Translations under genes and position numbers: made by a program | Virus genome (UHGV): UHGV-0289694 | Direction: 5' to 3' (one strand) | DNA length: 25,018 nucleotides | DNA from: a virus | The notes under the pieces: model-generated | Database searches by the model: none | What the model was told of the DNA's origin: nothing | Seen by the model: the letters and a program-made list of their open reading frames with translations, nothing else | Shown here: piece by piece, positions 1 through 25,018 of the stretch | How positions within the stretch are numbered: the stretch's first letter is position 1 | How the letters are laid out: each line of letters begins with the position of its first letter

Positions 1-548
1 TCAGTGCATTCATCAGAAGCGATCCTCTTATGAGATGTAGGGTGACATGGCGATGCTCATTTCGTAGCCATAATCTAAAAATATCTACATTTCTGAAAAG
101 TGCGCATAAAAGTTACATATTGTTTTCTTATTGTGATCAAAAACAACAAATTAATAACAAGTAATGTGAGGGATAAGAATTGGGTTGAAAGGAAATGAAT
201 AATTAAAACAATATATTAAGTGTGCTTATACTCTTTTTCGAACTGGTGGCATTTGTTTAAATGCTATTTAAACTGCTTTTTCAGAGTTCAACTTACTGAG
301 TTCCGTGTCGACTAATGTGAGTAAGATCAATCGCATCCAACCTATGTTACTTGATGGAATCGATAACAATATTAATGAATATACAGATTCCGGGAAGGCT
401 GGCTATGGGGGCAAATTATTCTCTTTCTGGCAACGGGTAAATAACAGTGACCATTTGTCGAGAAGCTGATACTGAGCTGAGGGATACTGTATATGTCTGG
501 ACTGTAATTGGATGAATTCTATTCAGGGCGGGTCAGGACCAATAAAAA

Positions 549-566
549 AGCCCGCATCAGCGGGCT
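549..566 (-). terminator. Intrinsic terminator hairpin in the host flank, read on the minus strand
   Basis: AGCCCGC-ATCA-GCGGGCT stem-loop (7-bp stem); the A-run on the plus strand at 544-549 is a U-tract for a leftward transcript. It lies ~130 nt downstream of the tmRNA 3' end copy in the same orientation. Confidence 0.5.
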
Positions 567-695
567 TTAATGTCATAGGGAGTCGCGACTCCGTTGCGTA
601 TCCTTTTTTGTCTCCTCACCGTCTGGTCGGTGTCCTGCTGAGACTTATAACTTCCTGTTTTTGTTGGTGTAGTCCTTACACCGTCCAATCATGAT

Positions 696-740
696 TGGTG
701 GAGCTGGCGGGAGTTGAACCCGCGTCCGAAATTCCTACAT
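696..740 (-). other. ssrA: Prophage attachment-site core: 3'-terminal ~45 nt of tmRNA (ssrA) including CCA
   Basis: Minus strand reads ATGTAGGAATTTCGGACGCGGGTTCAACTCCCGCCAGCTCCACCA, which I recognise from memory as the 3' end of enterobacterial tmRNA (T-arm, acceptor stem, CCA). Sequence further upstream on that strand (plus coordinates above 740) diverges from tmRNA, so this is a partial att copy, not a gene. Integrase lies 1.2 kb away. Confidence 0.6.
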
Positions 741-853
741 ACCATTATCACTGTAGGAAAAACAGATGTTTATATTTTAAAACAGTGGGTTAGTGTTTTC
801 CTTTGTTTGGGGGTTTTATCCATTTTTAACTCGCTGTCGCCATTTTGTCGCCA

Positions 854-1912
854 TCACATACGCATTTCATTTGAGATAGGGAGAATGTGTGTAAACAGAT
901 TTTCAAAATATAGGGCATAATCAGGGATGACGTTACCAGTATTTTTGCTTGCTAGAAAAATATTGGGGTCTTCGTCAATTAAAATATATAGTTCAATGAG
1001 AATGTTTCTTAGCCCCCAAAGCATTTGCTTAAGTTGTTTTTCATCACTATATGAGATAGTTATTGATTCTATATTATGTTTGGGATTCTCAAAAATTATT
1101 AGAAATAGATGTTCTTGGTATTTATAGTCAATCCCAAGTAATCGGCATAGTTCAATTATGTGTGATTCTATTAGTTGCAGATTAGATAATTGGATATCAT
1201 GAGTAGTATTTTTTGATGTAAGGCTTTTGTTTATTTTGTTATAAAGGTGTTTTGTTTTTTTTATGAAGCCATCTTCGACCGTGGTGCTATATCCATTATC
1301 GATTGAAGATGATTTGAATATATTTTTGTAGAGAGTGTAAGGATGAACGACAGATAATTCAATGTATTCCGTGCTTCCATCATTTTTGTTTAATCTTGAT
1401 ATTTTAAAAGCCGGTAGTGTTTTAAAAATATCCGCGTAACTTTTTAGATGTGAGTAATAAGAATCAGTTTTATTCTTTTCAATTACAAGATTGATTTGTT
1501 TTTGTGTTTTTTCAATCTGATTCTCTGTCTGAGTTGTTCTGTGTATATTATTTACTATTGATGCAAGAGGAACAGAAGAAGCTAAAATTAACAATGGTAA
1601 TTTAGAGATATCTAAGAATTGATTAAAGCCTTCTGACGTAAAATCTAAACTGTGACCTTTCCATGCCCAAAGGCCATACAAAATAAACATTTCTAACGGT
1701 ATGATAATTGAAGCTATAAATAATGGCTGCTTTAATAGGTTTTTCTCATTAAGTTTTAACCAGTTGAAATAATAGAATATAACAACCACACCAAGGATAT
1801 GAAATATGCTAAATAAAACAAAGATTCTTGGTCTATTGGTATACACTAAACCTAGTGCAATAATAATAGATATAATGGTATAGGCAATGATTGATGTTAG
1901 TTTAATTTTCAT
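854..1912 (-). CDS. Hypothetical membrane-anchored protein (about 4 N-terminal TM helices plus a ~200-aa soluble C-terminal domain); AT-rich cargo gene between int and att
   Basis: 352-aa ORF; N-terminus is hydrophobic (LTSIIAYTIISIIIALGLVY, IFVLFSIFHILGVVVIFYYF, LFIASIIIPLEMFILYGLWAW, LPLLILASSVPLASIV). Visibly more AT-rich than the neighbouring int. Start codon is 4 nt downstream of the int stop on the same strand. No family recognised. Confidence 0.6.
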   Translation of the reverse strand: MKIKLTSIIAYTIISIIIALGLVYTNRPRIFVLFSIFHILGVVVIFYYFNWLKLNEKNLLKQPLFIASIIIPLEMFILYGLWAWKGHSLDFTSEGFNQFLDISKLPLLILASSVPLASIVNNIHRTTQTENQIEKTQKQINLVIEKNKTDSYYSHLKSYADIFKTLPAFKISRLNKNDGSTEYIELSVVHPYTLYKNIFKSSSIDNGYSTTVEDGFIKKTKHLYNKINKSLTSKNTTHDIQLSNLQLIESHIIELCRLLGIDYKYQEHLFLIIFENPKHNIESITISYSDEKQLKQMLWGLRNILIELYILIDEDPNIFLASKNTGNVIPDYALYFENLFTHILPISNEMRM

Positions 1913-1916
1913 TTTG

Positions 1917-2933
1917 TTAAACCAAAGTATACAAAGGGTTTTTTGTTACAGCATCTTCAAGATGATCCGGAGAAAAGTGAGCGTAAACCATCGTCATTTT
2001 TATGTCAGCATGACCAAGAATATCTCGCAGTACCAGTATATTTCCGCCGTTCATCATAAAATGGCTGGCGAATGTATGGCGCAGTACGTGGGTGCACTGG
2101 CCCTCTGGCAACTCGATGCCGGCTCGCTTTACTGCTCGTTCAAAGGCTTTTCTACATGGCGTGAATAACTTCCCTCTGTTCTTCGGGAGTTCGTCATACA
2201 GTTCCTGTGATATCGGTACTGTTCTGTTTTTCTTGCCTTTGGTCTTTGTATAAGTAATTCGGTATTTCGATATTTGGTGACCCTGCAGGTTTTCTGCTTC
2301 ACTCCATCGTGCACCAGTAGCCAAACATATTTTTGCAATCATTAGTAGGCTGGCATTTTGAGATTCGGCGCAGGCATTAAGCAGGCGTTTGATTTCGTCC
2401 GCGGAAAGAAAAGCTAGCTCACCTTCGGCAATTTTGAAGGTCGGAAGTCCTGCCAGCGGGTTTGGTGCTGACCAGTGTCCTAGTTTTTTTAATGTACCGA
2501 ACACCGATGATAGATTGCGCTGTTCAAGGTTTACCGTGCGGGGCTTAACGGGCGACATAAGCGTGCCATCTTCATTTCGTACTTCACCTTTTAACCGTGC
2601 TTCACGGTATTTCGTAAAGTCACCAGCTGTCAGTTCTGAGGCGATGGGATCGCCTAGACCATTACAGATAATTCTAAGTTTCGCCATGAGGCGCTTGGGG
2701 TCTGCGAGTGTTTGACCATACAGGGAATACCACTGCTCAATTAATTCTGATAGGTGTCGCCGATCTTCCTTTTCCCCCAGCCATGGTTTTTTGTTCACTT
2801 CTTCCATTGTGAAGCTTTCAAAAGCAATGGCTTCGCCTTTCGTAGCAAATTGCTTACGCACGCGCTTGCCATTGCGTCCATTGGGATAGCACTCGCACAA
2901 CCATTTACCGTTTGGCTGTTTTCTGACAGTCAT
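1917..2933 (-). CDS. int: Phage integrase, tyrosine recombinase (P2/186 type)
   Basis: 338 aa; C-terminal catalytic region VLRHTFASHF...LGHADIKMTMVYAHF carries the H-x-x-R and catalytic Tyr signature of tyrosine recombinases; sits next to att and the repressor. Confidence 0.95.
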   Translation of the reverse strand: MTVRKQPNGKWLCECYPNGRNGKRVRKQFATKGEAIAFESFTMEEVNKKPWLGEKEDRRHLSELIEQWYSLYGQTLADPKRLMAKLRIICNGLGDPIASELTAGDFTKYREARLKGEVRNEDGTLMSPVKPRTVNLEQRNLSSVFGTLKKLGHWSAPNPLAGLPTFKIAEGELAFLSADEIKRLLNACAESQNASLLMIAKICLATGARWSEAENLQGHQISKYRITYTKTKGKKNRTVPISQELYDELPKNRGKLFTPCRKAFERAVKRAGIELPEGQCTHVLRHTFASHFMMNGGNILVLRDILGHADIKMTMVYAHFSPDHLEDAVTKNPLYTLV

Positions 2934-2935
2934 GT

Positions 2936-3568
2936 TTAGATACTCTTTATTACTTTGACTGCACGCCCAATAACTTCCACATCATCAGCAGAGCACTCGA
3001 AAGACGCTTCATCTTGATTTACTACAATTTTATTGCCGGGAATCCGCATGATTTTTGCAATAATAATCATTCCATCAATATTGATAAGCCAGAATCCATT
3101 GCTGACTTGTTTAACTGATTTATCGATGAGATAACAATCAGTAGGGGTTTCTAAGAACATCGATTCTTCATAATCTGCAGGTAATATGCTGTGGTCTAGG
3201 AAAATCTCTTCATCAATACTGAGTTGCCCATTTTCCAAGGTTCCTTTAGGAATAGATGGAGTTATGAGTTTGGATAACGGTTTAATTGCTTGTTTGTTCT
3301 CGTTATGAGATCTTTTCTCAGACTCGTATCCTTCTTTCATGCTTCCCTGTCCTGTGGCTAACCAAAGTAACGAAACACCGGTTTCTAGTGCACACTGAAT
3401 TATCCAGTCAGCAGGAAAGCTGTCACGTAACACTCTGTTTGCCATAGTACTTTTTGAGACATTCAGGTGCTCGCTTAATGCCTGCTTAGTTGTGAATCCA
3501 TAAGCCTTAAGCAGCCTCTCAATAGCTGCCTTACCTCCCGTATCGGAACCCATTCTGATGTTTAACAT
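2936..3568 (-). CDS. cI: Immunity repressor CI, 186-type (N-terminal HTH plus C-terminal domain)
   Basis: 210 aa; N-terminal GGKAAIERLLKAYGFTTKQALSEHLNVSKSTMANRV resembles the phage CI repressor N-terminal HTH domain; immediately upstream of int on the same strand and divergent from apl/cII. GGAG Shine-Dalgarno 8 nt before the ATG at 3568. Confidence 0.85.
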   Translation of the reverse strand: MLNIRMGSDTGGKAAIERLLKAYGFTTKQALSEHLNVSKSTMANRVLRDSFPADWIIQCALETGVSLLWLATGQGSMKEGYESEKRSHNENKQAIKPLSKLITPSIPKGTLENGQLSIDEEIFLDHSILPADYEESMFLETPTDCYLIDKSVKQVSNGFWLINIDGMIIIAKIMRIPGNKIVVNQDEASFECSADDVEVIGRAVKVIKSI

Positions 3569-3581
3569 TGGTAATCTCCAT

Positions 3582-3610
3582 TTGACAATCTTGAATCAAG
3601 ATCGTAATGT
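3582..3610 (+). promoter_or_regulatory. Putative early lytic promoter pR (TTGACA -17- TAATGT) with embedded operator palindrome ATCTTGA-A-TCAAGAT
   Basis: -35 TTGACA at 3582-3587, 17-nt spacer, -10 TAATGT at 3605-3610, reading toward apl/cII. A perfect 7-1-7 inverted repeat at 3588-3602 fills the spacer, a likely repressor/Apl binding site. Confidence 0.5.
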
Positions 3611-3689
3611 CTTCATGTCTCTTGATATGAGAGTTAAAGAGACGGGCTAAAACGAACTAACACGCACACAAAGTAAGAGATACTGCACT

Positions 3690-3932
3690 ATGAGTACTGA
3701 TATTTCAATTCGTGTACCAAAAGAGATGGCTACGCCTGCAGAGTTCGCAGAGTGGGAGGGCATTTCCCGTGGCTCTGTTTACCAAAAAATTCACCATGGT
3801 CAACTTGCTAAGTACATGGTCAAGAAAGAAAAAAATAAAGGCCGCGTAAGCCTTCGTTATCTGATGTACAAAACTGATCAGGTCCGTGAATCCCTCGGTC
3901 ATTCCAACTTCCGCGTCATTGTTGGTAAGTAA
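3690..3932 (+). CDS. apl: Apl/Cox-like excisionase / transcriptional regulator
   Basis: 80 aa basic protein, first gene of the rightward operon, divergent from cI; position and size match 186 Apl / P2 Cox. Confidence 0.7.
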   Translation: MSTDISIRVPKEMATPAEFAEWEGISRGSVYQKIHHGQLAKYMVKKEKNKGRVSLRYLMYKTDQVRESLGHSNFRVIVGK

Positions 3933-3964
3933 GTTCAATTATGGGAACTTTCTAAGGGGGCACC

Positions 3965-4474
3965 ATGTTTGATTACAAGATTTCCAAACATCCGCATTTC
4001 GATGAAGCCTGTAGGGCTTTTGCACTGCGTCACAACCTGGTGCAACTGGCAGAACGTGCAGGCATGAATGTGCAGATTCTGCGGAACAAGCTGAACCCAG
4101 CTCAGCCTCATTTATTAACCGCACCAGAAATTTGGTTGCTTACCGATCTGACTGAAGATTCAACGCTGGTAGATGGTTTTCTGGCACAGATTCATTGTCT
4201 GCCATGTGTTCCGATTAATGAGGTGGCAAAAGAGAAACTGCCACATTACGTCATGAGTGCAACCGCAGAGATCGGGCGTGTTGCTGCTGGTGCGGTATCT
4301 GGCGATGTAAAAACCAGTGCAGGTCGTCGTGATGCTATCAGCAGTATTAACTCTGTAACACGACTGATGGCGCTGGCTGCTGTTTCATTGCAGGCTCGTT
4401 TACAGGCTAACCCTGCGATGGCGAGTGCAGTTGATACCGTGACTGGCCTTGGTGCTTCATTCGGTTTGCTGTGA
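3965..4474 (+). CDS. cII: CII-like lysogeny establishment regulator (186 CII type)
   Basis: 169 aa; the sequence [45 protein letters not shown]... closely resembles 186 CII as I recall it (HTH near the N-terminus); position directly after apl. Confidence 0.8.
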
Positions 4475-4481
4475 GGTGCTT

Positions 4482-4778
4482 ATGCTTACGAAAGAACCAT
4501 CATTTGCATCGCTGCTGGTTAAACAAAGCCCGGCAATGCACTACGGTCACGGCTGGATCATGGGAGAGGATGGTAAACGCTGGCATCCATGTCATTCACA
4601 AGATGAATTGCTGTCTGAATTGACCACGAGGAAATGGAGAAAGTCCAAATGTATGCGGCAGAAAGTGAAGTGGTTTATCAGTTTCGTTACAGAGGGGAGA
4701 GTTATTCAGTACCTGAAGATGATTTGCTCTGTTGCTATCCGTCGTTGTCGGGCGATGGTAGCTACTTTTTCACGCTAA
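4482..4778 (+). CDS. Hypothetical early protein (Fil/Dhr position); frame overlaps the next ORF
   Basis: ATG at 4482 preceded by GAGGTG; the N-terminal half looks protein-like but the C-terminal half is Cys/Arg-rich and overlaps 4649..4873 in another frame; the true end is uncertain. Confidence 0.3.
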   Translation: MLTKEPSFASLLVKQSPAMHYGHGWIMGEDGKRWHPCHSQDELLSELTTRKWRKSKCMRQKVKWFISFVTEGRVIQYLKMICSVAIRRCRAMVATFSR

Positions 4779-4873
4779 AGGATGGAACCTTTATACGTGG
4801 TGAAAAAGTACAAGAAGTGATGCGTATAAAGACATCACCTCTTGAACGTTATCGGCGAAATATTTATCGGTAA
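4649..4873 (+). CDS. Hypothetical early protein
   Basis: ATG at 4649 with GGAG 8 nt upstream; 74 aa of ordinary composition; overlaps the preceding ORF. Confidence 0.35.
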   Translation: MYAAESEVVYQFRYRGESYSVPEDDLLCCYPSLSGDGSYFFTLKDGTFIRGEKVQEVMRIKTSPLERYRRNIYR

Positions 4874-5112
4874 CGATCTATCAGTGTCTGTATCAGATGA
4901 GTGAATTCTTGTTGTTTAACCGAACCTAAAGGAAGTTTGTTTAATTCTTCGCGGAGGAGCTCAAAAAATGCAGATTGATTTGCTGAGTCAGTTCGAAATA
5001 AGGAGTGGATCAGACCTGAAACAAGAATTCGTTGAACAGCAAGCTCATCGCGAAGACTGGAGATCTCGTTTTCAAGTTGCTCTAAACGCTCTCTTTCAAC
5101 CGGGTTCAACAT
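4864..5112 (-). CDS. Hypothetical small coiled-coil protein on the opposite strand within the early operon
   Basis: 82 aa with heptad-like Leu/Glu pattern (LEQLENEISSLRDELAVQRIL); AGGAA 7 nt upstream of the ATG on the minus strand; lies in an AT-rich patch. It competes with plus-strand ORF 4968..5204, which has a GGAGG RBS. Confidence 0.35.
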   Translation of the reverse strand: MLNPVERERLEQLENEISSLRDELAVQRILVSGLIHSLFRTDSANQSAFFELLREELNKLPLGSVKQQEFTHLIQTLIDRYR

Positions 5113-5193
5113 TGATGATTCCTTCTAGCTATCAATATGTTGGTAATGGATCATATCAAAAAATTTTTAGTAGATGTGTTGTGGGATGCATAA

Positions 5194-5535
5194 ATGGCTA
5201 TTGAAGGCGCTGCGGCGACTGTTCCATTAAGCCCCGGCGAACGCCTGAATGGACTTAATCACATTGCGGAGTTAAGGGCGAAAGTATTTGGCCTGAATAT
5301 TGAGTCAGAGCTTGAGCGGTTTATTAAAGATATGCGTGATCCACGGGATATCAATAATGAACAAAATAAACGGGCACTGGCTGCTATATTCTTTATGGCA
5401 AAAATTCCAGCTGAACGTCATAGCATCAGCATTAATGAGCTGACCACTGACGAAAAGCGGGAGCTGATTAAAGCAATGAATCATTTTCGTGCAGTGGTGA
5501 GCTTATTTCCCAGACGGCTAACCATGCCGAATTAA
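5194..5535 (+). CDS. Hypothetical early-region protein
   Basis: 113-aa ORF in the rightward early operon; no motif recognised. Confidence 0.5.
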   Translation: MAIEGAAATVPLSPGERLNGLNHIAELRAKVFGLNIESELERFIKDMRDPRDINNEQNKRALAAIFFMAKIPAERHSISINELTTDEKRELIKAMNHFRAVVSLFPRRLTMPN

Positions 5536-5602
5536 CCAACTAATGAAATCAATGGCGTAAACCCGCCGGGCATCCCTTTATCTAAATTCAGGAGAATTGA
5601 TT

Positions 5603-5836
5603 ATGCGTAATATTGAAACCCTCACGACTAAAACCGGACCGGATGATGCAGGGCTTAATATTTTACTGACAGAGGCTCGTCTGGAAGAACGCCGGGCAAG
5701 GGCTGAAGCAATGGCAGCTCGCCTTGATAGCCTGGCGTGTCATATCTCATCCCGCCAGCTAAACCACGTCGAAGTAGCAGAACTGCTGCGTGTGACCGCT
5801 GAAGCAATCCAGAACGAAGCGCAGGAGATCCACTAA
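5603..5836 (+). CDS. Hypothetical early-region protein
   Basis: ATG at 5603 with AGGAG 8 nt upstream; stop overlaps the start of the next gene (TAATG). Confidence 0.55.
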   Translation: MRNIETLTTKTGPDDAGLNILLTEARLEERRARAEAMAARLDSLACHISSRQLNHVEVAELLRVTAEAIQNEAQEIH

Positions 5837-6063
5837 TGGCTGATGCAATGGATCTCGTACAGCAGCGCGTTGAAGAAGAACGCCAGCGCCACATCCGTGC
5901 TGCCCGTGCCAAAACGCCGGGCGTGTCCCGCGTGCTTTGCGTTGAGTGTGAAGCGCCAATTCCGCCAGCACGCCGCCGTGCCATTCCGGGTGTGCAACTT
6001 TGCATTACCTGTCAGGAAATCGCAGAGCTGAAAGGCAAACATTACAACGGAGGTGCTGTATGA
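5836..6063 (+). CDS. TraR/DksA-family C4 zinc-finger protein
   Basis: 75 aa; CVEC-x17-CITC four-cysteine motif near the C-terminus, typical of phage TraR/DksA-like proteins; start/stop overlap with both neighbours. Confidence 0.8.
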   Translation: MADAMDLVQQRVEEERQRHIRAARAKTPGVSRVLCVECEAPIPPARRRAIPGVQLCITCQEIAELKGKHYNGGAV

Positions 6064-6917
6064 GCACCATCCTGAAATGGGCGGGAAATAAAACCGCCAT
6101 TATGTTCGAACTGAAAAAACATCTTCCTGCTGGTCCGCGACTGGTTGAACCTTTCGCGGGTTCCTGTGCAGTGATGATGGAGACGGATTACCCCAGCTAT
6201 CTTGTTGCGGATATTAATCCTGATTTAATCAACCTCTATAAAAAGGTTGCTGCTGATTGTGAGGCGTTTATATCTCGTGCCAGAGCTTTATTTGAGGAAG
6301 CAAACAGAGAGGTGGCTTATTACAACATAAGGCAGGAGTTTAATTACTCCACTGAAATTACTGATTTCATGAAAGCGGTATATTTTCTGTATCTCAATCG
6401 TCACGGTTACCGTGGTTTATGTCGCTATAACAAGAGCGGGCATTTCAACATTCCCTACGGTAATTATAAAAATCCGTATTTCCCTGAAAAAGAAATTCGC
6501 GCATTTGCAGAAAAAGCCCAGCGAGCAACGTTTATCTGCGCCAGCTTTGATGAAACGCTGGCGATGTTGAAGGCGGGGGATGTGGTGTATTGCGATCCGC
6601 CGTATGACGGTACGTTTTCCGGCTATCACACTGATGGTTTCACTGAAGATGACCAGTATCACCTGGCATCCGTTCTTGAACATCGGTCATCAGAAGGACA
6701 TCCGGTCATTGTTTCTAACAGTGACACATCCCTGATCCGTTCGCTGTATCGCAATTTTACTCACCACTATATCAAGGTAAAACGCAGCATCGGTGTGGCA
6801 GCTGGCGAGGGTAAATCAGCAACAGAAATCATTGCTGTTTCCGGGCCGCGCTGCTGGGTGGGATTTGATTATTCGCGTGGCGTGGATAGTTCTGCCGTGT
6901 ACGGAGTACGTGCATGA
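6060..6917 (+). CDS. dam: DNA adenine methyltransferase (Dam-like, N6-adenine)
   Basis: N-terminal ILKWAGNK...EPFAGSCAV (AdoMet-binding motif I) and the DPPY catalytic motif ([10 protein letters not shown]); GGAGG RBS; ATGA overlaps with TraR-like upstream and gene A downstream. Confidence 0.9.
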
Positions 6918-9307
6918 GCCATGCCGATATGAACAACTGCTGCGGCTTTAACGAGGTTGCCGCAGCGTTCTCATGGAACAGCCCGAAAAAGGCCATTAAC
7001 CCTTATCTGGACCCGGCGGAAGTTGCGCCGGTTTCTGCGCTTTCAAACCTGATCACTCTGTACGCTGCCGATAACGAGCAGGAACAGTTGCGCCGCGAGG
7101 CACTGAGTGATCAGGTCTGGGAGCGTTATTTTTTTAATGAATCACGTGATCCTGTCCAGCACGAAATGGAGCAGGATAAGCTCATTAGCCGGGCAAAGCT
7201 GGCGCATGAGCAGCAGCGTTTTAATCCGGATATGGTCATTCTGGCGGACGTCAACGCCCAGCCTTCTCATATCAGCAAGCCGCTTATGCAACGTATTGAA
7301 TACTTCAGCAGCCTGGGCAGGCCAAAGGCTTATTCCCGCTATTTACGTGAGACGATTAAGCCATGTCTGGAACGACTGGAGCATGTACGCGACAGCCAGC
7401 TATCTGCATCTTTTCGTTTTATGGCAAGCCATGTAGGGCTGGACGGCCTGCTGATCCTGCCTGAAATGAGTCAGGATCAGGTGAAACGCCTGTCTACCCT
7501 TGTCGCTGCGCATATGAGCATGTGCCTTGATGCAGCTTGTGGTGATTTGTATGCCACCGATGACGTTAAGCCAGAAGAAATCCGCAAGACATGGGAAAAG
7601 GTGGCAGCGGAAACCCTGCGTCTGGATGTCATCCCGCCTGCGTTTGAGCAACTCCGTCGGAAAAGAAACCGCCGTAAACCCGTGCCCTATGAACTCATTC
7701 CGGGTTCGCTGGCGCGTATGTTGTGCGCCGACTGGTGGTACCGGAAATTATGGAAAATGCGTTGCGAATGGCGGGAAGAGCAGTTGCGTGCTGTCTGCCT
7801 GGTCAGCAAAAAAGCATCTCCCTATGTCAGCTATGAAGCCGTGATGCATAAACGTGAGCAGCGCCGCAAGTCACTGGAGTTTTTCCGTTCTCATGAACTG
7901 GTGAACGAAGAGGGCGACACGCTGGATATGGAAGACGTGGTAAACGCCAGCAGCAGCAACCCGGCGCACCGCCGCAATGAGATGATGGCCTGTGTTAAAG
8001 GTCTGGAGCTTATCGCGGAAATGCGCGGTGACTGCGCCGTTTTCTACACCATTACCTGTCCGTCACGTTTCCATTCCACGCTCAATAACGGCAGACCAAA
8101 CCCAACCTGGACAAATGCGACGGTAAGACAAAGCAGCGATTATCTGGTCGGCATGTTTGCTGCATTTCGTAAGGCGATGCACAAAGCCGGGTTGCGCTGG
8201 TATGGCGTGCGGGTGGCTGAGCCGCATCATGACGGTACAGTTCACTGGCACCTGTTGTGTTTCATGCGCAAAAAAGACCGCCGCGCCATTACTGCATTGT
8301 TGCGTAAATTTGCCATCCGTGAAGACCGCGAGGAACTGGGTAATAACACTGGTCCACGCTTTAAATCTGAGCTGATAAACCCGCGCAAAGGAACGCCGAC
8401 AAGCTACATCGCGAAATACATCAGTAAGAACATTGACGGGCGTGGTCTGGCTGGCGAGATCAGCAAGGAAACGGGTAAATCCCTGCGTGATAACGCTGAA
8501 TACGTTAATGCCTGGGCGTCTCTGCATCGTGTTCAGCAATTCCGCTTCTTTGGCATTCCGGGGCGTCAGGCTTACCGTGAACTGCGATTGCTGGCTGGTC
8601 AGGCGGCAAGGCAACAGGGTGACAAAAAAGCAGGTGCGCCGGTACTGGATAACCCGCGCCTTGATGCCATTCTGGCTGCAGCTGATGCTGGTTGCTATGC
8701 CACCTACATCATGAAGCAGGGCGGCGTACTGGTTCCCCGTAAATATCACCTCATCAGAACCGCTTATGAAATCAACGAAGAGCCGACCGCCTATGGCGAT
8801 CACAGTATTCGTATTTATGGCATCTGGTCACCCATTGCAGAGGGCAAGATCTGCACTCATGCAGTGAAGTGGAAAATGGTTCGTAAGGCCGTTGACGTTC
8901 AGGAGGCGGCAGCCGACCAGGGCGCTTGCGCCCCTTGGACTCGTGGCAATAACTGTCCCCCTGTTGAAAATTTGAACCAGACAGGGGGGGAGCTGCCCGA
9001 TATTAAAACCATGAATGAGCAGGAACTGCAGGATTACCTACACAATATGGGCCAGAAGGAACGCCGGGAGCTGACAGCCAGGTTGAGACTGGTAAAACCG
9101 AAGCGGAAAAAAGCATACATACAGAGTATTTCGGAGCAACAGCGCCTGCAGCTTGAGGCAGAACTCAGCTCCCGGGGATTTAATGCAAGCGATGCTGAAG
9201 TGGATCTACTTTTACGTGGCGGCAGCATTCCGTCAGGTGCCGGGCTGCGTATTTTTTACCGCAAACACCGGCTGCAGGAAGATGACAAATGGCGGCAGTG
9301 GTACTGA
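6914..9307 (+). CDS. A: Rolling-circle replication initiator (P2 gpA-like HUH endonuclease)
   Basis: 797 aa; HUH-type motif VHWHLLCF and active-site tyrosine motif [12 protein letters not shown]; size and position match P2 A / 186 A. Confidence 0.9.
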
Positions 9308-9386
9308 CAGCAAGGCTTTAACAATTCATGCTCTTAACGACTCTGCGCCAGAGTGTTCTCATTGACGGATAAAAAATATTTTACAT

Positions 9387-9422
9387 TTGAATACCAGGGG
9401 TGTACTGTATATATATACAGTA
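9387..9422 (+). promoter_or_regulatory. SOS-regulated promoter: -35 TTGAAT, 17-nt spacer, -10 TATATA, overlapped by a perfect LexA box TACTGTATATATATACAGTA (9403-9422)
   Basis: The 20-mer is the palindromic consensus LexA operator (CTGT-N8-ACAG) and covers the -10 hexamer. A second palindrome GTATGCATGCATAC follows at 9420-9433. Confidence 0.75.
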
Positions 9423-9469
9423 TGCATGCATACAGCTATCGTGTGTCCGTGGTCGTGATAGGAGGGAAG

Positions 9470-9658
9470 ATGCAGGACTATCTTTTGGAGTCGTTGAAGC
9501 TCCAGCGCATTGATTTTTTTATTAAGCTTGTAGCGGCTAGTGAGTGTAACGACGAAGAAAAGCGGCTGGCTATCCAGTGGGTTTCGGAGTTGACCGATGA
9601 GCTTATGGCGAAGATTCGCGCTCATGAATACAACCGCTCAATGGATCTTCCTGGTTAG
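9470..9658 (+). CDS. Small SOS-controlled protein, possibly a Tum-like antirepressor
   Basis: 62 aa; GGAGGGA RBS; first ORF downstream of the LexA-boxed promoter. 186-type phages carry a LexA-repressed tum gene at this map position, but I did not recognise Tum or DinI sequence similarity. Confidence 0.4.
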   Translation: MQDYLLESLKLQRIDFFIKLVAASECNDEEKRLAIQWVSELTDELMAKIRAHEYNRSMDLPG

Positions 9659-9799
9659 TTTTTCAAAGCTGAAAACAACCGAGTGAAAGTTACGACGCTT
9701 GAACTTTTAACTTGGGTTACAATCAGAACACTCGTTTTCGTTCACAAACGAACCTGCCATACCCTAATGTGGTAATGGCGTTCAATTTTTACTAAATGG

Positions 9800-10360
9800 T
9801 TGCAAATGCTTGTTATGAATCATGTAATGTTAGATATAGAAACATTGGATGTTGAAAAAACGGCTTATATCCTTTCGGTTGGTGCGGCTTTCTTCGTGCC
9901 GGAGACTGGCGAGGTTGGTCCGGGTTTCTATCAAGTTATTTCGCTTGATCATGAACAAGCAGGCAGAACCATTGCCCCCTCCACTGTAAAGTGGTGGATG
10001 TATCAAAGTTCTGAAGCTAAAAACGAAAATTTTGGTGGCACTAAGGACCTTTTAGACGTTCTGAATGAATTTGTGGCGTTTGTTCTTCATAATCGTAATG
10101 GCCGAGTAAAAGTGTGGGGAAACGGGAAAGAGTTCGACTGCACTATCATGCATCATGCCCTGTCACAGGCAGGTCTGGAGTGCCCATGGTCATTCAGAGA
10201 TACTCTTGACGTCAGAACCATCTTAGCGCTTGGTGAAAGCAAAGGAATTTTTTCTCATGCTGACAAAAAGTTCACTGGCATCAGGCACACAGCATTCGAT
10301 GATGTTTTATTTCAGATCGCACTGGTTTCTCATATCTATATGAATTTAAATAAAAAATAA
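9800..10360 (+). CDS. DnaQ-like DEDDh 3'-5' exonuclease (start may be at 9815 or 9827)
   Basis: Exo I motif MLDIETLD (D-x-E), Exo II WGNGKEFDCTIM, Exo III HTAFDDV (H-x4-D); ~180 aa single-domain protein; lower GC than phage core genes. Confidence 0.8.
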   Translation: MQMLVMNHVMLDIETLDVEKTAYILSVGAAFFVPETGEVGPGFYQVISLDHEQAGRTIAPSTVKWWMYQSSEAKNENFGGTKDLLDVLNEFVAFVLHNRNGRVKVWGNGKEFDCTIMHHALSQAGLECPWSFRDTLDVRTILALGESKGIFSHADKKFTGIRHTAFDDVLFQIALVSHIYMNLNKK

Positions 10361-10375
10361 ATATAGGACTTAGCT

Positions 10376-11287
10376 ATGGATTGCTTAGATGTAACCAATT
10401 GGACTGAGCTAGATGTTTTCGCACAATATCCTGTTGGTGCTCGCTCTAAGGCATTGGTTATTTCCCCTGATGTAGCACCCCATGGTATCAAAGCATCGTG
10501 GCCGTATCTTTTTAAGAGAAGTATTAAAAAGTATCCAGATCAATTTTGGTGTGAGATCGTTGCCTACAGGATTGGATTGAAGCTTGGTTTTGATGTCCCC
10601 AAAGCAGTTCCATCGGTAAAGACTAATGATTTGGGGCATACGTTTTGCGGGGCCCTCATTGAGTGGTTTCATCATAAAGATTATGAGAAATTTGCTCCCG
10701 CTGGTGATTACTTTGTCCGAAGAGATCCAAATTTTGATCGCGAGAAAGGAGCTCAGCATTCCCTTGAAGGGCTGAGGATTATCGCGAAAGCTCTTAAAGT
10801 TGACTATGTTGAGTGGTTGGAGGACATGGCTCTCTTTGACGCTGTGATAGGTAATACAGATAGACATCAAGAAAATTGGGGGTTTGTCTTTTCACCTTTA
10901 GCCAGCGAGTGTCAGCTTGCACCATTTTTCGATAATGGTACGAGCTTATGTTACGAACGCTTTCCGGAGCATGTTGCCGATTGGACCGATCATAGACTCA
11001 GGGAGCATGTTGGCCGGGGAAGGCATCATTTGCGTAAGACTCTGGGCAAAGATGAGTATCAGAGATTAGGTCATTTAGAGTTCATCAAAGAACTTTGTGA
11101 TAAAAAAGAAGCATTAAAACAGCGGGTAGCTGAAAAACTGGCTCTTTTGAACCATGATTTTTGGGAGTCAACTTTTGCGGAGTTGACGGAAATAAACTGC
11201 CCTGTTCCGCTGACTAGAGAACGTGCTGCATGGATTGTTCGTGTAACAAACATGCGTATTGAACTGATTAAAGGTGTTACTTCATGA
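10376..11287 (+). CDS. HipA-like Ser/Thr kinase core (HipT-like, lacking the HipA N-terminal subdomain)
   Basis: P-loop-like PVGARSKALV (cf. HipA VAGAQEKTAL), catalytic motif VIGNTDRHQEN (cf. HipA GATDGHAKN; Asp at nt 10859), Mg-binding LAPFFDNG (cf. HipA TPFYD); 303 aa; 15-nt gap after the exonuclease gene. Confidence 0.8.
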   Translation: MDCLDVTNWTELDVFAQYPVGARSKALVISPDVAPHGIKASWPYLFKRSIKKYPDQFWCEIVAYRIGLKLGFDVPKAVPSVKTNDLGHTFCGALIEWFHHKDYEKFAPAGDYFVRRDPNFDREKGAQHSLEGLRIIAKALKVDYVEWLEDMALFDAVIGNTDRHQENWGFVFSPLASECQLAPFFDNGTSLCYERFPEHVADWTDHRLREHVGRGRHHLRKTLGKDEYQRLGHLEFIKELCDKKEALKQRVAEKLALLNHDFWESTFAELTEINCPVPLTRERAAWIVRVTNMRIELIKGVTS

Positions 11288-11988
11288 CTATCTTAATAGA
11301 AAACATTCCCATGCCCAGTAGGCTCTTACTGACATGGCAACCGGTTGACGGAGGCTCTCGCTATGTCGTTGGTGAGCTTCTTCAAGATGAGTCTGAAGGC
11401 TACGAGTTTAATTATCTTACTGATAGCAAAGATTTTGCTAAAGCTAGGGATAACGGCTTTCGCGGTTTTCCTGCTTTTGATATAAAAGTTGCGACTCATC
11501 GCAAAGACGTTATGCAAACCTTTTCAAGAAGGTTACCCTCCAGGAAAAGAGAAGATTTTGACGATTACTTGCTGACGTTTCGTCTTCCTGCTGATTTTAG
11601 AGAGAATGACTTCGTTTTGCTCGCATGTACTGGCGGAAAAGTTGCTAGTGATGGTTTTTATTTTGTCCCAGACTTGTCTTCTGTTCGGCCACCTTTCGAT
11701 TACGTCATGGAGGTCGCTGGAACGAGGCACATGATCAAGGAAGGGCGTCTAGCGCTTGATGAGATATCAATTGGTGATGAAGTCATATTGCGGAATGAAG
11801 ATACCAATACGGTTGATCCGCTGGCCATATTGGTTACGAAAAACGACAATCATCTCGGATATGTCAACAAGGCATTGTGCGCCGCATTACGTGATCTAAG
11901 TAAAAACCATGATGTCAGTGGAGTGGTCGTACGTAAAAATGGCTCTTCGGATAGGCCTTTGATTTATGCAAAAGTATCCGTTCGGTGA
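11284..11988 (+). CDS. Two-domain protein: HipA N-terminal-like (HipS-like) domain fused to a HIRAN-like domain
   Basis: ATGA start/stop overlap with the kinase gene. N-terminal LLLTWQPVDGGSRYVVGELL...FSRRLP...LLACTGGKVASDGFYFVP parallels HipA residues 1-100 (KLVTWMNNQRVGEL...FDNLLPD...IGRDSVGAVTLIP). C-terminal DEVILRNEDTNTVDPLAILVTKNDNHLGYVNKALCAALRDL...VSGVVV fits the HIRAN pattern (L-x-L-x-R-E-x-x-N-x-x-D-x-x-A-I-x-V ... G-Y/H-hydrophobic ... A-x-x-L-A-x-x-hydrophobic-D). Domain calls are from motif memory, not a search. Confidence 0.6.
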   Translation: MTILIENIPMPSRLLLTWQPVDGGSRYVVGELLQDESEGYEFNYLTDSKDFAKARDNGFRGFPAFDIKVATHRKDVMQTFSRRLPSRKREDFDDYLLTFRLPADFRENDFVLLACTGGKVASDGFYFVPDLSSVRPPFDYVMEVAGTRHMIKEGRLALDEISIGDEVILRNEDTNTVDPLAILVTKNDNHLGYVNKALCAALRDLSKNHDVSGVVVRKNGSSDRPLIYAKVSVR

Positions 11989-12089
11989 AGCATGTTTATT
12001 CATGCTTGCCGGTAATAAGGTGCTCTTGATTTAGTGCATGTCTATGCCGCATAAATCCGCATGATCGTTTGATGATCGTTTTAGCTGAG

Positions 12090-12117
12090 GCCCGCCAGGA
12101 ATGGCGGGCTTTTGCTT
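12090..12117 (+). terminator. Rho-independent terminator ending the accessory operon
   Basis: GCCCGCCA-GGAA-TGGCGGGC (8-bp GC-rich stem) followed by TTTTGCTT. Confidence 0.65.
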
Positions 12118-12158
12118 ATGTCATGCAGGCGCATGAAAACTGCTACATAAAGCGGGCA

Positions 12159-12177
12159 GGCGTGGCGGGGATACGAG
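12159..12177. other. Putative cos site (cohesive-end sequence)
   Basis: GGCGTGGCGGGGATACGAG; the first 13 nt match the 186/P2 cohesive-end sequence as I recall it (GGCGTGGCGGGGAAAGCAT), and the location between the A-side accessory region and Q is as expected. From memory only. Confidence 0.35.
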
Positions 12178-12382
12178 CGCGCACTCTGGGGTAAAATGGT
12201 CAAAATCCACCGCAATTTACTGGCTCAGGAACGTAGTTAGTTTTGTAGGTATAAACGGCTCTCACGTTAGATAGGCATGCAGGATGTGTTAAATCGTTGT
12301 GATGAAGTTAACGGTGACTGAGACAGTTTAGGTCTAAGATATAACTTCTGGGTTAGTTAAAAATTGGAATAGTAAGACATTT

Positions 12383-12679
12383 ATGAAAACTACTTATAGC
12401 TATGATTTTCAATATATGCGCAAAGGTCAGGATCGCCCTGATGATGATGGAGAGGTTGTAGGGTGTAATTCAGAAGACAACTCGCTTTTGATGCTTCCAA
12501 ATGTGGGAGACTACGTAACAATTACGAATAAGGGTGGGCGTGCTCAATTTGATGGGCGGGTGAAAACAAGGCTTTTCAATTACCTACGCATTGCTGATGG
12601 TCATGTTCATTGCTCCATTTGCATTGTAGTTGAGGAAGTTGATATGGACTCCGTATGGGGGGCACTAATTAAAGAATAA
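12383..12679 (+). CDS. Hypothetical small protein between cos and Q
   Basis: 98-aa ORF, AT-rich, weak RBS, followed by a terminator hairpin; no motif recognised. It contains Asp-rich PDDDGEVVGC and a C-terminal HCSIC pair. Confidence 0.45.
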   Translation: MKTTYSYDFQYMRKGQDRPDDDGEVVGCNSEDNSLLMLPNVGDYVTITNKGGRAQFDGRVKTRLFNYLRIADGHVHCSICIVVEEVDMDSVWGALIKE

Positions 12680-12685
12680 TAGAAT

Positions 12686-12701
12686 GCCTGCAAATGCAGG
12701 C
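12686..12701. terminator. Bidirectional terminator hairpin between the 98-aa ORF and gene Q
   Basis: GCCTGC-AAAT-GCAGGC palindrome with T-rich flanks on both strands, between convergent genes. Confidence 0.5.
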
Positions 12702-12709
12702 GCTTTAAT

Positions 12710-13750
12710 TTACTCAGAAATATCTAAGTTGTAAGATTCAAAGCAAATCACTTTTTCACCTAGCCAGTTGTTCAGCTCTTGCAGCCGCTTTTGCAGTGGC
12801 ATCAGTTCATTGCGGACAAACACTCGACTAGCCTTCTCCACATCCCCAAACCCCCCGACATTATTAGGCATTATCCCCATCATTTGTGGCGGCACACGAT
12901 GCGCCGCCATCATGTCGTCCCGGCTCACGTTCTTGATATTCAGGAACTCATCCTTCGCCGCCACTTCTGACAACGGGATAATCTGAAGCCCGTCCTTTTT
13001 ACCGTTAGGCGAGTACATAAACAGGTTACGGAAGTTACCAGGACCTTTGGCGCTTTTCATCGCATTGCGGAGGTTGTTCACATCCTCCTGGTTCTGCGCA
13101 GCATCGGTCATGTACATGATGAAGCCTGCATGACTGCCGTTAATGTAATACTTGCGGCGGAACAGCGTGGCGGACTCGTTGAGCAGAGCTGACGGAATGG
13201 CAGAAAGATAACCGGGCAGGCCGTAGATCTCCTGGTTAATGTCCGGTTCCATCAGATGAAAAATGCTGCCTTTCGTGAACTGATACGGCTGGGTTGTCAT
13301 ACCGTATTGCACAAACCAGTAGGTATCCAGGTCTAACCCGCGTCGGGTGTATTTTGCCAGTGCAGGCTCAAGGGCGATAACTTCACCGAAGCGGTTCGTG
13401 CGTTTCTCCAGGTAGGCGTTACCAAAAACCAGATAGTCCTGCACAAAACGCGAAAAAGCCTGCTGGCTGAGCAGCGGGTGAGGGATGTAGGTGCTGGTCA
13501 GAATGTTGCATTTCACTGCAATTGGTGAACTGTGATGCACGGCAGCGCGGAAGGTGCGCGCCAGTCCGTCAAAGCTGACGGGAGGCTCATACCAGCGATC
13601 TGTCTGTACGCATTCCACATAGTCCAGCAGTTCGCGGCGGTCAAGTACTGGAATGGGATCACCGAAGCTGAATGCTTCGGCTGAAGCTTGGCTTTTATGC
13701 TGGATCTGGTTCGTCGCCGCAGCGCATTTTTTTTTACTCTTTCCCATCAA
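12710..13750 (-). CDS. Q: Portal protein (P2 gpQ-like)
   Basis: 346 aa; size, position downstream of the large terminase on the minus strand with start/stop overlap, and overall resemblance to P2 Q. Confidence 0.9.
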   Translation of the reverse strand: MMGKSKKKCAAATNQIQHKSQASAEAFSFGDPIPVLDRRELLDYVECVQTDRWYEPPVSFDGLARTFRAAVHHSSPIAVKCNILTSTYIPHPLLSQQAFSRFVQDYLVFGNAYLEKRTNRFGEVIALEPALAKYTRRGLDLDTYWFVQYGMTTQPYQFTKGSIFHLMEPDINQEIYGLPGYLSAIPSALLNESATLFRRKYYINGSHAGFIMYMTDAAQNQEDVNNLRNAMKSAKGPGNFRNLFMYSPNGKKDGLQIIPLSEVAAKDEFLNIKNVSRDDMMAAHRVPPQMMGIMPNNVGGFGDVEKASRVFVRNELMPLQKRLQELNNWLGEKVICFESYNLDISE

Positions 13751-15513
13751 AAAATCTCCACAATATTGCTGGTATTGGCGGACTCGCCCTGCAGCGGTTC
13801 GTTAAACAGTGCGTGCATTGTTGCCCAGGCCAGATCGGCATGGCTGGCTTCTTCGCTGCGGCTTGCTTCATAGGTCGGGCGGTTGCCACTGGCAGTGGTA
13901 GCGCGACGGATTGCCATAAATGACTGCGCAATGTCGGTGTGCCCGGCGTCAAACTCCAGACGGCGGTGGCTGATAATGTCGTAGGCCTTGAGTACCAGGG
14001 CGTTTTTAACGTTGGGGTTGTAGACAAACTCCCTGACGGCAGGAAAAAACGCTTTCACGTTCTCGTAAACCCCGTGACCGACGCCGGTCGAGTCGATACC
14101 GATATAGGTCACGTTATACTGTTCGGTCAGTTTTTTGATGGCGTCAGCCTGGGCGCGGAAGTCCATCCCGCGCCACTGGTGACGCTCAAGAATGCGGAAC
14201 TTACCACCCGGCACGGCTGGCGGAGCCACCACCACGCATCCGGCACTGTCGCCGTTCTGCGTACCTTTTGCCGGGTCATAACCGATCCACACTTCCCGCC
14301 AGCCAAACGGGCGCAGGGCCAGTGCATGAAAGTCGGTCCAGACTTCCCAGCTGTCCACCATGCACGCCTGCAGTTCGCTGAGCGGGAACACGGACGCGAG
14401 ATCGTCCACGAACTCGCACATCAGCAGGTTCTGGTATTCGTCCGGGCTGTACTCCATGCGCAGCTGGTCGAGGTCGAACAGGTTACAGCCGCCGCGCACC
14501 GCATCTTCCACGGTGACTATCTGGCGGTATTGCCCGTCTGCGCACAGTAGGCCGGGGGCCAGATTGCTGTGGGACAGGTCGATGTCCACCTTGTCAGCTT
14601 TGTTGCGTCCACGGTTGAACAGCGCACCGGACCAGAACGGATAAGCACTGTGGGTCAGGCTGGATGGCGTGGAAAAATAGGTTTGTCGCCATTTCTTGTG
14701 AATAGCCATACCGGAAGCCACTTTGCGCAACTCCTGGAATTTCGGTATCCAGAAATATTCATCCAGATACAGGTTGCCGTGGTAACTCTGCGCCGTGCGG
14801 GCATTGGTGCCGAGGAAGTAAAGCGTGGCCCCGTTAGGAAGCACCATCGGATCGCCTTTCAGCTCCACCTCGACTTCTTTGGCGAAGTCGATGATGTACT
14901 GCTTAAAGACGTGAGCCTGTGCCTTACTGGCAGAAAGGAAAATCTGGTTACGTCCGGTAAGCAGGGCGTCAATCAGGGCTTCACGGGCAAAGTAAAAGGT
15001 CGCGCCGATCTGGCGTGACTTCAGCAGGTTGCGGATGCGGTTGGTTTTTCCGGCTTCCCACCAGTGGCGCTGGTAGTTGAACATGGAGGAATGGAAGATT
15101 TCTTCCAGTTTATCTATCTGTTCATCGGTGAAAACATTCTTTTCCGGCTGACGGCGCGGGCCTTTGTTGCGGTTGGCGACGTTAGGGTTTAAGTCGGCTT
15201 CGTTGCCGCCATTGTTAAACTTGCCGATCCGCGCGTGGCGCTCCGACTGGCGCGCCAGCAGGTCAATTTCTTTGAAATCTTTCCCTTCTTTGTGCTCCTT
15301 CATAATGAGCTGGCAGTAACGTGCGGCGGTGGTGAGCTGCATCTGATCCAGCGGCCCATAGTCACCCCACTTGTCGCGTTTCTTCCAGCTGTGAACGGTT
15401 GCAACTTTCTCGCCCAGCATTTCAGCAATGCGGGCTACGCGGTATCCCTGAAAGTACAGCAGCATGGCCTGCCGACGGGGATCGAGATCTGCGGATGTCA
15501 GTGTGGTGTTCAT
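13747..15513 (-). CDS. P: Terminase large (ATPase) subunit (P2 gpP-like)
   Basis: 588 aa; N-terminal HTH-like region followed by an ATPase/nuclease body; divergent from O as in P2. Confidence 0.9.
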   Translation of the reverse strand: MNTTLTSADLDPRRQAMLLYFQGYRVARIAEMLGEKVATVHSWKKRDKWGDYGPLDQMQLTTAARYCQLIMKEHKEGKDFKEIDLLARQSERHARIGKFNNGGNEADLNPNVANRNKGPRRQPEKNVFTDEQIDKLEEIFHSSMFNYQRHWWEAGKTNRIRNLLKSRQIGATFYFAREALIDALLTGRNQIFLSASKAQAHVFKQYIIDFAKEVEVELKGDPMVLPNGATLYFLGTNARTAQSYHGNLYLDEYFWIPKFQELRKVASGMAIHKKWRQTYFSTPSSLTHSAYPFWSGALFNRGRNKADKVDIDLSHSNLAPGLLCADGQYRQIVTVEDAVRGGCNLFDLDQLRMEYSPDEYQNLLMCEFVDDLASVFPLSELQACMVDSWEVWTDFHALALRPFGWREVWIGYDPAKGTQNGDSAGCVVVAPPAVPGGKFRILERHQWRGMDFRAQADAIKKLTEQYNVTYIGIDSTGVGHGVYENVKAFFPAVREFVYNPNVKNALVLKAYDIISHRRLEFDAGHTDIAQSFMAIRRATTASGNRPTYEASRSEEASHADLAWATMHALFNEPLQGESANTSNIVEIF

Positions 15514-15559
15514 GGCACAAACCTACAGCCTTGAATGAAGGCTTTCCCCGCCTGCGGTT

Positions 15560-15577
15560 TGTGTGGTTGTCGGTACA
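15560..15577 (+). promoter_or_regulatory. Late-promoter activator site, TGT-N12-ACA dyad, upstream of O
   Basis: TGTGTGGTTGTCGGTACA lies ~80 nt upstream of the O start in the Q-P/O divergent intergenic region; P2-family late promoters carry a TGT-N12-ACA element bound by the Ogr/B activator. Confidence 0.45.
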
Positions 15578-15655
15578 AATACCGCGCATTGTTTCACTGC
15601 CCCCATCACCGCAACCATAAGGCTCCAGTAAGTTATTTCTAACGGAGCACGGCTC

Positions 15656-16489
15656 ATGACAGTGAAAGCAAAGCGTTTTCGCATCGGGGTGGAAGGTGCC
15701 ACCACCGACGGACGCGAAATCCAGCGTGAATGGCTGGAACAGATGGCAGCCAGCTACAACCCGGCGGTGTATACCGCGCTGATTAACCTTGAGCACATCA
15801 AGTCTTATCTCCCGGACAGCACCTTTAACCGTTACGGCAAGGTGACGGCGCTGTTTGCTGAAGAAATCACGGAAGGCCCGCTGGCAGGCAAGATGGCGCT
15901 GTATGCCGACGTTGAGCCAACGGAGTCCCTGGTGGAATTGGTGAAAAAAGGCCAGAAATTATTCACCTCTATGGAAGTCAGCCCGAAGTTCGCTGATACG
16001 GGCAAAGCCTACCTGGTCGGCCTGGCTGCCACTGATGACCCTGCCAGTTTGGGTACGGAAATGCTGACATTCAGCGCCAGTGCAGCCCATAACCCGCTGG
16101 CAAACCGCAAGCAGAATCCCGCCAATCTCTTTACCGCCGCAGAGGAAACGGTGATCGAACTGGAAGAAATCCAGGAGGACAAACCGTCCCTGTTTGCCCG
16201 TGTCACGGCGCTGTTTACCAAAAAAGAGCAGTCCGACGATGCCCGGTTCTCTGATGTGCATAAGGCCGTGGAGCTGGTCGCCACTGAGCAGCAAAACCTG
16301 AGCGCACGCACCGAAAAATCCCTGTCTGAGCAGGAAGAACGTCTGTCTGAGCTGGAGACTGCCCTGCAGGCACAGCAGACCGCCTTTAACGAACTGGTGA
16401 ATAAGCTGAGTCATGAAGACAGCCGCCAGGACTACCGCCAGCGTGCAACAGGCGGTAACGCCCCCGCTGACACTCTGACCAATTGCTGA
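15656..16489 (+). CDS. O: Capsid scaffolding protein (P2 gpO-like)
   Basis: 277 aa; first gene of the rightward late operon; ACGGAG RBS; coiled-coil-rich C-terminus typical of gpO. Confidence 0.9.
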   Translation: MTVKAKRFRIGVEGATTDGREIQREWLEQMAASYNPAVYTALINLEHIKSYLPDSTFNRYGKVTALFAEEITEGPLAGKMALYADVEPTESLVELVKKGQKLFTSMEVSPKFADTGKAYLVGLAATDDPASLGTEMLTFSASAAHNPLANRKQNPANLFTAAEETVIELEEIQEDKPSLFARVTALFTKKEQSDDARFSDVHKAVELVATEQQNLSARTEKSLSEQEERLSELETALQAQQTAFNELVNKLSHEDSRQDYRQRATGGNAPADTLTNC

Positions 16490-16505
16490 TGGAGCACAAA
16501 ACCCG

Positions 16506-17564
16506 ATGAAGAAGAATACCCGCTTTGCTTTTAACGCTTACCTGCAGCAGCTGGCGCGTCTGAACGGTGTGGCAGTTGAAGAACTGTCCAGCAAGTTCAC
16601 CGTAGAGCCGTCCGTGCAGCAGACGCTGGAAGACCAGATCCAGCAGTCCGCCTCTTTCCTGACGCTGATTAACGTCACGCCAGTGACTGAGCAGTCTGGT
16701 CAGTTGCTGGGGCTGGGTGTTGGCAGCACCATTGCCGGAACCACTGATACCACCGCGAAAGAGCGAGAACCTGTCGATCCGACGCTGATGGTCGATGTGG
16801 AATACAAATGCGAACAGACCAACTTTGACACGGTGCTGACCTACGCGAAGCTGGACCTGTGGGCGAAGTTTCAGGATTTCCAGGTGCGTATCCGTAACGC
16901 CATCGTGAAACGTCAGGCACTGGACCGCATCATGATCGGCTTTAACGGCGTGAAGCGTGCGAAAACCTCCAACCGTAGCGAAAACCCGCTGCTGCAGGAT
17001 GTGAACAAAGGCTGGCTGCAGAAAATCCGTGAGGATGCACCGGATCACGTCATGGGCAGCACCACCACGGGCGGTGAAACCACACCGGGCGCGGTGAAAG
17101 TCGGGAAAGGTGGCGAATATGCCAACCTGGACGCCGTAGTGATGGATGCCGTCAATGAGCTTATCGATGTGGTCTACCAGGACGATGACGATCTGGTGGT
17201 GATTTGCGGTCGTGAACTGCTGTCTGACAAGTATTTCCCGCTGGTCAACAAAGAGCAGGAAAACAGTGAAAAACTGGCTGCCGATATGATCATCAGTCAG
17301 AAACGCATGGGTGGCCTGCAGGCGGTGCGTGCGCCGTTCTTCCCGCCGAATGCGCTGCTGATCACCCGTCTGGATAACCTGTCCATCTACTGGCAGGAAG
17401 ATACCCGCCGCCGTTCAGTTATCGACAACCCGAAACGTGACCGGATTGAAAATTTTGAATCCGTTAACGAAGCCTATGTGGTTGAGGACTATCGCTGCGC
17501 TGCACTGGTGGAAAACATCCAGATTGGTGACTTCAGCGCCGCCGCAGCAGAAACCGGAGCGTAA
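16506..17564 (+). CDS. N: Major capsid protein (P2 gpN-like)
   Basis: 352 aa; follows O as in P2; strong codon structure in a GC-rich late operon. Confidence 0.9.
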   Translation: MKKNTRFAFNAYLQQLARLNGVAVEELSSKFTVEPSVQQTLEDQIQQSASFLTLINVTPVTEQSGQLLGLGVGSTIAGTTDTTAKEREPVDPTLMVDVEYKCEQTNFDTVLTYAKLDLWAKFQDFQVRIRNAIVKRQALDRIMIGFNGVKRAKTSNRSENPLLQDVNKGWLQKIREDAPDHVMGSTTTGGETTPGAVKVGKGGEYANLDAVVMDAVNELIDVVYQDDDDLVVICGRELLSDKYFPLVNKEQENSEKLAADMIISQKRMGGLQAVRAPFFPPNALLITRLDNLSIYWQEDTRRRSVIDNPKRDRIENFESVNEAYVVEDYRCAALVENIQIGDFSAAAAETGA

Positions 17565-17567
17565 TTC

Positions 17568-18218
17568 ATGAGCCTGAGTCCCGCACGGCAGCATCGCCTG
17601 CGCGTTCAGGCTGAACAGGCCGCTCGCGAGGGTGGCAGTGTTCGCCACGCGTCGGGCTATGACCTGATGCTGCTGCAACTGGCGGAAGACCGCCGCCGTC
17701 TCAAGGGCGTTCAGTCCACGGTCAAAAAAGCGGAAATCAAGGTGGAGCTGCTGCCGAAATATGCCGCCTGGGCGGAGGGCGTTCTGGCTGCCGGAGGCGC
17801 TCAACAGGATGACGTGCTGATGTACGTGATGCTGTGGCGCATTGATGCCGGAGATTATGCAGGGGCGCTGGAGATCGGGCGTCATGCCCTGCGTCATGGC
17901 TGGGTGATGCCGCTGGGTAACCGCAACGTGCAGACCGTGCTGGCAGAGGAAATGGCAGACGCGGCGCAGAGCGCAATGCTTGCCGCCACCGGCTTTGATG
18001 CCGATCTGTTGCTGCAGACGCTGGAGCTGACAGACGGTCTGGATATGCCGGACCAGTCACGGGCGCGTCTGCATAAAGCGATTGGCGCTGTCCTGAGTGA
18101 AAGCAACCCGGCTTCCGCCCTTAATCATCTCAACCATGCGTTACAGCTCGATCCTCGCTGTGGCGTGAAAAAAGACAAACAGCAGCTGGAGCGCAGACTG
18201 CGCAATGACAGCCGCTGA
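17568..18218 (+). CDS. M: Terminase small / endonuclease subunit (P2 gpM-like)
   Basis: 216 aa; position after N; typical gpM length. Confidence 0.85.
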   Translation: MSLSPARQHRLRVQAEQAAREGGSVRHASGYDLMLLQLAEDRRRLKGVQSTVKKAEIKVELLPKYAAWAEGVLAAGGAQQDDVLMYVMLWRIDAGDYAGALEIGRHALRHGWVMPLGNRNVQTVLAEEMADAAQSAMLAATGFDADLLLQTLELTDGLDMPDQSRARLHKAIGAVLSESNPASALNHLNHALQLDPRCGVKKDKQQLERRLRNDSR

Positions 18219-18313
18219 CAGAACGTGCCCCCGCGCACGGGCGGCACGGGGTGGCGAAAGGCACTGCCACATCAAAACCCCGTCCACCGCCCTCTATTTC
18301 AGGAGAAAGCAGC

Positions 18314-18778
18314 ATGAAGTTTGTTGCGCCAGAACAGGCACCGGAACAGGCGGAAATCATCAGGAATACGCCGTTCTGGCCTGATGTGGACCTGTCGGAG
18401 TTTCGCAGCGTGATGCGCACTGACGGCACGGTGACGCAGCCGCGTTTAAAGCAGGTTGCGCTGTCGGCAATTTCGGAGGTCAACGCAGAGCTGTATGAGT
18501 TTCGCAGACGCCAGCAGATGCTGGGGTATGCCTCGCTGGCAGAAGTTCCGGCGGAACAGCTGGACGGCAAAAGTGAGCGCATTCAGCACTATTTCAACGC
18601 GGTTTACTGCTGGGCACGCGCCATGCTCAACGAACGATACCAGGACTATGACGCCACGGCGTCCGGTGTGAAGCGGGGCGAGGAACTGGCGGAAGCAAGC
18701 GGTGATTTGTGGCGTGACGCCCGCTGGGCCATCAGCCGGGTGCAGGATGCGCCGCACTGCACAGTGGAGCTTATCTGA
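18314..18778 (+). CDS. L: Head completion/stabilisation protein (P2 gpL-like)
   Basis: ATG at 18314 with AGGAGA RBS; 154 aa; stop overlaps the X start (TGATG). Confidence 0.85.
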   Translation: MKFVAPEQAPEQAEIIRNTPFWPDVDLSEFRSVMRTDGTVTQPRLKQVALSAISEVNAELYEFRRRQQMLGYASLAEVPAEQLDGKSERIQHYFNAVYCWARAMLNERYQDYDATASGVKRGEELAEASGDLWRDARWAISRVQDAPHCTVELI

Positions 18779-18981
18779 TGAAAGTGCGTGCGCATCAGTA
18801 TGACACGGTGGACGCGCTTTGCTGGCGTCATTACGGGCGCACGCAGGGTGTCACGGAGCAGGTACTGAAGGCAAATCCGGGGCTTGCCGAATACGGCCCC
18901 TTTTTACCTCACGGGCTGCAGGTGGAGCTGCCGGACATTCCGACAACCACCACCGTGCAGACCGTCCAGCTATGGGACTGA
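18778..18981 (+). CDS. X: Tail protein X (LysM-like small tail component)
   Basis: 67 aa; position and size match P2 gpX. Confidence 0.85.
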   Translation: MKVRAHQYDTVDALCWRHYGRTQGVTEQVLKANPGLAEYGPFLPHGLQVELPDIPTTTTVQTVQLWD

Positions 18982-18984
18982 ATT

Positions 18985-19200
18985 ATGACGCTTGAGCGAA
19001 TCAGCGCCTTTATCACGTATTGCATCGCCGTCGTGCTGGCCTGGCTGGGCGATTTGTCCATCAAGGATGCCTCAACGCTGGGCGGCCTGATGATTGGTGT
19101 ACTGATGCTGGCTATCAACTGGTACTACAAACACAAAGCCTACCAGCTTCTGCGCGACGGGCAGATCTCGCGGGAGGACTATGAATCCATCAATCGTTAA
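18985..19200 (+). CDS. Holin (two-TM class II type)
   Basis: 71 aa with two hydrophobic helices (ISAFITYCIAVVLAWLG, LGGLMIGVLMLAINWYY) and a charged C-terminus; immediately upstream of and overlapping the endolysin gene. Confidence 0.6.
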   Translation: MTLERISAFITYCIAVVLAWLGDLSIKDASTLGGLMIGVLMLAINWYYKHKAYQLLRDGQISREDYESINR

Positions 19201-19693
19201 ACGCTGCCTTGTCGGGGCCGTGCTGGCTATTGCTGCCACGCTGCCGGGGTTTCAGCAGCTTCACACCTCCGTGGAGGGGCTGAAACTGATTGCTGATTAC
19301 GAAGGCTGTCGTCTGCAGCTGTATCAGTGCAGCGCGGGTGTATGGACCGACGGCATTGGTAATACATCGGGCGTCATTCCCGGCAAAACAATCACGGAAC
19401 GACAGGCAGCAGAAGGGCTGATCTCCAACGTGCTGCGTGTGGAGCGGGTACTGGAAAGGTGTGTGAAGCAACTGCCACCACAGAAGGTGTATGACGCTAC
19501 GGTGTCGTTTGCCTTCAACGTGGGGACGGGCAATGCCTGCAGCTCCACGCTGGTGAAATTGCTCAATCAGCGGCGCTGGGCGGATGCGTGCCGACAGTTG
19601 CCGCGCTGGGTTTATGTAAAAGGTGTGTTTAATCAGGGGCTGGATAACCGCCGTGCGCGGGAGATGGCCTGGTGTTTACAGGGAGCAAACTGA
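19181..19693 (+). CDS. Endolysin, phage lysozyme (T4/P21 lysozyme-like, probably SAR-anchored)
   Basis: Catalytic E-x8-(D/C)-x5-T arrangement in ADYEGCRLQLYQCSAGVWTDGIGNT; N-terminal weakly hydrophobic segment LVGAVLAIAATLPG resembles a signal-anchor-release domain; GGGAGG RBS. Confidence 0.85.
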   Translation: MNPSIVKRCLVGAVLAIAATLPGFQQLHTSVEGLKLIADYEGCRLQLYQCSAGVWTDGIGNTSGVIPGKTITERQAAEGLISNVLRVERVLERCVKQLPPQKVYDATVSFAFNVGTGNACSSTLVKLLNQRRWADACRQLPRWVYVKGVFNQGLDNRRAREMAWCLQGAN

Positions 19694-19694
19694 A

Positions 19695-20072
19695 ATGAAA
19701 AAGAAATTAATCAGCGGACTGTTTCTGATGTTATGGATGGCGCTGTTAATCGCAGCAATGGTGTATCCGCAGGGGATTTTTCCGGTACTGGCAGCGTCCG
19801 GCGTTTGGGTAGCCTGTTTGCTGACATGGGCGGTAATTCCGGTAGCACTGGCTGCGTTAATTAAGAATGGCCCGCTCTGGCAGGAGTTAAGGGCATCTTT
19901 ACTGAAGACAATTACCCGAAAAGAAAACGTATTTATCAGTTGGGTGATGCGATTGCTGATTGTTGTAAGTCTCGGCTGGACGGGGTGGGCTATTACCCTG
20001 GTCTTTTATCTACTGACCGTTATTGCCTTCTGGATCACCCGTAATCAGATGGCGCAACAGGTAGCAGCATGA
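19695..20072 (+). CDS. lysA: LysA-like membrane protein (about 4 TM helices), lysis accessory
   Basis: ATG at 19695; 125 aa, strongly hydrophobic; occupies the P2 lysA position between endolysin and lysB. Confidence 0.5.
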   Translation: MKKKLISGLFLMLWMALLIAAMVYPQGIFPVLAASGVWVACLLTWAVIPVALAALIKNGPLWQELRASLLKTITRKENVFISWVMRLLIVVSLGWTGWAITLVFYLLTVIAFWITRNQMAQQVAA

Positions 20073-20497
20073 ACCGGTTGCTGCTGGTTGTGCTGGCGTT
20101 ATTACTGGCGGCGCTGGGCTGGCAGACGTGGCGGCTGGCTGATGCCAGCCAGACCATCAGCACGCAGGCAGACGAGCTGCAGAGCAAAAGCCAGGCACTG
20201 GCAAAGAGCAACAGCCAGCTTATCAGCCTGTCCATTCTGACTGAAACCAATAACCGGGAGCAGGCGCGGCTCTATGCCGAAGCAGAACAGACCAGCGCGC
20301 TGCTGAGACAACGACAACACCGGATCGAGGAACTGAAACGTGAGAACGAGGATTTACGCCGCTGGGCTGATACTCCTTTGCCTGCTGACATTATCCGGCT
20401 GCGGGAACGTCCGACGCTCACCGGAGGTGCAGCTTATCGTCAGTGGTTGTCCGCGAGTGACACCGTGTCGGCTGGATCAGGCAGCGCCACGCACTAA
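20069..20497 (+). CDS. lysB: LysB-like i-spanin (Rz-like)
   Basis: 142 aa; N-terminal TM segment LLLVVLALLLAALGW followed by a charged coiled-coil periplasmic domain; contains an embedded out-of-frame lipoprotein ORF. Confidence 0.75.
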   Translation: MNRLLLVVLALLLAALGWQTWRLADASQTISTQADELQSKSQALAKSNSQLISLSILTETNNREQARLYAEAEQTSALLRQRQHRIEELKRENEDLRRWADTPLPADIIRLRERPTLTGGAAYRQWLSASDTVSAGSGSATH

Positions 20498-20630
20498 CGG
20501 TGATCTGAACGCGTTGTTGGATGAAACGGAGGCCGCCTGGGCGGTCTGTGCAGACAAAGTGGACATGATTATTGCGTGTCAGGAGCGAAACAGTGAACAA
20601 ACCACAATCCCTGCGCCACGCCCTCAATAA
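20340..20630 (+). CDS. lysC: LysC-like o-spanin (Rz1-like outer-membrane lipoprotein), overlapping lysB out of frame
   Basis: Signal peptide with lipobox LTLSGC (MRTRIYAAGLILLCLLTLSGC); Pro-rich mature part; starts inside lysB and runs past its end, as in P2 lysB/lysC. Confidence 0.6.
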   Translation: MRTRIYAAGLILLCLLTLSGCGNVRRSPEVQLIVSGCPRVTPCRLDQAAPRTNGDLNALLDETEAAWAVCADKVDMIIACQERNSEQTTIPAPRPQ

Positions 20631-21024
20631 AGCGGTGCCTTATGTCCGCAATAACCCAGACAAACTGCATCTGTTTGTGGATAACGGTTCGCTGGTTGCC
20701 ACGGGGGCCAGCTCCATGTCGTGGGAGTACCGTTACACCCTGAACGCGGTGATTGAGGATTTCAGCGGCGACCAGAATCTGCTGATGGCCCCGGTTTTGC
20801 TGTGGCTGAGGGATAACCAGCCCGATGCCATCAATAACCCGGCGTTACGGGAAAAACTATTCACCTTTGAGGTGGATATTCTGCGCAACGATGTCTGTGA
20901 TATCAGCCTGAACCTGCAACTGACGGAGCGTGTGCTGGTCAGCACTGACGGTAGTGTGTCGAGTGTTGAAGCTATAGCGGAACCTGATGAACCTGAAGAA
21001 ATGTGGACGGTGAAACGTGGCTGA
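20594..21024 (+). CDS. R: Tail completion protein (P2 gpR-like); GTG start at 20594 preferred over in-frame ATG at 20572
   Basis: AGGAG RBS before the GTG at 20594; stop overlaps the GTG start of S. Confidence 0.8.
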
Positions 21025-21463
21025 ACTGCAGAAAGTGGACGACTGGCTGAGTGCCTTGCTGGCGAATCTGGAACCAGCCGCCAGAAGCCGCATGATGCGC
21101 CAGCTGGCGCAGGAACTGCGCCGGACACAGCAGCAGAACATCAGGATGCAACGCAATCCTGATGGCAGCAGCTATGAACCGAGGCGAGTAACAGCACGCA
21201 GTAAAAAAGGCCGTATCAAACGGCAGATGTTTACAAAACTTCGCACCACAAAATACCTGAAAACTGCCGCCAGCGCCGACTCTGCCAGCGTGCAGTTTGA
21301 AGGTAAGGTGCAGCGCATTGCCCGTGTTCACCATTACGGCTTGCGCGATCGCGTCAGTCGCAAAGGACCTGAGGTCCGTTACGCAGAGCGTCGCCTTCTG
21401 GGTGTAAATGATGATGTTGAGGCAATGACCCGCGACATGATTCTGCAATGGCTGGCGGGGTGA
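21017..21463 (+). CDS. S: Tail completion protein (P2 gpS-like)
   Basis: 148 aa; GTG start overlapping the R stop; position before V. Confidence 0.85.
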   Translation: MAELQKVDDWLSALLANLEPAARSRMMRQLAQELRRTQQQNIRMQRNPDGSSYEPRRVTARSKKGRIKRQMFTKLRTTKYLKTAASADSASVQFEGKVQRIARVHHYGLRDRVSRKGPEVRYAERRLLGVNDDVEAMTRDMILQWLAG

Positions 21464-21467
21464 TCTT

Positions 21468-21485
21468 TGTATCAGCACTGATACA
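21468..21485 (+). promoter_or_regulatory. Late-promoter activator site, TGT-N12-ACA dyad, upstream of V (part of perfect palindrome TTGTATCAGCACTGATACAA, 21467-21486)
   Basis: Perfect 20-bp palindrome in the 68-nt S-V intergenic gap, matching the P2 late-promoter upstream element ~50 nt before the V start. Confidence 0.55.
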
Positions 21486-21531
21486 AGTTGCAGCACTGCC
21501 GCCTTTCTTCCCCTGATGGCAACCTTTCCCT

Positions 21532-22110
21532 ATGAACGCACAATTAACCGAAATCATGCGCCTTATCACCAACCTGATCCGCACAGGTGTAGTCACCGAA
21601 GTGGACAGGGCAAACTGGCTGTGTCGGGTGAAAACGGGCGACCTCGAAACCAACTGGATTAACTGGCTGACACTGCGCGCGGGCAAATCGCGCACCTGGT
21701 GGAAACCGTCTGTGGGTGAGCAGGTTGTGCTGTTCAGCCTTGGCGGCAATCTGGAAACCGCGTTTGCCCTGCCTGCGGTCTACTCAAACCAGTTTCCGCC
21801 ACCTTCAGGCTCTGAGGACGGCAACGTGACGGAATACCCGGACGGCGGCTGGTTTGAATACGAACCCGCCACCGGGCGCTGGTATGTCAGGGGCATCAAA
21901 TCAATGGTCATTGAGGCCGCTGACAATATCACCCTGAAAACCAGTGAGTTTGTGCTGGAGGCTGACCGCACGCGTATTAACAGCGAAGTGGTGATCAATG
22001 GTGGCGTTACCCAGGGTGGCGGAGCGATGAGCTCTAACGGGATTGTGGTTGATGCGCATCAGCATACTGGCGTCCTGAAAGGCGGCGATACAACCGGAGG
22101 CCCGGTATGA
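21532..22110 (+). CDS. V: Baseplate spike/assembly protein (P2 gpV-like)
   Basis: 192 aa; Gly-rich C-terminus (GGVTQGGGAMSSNG...GGDTTGGPV) typical of gpV spike tips. Confidence 0.9.
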   Translation: MNAQLTEIMRLITNLIRTGVVTEVDRANWLCRVKTGDLETNWINWLTLRAGKSRTWWKPSVGEQVVLFSLGGNLETAFALPAVYSNQFPPPSGSEDGNVTEYPDGGWFEYEPATGRWYVRGIKSMVIEAADNITLKTSEFVLEADRTRINSEVVINGGVTQGGGAMSSNGIVVDAHQHTGVLKGGDTTGGPV

Positions 22111-22466
22111 CGCTTTATAGCGGGATGAACAATACCAGCGGCAAAGTCATTACTGATATTGATCATCTGCGCCAGTCGGTGCGGGACATTCTGCTGACAC
22201 CGCAGGGTAGCCGCATTGCCCGCCGGGAATATGGTTCCCTCCTGTCGGTTTTAATAGATCAGCCACAAAATCCGGCATTACGCCTGCAGGTCATGTCGGC
22301 AGTGTATGTGGCGCTGAGTCGCTGGGAGCCACGGCTGACGCTGGATTCCATCACCATCAACAGCAACTTTGACGGTTCTATGGTGGTGGAGCTGACCGGG
22401 CGGCGGAATAACGGTGTGCCTGTGTCCCTTTCCGTATCAACAGGAGCAGAGAATGGCAGTGATTGA
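22107..22466 (+). CDS. W: Baseplate wedge protein (P2 gpW-like, gp25/lysozyme-like fold)
   Basis: 119 aa; ATGA overlap with V; position. Confidence 0.85.
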   Translation: MTLYSGMNNTSGKVITDIDHLRQSVRDILLTPQGSRIARREYGSLLSVLIDQPQNPALRLQVMSAVYVALSRWEPRLTLDSITINSNFDGSMVVELTGRRNNGVPVSLSVSTGAENGSD

Positions 22467-23361
22467 CCTTTCGCAGTTGCCTGCACCGCAGATTGTGGAT
22501 GTGCCGGACTTTGAGACGCTGCTTGCCGAACGCAAGGCCCAATTTGTTGCGCTTCATCCGAAAGATGAGCAGGAAGCCGTGATCCGCACGCTGGAACTGG
22601 AATCTGAACCCGTCACTAAATTGTTGCAGGAGAACGCTTACCGTGAGTTGCTTCTGCGCCAGCGCATTAACGAAGCCGCGCAGGCGGTGATGGTGGCTTA
22701 CGCGATGGGCGGCGATCTTGACCAGCTCGCTGCCAACTACAACGTGACACGCCTGACGGTGACGCCTGCTGATAATGATGCTGTGCCGCCCGTTGCAGCT
22801 GTGATGGAAAGCGATGAAGCGTTACGCCTGCGTGTGCCTGCAGCCTTTGAAGGGCTTTCTGTTGCGGGGCCAACTGCAGCTTATGAATTTCATGCCCGAA
22901 GCGCTGACGGTCGGGTAGCGGATGCCAGTGCAACCAGCCCGGCACCTGCAGAGGTGGTGCTGACTGTCCTTAGCCGCGAAGGCGATGGAACTGCAGAAAA
23001 AGACCTGCTGGACGTGGTGGAAAAAGCTCTGAACAGTGAGAACGTCCGCCCGGTGGCTGACCGTCTTACGGTTCGCAGCGCAGAAATCATCCCGTATCGC
23101 GTGGAAGCCACCATTTTTCTCTATCCGGGACCGGAAGCAGAGCCGGTAATGGCAGCGGCAAAAGCCAGTCTGCAGAAGTACATTGCCAGCCAGACGAGGC
23201 TTGGTCGGGATATTCGCCGTAGCGCCATCTTTGCTGCTCTGCATGTTGAGGGTGTTCAACGTGTGGAACTGGCTTCTCCGCTGGCGGATGTGGTCCTGAA
23301 CAAAACACAGGCGGCATCATGTACGCAGTGGAGCGTAACCAACGGAGGAACGGATGAATAG
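22453..23361 (+). CDS. J: Baseplate protein (P2 gpJ-like)
   Basis: ATG at 22453 with AGGAG RBS; 302 aa, the expected gpJ length. Confidence 0.9.
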   Translation: MAVIDLSQLPAPQIVDVPDFETLLAERKAQFVALHPKDEQEAVIRTLELESEPVTKLLQENAYRELLLRQRINEAAQAVMVAYAMGGDLDQLAANYNVTRLTVTPADNDAVPPVAAVMESDEALRLRVPAAFEGLSVAGPTAAYEFHARSADGRVADASATSPAPAEVVLTVLSREGDGTAEKDLLDVVEKALNSENVRPVADRLTVRSAEIIPYRVEATIFLYPGPEAEPVMAAAKASLQKYIASQTRLGRDIRRSAIFAALHVEGVQRVELASPLADVVLNKTQAASCTQWSVTNGGTDE

Positions 23362-23959
23362 TCTGCTGCCACCGGGTTCAACTTCACTGGAGCGCCGACT
23401 GGCGCAAACCTGTAGCGGGATTTCTGATCTGCAGGTGCCGCTGCGTGACTTGTGGAATCCGGCTACCTGTCCGGTCAGCTTCCTGCCTTATCTCGCCTGG
23501 GCGTTCTCTGTGGATCGCTGGGACGAGGGCTGGACAGAAAGCGTCAAACGCCAGGTAGTGAAGGATGCTTTTTATATTCATCAGCATAAAGGAACTACCA
23601 GTGCCGTGCGGCGGGTGGTGGAACCGTTCGGATTCCTGATCCGCATTATTGAGTGGTGGCAGACCGGAGAAACACCGGGCACGTTTCGCCTGGATATCGG
23701 CGTGCAGGACCAGGGCATCACTGAAGATACCTATCTGGAACTTGAGCGGCTGATAAGCGATGCCAAACCATGTAGCCGTCACATGATCGGCATGTCCATC
23801 AATCTGCAGACCAGCGGTCCGCATTGGGTGGGGACCGCCAGCTATCTTGGCGAAGAAATCACGATCTATCCGTATATCAACGAAACAATTATTTCTGGCG
23901 GCACCGCGCATGAAGGCGGGGCGGTCCATGTTATTGACACAATGAGAGTGAATCCATGA
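23354..23959 (+). CDS. I: Baseplate/tail protein (P2 gpI-like)
   Basis: 201 aa; overlaps the J stop and H start. Confidence 0.85.
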   Translation: MNSLLPPGSTSLERRLAQTCSGISDLQVPLRDLWNPATCPVSFLPYLAWAFSVDRWDEGWTESVKRQVVKDAFYIHQHKGTTSAVRRVVEPFGFLIRIIEWWQTGETPGTFRLDIGVQDQGITEDTYLELERLISDAKPCSRHMIGMSINLQTSGPHWVGTASYLGEEITIYPYINETIISGGTAHEGGAVHVIDTMRVNP

Positions 23960-25018
23960 GCACAAAATTTTATACCCTGCTGACGGATATTGGCGCGGCG
24001 AAACTTGCCAGCGCCGCCGCGCTCGGTGTGCCGCTAAAAATTACCCATATGGCGGTCGGCGATGGCGGCGGAGTATTGCCAACGCCAGACTCAAAGCAGA
24101 CTGCACTGGTAAATGAGAAACGCCGGGCTGCGCTGAATATGCTCTATATCGACCCGCAGAACAGCAGTCAGATTATTGCCGAACAGGTGATCCCTGAAAA
24201 CGAGGGCGGTTGGTGGATACGTGAAGTGGGCTTGTTTGATGAGTCCGGGGCATTGATTGCCGTGGGCAACTGCCCGGAAAGCTATAAGCCGCAACTGGCT
24301 GAAGGTAGCGGGCGCACTCAGACCGTGCGCATGGTGCTGATTACCAGCAGCACGGACAATATCACCCTGAAAATCGACCCTGCTGTAGTGCTGGCAACCC
24401 GCAAGTATGTGGATGACAAGGCACTGGAGCTGAAGGTGTACGCGGATGATCAGATGGCAAAACATCTTGCCGCACCGGACCCGCATTCACAGTATGCACC
24501 CAAAGAAAGTCCGACGTTTACCGGGACACCCAAAGCTCCAACGCCAGCAGCAGGGAATAACACCACGCAGATTGCGACCACCGAGTTTGTTCAGGCGGCT
24601 CTGACGGCTCTTATTAATGGTGCGCCAGCCACGCTGGACACGCTGAAAGAAATAGCCGCAGCCATTAACAATGATCCGAAATTCAGTACCACCATTAACA
24701 ATGCGCTGGCACTGAAAGCGCCGCTGTCGAGTCCGGCACTCACCGGAACGCCAACCGCACCTACTGCGGCACAGTCGGTCAACAATACACAAATTGCCAC
24801 CACGGCATTTGTGAAATCGGCGATTGCGGCAATGGTGGGTTCTGCACCTGCGGCACTGGATACACTGAACGAACTGGCGGCGGCGCTGGGGAATGACCCG
24901 AACTTTGCCACGACAATGCTTAATGCACTGGCAGGTAAACAACCGCTGGACAATACGCTGACTAATTTGAGTGGAAAGGATGTAACTGGTCTTCTCACAT
25001 ACCTTGGTTTGGGAGAAG
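23956..25018 (+). CDS. H: Tail fibre protein (P2 gpH-like), N-terminal part; continues past the window end
   Basis: ORF open to the window edge; conserved N-terminal MSTKFYTLLTDIGAAKLA start of P2-family tail fibres; repeated TQIATTEFV...PAALDTL segments in the shaft. Confidence 0.85.
   Translation, partial: MSTKFYTLLTDIGAAKLASAAALGVPLKITHMAVGDGGGVLPTPDSKQTALVNEKRRAALNMLYIDPQNSSQIIAEQVIPENEGGWWIREVGLFDESGALIAVGNCPESYKPQLAEGSGRTQTVRMVLITSSTDNITLKIDPAVVLATRKYVDDKALELKVYADDQMAKHLAAPDPHSQYAPKESPTFTGTPKAPTPAAGNNTTQIATTEFVQAALTALINGAPATLDTLKEIAAAINNDPKFSTTINNALALKAPLSSPALTGTPTAPTAAQSVNNTQIATTAFVKSAIAAMVGSAPAALDTLNELAAALGNDPNFATTMLNALAGKQPLDNTLTNLSGKDVTGLLTYLGLGE

Follow-up and report, generated by a model that had tools for sequence, protein, structure and literature searches.

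The window analysed here is the whole 25,018-nt stretch of viral DNA (UHGV virus genome UHGV-0289694), and all positions refer to it. It contains a 186-like prophage integrated at ssrA, with backbone genes for CI, an Apl-like protein, CII, Fil, GpA and the portal protein. A candidate system, PADLOC PDC-M03, is present in the classical GpA-GpQ hotspot of the same window. On the minus strand, a 186-type CI repressor gene (2936..3568) heads a leftward string of three genes. It is followed after 2 nt by int (1917..2933), encoding a tyrosine integrase with Int_N and Phage_integrase domain matches, and then by an open reading frame of 352 amino acids (854..1912), here called the cargo ORF, which starts with ATG and ends with TGA at 854-856. 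The int stop codon occupies 1917-1919 and is separated from the cargo start by the 4-nt spacer CAAA (1913..1916, minus strand), giving the junction TAA-CAAA-ATG. No obvious Shine-Dalgarno sequence was found on the 5' side of the cargo ORF at this junction.

One base past the cargo stop begins a direct repeat on the same strand, TGGCGACA-AAA-TGGCGACA (835..853), and its two halves are probably arm-type sites for Int within attP. The att core (695..740, minus strand) is a displaced copy of the 3' end of ssrA, the tmRNA gene, matching at 46 of 46 positions the ssrA 3' end of a genome with the same prophage. Rfam likewise reported a partial tmRNA match at 696-765, and ARAGORN detected no tmRNA in the window, as expected for a fragment of only 46 bp. 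The attachment site that had been predicted beyond the int region is therefore real. Past the ssrA fragment, a hairpin with a T run resembling an intrinsic terminator (547..568, minus strand) is the first terminator-like site after cI, int and the cargo ORF.

The cargo ORF is a real gene and is most likely expressed with cI and int

The original prediction described a low-GC ORF of 352 amino acids between int and att, 4 nt past the int stop, and the composition agrees (about 29% against about 46% GC). GC content is 0.28-0.30 throughout the cargo ORF, compared to 0.46-0.49 in int and 0.54-0.59 in the structural genes. Measured against alleles that are 71-76% identical, dN/dS is 0.13-0.15; hence, the ORF is under purifying selection. 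Since a frame of 1059 nt stays open in DNA of 29% GC, the family comprises about 900 clusters and dN/dS is this low, the cargo ORF is a real gene and no chance reading frame. A paralogue of the cargo protein, for instance a holin, was not found within the same prophage.

The geometry of the locus fits the co-transcription with int that had been proposed. The gaps between cI and int and between int and the cargo ORF are 2 nt and 4 nt, no terminator precedes the displaced ssrA terminator (568-547) on this strand, and there is no room for a separate cargo promoter. Nearly all genes found at this position in related prophages lie on the int strand and start between a 4-nt overlap with int and about 20 nt past its stop codon; in other members of the cargo family the start overlaps the int stop (ATGA). 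Strand and start spacing thus fit expression by read-through. In phage 186, leftward transcription has been reported by an int::lacZ fusion (PMC7708051). Most likely, the leftward lysogenic transcript covers cI, int and the cargo ORF together, and the cargo protein would consequently be made in the lysogen.

The int-att junction is an exchangeable cassette

Comparison with related prophages delimited an exchangeable cassette (854..1922) that has no homology in relatives carrying other cargo. Homology to related E. coli prophages stops exactly at 853/854 and at 1923-1933, so that the cassette takes in the final int codons, after the conserved ...KNPL. The cargo ORF itself lies precisely in the interval that the int stop and the arm-type repeats enclose. 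In 15 relatives the slot is empty: att lies 152 bp past int with nothing between, and the arm repeats begin 3 nt after the int stop. The cargo ORF is thus an insertion into the int-att junction.

A census of this slot covered 80 prophages with an Int identity of 89% or more. Besides the 15 empty slots, 20 held a member of the cargo ORF family, and at least six other cargo types were found. These included two other uncharacterised families (22 and 8 prophages; the proteins of the two families measure about 400 and about 510 amino acids), the anti-phage dCTP deaminase (3 prophages) and a SMEK/Aga_REase-like protein (1 prophage). The deaminase was matched by the PADLOC dCTPase profile (E 2.2e-146), and RefSeq annotates an 'anti-phage dCTP deaminase' in the slot of related E. 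coli genomes. Elsewhere the slot holds a pair of dCTP-deaminase-like (DCD-like) and ThyX genes. Two cargo proteins of other E. coli prophages, of 412 and 222 amino acids, were considered as diverged family members, and proved unrelated (hhalign probability below 1%). The presence/absence polymorphism anticipated at the ssrA prophage slot was therefore seen, and replacement in addition. The expectation of a foreign moron did not hold in the sense of a one-off acquisition, as the family is one of the two commonest in the slot. Members with 33-38% identity occupy the same position in 186-like prophages of Klebsiella, Citrobacter and Providencia.

The int-att slot of P2-like phages has already been named a minor defence hotspot, holding about 3% of P2 systems when recognised systems are counted (NAR 2026, PMC13586616). 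P2 and P4 hotspots provide the broader precedent (Rousset et al. 2022, PMC9122126). Akin to that hotspot, the slot studied here varies in content among near-identical phages and has dCTP deaminase as an alternate, although the hotspot paper contains no description of the cargo ORF family (PMC13586616). By its location, by variable content that includes the empty state, and by the known defence genes that alternate with it, the cargo ORF is cargo of a P2-like int-att hotspot. Location in a hotspot is not in itself proof of defence, and the slot also takes the DCD-like and ThyX pair and the two uncharacterised families.

The cargo protein belongs to a large family without annotated function

Originally the soluble domain could not be assigned to any family. 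The protein does belong to one, PHROG 17460 (E 1.2e-47, 164 bits, residues 34-307 against profile positions 9-286 of 343), a group without annotated function, so that the match names the family and the functional side of the earlier statement stands. The family comprises about 900 clusters at 50% identity and is carried, as a solitary gene, by mobile elements of several types, including an ICE and an unrelated type of prophage; a closer-alignment scan of the genome collection returned 5 loci. Searches of the cargo protein with Pfam, PADLOC and NCBIfam profiles gave nothing usable and no defence, Abi or Sie family. Among 68 distant relatives there was no consistent Pfam or PADLOC family, only scattered single near-threshold matches, and those to DctQ, ABC2_membrane, CBASS 2TM/4TM effectors and KwaA were discarded as noise driven by transmembrane composition. 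Neither the protein nor its relatives showed an enzyme signature in Pfam or NCBIfam, whether of Gtr, Oac, GtrA/GtrC, a glycosyl- or acyltransferase or another kind. Against PDB chain sequences the family profile matched nothing but coiled coils and designed helical bundles. Neither the RefSeq accession nor the PHROG number turned up in literature searches.

A conserved membrane module precedes a variable soluble domain

The predicted layout of about four N-terminal transmembrane helices and a soluble domain was borne out by two approaches. Kyte-Doolittle analysis gave four hydrophobic segments (residues 1-26, 28-52, 59-78 and 102-120), and the AF2 model placed helices at residues 2-24, 28-48, 63-84 and 104-163, followed by an alpha/beta domain. 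Thus, residues 1-121 (1550..1912, minus strand) are predicted to contain four transmembrane helices. They are followed by a long juxtamembrane helix at residues 122-163 (1424..1549, minus strand) and a variable helical domain with alpha/beta decorations at residues 164-352 (857..1423, minus strand), referred to as the C-domain. The soluble part amounts to 230 amino acids in total.

Conservation is distributed unevenly along the chain. Loop2, TM3, loop3 (with G95, F99 and an ISK motif) and TM4 are conserved; TM1 and TM2 are poorly so. Within the closer family, identity to the window protein is 87% in TM4 (KLPLLILASSVPLASIVN), which is rich in Ser and Ala, 55% in the juxtamembrane helix and 54% in TM3, compared to 24% in the C-domain, which is 17-24% identical across the family. 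The same division is seen in dN/dS, which is 0.02-0.04 for residues 49-163 and 0.20 for the C-domain. The juxtamembrane helix follows the strongly conserved consensus NNIHRTxQTE ... KNxxDxxxxHxK and displays two invariant or near-invariant polar patches (H124, R125, T126, Q128, T129, E130 and Q132; K146, N147, D150, H155 and K157). In the closest clade a heptad of 7 residues is inserted between the patches, and the helical register is preserved.

The net charge is +2 for loop2 and 0 to -1 for loop3, which places the C-domain inside the cell. By the positive-inside rule, the one basis of this orientation, the soluble domain is probably cytoplasmic; the TM1-TM2 loop (NRPR) is positive as well. 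In the predicted topology the periplasm is faced only by a 3-residue loop and the conserved 19-residue loop. A cytoplasmic soluble domain would favour intracellular sensing over a block of phage entry from the periplasm.

As modelled, the soluble bundle weakly resembles HEPN domains

Structure prediction of the C-domain together with the juxtamembrane helix yielded a confident bundle (pLDDT 90.7), with weak fold matches to AbiV, DUF86, Las1 and a KNTase-type domain. Csx28 was absent among the fold matches listed. In the model, the bundle bears a weak resemblance to HEPN domains. At gathering score no Pfam HEPN family matched the window protein, and none matched the 68 relatives at E 0.01 or better. 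One relative, P0257, matches Pfam HEPN_RiboL-PSP (E 2e-5, 25.1 bits against a cut-off of 28.4) and carries the motif RNAIAH. This Rx4-6H motif is lost even among the 70-79% identical relatives of P0257. At the corresponding place the window protein reads KNTTH (K234-N-T-T-H238) and a 71% identical relative NESFD. Of 182 members, about 5% have Rx4-6H at the expected offset, compared to a background of 2-3% elsewhere in the same proteins. Remote homology and structure prediction of the soluble domain therefore leave a weak HEPN-like likeness from which Rx4-6H is absent. An active HEPN RNase, a reading prompted by P0257, was rejected as the main interpretation because the motif is no feature of the family.

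The cargo ORF is a candidate phage-defence gene

On position and architecture, the cargo ORF is a good candidate for a new phage-defence protein. Our tentative reading is that of a single-protein defence against superinfection, in which a conserved membrane effector is coupled to a variable cytoplasmic sensor. TM3, the periplasmic loop, TM4 and the juxtamembrane helix with its invariant polar patches would form the conserved membrane module. The fast-diverging cytoplasmic helical domain, weakly HEPN-like and with the RNase motif lost, would keep the protein off and recognise a phage product. Recognition would be relayed via the long helix to the conserved transmembrane module, which may then oligomerise or open, so that the membrane potential collapses and the infection is aborted. 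The conserved polar patches could also be an active site instead of a gate.

An alternative in which the protein is a membrane-tethered RNase appears quite unlikely. The HEPN-like domain would then be the effector, with relocated catalytic residues (H124/R125 and K146/N147/D150/H155/K157), and the transmembrane module would sense an infection cue at the membrane or envelope, such as DNA injection or depolarisation, and RNA would be cleaved at the inner membrane face. According to Anantharaman et al. (2013, PMC3710099), some HEPN proteins are membrane-associated, with the HEPN domain predicted to be cytoplasmic, and in some HEPN families the classical motif is replaced by different conserved residues, basic or His. 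The invariant His, Arg, Lys and Asp of the cargo family and the profile match and canonical motif of P0257 are consistent with such an enzyme. However, the near-background frequency of Rx4-6H, its loss close to P0257 and the sequences KNTTH and NESFD at its place argue against it. Moreover, the invariant residues lie on the first helix, some of them adjacent to the membrane, outside the canonical catalytic place, and the conservation of TM4 exceeds what a plain anchor needs.

Superinfection exclusion, put forward in the original prediction alongside abortive infection, would in a non-lethal form have the inner-membrane protein block phage genome entry, for instance by occupying or altering the entry route, while the cell survives. 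A membrane protein that lysogens probably make from a gene at the prophage edge recalls known exclusion genes, such as P22 sieA, T4 imm and HK97 gp15, and conservation extends to the transmembrane module and the periplasmic loop3. The large variable domain is, however, predicted to be cytoplasmic, so that the diversifying part, expected to carry specificity, is away from tail tip and ejection proteins. With no similarity to known Sie proteins in Pfam, PHROGs or PADLOC either, we consider exclusion improbable. A role outside defence seems unlikely. The gene would then encode a membrane factor for lysogenic conversion or phage housekeeping, for example one that modifies the envelope, confers tolerance of stress, times lysis or modulates integration and excision, and would by chance occupy a permissive site. 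The O-antigen modification genes gtr and oac adjoin int-att in other temperate phages, the slot itself also accepts nucleotide-metabolism genes (DCD-like and ThyX), and defence databases gave no match. Against this stand the missing enzyme signatures and the 15 near-identical prophages without cargo, by which the phage can dispense with the gene. Furthermore, deeply diverged alleles (dS about 1, C-domain identity 18%) sit in backbones with 89-96% identical Int, a rapid turnover typical of conflict genes. The slot is also shared with a validated defence type, the dCTP deaminase, and the family with an ICE and an unrelated prophage type.

Discussion

If the cargo protein is read as a conserved membrane part coupled to a HEPN-like bundle that lacks catalysis, Csx28 may be its best working analogue. 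In Csx28 a transmembrane helix and a non-catalytic HEPN-like bundle form a depolarising pore (10.1101/2021.11.02.466367). The likeness would lie in a HEPN-like bundle of four helices behind a membrane anchor, with Rx4-6H not used for catalysis; Csx28 depolarises the membrane when triggered. Csx28, however, has a single transmembrane helix, is roughly half as large and requires Cas13b, whereas the cargo protein has three to four such helices, stands alone and is borne by a prophage. No CRISPR-Cas, Cas13b or type VI-B genes were found in the window, where the cargo ORF neighbours int, cI and att. HEPN Abi and membrane HEPN proteins (AbiD/F, AbiV, RiboL-PSP-HEPN) are alike in their predicted cytoplasmic bundle, inner-membrane anchor and association with mobile elements and defence (PMC3710099). 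They differ from the cargo family in that Rx4-6H is absent from the window protein and about 95% of members, and in that the invariant residues of the cargo family lie on a different helix. The architecture of three to four transmembrane helices with conserved TM3-TM4 is also unlike the three TM-HEPN groups described there (PMC3710099).

A further comparison can be made with lambda RexB, with which no sequence or fold relation was found. RexB is a polytopic inner-membrane protein on the lysogenic repressor transcript and is proposed to abort infection through loss of the membrane potential. The cargo protein resembles it as a prophage membrane protein probably co-transcribed with the repressor. 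RexB, however, needs the separate sensor RexA, whereas the cargo protein would join sensor and effector in one chain.

A wider interpretation, which we regard as doubtful, makes the cargo ORF the first example of a sizeable family of single-chain abortive-infection proteins that has so far gone undescribed (the approximately 900 clusters at 50% identity, in Enterobacterales and beyond). These would consist of a conserved pore or gating module of three transmembrane helices, a rigid helix and a hypervariable, catalytically dead sensor derived from HEPN. The few bases from the int stop to the attP arm sites would accordingly act as a promoterless expression slot with an integron-like logic, in which any cassette that recombines in comes under the lysogenic cI-int transcript.

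Cargo enters this slot to the exact base, with the int stop on one side and the Int arm sites on the other; it takes the place of the final int codons and appears to depend nearly always on read-through from int. The slot is thus a compact, easily cloned site for finding new systems. Even if the cargo ORF is non-defensive, it still ranks, by frequency, among the top two accessory genes of 186-like prophages integrated at ssrA. If the cargo protein protects lysogens, it would extend the defence repertoire of E. coli, Klebsiella and Citrobacter by a common single-gene system that has not been listed to date, and would represent, after Csx28, a second independent case in which a degenerate HEPN bundle has been re-used on a membrane effector.

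A low-GC membrane protein gene directly follows int

The genes cI (2936-3568, Phage_CI_repr and Phage_CI_C domains), int (1917-2933, Int_N and Phage_integrase domains) and the cargo ORF (854-1912) are tightly spaced on the minus strand, with gaps of 2 nt between cI and int and of 4 nt between int and the ORF (TAA-CAAA-ATG). The GC content of the ORF (0.28-0.30) contrasts with that of int (0.46-0.49) and of the structural genes (0.54-0.59). Coordinates, composition and junction sequence agree with the original prediction of a low-GC, 352-aa reading frame 4 nt past the int stop on the same strand. About four N-terminal transmembrane (TM) helices had also been proposed; a hydropathy scan yielded four hydrophobic segments (1-26, 28-52, 59-78 and 102-120), and an AlphaFold2 model (pLDDT 82.8) has helices at 2-24, 28-48, 63-84 and 104-163. 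The last of these helices, 60 residues long, extends beyond the membrane to a helical domain with alpha/beta decoration. Given a dN/dS of 0.13-0.15 against three alleles with 71-76% protein identity, and hundreds of homologues, the ORF is a real gene.

The soluble domain had been considered unassignable to any family, but the protein can be placed: it matches PHROG 17460 (1.2e-47), a family of unknown function. Pfam, PADLOC and NCBIfam gave no match. A word-seeded search returned 77 clusters, all from Enterobacterales and all annotated as hypothetical, and an exhaustive profile search returned 905 representatives at 50% identity, of which 176 scored below 1e-30. Scans of 68 distant members against Pfam and PADLOC pointed to no consistent family. 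Members 33-38% identical to the window protein lie directly past int in 186-like prophages of Klebsiella aerogenes, Citrobacter freundii and Providencia; others were found in an ICE-like element of Dickeya, at the end of a siphovirus-type prophage of Proteus and in a chromosomal island of Leclercia. The family gene appears to act alone, since it is the sole cargo in att-bounded loci. Of 5,426 complete genomes of E. coli, 6 contain the exact allele and 6 a 78%-identical one; at the DNA level, a family member of any kind was detectable in 42.

The int-att interval carries exchangeable cargo

The att core, a displaced ssrA 3' end (695-740), is identical at 46/46 positions to the ssrA 3' end of E. 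coli BE2-5, which carries a remnant of the same prophage. Rfam reported a partial tmRNA match at 696-765, and ARAGORN found no tmRNA gene in the window, as expected for a mere fragment. A direct repeat, TGGCGACA-AAA-TGGCGACA (853-835), starts at the first base past the ORF stop codon. In cargo-less related prophages the same repeats (TGGCGGCA) start 3 nt past the int stop, with the att core 152 bp beyond int. These repeats are putative Int arm-type sites of attP; as they lie at the ORF stop here and 3 nt past the int stop in empty relatives, the cargo exactly fills the space from the int stop codon to the putative arm sites. Homology to E. coli prophages with other cargo stops at 853/854 and at 1923-1933; past the conserved ...KNPL, the final few codons of int are thus supplied by each cassette itself.

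A terminator-like hairpin (568-547) lies beyond the ssrA fragment. The 150 bp past the att core (545-695, hairpin included) move with the prophage end between chromosomal neighbourhoods, the neighbour being ypjA in some strains and glaH in the window (E. coli matches H1, H14-H25). This fits a stretch that was once the 3' flank of ssrA and was pushed away by one integration at ssrA after another. In the BE2-5 locus (L001, 6271-6980), the same cI-int-cargo end is joined to a heavily deleted prophage, with CII fused to lysozyme and gpD fragments, then ogr; the cargo gene is thus kept in a remnant no longer able to make phage.

In complete E. coli genomes that share the backbone and its chromosomal site, the content of the slot differs: the window ORF, a hypothetical protein of 412 aa (SCU-115), one of 222 aa (AF5) or, on the opposite strand, an 'anti-phage dCTP deaminase' (F1005). 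The presence/absence polymorphism anticipated for this position was evident among 80 IMG/VR loci with 89-100% Int identity: 15/80 were empty, 20/80 held the family of the window protein (one copy IS-split), and the rest had other content. A soluble ~400-aa family accounted for 22/80, a ~510-aa family for 8/80, a dCTP deaminase (PADLOC dCTPase, 2.2e-146) for 3/80, a ~220-aa TM protein for 2/80, a dCTP-deaminase-like protein paired with ThyX for 2/80, a SMEK-domain protein (PADLOC Aga_REase-like, 2.7e-30) for 1/80, and truncated or other genes for 7/80.

The ~400-aa family (L023, L043, L050, L062 and other loci, about 5020-6250; 34-100% mutual identity) and the ~510-aa family (L024, L027, L048 and others, about 5014-6558) lie on the int strand directly past the int stop and have no match in Pfam or PADLOC. 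Both are candidate new defence genes as good as the window ORF. The paired genes (L060, 5041-6596; L097, 5044-6611) encode a PF22769 dCTP-deaminase/dUTPase-like protein, then a PF02511 ThyX thymidylate synthase, a nucleotide-metabolism pair that could serve defence, counter-defence or neither. The IS-split copy (L052, 5031-7277) is interrupted by an IS element with a 317-aa DDE_Tnp_1 transposase; insertion is thus one way of losing the gene. Cassettes can also stack: in K. aerogenes (L005-L008, 6001-8377) a 375-aa family member with a start that overlaps the int stop precedes a 397-aa protein, which shares 96% identity with the ~400-aa-family cargo of E. coli, and the same ssrA att core lies at about 8510 in L005-L007.

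Apart from the deaminase, slot cargo shares the strand of int. Its start is no more than ~20 nt away from the int stop and in some cases overlaps it (ATGA). This arrangement fits promoterless cassettes expressed through read-through from int. Since a lacZ fusion to int has been used in phage 186 as a reporter of leftward (lysogenic) transcription (PMC7708051), it is reasonable to infer that the cargo ORF is expressed in the lysogen along with CI.

The classical P2 GpA-GpQ defence hotspot, between GpA (6914-9307) and the portal gene (12710-13750, minus strand), is also loaded (9800-11988, plus strand; GC 0.42-0.45 vs 0.54-0.59 in structural genes). It encodes an Rv2179c-like 3'-5' exoribonuclease (9800-10360, +; PF16473, 8.5e-51), a HipA_C-like kinase (10376-11287, +; 1.6e-34) and a HIRAN-domain protein (11284-11988, +; 5.8e-37), the latter two forming the two-gene PADLOC candidate system PDC-M03. 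Just upstream of GpA lies a D12-class (Dam-like) adenine methyltransferase (6000-6917, +; PADLOC orphan methyltransferase, 2.3e-111), which is kept in the Klebsiella and Citrobacter relatives.

Constraint is concentrated in the membrane module

Conservation was assessed in 60 closer and 68 more distant members, with residues numbered as in the window protein. TM1 and TM2 are 20-28% identical to the window protein in the closer set (dN/dS 0.12-0.49, residues 1-48), and most members are without TM1, so the family core comprises three TM helices. Identity in the closer set is 54% for TM3, 87% for TM4 and 55% for the juxtamembrane helix, all within a block (residues 49-163) with a dN/dS of 0.02-0.04. 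The C-domain is 24% identical in the closer and 17% in the distant set (dN/dS 0.20). Invariant or nearly invariant are W51, L54, L59, Q62, F65, P72, G80 and W84 in loop2 and TM3, G95 and F99 in loop3, K104 PLLxLASSVPLASIVNN in TM4, a first polar patch (H124, R125, T126, Q128, T129, E130, Q132), a second one (K146, N147, D150, H155, K157), and P191 and Y195. In the closest clade a 7-residue insertion between the two patches keeps the helical register, which suggests that both need the same facing. Loop2 carries a net charge of +2 and loop3 of 0 to -1; by the positive-inside rule, loop2 would be cytoplasmic and loop3 periplasmic, with the long helix and C-domain in the cytoplasm. Alleles differ by a dS of ~1 and the flanking Int proteins are ~96% identical; the alleles were therefore swapped by recombination rather than diverged in place.

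Origin of the soluble domain

Two of the fold types that the soluble part weakly resembles, the KNTase substrate-binding domain and DUF86/1ylm, are related to HEPN (PMC3710099). One relative of the window protein (P0257, 33% identical) matches Pfam HEPN_RiboL-PSP at 2e-5 (25.1 bits, below the 28.4-bit cut-off) and carries RNAIAH at the loop-helix junction, the proper place of the HEPN motif. In its relatives at 70-79% identity, T, K or Y stands in place of the R or the H, and the motif site is occupied by KNTTH in the window protein and NESFD in a 71% relative. Rx4-6H occurs at that offset in ~5% of 182 members vs 2-3% elsewhere in the same proteins, and was rejected as a family feature. Las1 we take to be a HEPN nuclease, and the LinB and ANT(6) C-terminal domains to be of the same type. 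On balance, the soluble domain is probably HEPN-derived, with loss of the classical catalytic motif.

Possible mode of action

It is the membrane module and the helix next to the membrane, rather than the soluble domain, that are under the strongest constraint. TM4 is nearly invariant and Ser/Ala/Pro-rich; TM1 and TM2 are what a plain anchor would look like. Single-chain defence proteins usually combine a conserved effector with a fast-diverging recognition domain, and Csx28 is a case in which a depolarising pore arises from a TM segment plus a non-catalytic HEPN-like bundle. For these reasons we favour a lysogen-made defence protein that would join a cytoplasmic sensor to a depolarising membrane module: the variable domain would detect a phage product, and TM3, TM4 and the juxtamembrane module would then dissipate the membrane potential. 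Non-lethal exclusion of DNA entry is less likely if the variable domain faces the cytoplasm, as predicted. One rival reading is a membrane-tethered RNase whose catalytic residues would have been relocated; both relocated HEPN catalytic residues and TM-HEPN proteins are documented (PMC3710099). A role outside defence is another.

The family differs from catalytic HEPN proteins, whose defining motif is not found as a family trait, and the window protein is no relative of Csx28 by sequence or among the fold matches listed. The family is absent from PADLOC v2, and no published function for it was found in the literature. The slot as such is already known: in P2-like phages, the region between int and att has been described as a minor hotspot of defence genes, with 3% of P2 systems (PMC13586616), and prophage defence genes on the lysogenic transcript are likewise a known idea. 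What is described here is an uncharacterised, membrane-anchored and possibly HEPN-derived family in a known prophage hotspot, and the window ORF is less an unexpected finding than a clear-cut candidate that would cost little to test.

Follow-up and report, generated by a model that had tools for sequence, protein, structure and literature searches.

The window analysed here, meaning the whole 25,018 nt stretch of viral DNA (UHGV-0289694), contains a P2-family prophage with the 186-type lysis–lysogeny genes CI, CII, Fil and Int. Replication gene A (6914–9307, forward strand; PF05840, E 3.8e-128) is followed on the same strand by a predicted promoter with a LexA box (P_tum), a 62-aa ORF referred to here as tumA, an untranslated gap, three cargo genes and a 98-aa ORF, beyond which lies an intrinsic terminator. 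Since gene A is directly upstream, the position is that of the p95/tum locus of phage 186, in which the SOS operon (p95, LexA box, tum, t95a, orf97 and t95b) occupies the same place, directly past gene A. The gene order is shared more widely, as tumA or its counterpart is the first gene of a LexA-box promoter right after gene A in 186, PSP3, Fels-2, SopEPhi and DuoHS.

The LexA box and the predicted P_tum promoter

The sequence TACTGTATATATATACAGTA, at 9403–9422, is a perfect palindrome that agrees with the LexA consensus at 20 of 20 positions. The consensus used was the 20 nt TACTG(TA)5CAGTA, and boxes were graded by the number of mismatches to it. This predicted operator is the single occurrence of CTGT-N8-ACAG in the 25 kb window, and 0/100 dinucleotide-preserving shuffles contained a site with ≤3 mismatches to the 20-mer. 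A LexA box was found at the equivalent position in 32 of 32 orthologous loci, comprising 27 with a strict CTGT-N8-ACAG and five with one core mismatch; across these loci the CTGT and ACAG arms are constant and the spacer is variable, and only the window's copy has no mismatch at all. The perfect palindromic LexA operator that had been claimed for this site in the preliminary description is therefore borne out by its full match, its uniqueness and its conservation.

A palindrome of this kind could also have arisen by chance as an AT-rich inverted repeat, or be a hairpin that serves gene A in the manner of a terminator, with no function as a LexA site. It is AT-rich and perfect and lies 96 nt past the gene A stop, and an unrelated P2-type locus (L195) carries a similar palindrome whose A- and T-run flanks give it a terminator-like look. 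The palindrome in the window, however, has no flanking T-run, and chance is opposed by the result of the shuffles, by the retention of the arms over 32 loci despite a changing spacer, and by a position identical to that of the annotated LexA site of 186 p95. We consider the probability of this explanation to be negligible.

The conserved promoter at this site is predicted to be TTTACA-17-TACTGT, as annotated for 186 p95. Its putative −35 (9380–9385, forward strand), 17 nt before the TACTGT, reads TTTACA in 25 of the 32 orthologous loci. The −10 (9403–9408, forward strand), which was returned by a relaxed promoter scan, is homologous to the annotated −10 of 186 p95 and constitutes the left arm of the LexA box, just as the TACTGT of p95 lies inside its own box. 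A different promoter had been described earlier, with TTGAAT (9387–9392) and TATATA (9410–9415) separated by a 17 nt spacer (9387–9415, forward strand). These hexamers are present, and the −10 of either predicted promoter falls within the box, but neither hexamer is conserved in relatives and TATATA lacks the final (−7) T; they are probably not the functional hexamers of the promoter. P_tum with its box is situated 47 nt 5′ of the 62-aa ORF.

A second, overlapping and degenerate LexA half-box, CAGTATGCATGCATACAGCT, may be present at 9418–9437, although its function is doubtful. Its right half, the ACAG at 9432–9435, occurs at the same spacing in 22 of the 32 loci, and at its left half, where CTGT would be expected, the window has GTAT and relatives have GTGG...ACAG. 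Most tumA promoters read CTGT-N8-ACAGTGG-N8-ACAG, which amounts to two overlapping boxes, an arrangement resembling the paired SOS boxes of colicin operators, of which the second overlaps the first by 3–4 nt. Unlike the colicin dual boxes, the second box of the window keeps its right half only (GTAT...ACAG). It also differs from the relatives in which tum is split into two genes, as these have a first box with two to five mismatches and a better second overlapping box, whereas the window's first box is a full consensus.

The 62-aa ORF as a probable antirepressor gene

The gene tumA (9470–9658, forward strand; ATG at 9470, stop at 9656–9658) is preceded by a Shine–Dalgarno sequence, AGGAGGG (9460–9466), which is conserved in relatives. 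Its product is 88% identical both to STM2728 of Fels-2 and to ECHS_RS04495 of prophage DuoHS in E. coli HS, with a range of 88–90% when the SopEPhi protein is included, and promoter and box are alike in these phages. ECHS_RS04495 is the ‘tum’ locus that has been deleted in frame in a previous study, abolishing mitomycin C-induced lysis, and a lexA(Ind-) allele likewise abolishes mitomycin C-induced lysis through the DuoHS prophage (PMC12055606).

Profiles and position relate TumA to the N-terminal, non-DinI part of 186 Tum; pairwise BLASTP gave no alignment of the 62-aa ORF to either 186 Tum or PSP3 TumA. The same method also failed to align PSP3 TumA with 186 Tum. By hhalign, the TumA family matched the 186 Tum N-terminal family at 96.7% (E 4.4e-10) over residues 1–44 of both, and intermediate members of the TumA family, such as P0168, look Tum-like. 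No meaningful match to the 62-aa ORF came from Pfam, NCBIfam or PADLOC, and its PHROGs match, phrog_698, is a family of unknown function. The AF2 model of TumA is a helical hairpin (pLDDT 87.8), for which Foldseek against the PDB retrieved generic helical hairpins only, with E > 1.

In 186, Tum unites an antirepressor half and a DinI-like half in one fusion protein of 146 aa, whereas the window encodes the 62-aa antirepressor alone. In other relatives tum is split, as in Fels-2 (STM2728 and a DinI-like gene), PSP3 (tumA/tumB), SopEPhi (orf10/orf11) and DuoHS (ECHS_RS04495 and a DinI-like gene). Unlike these phages, the window is without tumB and its cargo begins at the tumA stop; tblastn detected no DinI-like sequence in the whole window. 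The absence of tumB is shared by 13 of 31 relatives, and as these come from many genera, tumA without tumB appears to be a stable arrangement. Both tumA and tumB are annotated in PSP3, which shares its box and promoter layout with the window, and PMC3121763 assigns antirepressor activity to the upstream half of the split tum. Binding of CI, which prevents CI from occupying its operators, is reported for the 186 protein only (Shearwin 1998, cited in PMC3121763). The antirepressors of Gifsy-1, Gifsy-2 and Fels-1 (GfoA, GftA and FsoA) and AntC of N15 were likened to TumA by regulatory logic alone, that of a small LexA-repressed protein inactivating a non-cleavable repressor (PMC3121763). These phages belong to other families than that of the window, and the Gifsy phages have dinI first in the operon.

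The presumed target of TumA is the 186-type CI repressor (2936–3568, reverse strand; PF07022 and PF16452). Its identity to the CI of the tested prophage DuoHS is only 41%, so that the pairing of TumA with CI is an extrapolation. The same divergence from the CI of a tested prophage could be taken to mean that box and small ORF are relics of a defective or non-inducible prophage and that the ORF is no longer an antirepressor, and the missing tumB and a tumA shortened to 56 aa in a relative with the same cargo point in this direction. Decay is not what the locus displays, however, as the ORF is intact, the Shine–Dalgarno sequence is strong, the box is perfect, and none of the Int, CI, CII, A, portal and terminase ORFs is interrupted in the window. 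Moreover, a tumA without tumB is seen in the 13 of 31 loci already mentioned, and in PSP3 the antirepressor activity is reported to reside in the upstream half alone (PMC3121763). A relic is, in our estimation, very unlikely.

This analysis directly established the sequence features and how far they are conserved, the homology and orthology of the genes, and their order. On these grounds the 62-aa ORF is assigned as a TumA-type antirepressor of the known 186/Fels-2-type SOS switch, and we regard the operator and antirepressor part of our explanation as highly probable. The preliminary description had proposed that a LexA-repressed promoter drives a Tum-like antirepressor, making a 186-type prophage SOS-inducible, and that the 62-aa ORF may supply this function. 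This reading gained support from three sides, namely the genetically tested orthologue at 88% identity, the profile homology to 186 Tum, and the 186-type CI, CII, Fil and Int genes of the window.

The cargo operon and the gap preceding it

The first cargo gene encodes a DEDD 3′–5′ exonuclease of the Rv2179c-like type (9815–10360, forward strand; PF16473, E 8.5e-51). Its ORF is open from a TTG at 9800, and comparison with two other loci (L083 and L051) places the homologous start at the ATG at 9815; comparing the protein with PDB sequences by HMMER yielded nothing informative. It is followed by a HipI-like Ser/Thr kinase (10376–11287, forward strand; HipA_C, 6.3e-10; PADLOC PDC-M03A, 1.6e-34), in which the catalytic loop is intact; every sequence in the alignment retains the motifs DRHQENW and FDNG. 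The third gene, the start of which overlaps the kinase stop, encodes a HipN-like protein that carries a HIRAN domain at its C terminus (11284–11988, forward strand; HIRAN, 6.9e-8; PADLOC PDC-M03B, 5.8e-37), of a family described in PMC8262856. The last co-directional gene is the 98-aa ORF (12383–12679, forward strand; phrog_12676, E 4.8e-52), and the bidirectional intrinsic terminator behind it (12685–12702), which is shared with the convergent portal gene Q, is the first downstream of P_tum.

The arrangement of a HipA_C kinase and then a HIRAN protein overlapping the kinase stop is that of the hipIN/HipL modules (Gerdes et al. 2021), which correspond to PDC-M03, and an adjacent DEDD exonuclease gene is found, as in the window, in the diDNase-HipA-HIRAN clusters of Actinobacteria (PMC11706625). 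The module in the window differs from these by its place in an enterobacterial P2-family hotspot, its Rv2179c-like exonuclease and the LexA-controlled promoter predicted upstream. Toxin–antitoxin or anti-phage activity of hipIN/PDC-M03 is given in the literature as prediction only (PMC8262856, PMC11706625). No description of LexA regulation of hipIN/PDC-M03 modules was found in the literature examined, and a literature search for LexA or SOS control of P2-hotspot cargo or PDC-M03 produced nothing relevant.

The untranslated gap from the tumA stop to the exonuclease ORF measures 141 nt (to the TTG at 9800) or 156 nt (to the ATG at 9815). Sequence comparison indicates that this leader (9659–9814, forward strand) comes with the cargo module, as homology to the tumA–tumB phages stops at about 9645 and the gap recurs at 90% conservation, together with the same cargo, in E. 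coli N1420. A consensus scan called no terminator in 9659–9814, and the folding of 9640–9830 was no more stable than that of shuffles (z = -0.39), so that the earlier statement that no convincing terminator precedes the cargo holds. An Rfam E-value search of 9000–13000 gave no credible family. The gap is moderately C-rich over G, with a C/G ratio of up to 1.9. A relaxed scan returned a candidate weak internal promoter, TTCACA-18-TAATGT (9741–9770, forward strand; 5+3 matches), of a nominal quality equal to that of P_tum in the same scan; its −35 is degraded to TCCACA in N1420, and a stricter consensus scan called no promoter in the gap.

A hairpin at 9756–9781 followed by TTCAATTTTT was also considered as a terminator and rejected, as it was not called by the consensus scan, folding there is no more stable than in shuffled sequence, and the differences seen in the arms in N1420 are non-compensatory.

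The proposed SOS switch and expression of the cargo

From these features we infer that LexA binds here, that transcription starts at P_tum, that TumA contacts CI and that transcripts read through into the cargo. As long as the lysogen is undamaged, RNA polymerase would be blocked by a LexA dimer bound at 9403–9422, and a consensus box would be expected to give very tight repression. DNA damage would activate RecA and lead to self-cleavage of LexA, upon which P_tum would fire and TumA would be made. By analogy with 186 Tum, TumA would reversibly bind CI and keep it off its operators, opening the lytic promoter and inducing the prophage, while part of the P_tum transcript would continue into the exonuclease–HipI–HipN/HIRAN–98-aa ORF operon. 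The logic is that of 186, in which cleavage of LexA releases an antirepressor that inactivates CI. An SOS switch with probable co-induction of the cargo is our best overall explanation, with a probability of about 0.8. Its core is of a known kind; what is less ordinary is the kinase-toxin/exonuclease operon directly behind, which is probably switched together with it.

Read-through from P_tum, rendering the cargo SOS-responsive as the preliminary description had tentatively suggested, is judged plausible and somewhat more probable than its absence. As no intrinsic terminator was detected before the one at 12685–12702, beyond all the cargo genes, part of the P_tum transcript may well enter the cargo. 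The 186 annotation offers a precedent, as transcription from p95 gets past the partial terminator t95a and reaches the accessory gene orf97; unlike 186, the window has no t95a-like terminator and has the exonuclease–kinase–HIRAN operon in place of orf97. In a set of 28 related hotspots, 80% of the bases in cargo ORFs share the orientation of tumA, and only exceptionally does the gap contain a hairpin resembling a terminator. Furthermore, in two P2-type phages that have no tum (phage 899, PV533660, with the box region at 22800–22980, and the L083 locus) a diverged exonuclease–Hip–HIRAN module immediately follows a LexA box, without an intervening gene. The box is absent in 68 of 74 P2-type hotspots with other cargo, control loci that are not phylogenetically independent, and the association of LexA box and module in P2-type phages comes from two independent lineages only. 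A scan with the phage 899 kinase returned the known loci again and no others.

LexA and P_tum might instead control tumA only, with transcripts ending in the gap through Rho or an unrecognised signal and the cargo being expressed constitutively from a weak promoter of its own, such as the candidate at 9741–9770. Constitutive expression is what would be expected of a prophage defence or toxin–antitoxin module, and hotspot systems have been found active on plasmids from their ‘native promoters’ (PMC9122126). The gap belongs to the cargo module rather than to the tum module, so that the cargo may bring its own signals; stretches with C in excess of G in 141 untranslated nucleotides could permit Rho loading, the candidate promoter nominally equals P_tum, and fused-type modules have a perfect TATAAT about 40 nt 5′ of the exonuclease gene. 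That candidate is nevertheless absent from the stricter scan and degraded at its −35 in N1420, termination in the gap lacks an intrinsic terminator, and the presence of a LexA box directly before a homologous module in two tum-less lineages is hard to explain if LexA is irrelevant to the cargo. We regard control of tumA alone as a serious, though less probable, alternative to co-induction of the cargo.

The preliminary description had called SOS control an unusual regulatory input for a toxin-like module, which was overstated. LexA-regulated toxin modules of E. coli include tisB, symE, hokE, dinJ-yafQ and yafNO. The 186 record further notes that expression of the downstream gene in that phage's SOS operon prevents infection.

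The operator and antirepressor would explain how DNA-damaging agents such as quinolones or mitomycin C could induce the prophage, and a function is thereby assigned to a widespread 62-aa ‘hypothetical protein’; of 5426 complete E. coli genomes, 1228 have matches to the tumA region. In 186/Fels-2-like phages the stop codon of a LexA-controlled gene marks the start of the P2-family defence hotspot, and at least one type of cargo, the Hip-like kinase with HIRAN protein and exonuclease, keeps a LexA box even without the antirepressor. Two surveys of hotspots (PMC9122126, PMC13586616) mention LexA, SOS, tum and DinI nowhere, and may for this reason have overlooked SOS control of prophage-borne defence. 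Should the cargo follow the SOS response, short ‘native promoter’ clones assayed without DNA damage could misjudge its activity, and lysogens exposed to SOS-inducing antibiotics would change in phage resistance or toxin load.

A bolder reading is that the exonuclease/Hip-kinase/HIRAN module is itself a DNA-damage-induced system, in which LexA control has been selected and is not an accident of the tum neighbourhood, perhaps more broadly in a subset of P2-family hotspot cargo. We offer this tentatively, at somewhat less than even odds. If it were true, the kinase toxin would be made only under SOS, whether from damage to the cell itself, prophage induction or an SOS-triggering infecting phage, and the HIRAN domain and the 3′–5′ exonuclease would read or process 3′ DNA ends, deciding whether the kinase fires.

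LexA operator and predicted promoter

The prophage in the window belongs to the P2 family and has a 186-type switch; it encodes an integrase, CI, CII (CP76) and Fil, plus a Dam-like methylase. The CI repressor (2936-3568, minus strand) contains both 186-CI Pfam domains and replication gene A occupies 6914-9307. A LexA box lies 96 nt 3' of the gene A stop, with the convergent portal gene Q at 12710; the box and the ORF behind it, here called tumA, thus sit at the left end of the variable region between A and Q, where phage 186 has p95 and tum. Features annotated in the 186 record run from a -35 and a -10 (TACTGT) through a LexA site, tum and the partial terminator t95a to orf97 and the terminator t95b.

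The sequence of 9380-9470 is TTTACATTTGAATACCAGGGGTG TACTGTATATATATACAGTA TGCATGCATACAGCTATCGTGTGTCCGTGGTCGTGAT AGGAGGG AAG ATG. Our analysis located every element reported in the preliminary description, namely a perfect LexA box over promoter hexamers followed by a 62-aa ORF. The complete LexA consensus palindrome is a 20-mer at 9403-9422; CTGT-N8-ACAG occurs nowhere else in the 25 kb, and 0 of 100 dinucleotide-preserving shuffles contained a sequence with three or fewer mismatches to it. A strong Shine-Dalgarno sequence, AGGAGGG (9460-9466), precedes the 62-codon ORF (ATG at 9470, stop at 9656-9658). In an orthologous set of 31 loci drawn from 15 or more Enterobacterales genera (32 counting the window), all 32 loci have a LexA box at the position of P_tum, the predicted tumA promoter; 27 of these are strict and five have one core mismatch, and the window's box alone matches the full 20-nt consensus without a mismatch. 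The promoter pair first proposed, TTGAAT-17-TATATA (9387-9392 and 9410-9415), is present in the window, but it is probably not the functional one. Since TTGAAT is unconserved among relatives and TATATA lacks the -7 T, whereas TTTACA is found exactly 17 nt 5' of the box TACTGT in 25/32 loci, the most likely promoter is TTTACA-17-TACTGT, the layout of 186 p95. The LexA operator would thus cover the -10 and start site of this predicted promoter. Promoters of very high predicted LexA affinity had undetectable basal expression, and firing was limited to few cells (PMC2994835); by analogy, the predicted promoter in the window may be tightly repressed and induced late.

A second LexA-like 20-mer (9418-9437 in the window) overlaps the first by 5 nt and is seen upstream of tumA in comparison loci L009-L041. 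This weaker box, ACAGTGG-N8-ACAG, occurs in most relatives, its ACAG being kept in 22/32 loci and its left half being mostly GTGG where ACAG is kept at the fixed spacing. The window retains its right half alone, ACAG (9432-9435), with GTAT on the left; the first, perfect box is therefore the only one that appears functional.

The antirepressor and its presumed target

The tumA ORF matched no family in Pfam or NCBIfam, its sole PHROG match is a family of unknown function, and pairwise BLASTP of its product against 186 Tum and PSP3 TumA found no similarity. Its product shares 88-90 % identity with SopEPhi orf10 and Fels-2 STM2728, and 88 % (53/60) with ECHS_RS04495, a 62-aa protein of the E. coli HS prophage DuoHS. 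In SopEPhi, Fels-2 and DuoHS a separate 77-aa DinI-like gene lies immediately 3' of the tumA homologue; PSP3 has the same gene pair, annotated tumA ('similar to 5' end 186 tum; UV induction of prophage') and tumB. The tum reading frame is split in two in Fels-2 and PSP3, and the antirepressor activity of PSP3 resides in the upstream gene (Lemire et al., PMC3121763). In DuoHS, the in-frame delta-tum mutant is a removal of ECHS_RS04495, and mitomycin C elicited neither lysis nor virions from this mutant or from lexA(Ind-) (PMC12055606 and its supplementary methods). Furthermore, distant members of the tumA family trend toward the Tum sequence, and profile-profile comparison matched the family to that of the 186 Tum N-terminal half (96.7 %, E 4.4e-10, residues 1-44 of each). 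In the AlphaFold2 model of TumA, two helices (2-23 and 28-58, pLDDT 87.8) pair in a hairpin, which would place the conserved Cys26 at the turn; a structure search with this model returned nothing informative. Judged by sequence, the 62-aa ORF is a TumA-type antirepressor; the early suggestion of a Tum-like function behind a LexA-repressed promoter is supported by the identity to the tested DuoHS protein and the profile match to Tum. The tumA region was matched in 1228/5426 complete E. coli genomes. This antirepressor is both widespread and genetically tested, yet has no family model. In those genomes the ORF is annotated merely 'hypothetical protein', and one phage record names it 'levan regulatory domain protein'. 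The nearest E. coli relative sharing the window's cargo, N1420, has tumA cut to 56 aa by an earlier TAG (L004 1562-1732).

In the switch that we propose, LexA sitting on 9403-9422 would block P_tum until DNA damage leads to RecA-stimulated self-cleavage of LexA; TumA would then be produced and, by analogy with 186 Tum, would inactivate CI and open the lytic promoter. The LexA block, LexA cleavage and TumA production are based on sequence, conservation and DuoHS genetics, and the TumA-CI contact would follow the precedent of 186, whose Tum reversibly keeps CI off DNA according to the summary of Shearwin 1998 in PMC3121763. CI of the window and of DuoHS (L043 6701-7270, minus strand) are 41 % identical, while their TumA proteins are 88 % identical. 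The N-terminal DNA-binding (HTH) part of CI is far better conserved than the C-terminal part, which hints that TumA may target the N-terminal domain; our other guess is that it acts without immunity specificity.

The antirepressor switch is a supported reading, and its operator, promoter and antirepressor are already known in kind from 186 p95/tum, the split tum of Fels-2 and PSP3, and DuoHS tum. LexA-regulated toxin genes exist in E. coli, and the SOS operon of 186 holds an infection-blocking gene, so the earlier view of an SOS input to a toxin-like module as unusual was overstated. The literature searched mentions neither a defence hotspot of 186/Fels-2-like phages in the P2 family that begins where the reading frame of a LexA-controlled gene stops, nor hotspot cargo retaining a LexA box without tum; the words LexA, SOS, tum and DinI are all absent from two hotspot surveys (PMC9122126, PMC13586616). 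The switch itself is ordinary, and the testable lead is possible SOS control of the Hip-kinase/HIRAN/exonuclease module and other hotspot cargo.

Cargo genes and possible read-through from tumA

The cargo comprises a DEDD, Rv2179c-like 3'-5' exonuclease (9815-10360, E 8.5e-51), a HipA_C kinase (10376-11287) and a HIRAN protein (11284-11988) whose start overlaps the kinase stop. The kinase and HIRAN protein form PADLOC candidate system PDC-M03, equivalent to the hipIN type that Gerdes et al. described (PMC8262856); in HipA-HIRAN clusters of Actinobacteria a DEDD nuclease is adjacent (PMC11706625). The same three genes, at 94-99 % identity, lie behind tumA in 5-6 complete E. coli genomes and several IMG/VR contigs. 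After a 394-nt gap, a 98-aa ORF (phrog_12676, 12383-12679) ends 6 nt ahead of a strong bidirectional terminator (12685-12702) common to convergent gene Q. Phage 186 has a 'DNA polymerase exonuclease subunit' annotated in its early operon, upstream of gene A (L001 1-475); among the window ORFs scanned, the early operon held no exonuclease-like gene and the sole one found was that beside the Hip module. No DinI-like sequence was found anywhere in the window. Homology with tumA-tumB phages ends at ~9645, shortly 5' of the tumA stop, and the 141 nt 3' of that stop are associated with the cargo. The absence of tumB is not rare, being seen in 13/31 relatives.

Co-induction of the cargo with tumA by SOS is plausible but unproven, and we put its probability at roughly 0.55-0.6. 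No intrinsic terminator was detected between 9658 and 12685, the first being the bidirectional one, and the gap (9659-9814) folds no more stably than shuffled sequences, which bears out the earlier impression that no convincing terminator separates tumA from the cargo; the gap also matched no RNA family. The 186 record provides a precedent for read-through, the accessory gene reached there being one that blocks infection. In 28 related hotspots, 80 % of the bases in cargo ORFs run in the direction of tumA, and a strong terminator stands behind the SOS genes in only two loci. Against this, the cargo might lie outside P_tum control. A relaxed scan of the gap found a candidate promoter, TTCACA-18-TAATGT (9741-9770), nominally equal to P_tum, and Rho termination is possible because C/G reaches 1.9 in this untranslated stretch. 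We consider such independence the less probable arrangement, though a serious contender.

LexA boxes ahead of related modules

At least four diverged lineages carry the exonuclease, Hip-kinase and HIRAN module (exonucleases 39-63 % identical between lineages), and in three of them kinase and HIRAN are fused into 547-552-aa proteins. All module copies found in P2-family phages lie downstream of a LexA box, a few with one core mismatch, as position alone would predict where the module follows tum. Two independent P2-type phages with the module lack tum and encode a C repressor and Cox: Escherichia phage 899 and relatives (L051/L066, PV533660 22800-25183) and the L083 type (3100-5622). In both types, the interval from gene A to the exonuclease gene contains a -35 and its LexA box (TACTGTGTATGTATACAGTA and TGCTGTATATAAAAACAGTC), with no ORF between box and exonuclease gene in either. 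By comparison, 68/74 other P2-type hotspots, without the Hip module, have no LexA box, and the remaining six have other cargo directly behind one. The contrast of 2/2 with 6/74 corresponds to ~1 % by a naive count of loci that are non-independent and represent two events only. The association of LexA boxes with the Hip module in tum-less P2-type phages is thus suggestive at the sequence level.

A box right after gene A and before other cargo was seen in P2-type loci L144, L156, L177, L212 and L219. Examples of such box-bearing cargo are a 158-173-aa protein with a 190-aa membrane protein, a four-gene set with a 645-aa ATPase-like protein, and a C5 methyltransferase with an HNH-like protein. 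SOS control may extend more widely among hotspot cargo. At L195 (~6109-6128), GACTGTATATATATACAGTC fits the LexA core and has an A-run on one side and a T-run on the other; its appearance is closer to a bidirectional terminator hairpin than to a LexA site, which cautions against taking each such palindrome as a LexA site. In L057-L065, fused-type modules open with a 13-bp hairpin, located in the first ~45 nt past the tumA/tumB stop and with no T-run after it. Its arms vary by locus yet stay complementary (TTGCGGGCGGCAG/CTGCCGTCGGCAA in L057, ACACTACAGGTGA/TCACCTGTAGTGT in L062), and it may serve in RNA processing or stability or mark a recombination boundary.

What the first reader, a model, noticed from the sequence alone, without database searches (positions are those of the whole stretch)
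9800..11988. Three-gene cargo operon in the A-to-cos accessory slot: DEDDh exonuclease, HipA-like kinase, HipS-like/HIRAN protein
The slot between replication gene A and cos is where P2 carries tin and old, a known variable hotspot for anti-phage cargo. Here it holds three tightly packed, lower-GC genes: a small DnaQ-like 3'-5' exonuclease (D-x-E, FD and H-x4-D motifs), a HipA-family kinase core (GNTDRHQEN catalytic loop, PFFD metal-binding motif), and a protein joining a HipA N-subdomain-like module to a HIRAN-like DNA 3'-end-binding domain. Gaps are 15 nt and an ATGA overlap, so the three are almost certainly one transcript, ended by a strong terminator at 12090-12117. A toxin-type kinase combined with two nucleic-acid-end-recognising modules is not a combination I can place in any characterised defence or toxin-antitoxin system. 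It looks like a candidate abortive-infection or counter-defence module.
Basis: partly seen in the sequence, partly recalled or inferred. Interest (0 to 1): 0.9.

Follow-up and report, generated by a model that had tools for sequence, protein, structure and literature searches.

The report
Exonuclease plus HipI-HipN kinase cargo
A P2-like prophage carries, in its known variable cargo slot, a three-gene operon (a small 3'-5' exonuclease, a HipA-type toxin kinase, and a HipS-HIRAN partner protein) that is real and well conserved but already catalogued as an untested candidate toxin-antitoxin or defence module, so it is a good experimental target, not a new discovery.

Summary
Three co-oriented genes (exonuclease 9815/9800-10360, kinase 10376-11287, HipS-HIRAN protein 11284-11988) lie between replication gene A and cos in a P2-like prophage. 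They have a 15-nt gap and an ATGA overlap, lower GC than their flanks, and a strong terminator at 12090-12117. Profile searches and two high-confidence structure models confirm every domain call.

The combination is not unplaced. The kinase and HipS-HIRAN pair is the 'hipIN' module of Gerdes et al. 2021 and PADLOC candidate PDC-M03. The exact trio is listed in Table S5 of Rousset et al. 2022 (P2 hotspot). A sister version with kinase and HIRAN fused was cloned there as 'Exonuclease + HipA' and appears among tested but not validated systems.

My census shows HipI-HipN is a self-contained two-gene module in many contexts. The exonuclease accompanies it only in one P2-borne subfamily, where the genes co-diverge as a unit. 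The exonuclease family is otherwise widespread without Hip.

The most likely function is a toxin-antitoxin-type abortive-infection module. HipN would restrain the kinase and sense DNA 3' ends, and the exonuclease would tune that signal. This is inference; no phenotype is known.

The parts
9659..9814 (+). Spacer upstream of the exonuclease gene; presumed promoter/leader region of the operon (unverified)
   Evidence: It is conserved among close relatives (window, N1420, L076) but not in L037. No sigma-70 consensus was found. Rousset et al. cloned the sister system 'with native promoter'.
9815..10360 (+). Rv2179c-like DEDDh 3'-5' exonuclease gene (longest ORF starts at TTG 9800; likely start ATG 9815)
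   Evidence: Pfam PF16473 E=8.5e-51 over 176/177 profile positions; phrog_255 'exonuclease' E=1.5e-60. DEDDh residues are conserved in all 28 aligned homologues. dN/dS is 0.19-0.24. The start codon is conserved.
10376..11287 (+). hipI: HipT-like core Ser/Thr kinase of the HipA family, lacking N-subdomain 1 (303 aa)
10850..10879 (+). Kinase catalytic loop GNTDRHQENW (aa 159-168)
   Evidence: N160, D162, R163, H164, N167 and W168 are invariant. The loop aligns to the catalytic loops of CtkA, HipA and HipT.
10922..10939 (+). Kinase metal-binding motif PFFDNG (aa 183-188)
   Evidence: D186 and G188 are invariant. The motif aligns to APIFDCG of CtkA and PWYD of HipA.
11284..11988 (+). hipN: two-domain HipS-like + HIRAN protein (234 aa), putative antitoxin/sensor
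   Evidence: PADLOC PDC-M03B E=5.8e-37; phrog_8026 E=1.7e-83. AF2 model pLDDT 95, pTM 0.90. dN/dS is 0.04-0.11. The kinase gene is directly upstream in every locus with room.
11284..11673 (+). HipS-like (HipA N-subdomain-1-like) domain of HipN, aa ~1-130
11695..11985 (+). HIRAN domain of HipN, aa ~138-234
12090..12117 (+). Intrinsic terminator ending the operon
   Evidence: An 8-bp G+C-rich stem, GGAA loop and TTTTGCTT tail. dG -25.2 kcal/mol, z=-5.2, with 0 of 200 shuffles folding as well.
12159..12177 (.). cos-like cohesive-end sequence marking the right boundary of the slot
   Evidence: GGCGTGGCGGGGATACGAG, compared with the P4/P2 cos GGCGAGGCGGGGAAAGCAC seen in the cloned sequences of Rousset Table S2. 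The surrounding 12032-12182 is about 90% conserved in many P2-like phages.

Best explanation
This is accessory cargo in the A-to-cos/Q hotspot of a P2-like prophage. It consists of a hipI-hipN kinase module (PADLOC candidate PDC-M03) transcribed together with an upstream Rv2179c-like DEDDh 3'-5' exonuclease.

Shown:
- The operon anatomy.
- HipI is an intact HipT-like core kinase.
- HipN joins a HipS fold to a HIRAN fold.
- All three genes are under purifying selection.
- The cassette is variably present.
- Within one P2-borne Hip subfamily the exonuclease and Hip genes co-diverge as a unit, in both split and fused forms.

Inferred by analogy:
- The HIRAN domain binds free DNA 3'-OH ends, or short 3' fragments, that appear when a foreign phage replicates or when DNA is degraded. 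This relieves the inhibition.
- The freed kinase phosphorylates an essential translation factor (aminoacyl-tRNA synthetases are the targets of HipA and HipT). Growth stops and the infection aborts.
- The exonuclease removes 3'-ended nucleic acid and so sets the activation threshold. It may protect the lysogen, or P2's own rolling-circle replication, from self-triggering.
For: - Domain identities.
- Operon structure.
- Hotspot position and variable occupancy. The split trio occurs in 5-6 of 5,426 complete E. coli genomes and the fused version in 61, while about 1,200-2,200 genomes match only the flanks. Rousset Table S5 agrees.
- The kinase is always directly upstream of HipN.
- The exonuclease is directly upstream (10-20 nt) of Hip in every P2-like slot with this Hip subfamily: 17 viral contigs plus L001, L006, L007, L028 and L076.
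- The branching inside clades A and B is identical in the exonuclease, kinase and HipN trees.
- Two residues beside the ExoI and ExoIII motifs are specific to Hip-linked exonucleases in both clades.
- dN/dS is 0.04-0.24 for all three genes.
- Precedent for HipS as the antitoxin of a small Hip kinase: PMC10627512.
- Precedent for a HipA-like kinase with a non-HipB partner acting as a toxin-antitoxin-type defence: DS-6/HipAD/PDC-M66.
- An independent parallel: NrnC-like DEDD deoxydinucleotidases lie adjacent to HipA + HIRAN genes in Actinomycetes and Clostridia.
Against: - No phenotype is known. The sister construct 'Exonuclease + HipA' (pFR108; native promoter; MG1655; 8 coliphages) is listed only among 'additional tested systems', not among validated ones.
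- HipI-HipN occurs without any exonuclease, or any other conserved neighbour, in about 30 non-P2 loci. One of these, L004, lies inside the exonuclease-linked subfamily, so the exonuclease is not required for the module.
- One P2-like locus (L057) carries a HipIN of another clade with no exonuclease within 743 bp upstream.
- The exonuclease family is abundant on its own in lambdoid and other phages, in chromosomes, and in the early operon of some P2-like phages.
- Toxicity, neutralisation, the DNA-end trigger and the kinase target are all inferred.
Confidence: 0.55

Rival explanations
1. There are two independent cargos that happen to be neighbours. The exonuclease would be a general phage accessory enzyme (recombination, replication or anti-host function) with no functional tie to the self-contained two-gene hipIN module. 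The two would travel together only because they were captured once as a block.
For: - The exonuclease family is found alone in 497 phage records. Examples are the position between SSB and Abc2 in mEp235 and the position next to Ea22 in lambdoid phages.
- It occurs in Serratia and Gibbsiella chromosomes.
- It occurs upstream of gpA in some P2-like phages.
- HipIN stands alone elsewhere.
- PADLOC models PDC-M03 as two genes.
- The Hip subfamily that carries the exonuclease is monophyletic, which is compatible with a single capture.
Against: - The linkage has survived divergence down to 37-40% exonuclease identity and a fusion or fission of the Hip genes, always with a 10-20 nt spacing. The tree topologies are congruent.
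- In E. coli the exonuclease is never found in the slot without Hip.
- Two signature residues are shared by both Hip-linked clades.
- A different DEDD nuclease family shows the same adjacency in Gram-positive bacteria.
Confidence: 0.3
2. This is a plain toxin-antitoxin (addiction) module that stabilises the prophage or modulates host growth and persistence. It would have no anti-phage role.
For: - HipBA and HipBST are classical toxin-antitoxin systems.
- The related construct gave no reported defence.
- HipIN also sits among chromosomal housekeeping genes, for example next to metH in two unrelated genomes.
Against: - The P2 slot is strongly enriched for validated anti-phage systems.
- HipIN lies next to type I and type ISP restriction systems and in prophage moron positions.
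- A related kinase system, DS-6/HipAD, defends against phage.
- A panel of 8 phages with native-promoter expression in K-12 is a weak negative.
Confidence: 0.2
3. This is a counter-defence module used by P2 during its own lytic growth. The kinase would inactivate a host defence or translation component, and the exonuclease would destroy a nucleic-acid signal.
For: Phage-encoded kinases and nucleases can be anti-defence factors (general knowledge). The operon follows the early replication gene A on the same strand.
Against: - The same two-gene module is common in bacterial chromosomes and next to restriction systems.
- The HipS-like partner implies self-inhibition typical of toxin-antitoxin logic.
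- The slot's known cargo (old, tin and validated systems) is expressed from the lysogen for defence.
Confidence: 0.05

Closest known systems
hipIN (HipI kinase + HipN) and HipL of Gerdes, Baerentsen & Brodersen 2021 (mBio, PMC8262856)
   Same: [quoted passage not shown] The fused relatives in phage 899, L006 and L007 have the HipL arrangement of kinase, HipS-like and HIRAN.
   Different: That paper is purely bioinformatic and, in the passages I searched, mentions neither prophages nor an associated exonuclease. I did not place the window's kinase in their tree, so the assignment to clade HipI rests on architecture.
PADLOC phage defence candidate PDC-M03
   Same: Both proteins hit the PDC-M03A and PDC-M03B models strongly (E=1.6e-34 and 5.8e-37). 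PDC-M03 is described as two genes, HipA- and HIRAN-domain proteins.
   Different: PDC-M03 is a candidate without published validation that I could find, and it has no exonuclease component (no PADLOC hit for the exonuclease).
P2 hotspot loci 'DUF5051 + HipA_C + HIRAN' and the cloned 'Exonuclease + HipA' (pFR108) of Rousset et al. 2022 (PMC9122126)
   Same: The trio, slot and RefSeq proteins (WP_050515810, WP_021523856, WP_021523857) match those of strain N1420, which are 93-96% identical to the window's proteins. The fused two-gene version was cloned from a P2 locus.
   Different: The tested construct is the fused clade-B version (about 40-46% identical), not this split version. It is listed under 'additional tested systems', so no activity was reported.
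HipBST of E. coli O127 and Legionella
   Different: There is no HipB gene here. The gene order is kinase first. The HipS-like domain is fused to HIRAN. Whether an equivalent of the inhibitory Trp65 exists was not tested.
diDNase + HipA + HIRAN clusters of Actinomycetes/Clostridia (Mortensen et al. 2025, PMC11706625)
   Same: A DEDD-superfamily 3'-5' nuclease gene lies directly adjacent to HipA-domain and HIRAN-domain genes, on mobile elements. The functional link was left open.
   Different: Those nucleases are NrnC homologues specific for DNA dinucleotides. The window's enzyme matches only Pfam Rv2179c-like PF16473. The hosts and mobile elements also differ.
DS-6 / HipAD / PDC-M66 (HipA-like kinase + DUF3037 protein)
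   Same: A HipA-family kinase toxin is neutralised by a non-HipB partner predicted to bind DNA. Kinase-dependent anti-phage defence has been validated.
   Different: The partner is DUF3037/DUF1829, not HipS-HIRAN, and no exonuclease is involved.
P2 old and tin
   Same: They occupy the same slot in phage P2 and are expressed from the lysogen to exclude other phages. In N1420 an OLD-like ATP-dependent nuclease sits next to the trio.
   Different: The proteins and mechanisms are unrelated.

Membership tests
HipA-family Ser/Thr kinase (Pfam HipA_C) | Profile match above the curated cutoff and the HipA/PI3-4K-like kinase fold | tested here: met
HipA-family Ser/Thr kinase (Pfam HipA_C) | Catalytic loop Asp/Asn and metal-binding Asp present | tested here: met
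   In GNTDRHQENW, D162 and N167 are invariant, and D186 in FFDNG is invariant, across 37-38 homologues. These motifs align to the CtkA, HipA and HipT motifs.
HipA-family Ser/Thr kinase (Pfam HipA_C) | Kinase activity and growth-arresting toxicity | not testable with these tools
   This needs expression and phosphorylation assays.
HipT/HipI-type small kinases (no N-subdomain 1) | About 300 aa, with only the core kinase aligning to HipA | tested here: met
HipN (HipS-like + HIRAN putative antitoxin) | N-terminal domain with the HipS / HipA N-subdomain-1 fold | tested here: met
HipN (HipS-like + HIRAN putative antitoxin) | C-terminal HIRAN domain | tested here: met
HipN (HipS-like + HIRAN putative antitoxin) | Encoded directly downstream of the kinase gene (hipIN order) | tested here: met
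   ATGA overlap in the window. The same order is seen in every related locus with room.
HipN (HipS-like + HIRAN putative antitoxin) | Neutralises the kinase; binds DNA 3' ends | not testable with these tools
   This is inferred from HipBST and from HLTF HIRAN structures. The tools cannot model complexes.
PADLOC PDC-M03 | Adjacent hits to both PDC-M03A and PDC-M03B models | tested here: met
   E=1.6e-34 and E=5.8e-37 on adjacent genes.
Validated anti-phage defence system | Reduces phage plaquing or burst when expressed | not testable with these tools
   The only experimental data point found is for the fused relative pFR108, which is not among the validated systems.
Rv2179c-like DEDDh 3'-5' exonuclease (PF16473, formerly DUF5051) | Full-length profile match and the four acidic residues plus His of DEDDh | tested here: met
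   172.6 bits against a cutoff of 27, covering profile positions 1-176 of 177. D, E, D, H and D are conserved in all 28 aligned sequences.
NrnC-like deoxydinucleotidase (diDNase) | Membership of the NrnC / DEDDy branch described by Mortensen et al. | tested here: not met
   The only Pfam hit is PF16473, with no NrnC-type family at E<=0.1. The paper defines diDNases as NrnC homologues. Substrate length preference is untested.
P2 A-to-Q hotspot cargo (Rousset et al. 2022) | Located between gene A and cos/Q, with different gene content in related prophages | tested here: met
   gpA is at 6914-9307, cos at about 12159, and portal at 12710-13750 on the minus strand. Related prophages carry DinI, Fic, OLD-like and other genes instead.

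The most novel reading that the evidence does not exclude
The exonuclease is an integral third component of a signalling circuit. The HIRAN domain of HipN would read the cellular pool of free DNA 3' ends or very short 3'-OH oligonucleotides as an infection or damage signal that controls a Hip kinase. A dedicated DEDD 3'-5' exonuclease would clear that ligand to set the threshold. The same logic would have arisen at least twice, with unrelated DEDD subfamilies: Rv2179c-like in P2-like phages of Proteobacteria, and NrnC-like diDNases in Actinomycetes and Clostridia. That would be a new sensor, erasure-enzyme and kinase-effector design for abortive infection.
Probability: 0.25. Interest if true: 0.7.

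Novelty: already known. Interest (0 to 1): 0.35.

Why it matters
No HipS-HIRAN-partnered kinase has been characterised experimentally. Its toxicity, target, trigger and biological role are all unknown, although the family is large: 239 clusters at 50% identity with E<=1e-30, and 581 kinase clusters.

The P2-borne version comes with a co-inherited 3'-5' exonuclease, and a different DEDD nuclease shows the same adjacency in Gram-positive bacteria. Together these give a concrete, testable hypothesis about what HIRAN senses and how the kinase is kept silent. If that hypothesis is right, it would link DNA-end or oligonucleotide sensing to translation shut-off.

As it stands, the locus is a well-documented, already catalogued candidate. 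It is useful for annotation (hipIN / PDC-M03 plus an accessory exonuclease) and for choosing experiments, but it is not a new kind of system.

Tried and rejected
- A single-sequence PDB search with the exonuclease returned only a spurious IgG match. The Pfam result carries that assignment.
- The simple terminator scan missed the real hairpin. Direct reading and folding confirmed it.
- I looked for another nuclease, such as an NrnC-like one, beside HipIN outside P2-like phages. The neighbours were MetH, RNase G, SpoU, peptidase U32, restriction systems, CI repressors and integrases, with no conserved partner.
- I tested whether Hip-linked exonucleases are monophyletic. They form two strongly supported clades, but the deep nodes have under 60% bootstrap support, so single and double recruitment cannot be told apart. 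The Hip trees favour one origin.
It kept the 80 matches best for the first sequence, nearly all non-P2, so it says little about the slot itself.
- The first tree script timed out.
- The 2026 NAR paper on P2/P4 hotspots does not mention this cargo in its main text, and no supplements are held for it.
- I considered an exonuclease-as-P2-core-gene reading and rejected it. Most P2-like prophages lack the exonuclease.
Full report
**1. What is in the sequence**

The window is a P2-like prophage. From left to right it encodes:
- integrase (1917-2933, minus strand), CI repressor (2936-3568, minus strand) and CII (3965-4474);
- a Dam methylase (6000-6917) and replication protein A (6914-9307);
- after the region of interest, portal (12710-13750, minus strand) and terminase (13747-15513, minus strand).

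Three + strand ORFs lie between gene A and the portal gene, at 9800-10360, 10376-11287 and 11284-11988. They are separated by 15 nt and by an ATGA overlap.

GC is 0.41-0.44 across 9500-12500, against 0.51-0.55 in gene A and up to 0.62 in the structural genes.

A hairpin follows 100 nt after the last stop codon: GCCCGCCA-GGAA-TGGCGGGC at 12090-12109, then TTTTGCTT. Its dG is -25.2 kcal/mol with z = -5.2. The pattern scan missed it.

At 12159-12177 is GGCGTGGCGGGGATACGAG. This closely resembles the P2/P4 cos sequence visible in the cloned sequences of Rousset et al..

The likely start of the first gene is ATG 9815, not TTG 9800. ATG AAT CAT is conserved even in a copy only 52% identical.

**2. 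The three proteins**

*Exonuclease.* The match to Pfam Rv2179c-like (PF16473, the former DUF5051) has E = 8.5e-51 and runs end to end. It also matches PHROG 255 'exonuclease'. The DEDDh residues are intact in it and in all 27 aligned homologues.

*Kinase.*
- It passes the HipA_C cutoff.
- Its catalytic loop and metal-binding motif align with CtkA, HipA and HipT.
- The key residues are invariant in 37-38 homologues.
- It is therefore a HipT-like small kinase without N-subdomain 1.

*HipN.* The model has pLDDT 95 and pTM 0.90.

All three genes are under purifying selection, with dN/dS 0.04-0.24 against two diverged copies.

**3. It is already catalogued**

- The kinase and HipS-HIRAN pair has the 'hipIN' organisation described bioinformatically by Gerdes et al. 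2021. In that scheme HipN is the putative antitoxin, and HipL is the fused kinase-HipS-HIRAN form.
- PADLOC holds the pair as candidate system PDC-M03 (A: E = 1.6e-34; B: E = 5.8e-37). PDC-M03 is described elsewhere as HipA- plus HIRAN-domain proteins.
- Table S5 of Rousset et al. 2022, the paper that defined the P2 hotspot, lists loci 'hypothetical + DUF5051 + HipA_C + HIRAN + ...'. The accessions are WP_050515810, WP_021523856 and WP_021523857. These are the proteins of E. coli N1420, which are 93-96% identical to the window's.
- Their Table S2B lists pFR108, 'Exonuclease + HipA': P2 locus, two genes, E. coli TA255. The methods say validated systems are in S2A and 'additional tested systems' in S2B. 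The fused sister version was therefore cloned with its native promoter and challenged with eight coliphages, and it was not reported as active.
- Mortensen et al. 2025 found that a third of the NrnC-like deoxydinucleotidase genes of Actinomycetes and Clostridia sit directly beside HipA- and HIRAN-domain genes. They left the link open.

**4. Census: which genes belong together**

I used a HipN alignment to retrieve 24 genomic and 27 viral loci.

- *Kinase and HipN.* The kinase gene is directly upstream of HipN wherever the contig allows.
- *HipIN outside P2-like phages.* The pair stands alone. Its neighbours are MetH (in two unrelated genomes), RNase G, SpoU, peptidase U32, type I and ISP restriction systems, CI repressors, integrases and a filamentous prophage. 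No nuclease accompanies it there.
- *HipIN in P2-like slots.* The Rv2179c-like exonuclease is always 10-20 nt upstream of Hip. This holds for 17 viral contigs, N1420, a Serratia genome, a metagenome-assembled genome, the isolated phage 899 (identical to Yersinia phage GMG73) and L076.
- *Complete E. coli genomes.* The pattern is all or nothing. Five or six genomes have the split trio, 61 have the exonuclease plus the fused gene at 99% identity or more, and all other P2-like prophages match only the flanks. The stored part of Rousset's table agrees: DUF5051 appears 31 times, 8 of them with HipA_C, and the passages shown for the rest read 'DUF5051 + HIRAN'.
- *The exonuclease without Hip.* The family is common on its own. 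It occurs in 497 phage records, for example between SSB and Abc2 in mEp235. It occurs as a chromosomal gene in Serratia and Gibbsiella. It occurs upstream of gene A in some P2-like phages.

**5. Phylogeny**

The Hip-linked exonucleases fall into two clades:
- clade A accompanies the split genes (bootstrap 93) and includes the window;
- clade B accompanies the fused gene (bootstrap 100).

The two clades are no more similar to each other (37-41% identity) than to standalone enzymes (41-48%), and the deep nodes are unresolved.

In the kinase and HipN trees, clades A and B plus one exonuclease-less marine locus (L004) form a single subfamily, with bootstrap 96 and 79. Inside A and inside B the branching is identical in all three trees. 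The cassette has therefore been inherited as a unit through a fusion or fission of the Hip genes.

L057 is a P2-like locus without an exonuclease in the 743 bp available upstream. It carries a HipIN from a different clade.

Only two alignment columns separate all 13 Hip-linked exonucleases from all 15 standalone ones. One is a Val immediately after the ExoI motif. The other is Phe or Tyr in place of His four residues after the ExoIII Asp. This hints at specialisation.

**6. Most likely mechanism**

Shown: the anatomy, the folds, the intact catalytic sites, the selective constraint, the co-inheritance, and the variable hotspot cargo.

Inferred:
- HIRAN, a module that binds DNA 3' ends in HLTF (structures matched), senses 3'-OH ends or short fragments generated during infection.
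- The released kinase phosphorylates an essential translation factor, as HipA does with GltX and HipT with TrpS. The result is growth arrest and abortive infection.
- The exonuclease, which removes nucleotides from 3' ends, would clear the ligand and set the threshold. This may matter especially for a phage that itself replicates by a nick-primed rolling circle.

There is a validated precedent for a Hip-type kinase with a non-HipB partner acting in defence: DS-6, also called HipAD or PDC-M66.

Against the model: there is no phenotype, the related construct gave a negative result in a limited assay, and HipIN clearly works, or at least persists, without the exonuclease elsewhere.

The main rival is that the exonuclease is an independent phage accessory gene captured once together with hipIN. 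A plain addiction module and a counter-defence role are less likely.

**7. Verdict**

The locus is already known at catalogue level as hipIN, PDC-M03 and Rousset Table S5, and it has no established function. My added findings are:
- the exonuclease linkage is restricted to one P2-borne Hip subfamily;
- within that subfamily the genes co-diverge;
- the linkage carries a small residue signature;
- it parallels the diDNase association in Gram-positive bacteria.

This makes a three-component DNA-end-sensing circuit a reasonable hypothesis, but an unproven one.

Noticed in passing
window 854-1912 (- strand): A 352-aa ORF with very low GC (about 0.29-0.30) lies immediately beside the integrase at the prophage end. 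It has no Pfam or PADLOC match and matches only PHROG 17460 of unknown function. It may be a second accessory (moron) gene at the attachment-site end.
   Followed up: partly
window 12383-12679 (+ strand): A 98-aa ORF lies between cos and the portal gene (phrog_12676, unknown function; no Pfam or PADLOC hit). The same DNA is found at 96-98% identity in other E. coli P2-like prophages that lack the trio (H32, H33). It is therefore separate cargo on the other side of cos. In strain N1420 this position holds an OLD-like ATP-dependent nuclease.
   Followed up: partly
window 9470-9658 (+ strand; longest ORF from GTG 9353): This small ORF (phrog_698) directly after gene A is conserved in P2-like prophages whatever the cargo that follows; for example, it precedes DinI in strain T28R. 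It is a fixed first gene of the slot and is not part of the trio.
   Followed up: partly
window 9815-10360; alignment of 28 exonucleases: Two residues distinguish all 13 Hip-linked exonucleases from 15 standalone ones. One is Val right after ExoI (MLDIETL[D/G]V). The other is Phe or Tyr instead of His in ExoIII (H-x4-D-x3-[F/Y]-Q). The standalone P2-like early-operon enzymes P0072 and P0073, which are the neighbour-joining sister of clade B, keep His.
   Followed up: partly
L011 2079-6014 and L078 106-3945: In two unrelated genomes (a Nitrosomonadales metagenome-assembled genome and Thiomicrorhabdus indica) the HipI-HipN pair sits immediately downstream of metH. This suggests a recurrent insertion site.
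   Followed up: no
L079 1-5621: In Vibrio harveyi a HipI-HipN pair lies next to Zot and other genes typical of a filamentous (inovirus-type) prophage. That is a further kind of mobile element carrying the module.
   Followed up: no
L074 2396-8145 and L145 530-5708: Some P2-like phages carry an Rv2179c-like exonuclease (249 aa, with an N-terminal extension) in the early operon upstream of gene A. It is followed by DUF7415, a Dam-type methylase and a cytosine methylase, and has no adjacent Hip gene.
   Followed up: partly
L002 (E. coli EC101, NZ_CP196707.1 1-7911): This is the closest E. coli match to the window (98.4% identity). Its record is cut at the origin and annotated with many frameshifted genes, including CI, CII, gene A and the exonuclease. 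That looks more like assembly error than a decayed prophage.
   Followed up: no
Rousset et al. 2022 Table S5: Other P2 hotspot loci contain a different HIRAN arrangement, 'DarT + hypothetical + HIRAN + Macro'. HIRAN domains therefore recur in this slot with unrelated toxin partners.
   Followed up: no
window 6000-6917 / 6914-9307: A D12-class Dam methylase gene overlaps the start of replication gene A by 4 nt, as in the related E. coli prophages.
   Followed up: no

Follow-up and report, generated by a model that had tools for sequence, protein, structure and literature searches.

The window analysed here, a stretch of 25,018 nucleotides from the virus genome UHGV-0289694, carries a small exonuclease gene directly ahead of a kinase gene within the cargo of a temperate P2-type genome, and so poses the question of whether the nuclease is a working part of the kinase operon or a passenger that happens to share its transcript. 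The initial annotation had placed a DEDDh exonuclease first in the operon, possibly acting as its third component, in a temperate P2-type genome. The arrangement itself is borne out, with catalytic residues intact, a 15-nt gap to the kinase, an overlap between the two downstream genes, and gpA, portal and terminase in place around the cargo (Table 1).

Table 1. Features of the exonuclease locus, numbered from the first nucleotide of the window.
Feature	Position	Strand	Remarks
P2-type backbone gene gpA	6914-9307		
Small P2 orf91-like backbone gene ahead of the cargo	9470-9658	+	phrog_698 match
Intergenic cassette leader	9659-9814	+	Read off the sequence
Exonuclease ORF	9800-10360	+	Real gene; 186 aa if TTG 9800 is used
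DexA-like / Rv2179c-like DEDDh 3'-5' exonuclease (predicted)	9815-10360	+	181 aa; start by homology
Codon for exonuclease Arg124	10196-10198	+	Position equivalent to T4 DexA Trp152
HipI-type small HipA-family Ser/Thr kinase, putative toxin/effector	10376-11287	+	303 aa
HipN, putative antitoxin/sensor	11284-11988	+	234 aa; C-terminal HIRAN 3'-DNA-end-binding domain
Intrinsic terminator ending the three-gene operon	12090-12117	+	GCCCGCC-aggaat-GGCGGGC then TTTTGCTT
cos-like site, end of the gpA-to-cos cargo hotspot	12159-12176	+	GGCGTGGCGGGGATACGA; pattern match
P2-type backbone gene, portal	12710-13750	-	
P2-type backbone gene, terminase	13747-15513	-	

The exonuclease and its operon partners

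Residues 7-179 of the exonuclease matched positions 1-176 of the 177 in Pfam PF16473 ('Rv2179c-like 3'-5' exoribonuclease') with an E value of 8.5e-51 and a score of 172.6 bits (curated cut-off 27), and PHROG 255 ('exonuclease') also matched the ORF (1.5e-60); judged by these profile scores, the family assignment is far above chance level. NCBIfam and PADLOC were likewise searched, and neither holds a model for the exonuclease. With the Met at 9827 numbered as residue 1, the DEDDh set comprises D3, E5, D104, H154 and D159 in the pattern Exo I D-x-E, Exo II D and Exo III H-x4-D, with GNGKEFDC as Exo II and His154 as the general base, and these residues are kept in 102-103 of 103 aligned relatives. 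A profile built from the relatives reached T4 DexA (PDB 8KEL; E 1.8e-18), and in a Foldseek search the AF2 model (pLDDT 94.2) returned 8KEL_A at the top (E 1.1e-08, TM 0.83), followed by RNase T (TM 0.7-0.78). Matches to IgG-Fc, obtained when solved structures were searched with the single sequence, were rejected as spurious; a profile search was needed to recover DexA. We conclude that the gene encodes a catalytically intact 3'-5' exonuclease, an activity predicted from its residues and fold. Cyclic nucleotides, which the initial annotation had listed among possible substrates, are an unlikely target because DEDDh enzymes require a free 3'-OH.

All three cassette genes are under purifying selection, with dN/dS of 0.20, 0.22 and 0.10 for the exonuclease (measured against the copy in E. 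coli N1420), hipI and hipN. The exonuclease copy of E. coli EC101 is frameshifted, which might be taken as a sign that the gene is dispensable; we discounted this case because the adjoining backbone genes are broken too.

As the initial annotation had remarked, the start codon is uncertain and its ribosome-binding site weak: there are four in-frame candidates (TTG 9800 and ATG 9806, 9815 and 9827), none of them with a Shine-Dalgarno sequence. Since the exonuclease of homologous cassettes begins four codons ahead of MLDIE (M-N/K-H/N-L/V-M-L-D-I-E), behind clear GGAGG-type sites, translation most likely starts at ATG 9815 rather than TTG 9800; the PGAP start for the copy in E. coli N1420 is 9827. 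The cassette leader holds a putative -10-like element, TACAAT at 9718-9723 (TATAAT in E. coli N1420), unaccompanied by a canonical -35. At about 9733-9748 it also contains a small palindrome, TTCGTTcacaAACGAA. A consensus scan of the leader found neither a promoter with at least 9 of 12 matches nor a terminator.

Downstream, the exonuclease stop codon (10358-10360) is followed by AGGA (10365-10368) and the kinase ATG (10376), so that the gap of 15 nt contains a Shine-Dalgarno sequence, and a scan of this gap found no promoter-like or terminator-like site. hipI and hipN share the four bases ATGA at 11284-11287, and the terminator behind them folds stably (segment 12082-12122, -25.2 kcal/mol, z -4.85), none of 200 shuffles being equally stable. 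The kinase matched Pfam HipA_C (39.5 bits, cut-off 30.5) and PADLOC PDC-M03A (E 1.6e-34), its translation contains the motifs GARSK, DRHQEN and FDNG, and its nearest solved chain is CtkA. HipN matched Pfam HIRAN (32.7 bits, cut-off 24.7) and PADLOC PDC-M03B (E 5.8e-37), and its AF2 model (pLDDT 95.1) led Foldseek to the HLTF HIRAN domain bound to DNA (E 2e-05); HIRAN domains bind 3' DNA ends (PMC8262856). The description of the HipN N-terminal domain as HipS-like, and the hipIN nomenclature, come from the same paper (PMC8262856); neither Foldseek nor a profile search against the PDB matched the N-terminus of the window protein to HipS or to the HipA N-subdomain. Both HipI and HipN match the 547-aa phrog_26212, and HipL is the fused form. 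On these profile matches the pair is assigned to the hipIN toxin-antitoxin-like modules, PADLOC candidate defence system PDC-M03.

A mobile cassette in the gpA-to-cos hotspot

The trio lies between a small orf91-like gene and a cos-like site. The phrog_698 match (E 1.4e-35) covers only residues 40-99 of the 101-aa ORF at 9353-9658, the longer ORF probably being an over-call, and the orf91-like gene is kept beside gpA in many P2-like loci irrespective of their cargo. The cos-like pattern, modelled on the P2/186 cohesive ends, occurs once in the window and in none of 100 shuffles; the match is a lead rather than a test. Fels-2 and Klebsiella P2-like phages conserve the surrounding segment, 12032-12182, and carry no annotation there. 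Between these borders the G+C content is 0.42, 0.43 and 0.44 in the exonuclease, hipI and hipN, as against 0.51-0.56 in the backbone, and the flanks of the query find matches in 1232 E. coli records but the cargo in only 5-6. The trio exo-hipI-hipN is thus low-GC, replaceable cargo in the P2 gpA-to-cos (tin/old) hotspot. We considered whether the exonuclease might instead be a fixed feature of the hotspot or backbone, and rejected this in view of the common flanks and the rare cargo; two P2-like loci (L197 and L158) that carry hipIN and lack the exonuclease also contradict it. In E. coli N1420 an Old-like nuclease comes after the trio.

The linkage of exonuclease and kinase was assessed in a census of HipN-seeded loci having at least 650 nt upstream. 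The exonuclease lies 3-19 nt upstream in all 26 fused HipL loci and in 11 split hipIN loci, these being 37 of 37 in the relevant clade with enough upstream sequence to accommodate it; all exonuclease-bearing modules fall within one clade of the HipN tree. Pairwise identities of exonuclease and HipN are closely correlated (Mantel r 0.97, reached in 0 of 2000 permutations), a value that speaks for long co-inheritance rather than cooperation because adjacent cassette genes co-diverge with or without interaction. The cassette is independent of the phage backbone: one locus (L107) has a gpA 85% identical to that of the window and an exonuclease only 40% identical, another (L169) a gpA at 40% and an exonuclease at 53%, and the trio moves jointly between unrelated P2-like backbones. 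It was found in three contexts, namely the P2 A-to-Q hotspot, beside a 186-like prophage integrase (L199), and in a Shewanella genome (L075), where it sits outside any prophage beside an IS element next to groEL. A search of E. coli genomes for the HipL-type cassette gave no match, so this form resides in other Enterobacterales. Taken together, gene order and comparison across these loci identify the exonuclease as the conserved first gene of a three-gene mobile cassette, exo-hipI-hipN, and not a loose passenger.

This adjacency is obligate in one sub-lineage and is not a property of the whole exonuclease family. Split hipIN loci without the exonuclease number 42, which argues that the kinase-HIRAN pair generally needs no exonuclease, and among the top families of 56 immediate neighbours of such modules we found no recurrent DEDD family; what we did find there was hsdS of type I R-M, along with integrases and a mixture of other genes. 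The family at large is represented in 708 phage records, where a polymerase partner is mostly absent and a kinase neighbour is a great rarity. It is also found in at least 590 viral contigs, for the most part lambdoid prophages; no kinase adjoins the family member in 78 of 80 loci from genomes or in any of 80 viral loci. The matches listed by the viral-contig scan, which was seeded with the exonuclease, are lambdoid copies, with known 100% matches not among them, and the scan serves as a negative sample only. Most members sit in phage early, recombination or replication modules: stand-alone or RecE-fused in lambdoid prophages, directly ahead of gpA in a Psychromonas P2-like phage (L072), ahead of a Toprim primase in Salmonella (L038), and adjoining DNA Pol A or RNase H in lytic phages. 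In a neighbour-joining tree of the exonucleases the kinase-linked members fall into two clades, and the sister of the window clade is a stand-alone chromosomal clade of Serratia and Hafnia. A polymerase-less DnaQ-like exonuclease in a temperate phage is hence not the rarity that the initial annotation had supposed. Its further idea of a third component fits one lineage, by adjacency, correlated divergence and joint mobility, and fails for the exonuclease family; the co-occurrence check that it had suggested for exonuclease and kinase likewise succeeds within a single hipIN/HipL sub-lineage and not family-wide, where the predominance of kinase-free loci is the very outcome it had named as refuting.

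A residue of the exonuclease follows this division. HMM alignment together with PMC12153337 maps Arg124 of the window protein (PWSFR(124)DTLDVRT) onto W152 of T4 DexA (PCKFW(152)NQRDIRT), a substrate-contacting residue necessary for 5hmC recognition (PMC12153337). All 26 hip-linked exonucleases have Arg, as does that of the 186-like locus (L199), against 2 of 77 non-linked ones, 61 of which have Trp. We also tried Arg124 as a predictor of kinase linkage and rejected it: four distant homologues bearing Arg lie in lytic-phage DNA-metabolism modules without kinases, and the residue is therefore a necessary, not a sufficient, marker. DexA D169 sits in a DexA-specific insertion ('rdmtt') to which nothing in the family profile corresponds.

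A candidate role in setting the activation threshold

We propose that the exonuclease is the first cistron of a three-component variant of hipIN/HipL in which it sets the threshold for kinase activation, a reading to which we give an even chance. The N-terminal domain of HipN would keep the HipI kinase inactive, while its HIRAN domain would sense either free 3'-OH DNA ends or short deoxy-oligonucleotides piling up as a rival phage replicates or degrades host DNA. Binding of such a ligand to HIRAN would free the kinase to phosphorylate an essential translation factor, which in characterised HipA relatives is an aminoacyl-tRNA synthetase, and the infection would be aborted. The exonuclease, by constantly clearing background 3' ends and oligonucleotides, would set the activation threshold and avoid self-intoxication, so that the system would fire only once the nuclease is saturated or its substrate protected, and the lineage-specific change from Trp to Arg at the DexA-W152 position may then reflect an altered substrate preference. 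Whether the exonuclease removes the ligand, as supposed here, or produces it is a guess. The cassette is probably best regarded as a candidate anti-phage system; PDC-M03 is itself listed as a candidate defence system, and the literature searched yielded no experimental paper on its toxin-antitoxin or anti-phage activity.

The nuclease could also serve the prophage, in recombination, processing of replication ends, nucleotide scavenging or counter-defence, its link to hipIN being historical and owed, for example, to an upstream cassette promoter. The placement of most family members in phage early, recombination or replication modules, from lambdoid prophages to lytic phages, agrees with such a service; the window gene, however, lies outside the replication operon and within low-GC cargo, travels with hipIN and not with the backbone even beyond prophages, as in Shewanella, and is missing where P2-like phages have different cargo in this position, as the disparity between E. 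coli records of flanks and of cargo attests, and we consider this explanation unlikely. Another role would be that of an RNA co-effector: the kinase would block an aminoacyl-tRNA synthetase, and the exonuclease would then trim the exposed 3' CCA ends of the uncharged tRNA in the manner of RNase T, which turns over tRNA 3' ends, so deepening the translation arrest or locking it in place. Characterised HipA kinases do act on GltX and TrpS (PMC8262856), the Pfam family takes its name from the M. tuberculosis exoribonuclease Rv2179c, and RNase T is the second-best structural match; yet the closest relative of known structure is an exonuclease of DNA, the HIRAN partner binds DNA 3' ends, the DEDD partners of HipA-HIRAN in Gram-positives are strictly DNA-specific (PMC11706625), and an unregulated tRNA-end nuclease as the first gene of an operon would risk toxicity, all of which makes this role improbable.

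Similar doubt attaches to the possibility that the gene works by itself as a defence nuclease of the HREX type, degrading modified (5hmC-type) phage DNA directly, independent of hipIN and sharing with it only hotspot and transcript. EcD, a bacterial DexA homologue in the same DexA-like family as the window protein, protected E. coli from T4 when expressed alone and cut 5hmC DNA (PMC12153337), and P2 hotspots do stack unrelated defence genes, such as the Old-like nuclease behind the trio in E. coli N1420. The equivalent of W152 is nevertheless Arg in the window exonuclease and in all 26 kinase-linked relatives, the D169 insertion is absent, and a junction of 3-19 nt that persists down to about 40% identity, through a gene fusion or fission event, across three contexts and in a fast-shuffling hotspot would be unexpected of independent genes; we consequently hold this account to be of low probability.

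If the threshold-setting reading is true, a widespread family of candidate kinase-based toxin/defence modules would gain a third, enzymatic component, together with a concrete, testable trigger in the form of DNA 3' ends or short oligonucleotides. The locus offers natural experimental controls in the hipIN lineages with and without the exonuclease and in the Arg/Trp switch at position 124.

Relation to known systems

The window exonuclease shares family, fold, DEDDh set and similar size with T4 DexA (exonuclease A; 8KEL/8KEN), a DNA exonuclease (PMC12153337). Identity is only about 20%, however, and the window protein is without DexA-specific loops and helices, including the D169 segment; the DexA gene belongs to the nucleotide-scavenging set of a lytic phage, whereas the window gene heads a prophage cargo operon with a kinase. 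EcD/HREX (Kang et al. 2025, PMC12153337) is also a short bacterial or prophage DexA-like exonuclease with a proposed anti-phage role, but it is a stand-alone gene that requires equivalents of W152 and D169. The window protein has Arg in place of that Trp and, far from being a single gene, opens an operon of three genes with conserved adjacency to hipIN. Cap18 (PDB 7T2S) is a weak structural match to the exonuclease model (Foldseek rank 45, TM 0.63) and differs in both DEDDh subfamily and partner system. It too is a small DEDDh exonuclease, an accessory of some CBASS operons, which act by abortive infection, and the two may be comparable in role.

The cargo of the P2 tin/old hotspot surveyed by Rousset et al. 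(2022, PMC9122126) occupies the same site, between gpA/orf91 and cos/Q. That paper contains no mention of HipA, HIRAN or an exonuclease of the present type, nor are these mentioned in a 2026 survey of P2/P4 hotspots; exo-hipI-hipN is an additional cargo type for this hotspot. Compared with the kinase modules themselves, which have been described as two-gene (hipIN) and 'monocistronic' (hipL) units (Gerdes et al. 2021, PMC8262856), the window kinase and its HIRAN partner are typical members of hipIN/hipL (PDC-M03), while the exonuclease falls outside both definitions. We regard it as an addition to the known system, since PADLOC has no model for it and the literature knows two-gene or monocistronic units; the description of HipL kinases as monocistronic would be corrected if our proposal is true.

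A published parallel lies in the diDNase-HipA-HIRAN clusters (Mortensen et al. 2025, PMC11706625), in which a small DEDD 3'-5' nuclease likewise stands by HipA and HIRAN genes on mobile elements; of the NrnC-type DEDD deoxydinucleotidases of Actinomycetes and Clostridia, about a third lie immediately beside HipA- and HIRAN-domain genes (PMC11706625). That paper leaves the association unexplained, and our proposal, if true, would account for it. The diDNases are Gram-positive, NrnC-type DEDDy enzymes with an HHAxFD(L/I)xF Exo II motif, a C-terminal Tyr and strict deoxydinucleotide specificity (PMC11706625), unlike the window exonuclease, whose sequence is not of the NrnC type and which is a DexA-like DEDDh member of PF16473 from gammaproteobacterial P2-like prophages. 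Since the diDNases also adjoin HipA and HIRAN genes, modules of this kind have enlisted more than one DEDD family. Tentatively, and with more doubt than confidence, we suggest that what kinase-HIRAN modules sense is free 3'-OH DNA ends or short deoxy-oligonucleotides, debris that phage replication leaves behind or that comes from the breakdown of host DNA, and that a dedicated DEDD 3'-5' 'eraser' built into them sets the threshold of the alarm. Each 'monocistronic' HipL kinase would then belong to a two-gene system, and short linear DNA oligonucleotides would signal danger much as a second messenger does. The eraser would have been joined to its module twice from unrelated DEDD families, once in gammaproteobacterial P2-type prophages from DexA-like DEDDh enzymes and once in Gram-positives from NrnC-like deoxydinucleotidases.

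Organization of the exonuclease operon

The initial annotation placed a DEDDh exonuclease at the head of a kinase operon, and database matches bear this out. The protein matches Pfam PF16473 (Rv2179c-like 3'-5' exoribonuclease domain; E 8.5e-51) and PHROG 255 "exonuclease" (1.5e-60), and a profile built from 30 relatives retrieves T4 DexA (PDB 8KEL; E 1.8e-18). Its AlphaFold2 model (pLDDT 94.2) superposes best on DexA (TM 0.83), followed by RNase T, Orn, and other DEDDh enzymes, and D3, E5, D104, H154, and D159 (counted from the Met at 9827) are all present and essentially invariant among 103 relatives, indicating an intact DexA-like enzyme with predicted 3'-5' exonuclease activity. The start codon, suspected to be uncertain and weakly served by its ribosome-binding site, is ambiguous indeed, with no recognizable Shine-Dalgarno sequence before the window copy. 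Exonucleases of other cassettes begin M-N/K-H/N-L/V-MLDIE downstream of clear GGAGG sites, which makes ATG 9815 (181 aa) the likeliest start. Single-sequence phmmer with the protein of 9827-10357 also returned dozens of IgG-Fc PDB chains (E down to 3e-4); these are false positives, caused by a chance W-x-NGKEF-C...MHHAL motif, that can mislead automated annotation.

The window is a P2-type prophage whose GC content falls to 0.38-0.47 between the orf91-like and portal genes, compared to 0.51-0.56 in the backbone, and three packed plus-strand genes lie inside this region. The exonuclease, kinase, and HIRAN genes share a common composition (GC 0.42, 0.43, and 0.44). As the exonuclease stop lies 15 nt from the kinase ATG with a correctly spaced AGGA, the kinase gene shares an ATGA overlap with the HIRAN gene, and a strong terminator (missed by a consensus terminator scan) follows, this arrangement and position identify the trio as a single operon in the classical P2 tin/old cargo position.

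Features of the prophage around the exonuclease operon
Feature	Coordinates	Strand	Remarks
Replication endonuclease gpA	6914-9307
Small orf91-like gene	about 9470-9658		downstream of gpA
Exonuclease ORF	9800-10360	plus
HipA_C-domain kinase	10376-11287	plus	303 aa
HIRAN-domain protein	11284-11988	plus	234 aa
Intrinsic terminator, strong	12090-12117		-25.2 kcal/mol, z -4.85
Presumed cos-like site GGCGTGGCGGGGATACGA	12159-12176		pattern of the P2/186 cohesive ends
Portal	12710-13750	minus
Terminase	13747-15513	minus

Fels-2 and many P2-like phages of Klebsiella and Salmonella share, at 85-90% conservation, the unannotated stretch 12032-12182 that holds the terminator and the cos-like site. A plus-strand ORF (12383-12679; 98 aa; phrog_12676, unknown function; GC 0.42) lies between that site and the portal gene; with the bidirectional terminator-like hairpin on its 3' side (12685-12702), it resembles a small second cargo slot. 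The phrog_698 match of the 101-aa GTG-started ORF 9353-9658 is confined to residues 40-99, and the true gene is probably the 62-aa orf91-like ORF; a weak FAIM1 match in the N-terminal segment of the longer ORF is likely noise.

Linkage to hipIN and HipL and movement of the cassette

Downstream of the exonuclease, the two genes make up the hipIN module defined by Gerdes et al. 2021 (PMC8262856): a small kinase, HipI, and a partner, HipN, described there as HipS-like plus HIRAN. The fused single-protein form of the module is HipL, and in PADLOC the gene pair appears as candidate system PDC-M03. The HipA-family kinase is intact-looking, with motifs GARSK, DRHQEN, and FDNG and CtkA as its nearest solved chain, and sequence and predicted structure place a HIRAN domain in the C-terminal half of its partner.

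HipN-seeded searches of metagenomes and viral contigs yielded 116 loci, with kinase and exonuclease scored by HMMs and linkage counted only where 650 nt or more of sequence precede the kinase. The exonuclease stands immediately upstream of fused HipL in 26 of 26 loci (19 distinct proteins) and upstream of split hipIN in 11 (5 distinct proteins), with gaps to the kinase of 3-19 nt across linked loci; 42 split hipIN loci are without it. Among the homologous loci compared (L-numbers), it lies 3-12 nt before HipL in L089-L093, L103, L107, L112, L170-L191, and L198. HipL has been called monocistronic (PMC8262856); the 26 loci examined here are in effect bicistronic. Linked modules all fall in one clade of the HipN tree, with L088 as the single informative exception, and within it exonuclease and HipN identities covary (Pearson/Mantel r 0.97, reached by 0 of 2000 permutations) from 100% to about 38-45% identity, in split and fused forms alike. 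The suspected linkage of exonuclease and kinase homologues holds in one lineage only.

Exonuclease-less hipIN occurs after type I restriction-modification hsdS genes, next to integrases, or elsewhere, and no other DEDD family recurs among its 56 immediate neighbors. In L101, L106, L108, L111, and L128 (and L200) it directly follows type I hsdS or lies in other defense islands, one of them with type ISP restriction-modification and a HATPase gene, a neighborhood that supports a defense role for hipIN itself.

Across the exonuclease family as a whole, members mostly occur independently of the kinase, the genomic pattern named beforehand as counting against the proposal: Hip genes adjoin only 2 of 80 genome loci and, among the matches listed, 0 of 80 exonuclease-seeded viral loci. 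Nor is a polymerase-less DnaQ-like exonuclease unusual in a temperate phage, as had been assumed, since the family is common in phages: tblastn detects it in 708 phage records, at 60% identity or less throughout, and at least 590 viral contigs carry a member. In a context survey of 80 species-representative genomes, members were stand-alone or RecE-fused in lambdoid prophages; in distant P2-like phages they directly precede gpA (L072) or a Toprim primase (L038), and every Serratia/Hafnia species sampled carries a stand-alone chromosomal copy flanked by genes for an ABC permease and an MFS transporter. The copies at this site in Serratia, Hafnia, and Edaphovirga (L003-L031, L068), 45-49% identical to the window exonuclease and with Trp at 124, group as sister to the window clade in an NJ tree and may be domesticated.

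The cassette diverges independently of the phage backbone, and the trio moves as a unit. L107, L186, and L189 share about 85% gpA identity with the window and only about 40% in the exonuclease, whereas L169 (Yersinia ruckeri-type) shares 40% in gpA, 53% in the exonuclease, and 64% in HipN. Most trios occupy the gpA-portal interval in P2-like phages that differ widely (27-98% identity in gpA); elsewhere, the trio adjoins integrase and repressor genes in a 186-like prophage (L199) and, in a Shewanella genome (L075), an IS element neighboring groEL. Values of dN/dS against the E. coli N1420 copy (exonuclease 0.20, kinase 0.22, HIRAN gene 0.10) indicate similar purifying selection. Window-type trios are rare: of 5426 complete E. 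coli genomes only 5-6 carry one, against 1232 records with matches to the conserved flanking DNA. In E. coli prophage copies an Old-like "ATP-dependent nuclease" follows the trio (L001, E. coli N1420, 7110-8795), so the hotspot stacks at least two cargo units. The closest E. coli exonuclease (L002, E. coli EC101, record start; 98% DNA identity) carries an annotated frameshift and internal stop, more likely an assembly error than decay because gpA and dam of the same prophage are also broken.

Possible roles of the exonuclease

At the position aligned with T4 DexA Trp152, all 26 distinct kinase-linked exonucleases, and also the L199 copy, carry Arg (Arg124 here), compared to Trp in 61 and Arg in 2 of 77 non-linked relatives. 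In a blind test, four of four more distant Arg-bearing homologues lay in lytic-phage DNA-metabolism modules without kinases; Arg124 thus typifies the linked lineage but is not diagnostic alone. The surrounding motif PWSFRDTLDVRT (10175-10215) lines up by eye with what we take to be the Orn segment FHYRYLDVST, presumably carrying the 5'-phosphate-cap residues Tyr129/Arg130, and if this alignment is right, Arg124 could restrict the enzyme to short substrates. An independent nuclease of the HREX class (stand-alone anti-T4 exonucleases) would fit the DexA-like fold and appears unlikely; in DexA, W152 is reported to contact substrate from the neighboring subunit and to be required for cutting 5hmC DNA (Kang et al. 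2025, PMC12153337), whereas the Arg at this position argues against that class.

HIRAN domains bind 3' DNA ends, HipS-type domains neutralize cognate kinases, and HipA kinases arrest translation via aminoacyl-tRNA synthetases (PMC8262856). An RNase-T-like co-effector acting on uncharged tRNA ends would suit the last of these, and is improbable to a similar degree, the closest solved relative, DexA, being a DNA exonuclease. We are equally doubtful of a phage-benefit gene linked to hipIN by history alone, which would fit the kinase-free relatives in phages and less readily its movement with hipIN rather than with the backbone. In Actinomycetes and Clostridia, about one-third of NrnC-type deoxydinucleotide-specific DEDD nucleases directly adjoin HipA-/HIRAN-domain genes, an adjacency left unexplained by its authors (PMC11706625); thus two DEDD families lie beside the same kind of module, and in our view nothing else argues as strongly for a functional tie between 3'-5' nuclease activity on DNA and HIRAN-kinase systems. 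We propose, wholly by inference, that the exonuclease would gate kinase release by removing the HIRAN ligand, which we guess to be 3'-OH ends or short deoxy-oligonucleotides present at background level, and that the kinase would be released only once such ends build up massively during infection by a competing phage (the direction of the effect is likewise a guess), with hipIN as a candidate defense system.

The exonuclease belongs to a known family and the kinase-HIRAN pair to a known candidate module; their combination was not found in the searched literature, PADLOC holds no model for the exonuclease, and two P2-hotspot surveys do not mention it. We rate the window cassette as a three-gene, exonuclease-headed form of hipIN/HipL, whose robust exonuclease-kinase linkage gives experiments a clear point of entry. 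In that literature, the one related account deals with the NrnC-type DEDD family in Gram-positives (PMC11706625), whereas the family here is DexA-like.

Follow-up and report, generated by a model that had tools for sequence, protein, structure and literature searches.

The window, i.e., the whole analyzed stretch of 25,018 nucleotides of the virus genome UHGV-0289694, contains a hipIN module that occupies the hotspot between the genes gpA and gpQ of a P2/186-like prophage. The features of this region, with positions given in the window, are as follows:

6914-9307, plus strand: gpA-type replication endonuclease (phrog_91, E 1e-287), left border of the P2 hotspot
9380-9422, plus strand: promoter-like element (TTTACA at 9380-9385, 17-nt spacer, TACTGT at 9403-9408) overlapping a LexA/SOS box
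9470-9658, plus strand: short ORF of 62 aa preceded by a strong RBS, AGGAGG (phrog_698)
9815-10360, plus strand: DEDDh 3'-5' exonuclease, Rv2179c-like (Pfam PF16473, E 8.5e-51; phrog_255 exonuclease)
10376-11287, plus strand: hipI, short HipA-family Ser/Thr kinase of 303 aa without N-subdomain-1 (PADLOC PDC-M03A)
11284-11679, plus strand: N-terminal HipS-like domain of hipN (approximately aa 1-132), homologous to N-subdomain-1 of HipA
11689-11988, plus strand: C-terminal HIRAN domain of hipN (approximately aa 136-234) and stop codon; PADLOC PDC-M03B spans the whole protein
12383-12679, plus strand: 98-aa ORF in the same hotspot (phrog_12676)
12685-12702, no strand assigned: bidirectional hairpin resembling an intrinsic terminator, closing the hotspot ahead of the portal gene
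12710-13750, minus strand: portal protein of the gpQ type (phrog_68, E 5e-177), right border of the P2 hotspot

An integrase, a 186-type CI, CII and Dam are also encoded within the window, and the homolog of the gpA-type protein in E. coli is annotated as a replication endonuclease. Rousset et al. (2022) defined the P2 defense hotspot by the cargo that P2-like prophages carry between their replication gene (gpA) and their portal gene (gpQ), and the supplementary table of that study lists for it the arrangement “hypothetical + DUF5051 + HipA_C + HIRAN + ...”. The 62-aa ORF, located where the hotspot begins, belongs to the phage backbone and is not specific to the cassette; a homolog is annotated in E. 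coli strains N1420 and T28R, where in T28R it is followed by DinI. The 98-aa ORF (12383-12679) had no match in Pfam or PADLOC.

HipA-family kinases are known chiefly in connection with antibiotic persistence. The hipI product matches Pfam HipA_C (E 6.3e-10), its residues 21-208 corresponding to profile positions 5-170. Since this alignment begins at residue 21 and profile position 5, HipI begins at the Gly-rich loop and lacks N-subdomain-1, as suggested in the preliminary description, which had the kinase starting at the P-loop region. The Gly-rich loop, P19-G21-A22-R23-x-K25, is conserved, with P19, G21, R23 and K25 invariant across 24 homologs together with K47. The catalytic residues N160, D162, H164 and N167 (motif IGNTDRHQxNWG), as well as D186, N187 and G188, are also invariant in this set. 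HipI retains every core motif of the Hip kinases: the ATP-binding Lys, the catalytic loop and the Mg-binding DxG. The nearest solved structures are CtkA (3akj, 4.6e-7) and HipA (4pu5).

The second gene of the module, hipN (ORF 11284-11988), codes for a two-domain protein, which recurs unchanged in Salmonella and other Enterobacteriaceae (666 contigs). Its AlphaFold model (pLDDT 94.9, pTM 0.90) was compared with known structures using Foldseek: the N-terminal domain matched the Legionella HipS (8ezr_A, probability 1.00, TM(target) 0.72), and the C-terminal domain matched the HIRAN domain of HLTF (E 2e-5, TM(target) about 0.6). HIRAN was also recognized by Pfam at residues 140-220 (E 6.9e-8). 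No PDB entry was matched when HipN was searched as a single sequence with phmmer. A profile built from 34 HipN homologs detected lp_0118 (9e-6) and the HIRAN domain of HLTF (3e-3) in the PDB but not HipS, to which sequence similarity was below detection in this profile search. In homologs that fuse kinase and partner, the equivalent middle domain was recognized by Pfam as the N-terminal domain of HipA (Couple_hipA) in 16 of 31 proteins (best E 8.1e-6). [quoted passage not shown]

According to the HMM alignment with the 34-homolog profile, the HLTF residues R71, N91, D94, H110 and K113 have conserved counterparts in HipN. Counterparts of the DNA-end-binding residues include R148 (conserved in 32/34), N175 (34/34) and D178 (Asp in 28 and Glu in 5 of 34), and further ones are G192 (34/34), Y193 (33/34) and K/R196 (32/34). 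The stacking tyrosines Y72 and Y93 of HLTF are replaced by H149 and V177, so that the ligand of the HipN HIRAN domain may differ from that of HLTF.

The two genes are tightly linked: the hipI stop codon TGA (11285-11287) overlaps the hipN start codon ATG (11284-11286) as ATGA. A HipI gene is located directly upstream of hipN on the same strand in 69 of 80 loci with HipN homologs, and 30 of these 69 pairs have the identical 4-nt overlap, which indicates that the pairing is not due to chance. Taken with the HipS fold match, the Couple_hipA matches and the HIRAN assignments, this arrangement bears out the earlier proposal that the downstream, coupled gene carries a HipS-like domain fused to a C-terminal domain of HIRAN-like fold, in an order reversed relative to hipBST.

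Proteins combining the kinase, the HipS-like domain and HIRAN in a single chain are common close relatives of this pair and are found in isolated P2-like phages and in many Enterobacterales. The model of one such fused homolog, P0182 (pLDDT 88.6, pTM 0.89), suggests a defined three-domain assembly; its kinase part resembles CtkA (TM(target) 0.74-0.76) and also HipA and HipT (7ab3-5, 8ezr, 8ezs), in a comparison by sequential fold aligners, which cannot show a permuted contact with the N-subdomain. The frequency of single-chain forms suggests conformational control of a stable assembly, and not the loss of a labile antitoxin, and it bears against a simple labile-antitoxin version of the model put forward in the preliminary description. 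An ordinary toxin-antitoxin or addiction role is very unlikely for hipIN; in this reading, HipN would be a labile antitoxin whose loss frees HipI to kill cells that have lost the cassette or the prophage, while HIRAN would act as an autoregulatory DNA-binding module in place of HipB, without phage sensing. Fused chains do not fit a mode of control in which an antitoxin is degraded separately from its toxin. HIRAN domains, as known from HLTF, bind DNA 3' ends and not specific operators, and the neighborhoods of hipIN are defense islands and restriction-modification (R-M) operons. The toxin-antitoxin interpretation has in its favor that HipA-family modules are classical type II systems, with HipS as the antitoxin of HipT (Gerdes et al., 2021). 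Furthermore, a module without an HTH partner would need another DNA-binding function for autoregulation, and neither the ORF list nor Pfam revealed an HTH or HipB gene at positions 9300-12700.

The same fusions can be read in another way, with HipN as an obligate activating subunit whose HipS-like domain completes the kinase fold and whose HIRAN domain localizes the holoenzyme to DNA ends, where its substrates would be. N-subdomain-1 is integral to active full-length HipA, the modeled single chain of three domains is compact and confident, and translational coupling, inferred from the ATGA overlap, would favor equimolar synthesis of the two subunits. We consider this role distinctly unlikely: HipBST of E. 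coli and of Legionella are the only split systems studied, and there HipT is inhibited by HipS according to work cited by Gerdes et al. (2021).

Immediately upstream of hipI is the gene of the Rv2179c-like exonuclease. The mechanically called ORF opens at TTG 9800, while the probable start is ATG 9815; residues D12, E14, D113, H163 and D168 are invariant, and the gene is separated from hipI by 15 nt containing an AGGA RBS. Neither this exonuclease nor the LexA box was part of the preliminary description. In 32 loci, a non-P2 locus of Shewanella among them, the gene directly precedes either hipI or its fused counterpart, and its divergence, expressed as rho computed from multiple alignments, follows that of HipN (0.92) and HipI (0.87) but not that of the backbone proteins portal (0.12), terminase (0.18) and gpA (0.31). 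These values led us to reject the exonuclease as a gene of the P2 backbone, as did P2-like hotspots that hold other cargo and no exonuclease, and the Shewanella locus (L002), where the exonuclease adjoins the hip genes beside groESL and an IS3 element. Probably, the exonuclease, hipI and hipN form a three-gene cassette; their co-divergence could also come from physical linkage alone.

An obligate partnership of the exonuclease with hipIN was rejected: apart from the Shewanella locus, non-P2 loci lack it, as determined by phmmer with the window exonuclease and by Pfam analysis of the nearest upstream neighbor. In other bacteria, the upstream neighbor of hipIN is a type I R-M HsdS gene in 11 of 57 cases and an integrase in 5 of 57, and most hipIN loci are chromosomal and non-prophage, often lying inside type I R-M operons. 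Conversely, Rv2179c-like exonucleases are common accessory genes of lambdoid and other phages without hipIN (609 phage records), and neither hipIN nor P2 markers were found in the 80 viral loci with the closest relatives of the window exonuclease. A neighbor-joining tree built to see whether the hip-linked exonucleases might be monophyletic placed lambdoid exonucleases, under midpoint rooting, between two groups of hip-linked ones.

At the hotspot entry, positions 9403-9422 read TACTGTATATATATACAGTA, a LexA/SOS box in full agreement with the consensus; it is a 20-bp perfect palindrome, and CTGT-N8-ACAG occurs nowhere else in the window. In 24 of the 32 P2-borne loci combining exonuclease and hip genes, a LexA box is likewise present between gpA and the exonuclease gene, and in phage 899 it is directly upstream of the exonuclease gene; none was found in 77 non-P2 hipIN loci. 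It is not specific to the cassette, since in the P2-like prophage of E. coli T28R it precedes the small ORF and DinI, and its occurrence ahead of other cargo indicates that it is a feature of the phage backbone and not part of the cassette. No terminator comparable to the hairpin at 12685-12702 was predicted between the LexA-box promoter and that hairpin. In a simple scan for sigma-70 promoters, candidate sites were fewer than in shuffled sequence and the LexA-box promoter was not reported, and an Rfam scan of positions 9250-12750 gave nothing meaningful. Judging by the sequence, the position of the cassette downstream of a perfect LexA box makes it probably SOS-repressed.

Such control would also fit a module serving the phage and not host immunity, as an early function induced by SOS upon prophage induction that remodels host translation, processes rolling-circle DNA ends or excludes co-induced rival prophages. 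Consistent with this are the perfect box and promoter with no intervening terminator, the recurrence of the box at P2-borne cassettes and the wide occurrence of the exonuclease in phages lacking hipIN. A fused relative together with its exonuclease was cloned as pFR108, “Exonuclease + HipA”, assayed with a panel of eight coliphages and listed solely among additional, non-validated systems (Rousset et al., 2022). This negative defense test is in line with a phage-serving role, and it could likewise be explained by LexA repression of the native promoter of pFR108. A phage-serving role nevertheless seems unlikely, given that hipIN loci are mostly chromosomal, without a LexA box and often within type I R-M operons, which indicates a core function independent of the phage life cycle, and that the LexA promoter is likewise found ahead of cargo of another kind, e.g., DinI.

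The interpretation that we prefer, with a probability of roughly one half, is that the hipIN and exonuclease cassette of the gpA-gpQ hotspot is transcribed under SOS control and encodes a kinase gated by DNA ends. Transcription would start at the promoter under LexA control where the hotspot begins, and we propose that expression is low in a quiet lysogen and increases upon SOS induction. HipN would hold HipI through its HipS-like domain, supplying the missing N-subdomain-1 in trans and, by analogy with the action of HipS on HipT, keeping the kinase inactive, so that the HipI-HipN complex would represent a stable sensor-kinase assembly instead of a toxin with a labile antitoxin. Binding of free 3'-OH DNA ends to the HIRAN domain may cause a conformational change that releases the kinase activity. 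The kinase could then phosphorylate an essential host factor, expected to be an aminoacyl-tRNA synthetase by analogy with HipA and HipT, whereupon translation would stop and the infection would abort. The exonuclease may strip 3' ends or short oligonucleotides, setting or resetting the threshold of the sensor.

Its integration as a third component, in which the exonuclease and HIRAN share a ligand and the nuclease sets or resets the kinase switch of an SOS-gated DNA-end sensor, is a tentative extension that we regard as possible but doubtful; the shared ligand in this scheme would be free 3'-OH ends of ssDNA or very short oligodeoxynucleotides. If HIRAN does gate the kinase on DNA 3' ends, this would be a bacterial nucleic-acid-sensing kinase. 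At stake is the control of short, split HipA-family kinases, hipIN and hipL being widespread. The split and fused forms are best treated as one system, with the exonuclease included and the LexA-box promoter de-repressed.

Overall, the gene pair genuinely belongs to the hipIN family, which has been described before, and its arrangement is not new. In Gerdes et al. (2021; PMC8262856), hipIN comprises the kinase HipI and the protein HipN, with HipS-like and HIRAN domains, and the single-chain form is named hipL; these correspond to the HipS-like/HIRAN fusions that the preliminary description mentioned in connection with surveys of HipA homologs. The same paper proposes that HIRAN recognizes the DNA ends of an invading phage or those of replication intermediates and thereby activates the kinase, leading to abortive infection, and the HIRAN-gated kinase model of the preliminary description is therefore not new either. 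The window pair shares with hipIN, as described there, the short core kinase, the N-terminal Gly-rich loop and the downstream gene for a HipS-like-HIRAN protein, with no structural difference. Three characteristics of the window were absent from the consulted passages on hipIN: its location in a P2/186 hotspot, the DEDDh exonuclease linked to it and the promoter with the LexA box. The Hip phylogeny of the same paper has HipI kinases as a subclade within main clade XI, to which the window kinase may belong, judging by its PADLOC and PHROG family matches. A literature search retrieved no experiment that shows toxicity, neutralization, DNA binding or defense for any hipIN or hipL member, the assay of pFR108 being the sole relevant experiment retrieved.

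The hipL relatives (phrog_26212) are 41-46% identical to the window proteins and share with them the three domains and their order, the position in the P2 hotspot, the type of upstream exonuclease and the LexA box; they differ in being one polypeptide, while the window has two overlapping genes. In PADLOC, the window proteins match PDC-M03A (1.6e-34) and PDC-M03B (5.8e-37), encoded by adjacent and overlapping genes. PDC-M03 is a two-gene candidate system without an exonuclease, which the window adds.

Like the window module, HipBST of E. coli O127 and Legionella splits the HipA fold into an N-subdomain-like protein and a core kinase. Its genes are ordered hipB-hipS-hipT, whereas in the window the order is reversed, the HipS-like domain being encoded downstream and fused to HIRAN. 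The latter domain has a common fold with the HIRAN of HLTF (PDB 4s0n, 4xzf, 5bnh), but it is attached to a kinase regulator in the window and to a SWI/SNF helicase in HLTF.

A further parallel is provided by NrnC-like diDNases, whose genes adjoin those for HipA and HIRAN proteins in Actinomycetes and Clostridia, in clusters located on mobile elements near defense genes (Mortensen et al., 2025; NAR, PMC11706625). In both cases, a gene for a 3'-5' exonuclease of the DEDD superfamily accompanies genes for HipA-domain and HIRAN-domain proteins. The diDNase is, however, NrnC-like and specific to deoxydinucleotides, with the EXOII motif HHAxFD(L/I)xF and a C-terminal Tyr, while the window enzyme is Rv2179c-like, with PF16473 as its only Pfam match and GNGKEFDCTIM in the EXOII region, and thus does not have the features of an NrnC-like diDNase. 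In terms of the three-component scheme, the pairing of an Rv2179c-like nuclease in proteobacterial phages and of an NrnC-like diDNase in Actinomycetes and Clostridia with such kinases would mean that the same logic has been assembled twice.

The genes at 10376-11988 belong with near certainty to the hipIN family, defined by Gerdes, Baerentsen and Brodersen (mBio 2021, PMC8262856) as the kinase HipI followed by HipN, a HipS-like domain joined to HIRAN, with hipL as the single-chain version. The pair also constitutes PADLOC candidate system PDC-M03 (HipI vs PDC-M03A, 1.6e-34; HipN vs PDC-M03B, 5.8e-37), and the arrangement was catalogued in the P2 hotspot by Rousset et al. (2022), whose listed protein accessions are those annotated in E. 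coli N1420, with DNA ~94% identical to the window. The finding is thus already known and, as stated, would not surprise a specialist. An identical HipN protein occurs on 666 contigs and carries the RefSeq name "HIRAN domain-containing protein" of Salmonella enterica and other Enterobacteriaceae. The relevant features of the window are as follows.

1917-2933, minus strand: integrase
6914-9307: gpA replication endonuclease
9815-10360 (ORF from 9800): DEDDh Rv2179c-like 3'-5' exonuclease (Pfam Rv2179c-like, E 8.5e-51)
10376-11287: hipI, 303 aa, HipA-family kinase
11284-11988: hipN, 234 aa, two domains, HipS-like and HIRAN
12710-13750, minus strand: portal gene

The window is a 186/P2-like prophage, as homologous E. 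coli prophages are annotated, and also encodes a 186-type CI repressor, CII, Dam and terminase. The G+C content is ~0.42-0.45 between gpA and the portal gene versus 0.53-0.58 on the flanks; in P2-like phages this gpA-gpQ region is a defence hotspot (Rousset et al., Cell Host Microbe 2022, PMC9122126). At the prophage end, where G+C is ~0.30, the integrase gene is directly followed by a 352-aa ORF (854-1912, minus strand) with a hydrophobic N-terminus resembling transmembrane segments by eye and no match in Pfam or PADLOC, possibly a moron or exclusion gene.

HipI starts at the Gly-rich loop and hence lacks N-subdomain-1, the N-terminal part of full-length HipA, as the preliminary description had it: in the Pfam HipA_C match (E 6.3e-10), residue 21 already aligns with position 5 of the profile. 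Among solved structures, those of CtkA and HipA are nearest. All of 24 homologues, with 36-54% identity, retain P19, G21, R23 and K25 of the Gly-rich loop, K47, the catalytic loop IGNTDRHQxNWG (D162, H164, N167) and the DNG motif (D186-G188). The catalytic residues of the DEDDh exonuclease are likewise invariant, and the active sites of both enzymes are intact.

The missing subdomain has its counterpart on the downstream gene. The AlphaFold model of HipN (pLDDT 94.9, pTM 0.90) matches Legionella HipS (8ezr_A; probability 1.00, TM(target) 0.72) with its N-terminal half, and Pfam Couple_hipA, the HipA N-terminal domain, matches the middle domain of fused homologues in 16/31 sequences. The C-terminal half matches HLTF HIRAN; residues 140-220 correspond to Pfam HIRAN (E 6.9e-8), and a profile built from 34 HipN homologues retrieves lp_0118 and HLTF HIRAN from the PDB. 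The DNA-end-binding residues R71, N91, D94, H110 and K113 of HLTF have conserved counterparts in R148, N175, D178, Y193 and K/R196 of HipN, whereas its stacking tyrosines correspond to H149 and V177. Both the HipS-like N-terminus and the HIRAN fusion of the preliminary description are therefore borne out, and its tentative mention of HipS-like/HIRAN fusions in surveys of HipA homologues proves well founded in hipIN and hipL of Gerdes et al. (2021). HipN could alternatively be an activating subunit of the kinase; its fold match is to HipS, the partner of the kinase HipT in HipBST.

The hipI stop codon overlaps the hipN start (ATGA), and HipI lies directly upstream of a HipN homologue in 69 of 80 genomic loci, 4 further loci being cut by a contig end. 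The same 4-nt overlap recurs in 30 of those 69, in agreement with the translational coupling proposed earlier. In other Proteobacteria, type I R-M specificity subunits (HsdS) are encoded immediately upstream in 11/57 loci, the gap often being just 4-11 bp (among loci L009-L079, for example, L013 at 3670-5046, L019, L020, L042, L049 and L066), indicating that hipIN recurs inside type I R-M operons; several other upstream neighbours in the 57 loci are integrases or MmeI/Eco57I-type methylases. Such neighbourhoods fit a defence-island gene.

In the same hotspot of P2-like prophages and isolated phages (Escherichia phage 899, Yersinia phage GMG73), a 547-aa single chain comprises the kinase, HipS-like domain and HIRAN, with 41-46% identity to the window proteins and its fusion point at the junction where hipI and hipN overlap. 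Its predicted model is compact (pLDDT 88.6, pTM 0.89), with the kinase part matching CtkA, HipA and HipT. The two-gene and single-chain forms constitute a single system. A plain addiction module is a rival explanation; a fused "antitoxin," however, could not be removed by selective proteolysis, making conformational control of the kinase more likely. The fused gene of phage 899 (L082, PV533660.1, 4044-5687) has its annotated start at 4128 (519 aa, MLWSP...), as in Table S2B of Rousset et al.; the ORF itself, like its homologues, begins at 4044 (547 aa), and the annotated start deletes the Gly-rich loop FPRGARDK.

The exonuclease gene ends 15 nt before hipI, and in 32 loci a member of its family directly precedes either hipI or its fused counterpart. 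Across 19 non-redundant P2-type loci, pairwise identity of the exonuclease tracks that of HipN (Spearman 0.92) and HipI (0.87) but not that of portal (0.12), terminase (0.18) or gpA (0.31); restricting the comparison to the fused group leaves correlations of 0.81 and 0.79 for the hip genes. One instance lies outside the P2 context, in a Shewanella MAG beside groESL and an IS3 element. The exonuclease is, however, absent from most chromosomal hipIN loci and from the available 733 bp of one P2-hotspot locus (L120), and is common in lambdoid and other phages without hipIN. It thus appears to be a non-obligate part of the cassette, with strong linkage within this lineage.

At the hotspot entry lies a perfect 20-bp consensus LexA/SOS box, TACTGTATATATATACAGTA (9403-9422), the sole CTGT-N8-ACAG in the window, overlapping a promoter-like element (TTTACA, 17-nt spacer, TACTGT; 9380-9422 overall). 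The genes after it are, in order, a 62-aa ORF with a strong RBS, the exonuclease gene, hipI and hipN; a simple scan found one convincing terminator, at 12685-12702. The box occupies the equivalent position in 24/32 P2-borne exonuclease-hip cassettes (in phage 899, ~140 bp ahead of the exonuclease gene, no ORF intervening) and was found in 0/77 non-P2 loci (900 bp upstream scanned). A P2-like prophage without the cassette has the box too, ahead of a small ORF and DinI, which makes it a backbone feature, and hotspot cargo in this orientation is probably SOS-inducible. On these motifs, the cassette is likely under SOS control. A rival explanation is a function that benefits the phage at induction.

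Between hipN and the terminator, which is bidirectional, lies a 98-aa ORF (12383-12679, phrog_12676) with no match in Pfam or PADLOC, replaced in E. coli N1420 by an OLD-family ATP-dependent nuclease. Between hipN and this ORF, ATGATCGTTT is repeated in tandem (12061-12081), and next to it, at 12083-12116, lies a GC-rich hairpin (GGCCCGCCA/TGGCGGGC) followed by TTTTGCT, which could be an internal terminator overlooked by the simple scan.

A related cassette, "Exonuclease + HipA" (pFR108), was cloned from E. coli TA255; it is placed among the "additional tested systems" of Table S2B and absent from Table S2A of validated systems, only 3/8 of the extra cloned P2 systems being active (Rousset et al., 2022, PMC9122126). 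Its exonuclease is identical to that of phage 899, whose kinase is the fused form. Because these systems were cloned with native promoters (PMC9122126), the negative result with pFR108 could plausibly stem from repression by LexA in MG1655. The literature searched contained no report on toxicity, DNA binding or defence of any hipIN or hipL member.

The domain identities, the intact kinase and DEDDh active sites, the conserved counterparts of HLTF residues, translational coupling, existing fusions, cassette co-inheritance and the LexA box can be taken as established. [quoted passage not shown] The DNA-end-triggered abortive-infection step is more tentative, at somewhat less than even odds. In the earlier proposal of Gerdes et al. 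(2021, PMC8262856), HIRAN would recognise DNA ends, either those of an invading phage or those of replication intermediates, and the kinase would thereby be activated and cause abortive infection; the DNA-end model of the preliminary description is this one, so that its interpretation was anatomically right and without novelty. What hipIN and hipL do is a genuine question, for which the exonuclease linkage and LexA box offer concrete experimental handles.

Comparable associations exist elsewhere. The supplementary table of Rousset et al. (2022) lists other P2 hotspot arrangements in which a stand-alone HIRAN protein accompanies DarTG-like genes (DarT and Macro), indicating that HIRAN domains recur with DNA-targeting toxin systems there. 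In Actinomycetes and Clostridia, a third of NrnC-like deoxydinucleotide-specific nucleases adjoin HipA and HIRAN genes (Mortensen et al., NAR 2025, PMC11706625). These Gram-positive diDNase-HipA-HIRAN clusters place a nuclease beside Hip/HIRAN genes as in the window, but the nuclease belongs to a different DEDD family; such independent linkage makes a functional exonuclease-hip link more plausible.

Follow-up and report, generated by a model that had tools for sequence, protein, structure and literature searches.

A small conserved gene in a known passenger-gene slot between cos and the portal gene of a P2-like phage genome

What is a 98-residue open reading frame doing in a P2-like phage genome between the cohesive-end site and the portal gene, and is it a gene at all? 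The question arises from a 25,018-nucleotide stretch of the viral genome UHGV-0289694, referred to here as the window. The original prediction for this DNA described an AT-rich frame, which we call ORF98, lying between a cos-like sequence and the portal gene Q with a terminator on either side, and suggested that it might be a moron with a role in defence or anti-defence. The features that it named are all present, either where they were predicted to be or a few bases away (Table 1). ORF98 proves to be a real, conserved gene in a spot that is already known for passenger genes: genuine, and mostly ordinary.

Table 1. Features of the cos–Q region, numbered from the first base of the window.
Feature	Position	Strand	Basis
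Conserved P2-type cos block, belonging to the backbone and not to the cargo	12035..12185		Multi-locus alignment
Strong hairpin, GC-rich and with a T run behind it, just 5' of cos	12083..12116	+	Fold energy, inverted repeat I1
Homologue of the P2 cohesive end (19 nt, cosL/cosR)	12159..12177		Alignment to cosL of NC_001895
AT-rich, cassette-specific leader of ORF98, promoter presumed	12218..12382	+	Homology to gene-less P2-like phages lost from ~12185-12225
ORF98, soluble acidic protein, member of PHROG 12676	12383..12679	+	ORF call, homologues, dN/dS
Bidirectional hairpin between the convergent ORF98 and Q	12685..12702		Terminator-like on both strands
Portal gene Q (stop at 12710), right-hand edge of the cargo slot	12710..13750	-	Pfam Phage_portal, E 2e-18

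The cos-like sequence (GGCGTGGCGGGGATACGAG) can be aligned with cosL as annotated in phage P2 (NC_001895, positions 1-19; GGCGAGGCGGGGAAAGCAC), with 11 of the leading 12 bases identical, and it sits between the A side and the Q–P packaging genes. The core GGCGTGGCGGGGATACGAGCGCGC is unchanged in six out of six aligned P2-like loci and the 12-mer GGCGTGGCGGGG is unchanged across all of the aligned P2-like loci. Judged by these alignments the site is a homologue of the P2-type (Peduoviridae) cos site inside a core common to P2-like phages. The conserved block around it extends to ~12215 in some relatives, namely those without cargo on the Q side. Of 5426 complete E. coli genomes 1239 contain the block, as do 77 phage records, with identities of 80-95%, and the length of the match was 143-181 nt in all 25 of the matches listed, with 73 loci having a match. 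Genes in the window run in the order A (6914-9307), cos, Q and P (13747-15513), and the same A–cos–Q–P order is seen in P2 and in eight related loci (L001-L008).

Between the end of cos and the stop codon of Q, which encodes a protein of 346 residues that is 93-98% identical to Q of 80 P2-like contigs from IMG/VR, the window has 532 nt, very close to the 530 bp predicted, compared with 167 nt in P2. The GC content is 40.4% over positions 12218-12709 and 41.8% within ORF98, with 50.2% for the window as a whole. The terminator expected behind ORF98 was found as a hairpin with a T-rich tail and folding energies of -13.2 kcal/mol on the plus strand and -11.7 kcal/mol on the minus strand (z-scores of -3.3 and -2.8), and it could terminate the transcripts of both ORF98 and Q. 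The hairpin in front of the region is also there (-25.2 kcal/mol, z-score -5.1, with no shuffled sequence equally stable). It is kept in the multi-locus alignment within the conserved cos block, however, so that it forms part of the phage backbone rather than of the ORF98 cassette, and it is likely to be the terminator of the A-side cargo or of early transcription. There was no match to Rfam over positions 11900-12800 and no meaningful repeats flank the cassette. A 10-nt match between positions 12123 and 12694 is probably due to chance.

The frame itself was found exactly where it had been predicted. It starts with ATG, cannot be extended at its N-terminus and encodes a protein of 11.1 kDa with a pI of 4.9. 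Searches retrieved 49 homologues with E-values from 6e-60 to 5e-15, and the family amounts to 203 clusters or representatives at 50% identity, nearly all of 90-100 residues; over 32 aligned family members, 20 residues are invariant, R18, D21, D22, D43, E84 and E85 being among them. Against its homologues ORF98 gives dN/dS values of 0.03-0.17, with synonymous sites near saturation. The match to PHROG 12676 is full-length, with residues 1-98 aligned to positions 1-97 of the 97 in the profile (E 4.8e-52). On the strength of these comparisons ORF98 is a protein-coding gene under strong purifying selection. No match was found in Pfam or NCBIfam, none of the 5027 models of PADLOC-DB v2 was hit at E-values up to 0.01, and a tblastn search of 50,697 GenBank phage records with ORF98 returned nothing. 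The protein has no catalytic motif. Among eight longer family members (118-212 residues) scanned for fusion partners a domain was seen in one only (TetR_N), giving no recurrent fusion. Full-text searches with the accession, the PHROG identifier and peptide motifs yielded no paper, and no phenotype is reported in the literature searched.

The distribution of the gene among P2-like prophages is patchy. Family members are present in 12 of the 5426 complete E. coli genomes as against the 1239 with the cos block, that is in ~1% of the genomes with the block, every time at the cos–Q spot, convergent with Q and terminating at a hairpin that the two genes share. In P2 and in two of the related loci (L017 and L018) there is no gene at this position and the cos–Q distance is only ~130-170 nt. 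Homology between the window and such gene-less relatives ends at ~12185-12225 and restarts in the 3' end of Q. The cos–Q interval is thus polymorphic across related prophages, the comparison that the original prediction had called for, and its alternative of conserved non-coding DNA flanking cos does not hold, since the interval is not conserved and the frame has the dN/dS values given above. A moron, in the sense of Juhala and Hendrix, is an extra transcription unit of a prophage. Its marks that are seen here are patchy presence at the same junction, a distinct base composition and a terminator hairpin of its own, so that the proposed moron-like insertion is borne out.

The upstream region that was ascribed to ORF98 is real as an AT-rich leader specific to the cassette, but no convincing private promoter was seen within it. 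The sequence of the leader varies among the alleles of the cassette and the distance from cos to the ATG ranges from 117 to 317 nt. At the scan threshold there were no matches to the sigma-70 consensus upstream of ORF98, where 2.6 would be expected by chance, and only weak candidates, scoring 7-7.5 on a scale of hexamer matches out of 12 adjusted for spacer length, were seen. The alignment of ORF98 alleles revealed no conserved promoter block, the search for an Ogr-type TGT-N12-ACA dyad gave nothing convincing and the Shine-Dalgarno sequence of the window allele is weak.

A gene between cos and Q is not the rarity that had been implied. Askora et al (2017; PMC5694545) call the cos–Q interval of P2-like phages a hotspot for foreign genes, and in phiCTX the ctx gene occupies the stretch from cos to the homologue of Q (Dodd & Egan, 1996; Nakayama, 1999; both as cited in PMC5694545). 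The position of ORF98 also falls within the gpA–gpQ defence hotspot described for P2-like prophages (Rousset et al, 2022; PMC9122126). Consistent with this, the interval is longer than 500 nt in 71 of 73 P2-like IMG/VR contigs (Q 93-98% identical) and contains ORFs that mostly run convergent to Q. By reading of their translations by eye, these include a retron reverse transcriptase, HipA with HIRAN, DprA with PRTase, TIR, AIPR/Abi and KAP proteins, OLD-like and other AAA ATPases, and DUF262 genes; many of them look like defence genes. As the position is a generic cargo slot, the argument that a gene here would be among the first or last DNA to enter the cell adds nothing. In two near-identical E. 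coli loci the protein annotated at the position of ORF98 is WP_000859244, which the per-locus table of Rousset et al (PMC9122126) gives as 'hypothetical'. In a survey that covers 8165 P2-like prophages, six of eight P4-hotspot loci of unknown function gave protection against phage when tested, and 15-32% of the unknown P2-hotspot proteins were predicted to be antiviral (PMC13586616), figures that favour a defence role a priori.

All of the carriers examined for it (the window, L001-L008 and L081) also have cargo on the A side of cos. In the window this consists of an exonuclease, HipA and HIRAN (9800-11988), in L001 of a P-loop NTPase, and beside the P0013 allele of an HNH gene or of genes resembling GAPS4; in a locus from the table of Rousset et al (PMC9122126) it is HEPN_LA2681. 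Carriers thus vary in what they have on the A side, and the ORF98 cassette is independent of the defence system across cos. The gpA–gpQ hotspot can thus be described as two arms that are split by cos and independently fillable, here with the three-gene HipA/HIRAN system on one side and ORF98 on the other. Since the A side of these carriers is already filled, ORF98 is an add-on rather than 'the' defence cargo.

The AlphaFold (AF2) model of ORF98 has a pLDDT of 84 and predicts a fold of five strands plus a helix. When this was compared with the PDB using Foldseek the best E-value was 0.25, which is not significant, and the best in BFVD was 1e-3, to proteins without names; the model has no significant fold relative among these solved and viral structures. 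The top structural neighbours are Nudix-fold hydrolases. These were rejected, as the E-values are at least 0.25, the TM-scores 0.3-0.4 and the identities 1-12%, and also because the Nudix box (GX5EX7REUXEEXGU) is absent and ORF98 is shorter than a Nudix domain. Profile searches against solved structures gave weak matches only, to designed double-psi beta-barrel (DPBB) proteins (E 0.005) and to YefM antitoxins (E 0.06-0.08). Cradle-loop barrels, whether of the DPBB or of the AbrB/MazE swapped-hairpin type, were set aside because no natural member was significantly similar to ORF98 in profile or in fold. As a follow-up of the weak matches, VatN-N, MazE and the KOW domain of NusG gave hhalign probabilities of 0.4%, 0.2% and 15%, respectively, and were likewise discarded. 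An antitoxin of a type II toxin–antitoxin pair was also rejected, there being no adjacent co-directional toxin and no ORF of at least 30 residues between ORF98 and Q.

The family extends well beyond P2-like phages. Homologues are found in lambdoid and other prophages and among the cargo genes that a type I-F3 CRISPR-associated transposon carries, adjoining the CRISPR array, so that the carriers include elements without the P2 packaging genes; most of the members found lie on mobile elements. In Klebsiella lambdoid prophages the homologue is intact, with one member of its 90% cluster present on 252 contigs, while the P2 cos block and Q 3' end that were transferred with it persist as partial fragments, ~72% identical to the window. 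Retention of an intact gene between fragmentary flanks argues that it is selected for itself. More distant homologues, at 32-36% identity, are on alphaproteobacterial chromosomes (Rhizomicrobium and relatives) in an apparently syntenic context, where the neighbouring ORFs in Rhizomicrobium read as isocitrate dehydrogenase and glycosyltransferases. This context argues that the fold is not restricted to conflict functions. When ORFs within 3.5 kb of the homologue were clustered over 70 related loci there was no shared partner beyond the P2 backbone, and a Pfam search with ten proteins encoded directly beside the homologue (nine downstream, one upstream) gave nothing.

Our best explanation, which we hold with about even confidence, is that ORF98 is a self-contained single-gene cargo cassette, a moron, in the cos–Q arm with a putative role in phage–phage or phage–host conflict. 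As such it would be transcribed on its own in the lysogen, like old, tin and fun of P2. The product would be a small, acidic, cytoplasmic and beta-rich protein, matching no known enzyme family in sequence or fold, which may act by binding a partner, either a protein or a small ligand, rather than by catalysis. A role in defence or in counter-defence is plausible from the location alone, and the exclusion of other phages would seem somewhat likelier than counter-defence because nearly all of the slot neighbours resemble defence systems. The small exclusion proteins known to us are mostly membrane proteins or lipoproteins, and a soluble one-protein defence of 98 residues would be unusual. More tentatively, PHROG 12676 might represent a new single-protein conflict factor with an undescribed small beta fold, acting as a stand-alone exclusion protein or as an inhibitor or sponge directed at the host or a rival phage, and carried as a minimal cassette among P2-like phages, lambdoid phages and CRISPR-associated transposons.

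Counter-defence, with ORF98 as a small acidic inhibitor or sponge of the anti-restriction, anti-CRISPR or signal-sponge style that helps the element to establish itself in a defended host, is compatible with the size, pI, solubility and want of a catalytic motif of the protein, with a gene that usually travels alone and has spread over unrelated elements, and with its presence in addition to a defence system in the same prophage. We nevertheless think it unlikely. Anti-defence genes are rare in P2-like phages, being found in 28 of 1511 elements, and none is described at the cos–Q locus (PMC13586616). ORF98 and the late operon point towards each other, and a strong terminator and cos precede the gene, so that it is not placed for early expression. 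The PDB searches gave no structural match to a solved anti-defence protein, and a type I-F3 CRISPR-associated transposon that carried an inhibitor of type I-F systems would defeat its own purpose. An accessory role outside phage conflict, be it in host physiology, stress or regulation (lysogenic conversion in the broad sense) or as a low-consequence selfish passenger in a permissive slot, seems rather unlikely too. It would fit the seemingly conserved chromosomal neighbourhoods in Rhizomicrobium and other alphaproteobacteria, the want of a neighbour conserved across the family, and the non-defence cargo that the slot holds elsewhere, such as ctx in phiCTX, the Vgr-like ORFs of phiRSY1 and a gene annotated as CoiA in L019. 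Strong purifying selection and the predominance of mobile elements among the carriers speak against it, and the retention of the gene in Klebsiella between decayed flanks makes a neutral passenger in particular unlikely.

We consider it improbable that ORF98 is the remnant of a two-gene module, an orphaned sensor, adaptor or antitoxin of a variable downstream effector that is often a membrane protein. In three P2-like loci (L062, L119 and L155) the homologue is indeed followed after 55-56 nt by a protein of 228-233 residues with 3-4 predicted transmembrane segments, unrelated proteins with predicted transmembrane segments lie downstream in loci from Desulfuromonas, Parasphingorhabdus, Steroidobacteraceae and Arenimonas, and the weak YefM matches point the same way. 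These downstream proteins, however, have no detectable homology to one another and none matches Pfam, the antitoxin-like matches are not significant (as with MazE above), and ORF98 in the window is hemmed in between cos and Q. The majority of loci, including all close relatives of the window allele, are without a same-strand partner, and most have no same-strand ORF of at least 80 residues within 200 nt downstream. Hardly credible at all is the reading of ORF98 as a chance open frame in cos-flanking packaging DNA, or as a packaging accessory factor of this lineage. Although ORF98 directly adjoins cos, this reading is refuted by its absence from P2 and from ~99% of the E. coli genomes with the cos block, by the dN/dS values and by the occurrence of the family in elements that lack the P2 packaging genes.

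Should ORF98 prove to act in defence or counter-defence, it would represent a one-gene module of very small size and new fold that is cheap to test and of interest for structural work, and its occurrence both in phages and in a CRISPR-associated transposon would be a further instance of cargo that shuttles between types of element. Its present value is as a well-delimited candidate among the unknown-function fraction of the P2 hotspot.

With respect to known systems, ORF98 belongs to PHROG 12676, a prophage protein family that carries no functional annotation, and membership gives no mechanism. It resembles ctx of phiCTX and ORF1-4 of phiRSY1 in lying between the cohesive end and the portal homologue, in its variable presence and in a base composition that departs from that of the backbone. 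The products are unrelated, however, as ctx codes for a secreted cytotoxin that forms pores and one product of the phiRSY1 ORFs is Vgr-like, whereas ORF98 would be cytoplasmic and has only 98 residues. The old and tin genes of P2 are on the A side of cos and ORF98 is on the Q side, both within the gpA–gpQ hotspot (Rousset et al, 2022; Moura de Sousa et al, 2026). Unlike the defence systems of that hotspot ORF98 matches no defence model, has no reported phenotype and joins the A-side cargo rather than replacing it, yet its same-slot neighbours in related phages resemble defence systems.

The window is a P2-like prophage, and its features around cos are collected in the table. The cos-like sequence of the original prediction is borne out by alignment, with 11 of the first 12 bases of GGCGTGGCGGGGATACGAG the same as in the annotated P2 cosL. 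From cos to the stop codon of Q the distance is 532 nt, close to the predicted 530 bp, versus 167 nt in P2, where the space holds only the tQ terminator. The segment has a GC content of 40.4%, against 50.2% for the whole window, and contains the predicted AT-rich 98-aa reading frame, ORF98, with a terminator-like hairpin behind it, where a terminator was expected. The terminator proposed in front is a real hairpin but belongs to the conserved cos block, that is, to the backbone, so it does not bracket a cassette. Similarly, ORF98 has an upstream region of its own, the leader, but no sigma-70-like site was found in it at the scan threshold, only weak candidates. The 10-nt string ATGCAGGCGC occurs just 5′ of cos (12123-12132) and in the hairpin past ORF98 (12694-12703); this repeat is probably a chance match and, since the pair spans cos, would not mark the borders of the cassette.

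Features of the window, with homologues of ORF98 in two other kinds of element (L numbers are related loci)
Feature	Coordinates	Strand	Basis or remark
Replication endonuclease A	6914-9307	+	Gene call/Pfam
Rv2179c-like 3'-5' exonuclease, cargo	9800-10360	+	Pfam, E 8.5e-51
HipA_C-type kinase, cargo	10376-11287	+	Pfam; PADLOC candidate PDC-M03A/B
HIRAN-domain protein, cargo	11284-11988	+	Pfam; PADLOC candidate PDC-M03A/B
Strong hairpin before cos	about 12083-12116		-25.2 kcal/mol, z -5.1
cos, GGCGTGGCGGGGATACGAG	12159-12177		Aligns with annotated cosL of phage P2
AT-rich leader, 165 nt	between cos and ORF98		
ORF98, 98 codons	12383-12679	+	Convergent with Q
Hairpin between ORF98 and Q	12685-12702		Terminator-like score on both strands
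Portal gene Q	ends 12710	-	Then terminase gene P, same strand
Evident Klebsiella lambdoid transplant of a P2 fragment, nin-like region	L075 6709-7519; also L055-L057, L076, L077		
CAST-linked homologue	L013 6001-6297; also L014-L016		Preceded by a 126-aa gene of unknown function

ORF98 is a real gene under selection and forms a mobile single-gene cassette. Among 5.8 billion proteins searched, 49 are homologues, with E from 6e-60 to 5e-15 and lengths of 94-126 aa throughout. Against 1.84 billion cluster representatives, a profile search with a cutoff of E 1e-3 gave 203 members, nearly all of them single-domain proteins of 90-100 aa. Twenty residues are invariant across 32 aligned members. These include R18-P19, D21, G23, F56, G58, C77, L95 and K97, as well as the block P39-N40-V41-G42-D43-Y44-V45, where N40, Y44 and V45 are found in at least 90% of sequences though not in all, and the run I81-V82-V83-E84-E85, where V82 and E84 reach at least 90%. 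Compared with the alleles of other P2-like prophages, ORF98 has a pN of 0.09-0.28 with synonymous sites near or past saturation, and a dN/dS of 0.03-0.17 where dS was computable. The product is computed to be soluble and acidic (pI 4.9, 11.1 kDa, GRAVY -0.43). The family is already known, catalogued as a hypothetical protein: the identical protein occurs on 336 public contigs, and all the source names listed for it read 'hypothetical protein'. ORF98 also matches PHROG 12676, annotated as of unknown function, end to end (E 4.8e-52), and tblastn of the family against 50,697 deposited phage genomes gave no match.

The AlphaFold2 model, built from a 32-sequence alignment, is confident (mean pLDDT 84, pTM 0.75) and predicts five β-strands (2-12, 26-29, 44-47, 56-71 and 74-84) and a C-terminal helix (88-95). 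Foldseek of the model against the PDB gave nothing significant (best E 0.25), and comparison with BFVD gave no significant neighbour (best E 1e-3, to unnamed phage proteins). The only matches in a PDB sequence profile search, to designed double-psi β-barrels and YefM antitoxins, were marginal, the former coming through the motif RPxDxG...vGDYVxI. A Nudix assignment was rejected, the Nudix box being absent from ORF98. VatN-N, MazE and a KOW domain were unsupported in direct profile comparisons, which served as a lead test only. We treat the modelled fold as one without an identified relative.

Comparison across relatives, proposed as a check in the original prediction, reveals an insertion polymorphism. 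P2 and two further prophages (L017 and L018, with a cos-Q space of about 130 nt) lack the gene. Of 5426 complete E. coli genomes, 1239 have the cos block (about 12035-12185) and only 12 have DNA resembling 12218-12709. Two of these carry the window's allele (99.6-100% identity) and ten an allele with DNA about 69% identical, whose encoded protein, P0013, is 67% identical to ORF98. Across all the enterobacterial P2-like loci examined, 117-317 nt lie between cos and the start of the homologue, which heads toward Q; in most of them Q lies directly next to it, and one extra gene intervenes in three (L062-L064). On the A side of cos, the window carries the exonuclease, HipA and HIRAN, strain LR-50 a P-loop NTPase, HCM-26C-1 GAPS4-like genes, which are also found beside the P0013 allele, and other P0013 loci an HNH protein. 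Because this cargo varies among carriers, ORF98 is an independent module. The suggestion that it is a moron was right: the gene is selected, mobile and distinct from the backbone.

The A-side HipA_C and HIRAN genes of the window have PADLOC matches to the candidate system PDC-M03A/B (E 1.6e-34 and 5.8e-37). The arrangement 'DUF5051 + HipA_C + HIRAN' is among those in Rousset et al (PMC9122126), who also cloned a construct, pFR108, of 'Exonuclease + HipA'; their main text, where HipA goes unmentioned, reports no phenotype for it. In P2-like prophages (L001-L008, L017-L019) DinI is normally next after a 62-aa hypothetical gene 3′ of A; it is missing from the window (expected within 9353-9800), in which tblastn with DinI gave no match.

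The family also extends beyond P2-like prophages. Klebsiella lambdoid prophages carry a homologue of 83% identity, with a GmrSD_N + HEPN pair on one side and DinI, DUF1367, YbcO and an antiterminator on the other. On its immediate flanks are a degenerate P2 cos block and about 220 nt of the Q 3′ end, each about 72% identical to the window. The whole is evidently a transplanted P2-derived fragment, in which the ORF is intact and the cos block and Q end persist as partial fragments only. Other homologues are found in a Serratia prophage, surrounded by small early genes with integrase and umuDC-like genes nearby, in an Agrobacterium prophage between lysis genes and an HD/dGTPase-like gene, close to integrase, and in Desulfuromonas adjoining an IS110 transposase. 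One gammaproteobacterial MAG has a homologue (54% identity) close to a TniQ-Cas8/5-Cas7-Cas6 module (type I-F3 CAST), with about 760 nt between it and the cas6 end; we assume that the gap holds the CRISPR array and that the homologue is transposon cargo. A Rhodoferax MAG (L029, 5995-6755) has two copies in tandem (98 and 99 aa), 164 nt apart. No neighbour conserved across the whole family was found, and most members have no same-strand ORF of at least 80 aa within 200 nt downstream.

The position of ORF98 is ordinary for P2-like phages. The cos-Q position is described as a foreign-gene hotspot in a passage of Askora et al (PMC5694545), citing Dodd & Egan (1996) and Nakayama et al (1999). Rousset et al (2022, PMC9122126) defined the cos-proximal gpA-gpQ interval as a hotspot, with 1650 gene arrangements among 18,150 loci of E. 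coli, and Moura de Sousa et al (2026, PMC13586616) confirmed it as a major P2 defence locus. The protein annotated at the ORF98 position in two near-identical loci, WP_000859244, is 'hypothetical' in the Rousset et al locus table. We sampled 80 IMG/VR contigs (L081-L160) with Q 93-98% identical to that of the window, a sample biased to query-like Q genes, so that its proportions are indicative only. Cos was locatable in 73, where the cos-Q interval is 166-2861 nt, exceeding 500 nt in 71, and the ORFs within it are mostly convergent with Q. Read from their translations rather than by library match, their products include retron-type reverse transcriptases, HipA + HIRAN pairs, DprA + PRTase, TIR proteins, AIPR/Abi-like proteins, KAP NTPases, OLD-like and other AAA ATPases, and DUF262 proteins. 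Members of the ORF98 family occur in five of the 73, alone in three and followed in two by a 228-aa protein predicted to have four TM segments. In the same sample some contigs have an empty A side (84 nt after DinI) and the others carry about 0.7-1.2 kb there; the hotspot has two arms split by cos, and in these contigs the Q-side arm holds most of the cargo. In an E. coli P2-like prophage (L019, 4360-5136) the cos-Q slot gene is annotated 'competence protein CoiA' and is oriented like ORF98.

ORF98 would be expressed from the prophage, apart from the late operon, since it runs convergent with Q, is followed by its own hairpin and has cos and a strong terminator upstream. Its 98-aa size, acidic surface and lack of a match to a known enzyme family suggest that the product may act by binding rather than catalysis. 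We infer a role in conflict between mobile elements and hosts; most of its neighbours in the cargo slot look like defence systems. This company, and the reported high hit rate of unknown-function hotspot loci (six of eight at P4 hotspots; PMC13586616), make us lean, tentatively, to defence or exclusion over counter-defence, which seems rather unlikely.

A role unrelated to conflict is similarly doubtful. It would be consistent with every carrier whose A side was examined already having cargo there, and with the seemingly chromosomal setting of distant relatives (32-36% identity by tblastn) in Rhizomicrobium and related alphaproteobacterial MAGs (L032-L051). These lie in recurring, seemingly syntenic neighbourhoods that look unlike mobile elements, with neighbours read from their ORFs as isocitrate dehydrogenase, glycosyltransferases, an N-formylglutamate amidohydrolase-like gene and a response regulator. 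There is also some support for the family working with a downstream TM-segment partner: at three P2-like loci (L062, 6348-7049; L119; L155) the homologue is followed after 55-56 nt by a protein of 228-233 aa for which 3-4 TM segments are predicted and Pfam gives no match, and at four non-enterobacterial loci unrelated proteins with predicted TM segments lie behind it. Such a pairing is, however, inapplicable to the window, where ORF98 stands alone.

ORF98 is a clean and cheap candidate for a phenotype screen rather than a surprise. The slot it occupies is the one that holds the cytotoxin gene in phiCTX (Askora et al, PMC5694545). In the window, as in P2 with old and tin, the main cargo is on the A side, unlike in the IMG/VR contigs.
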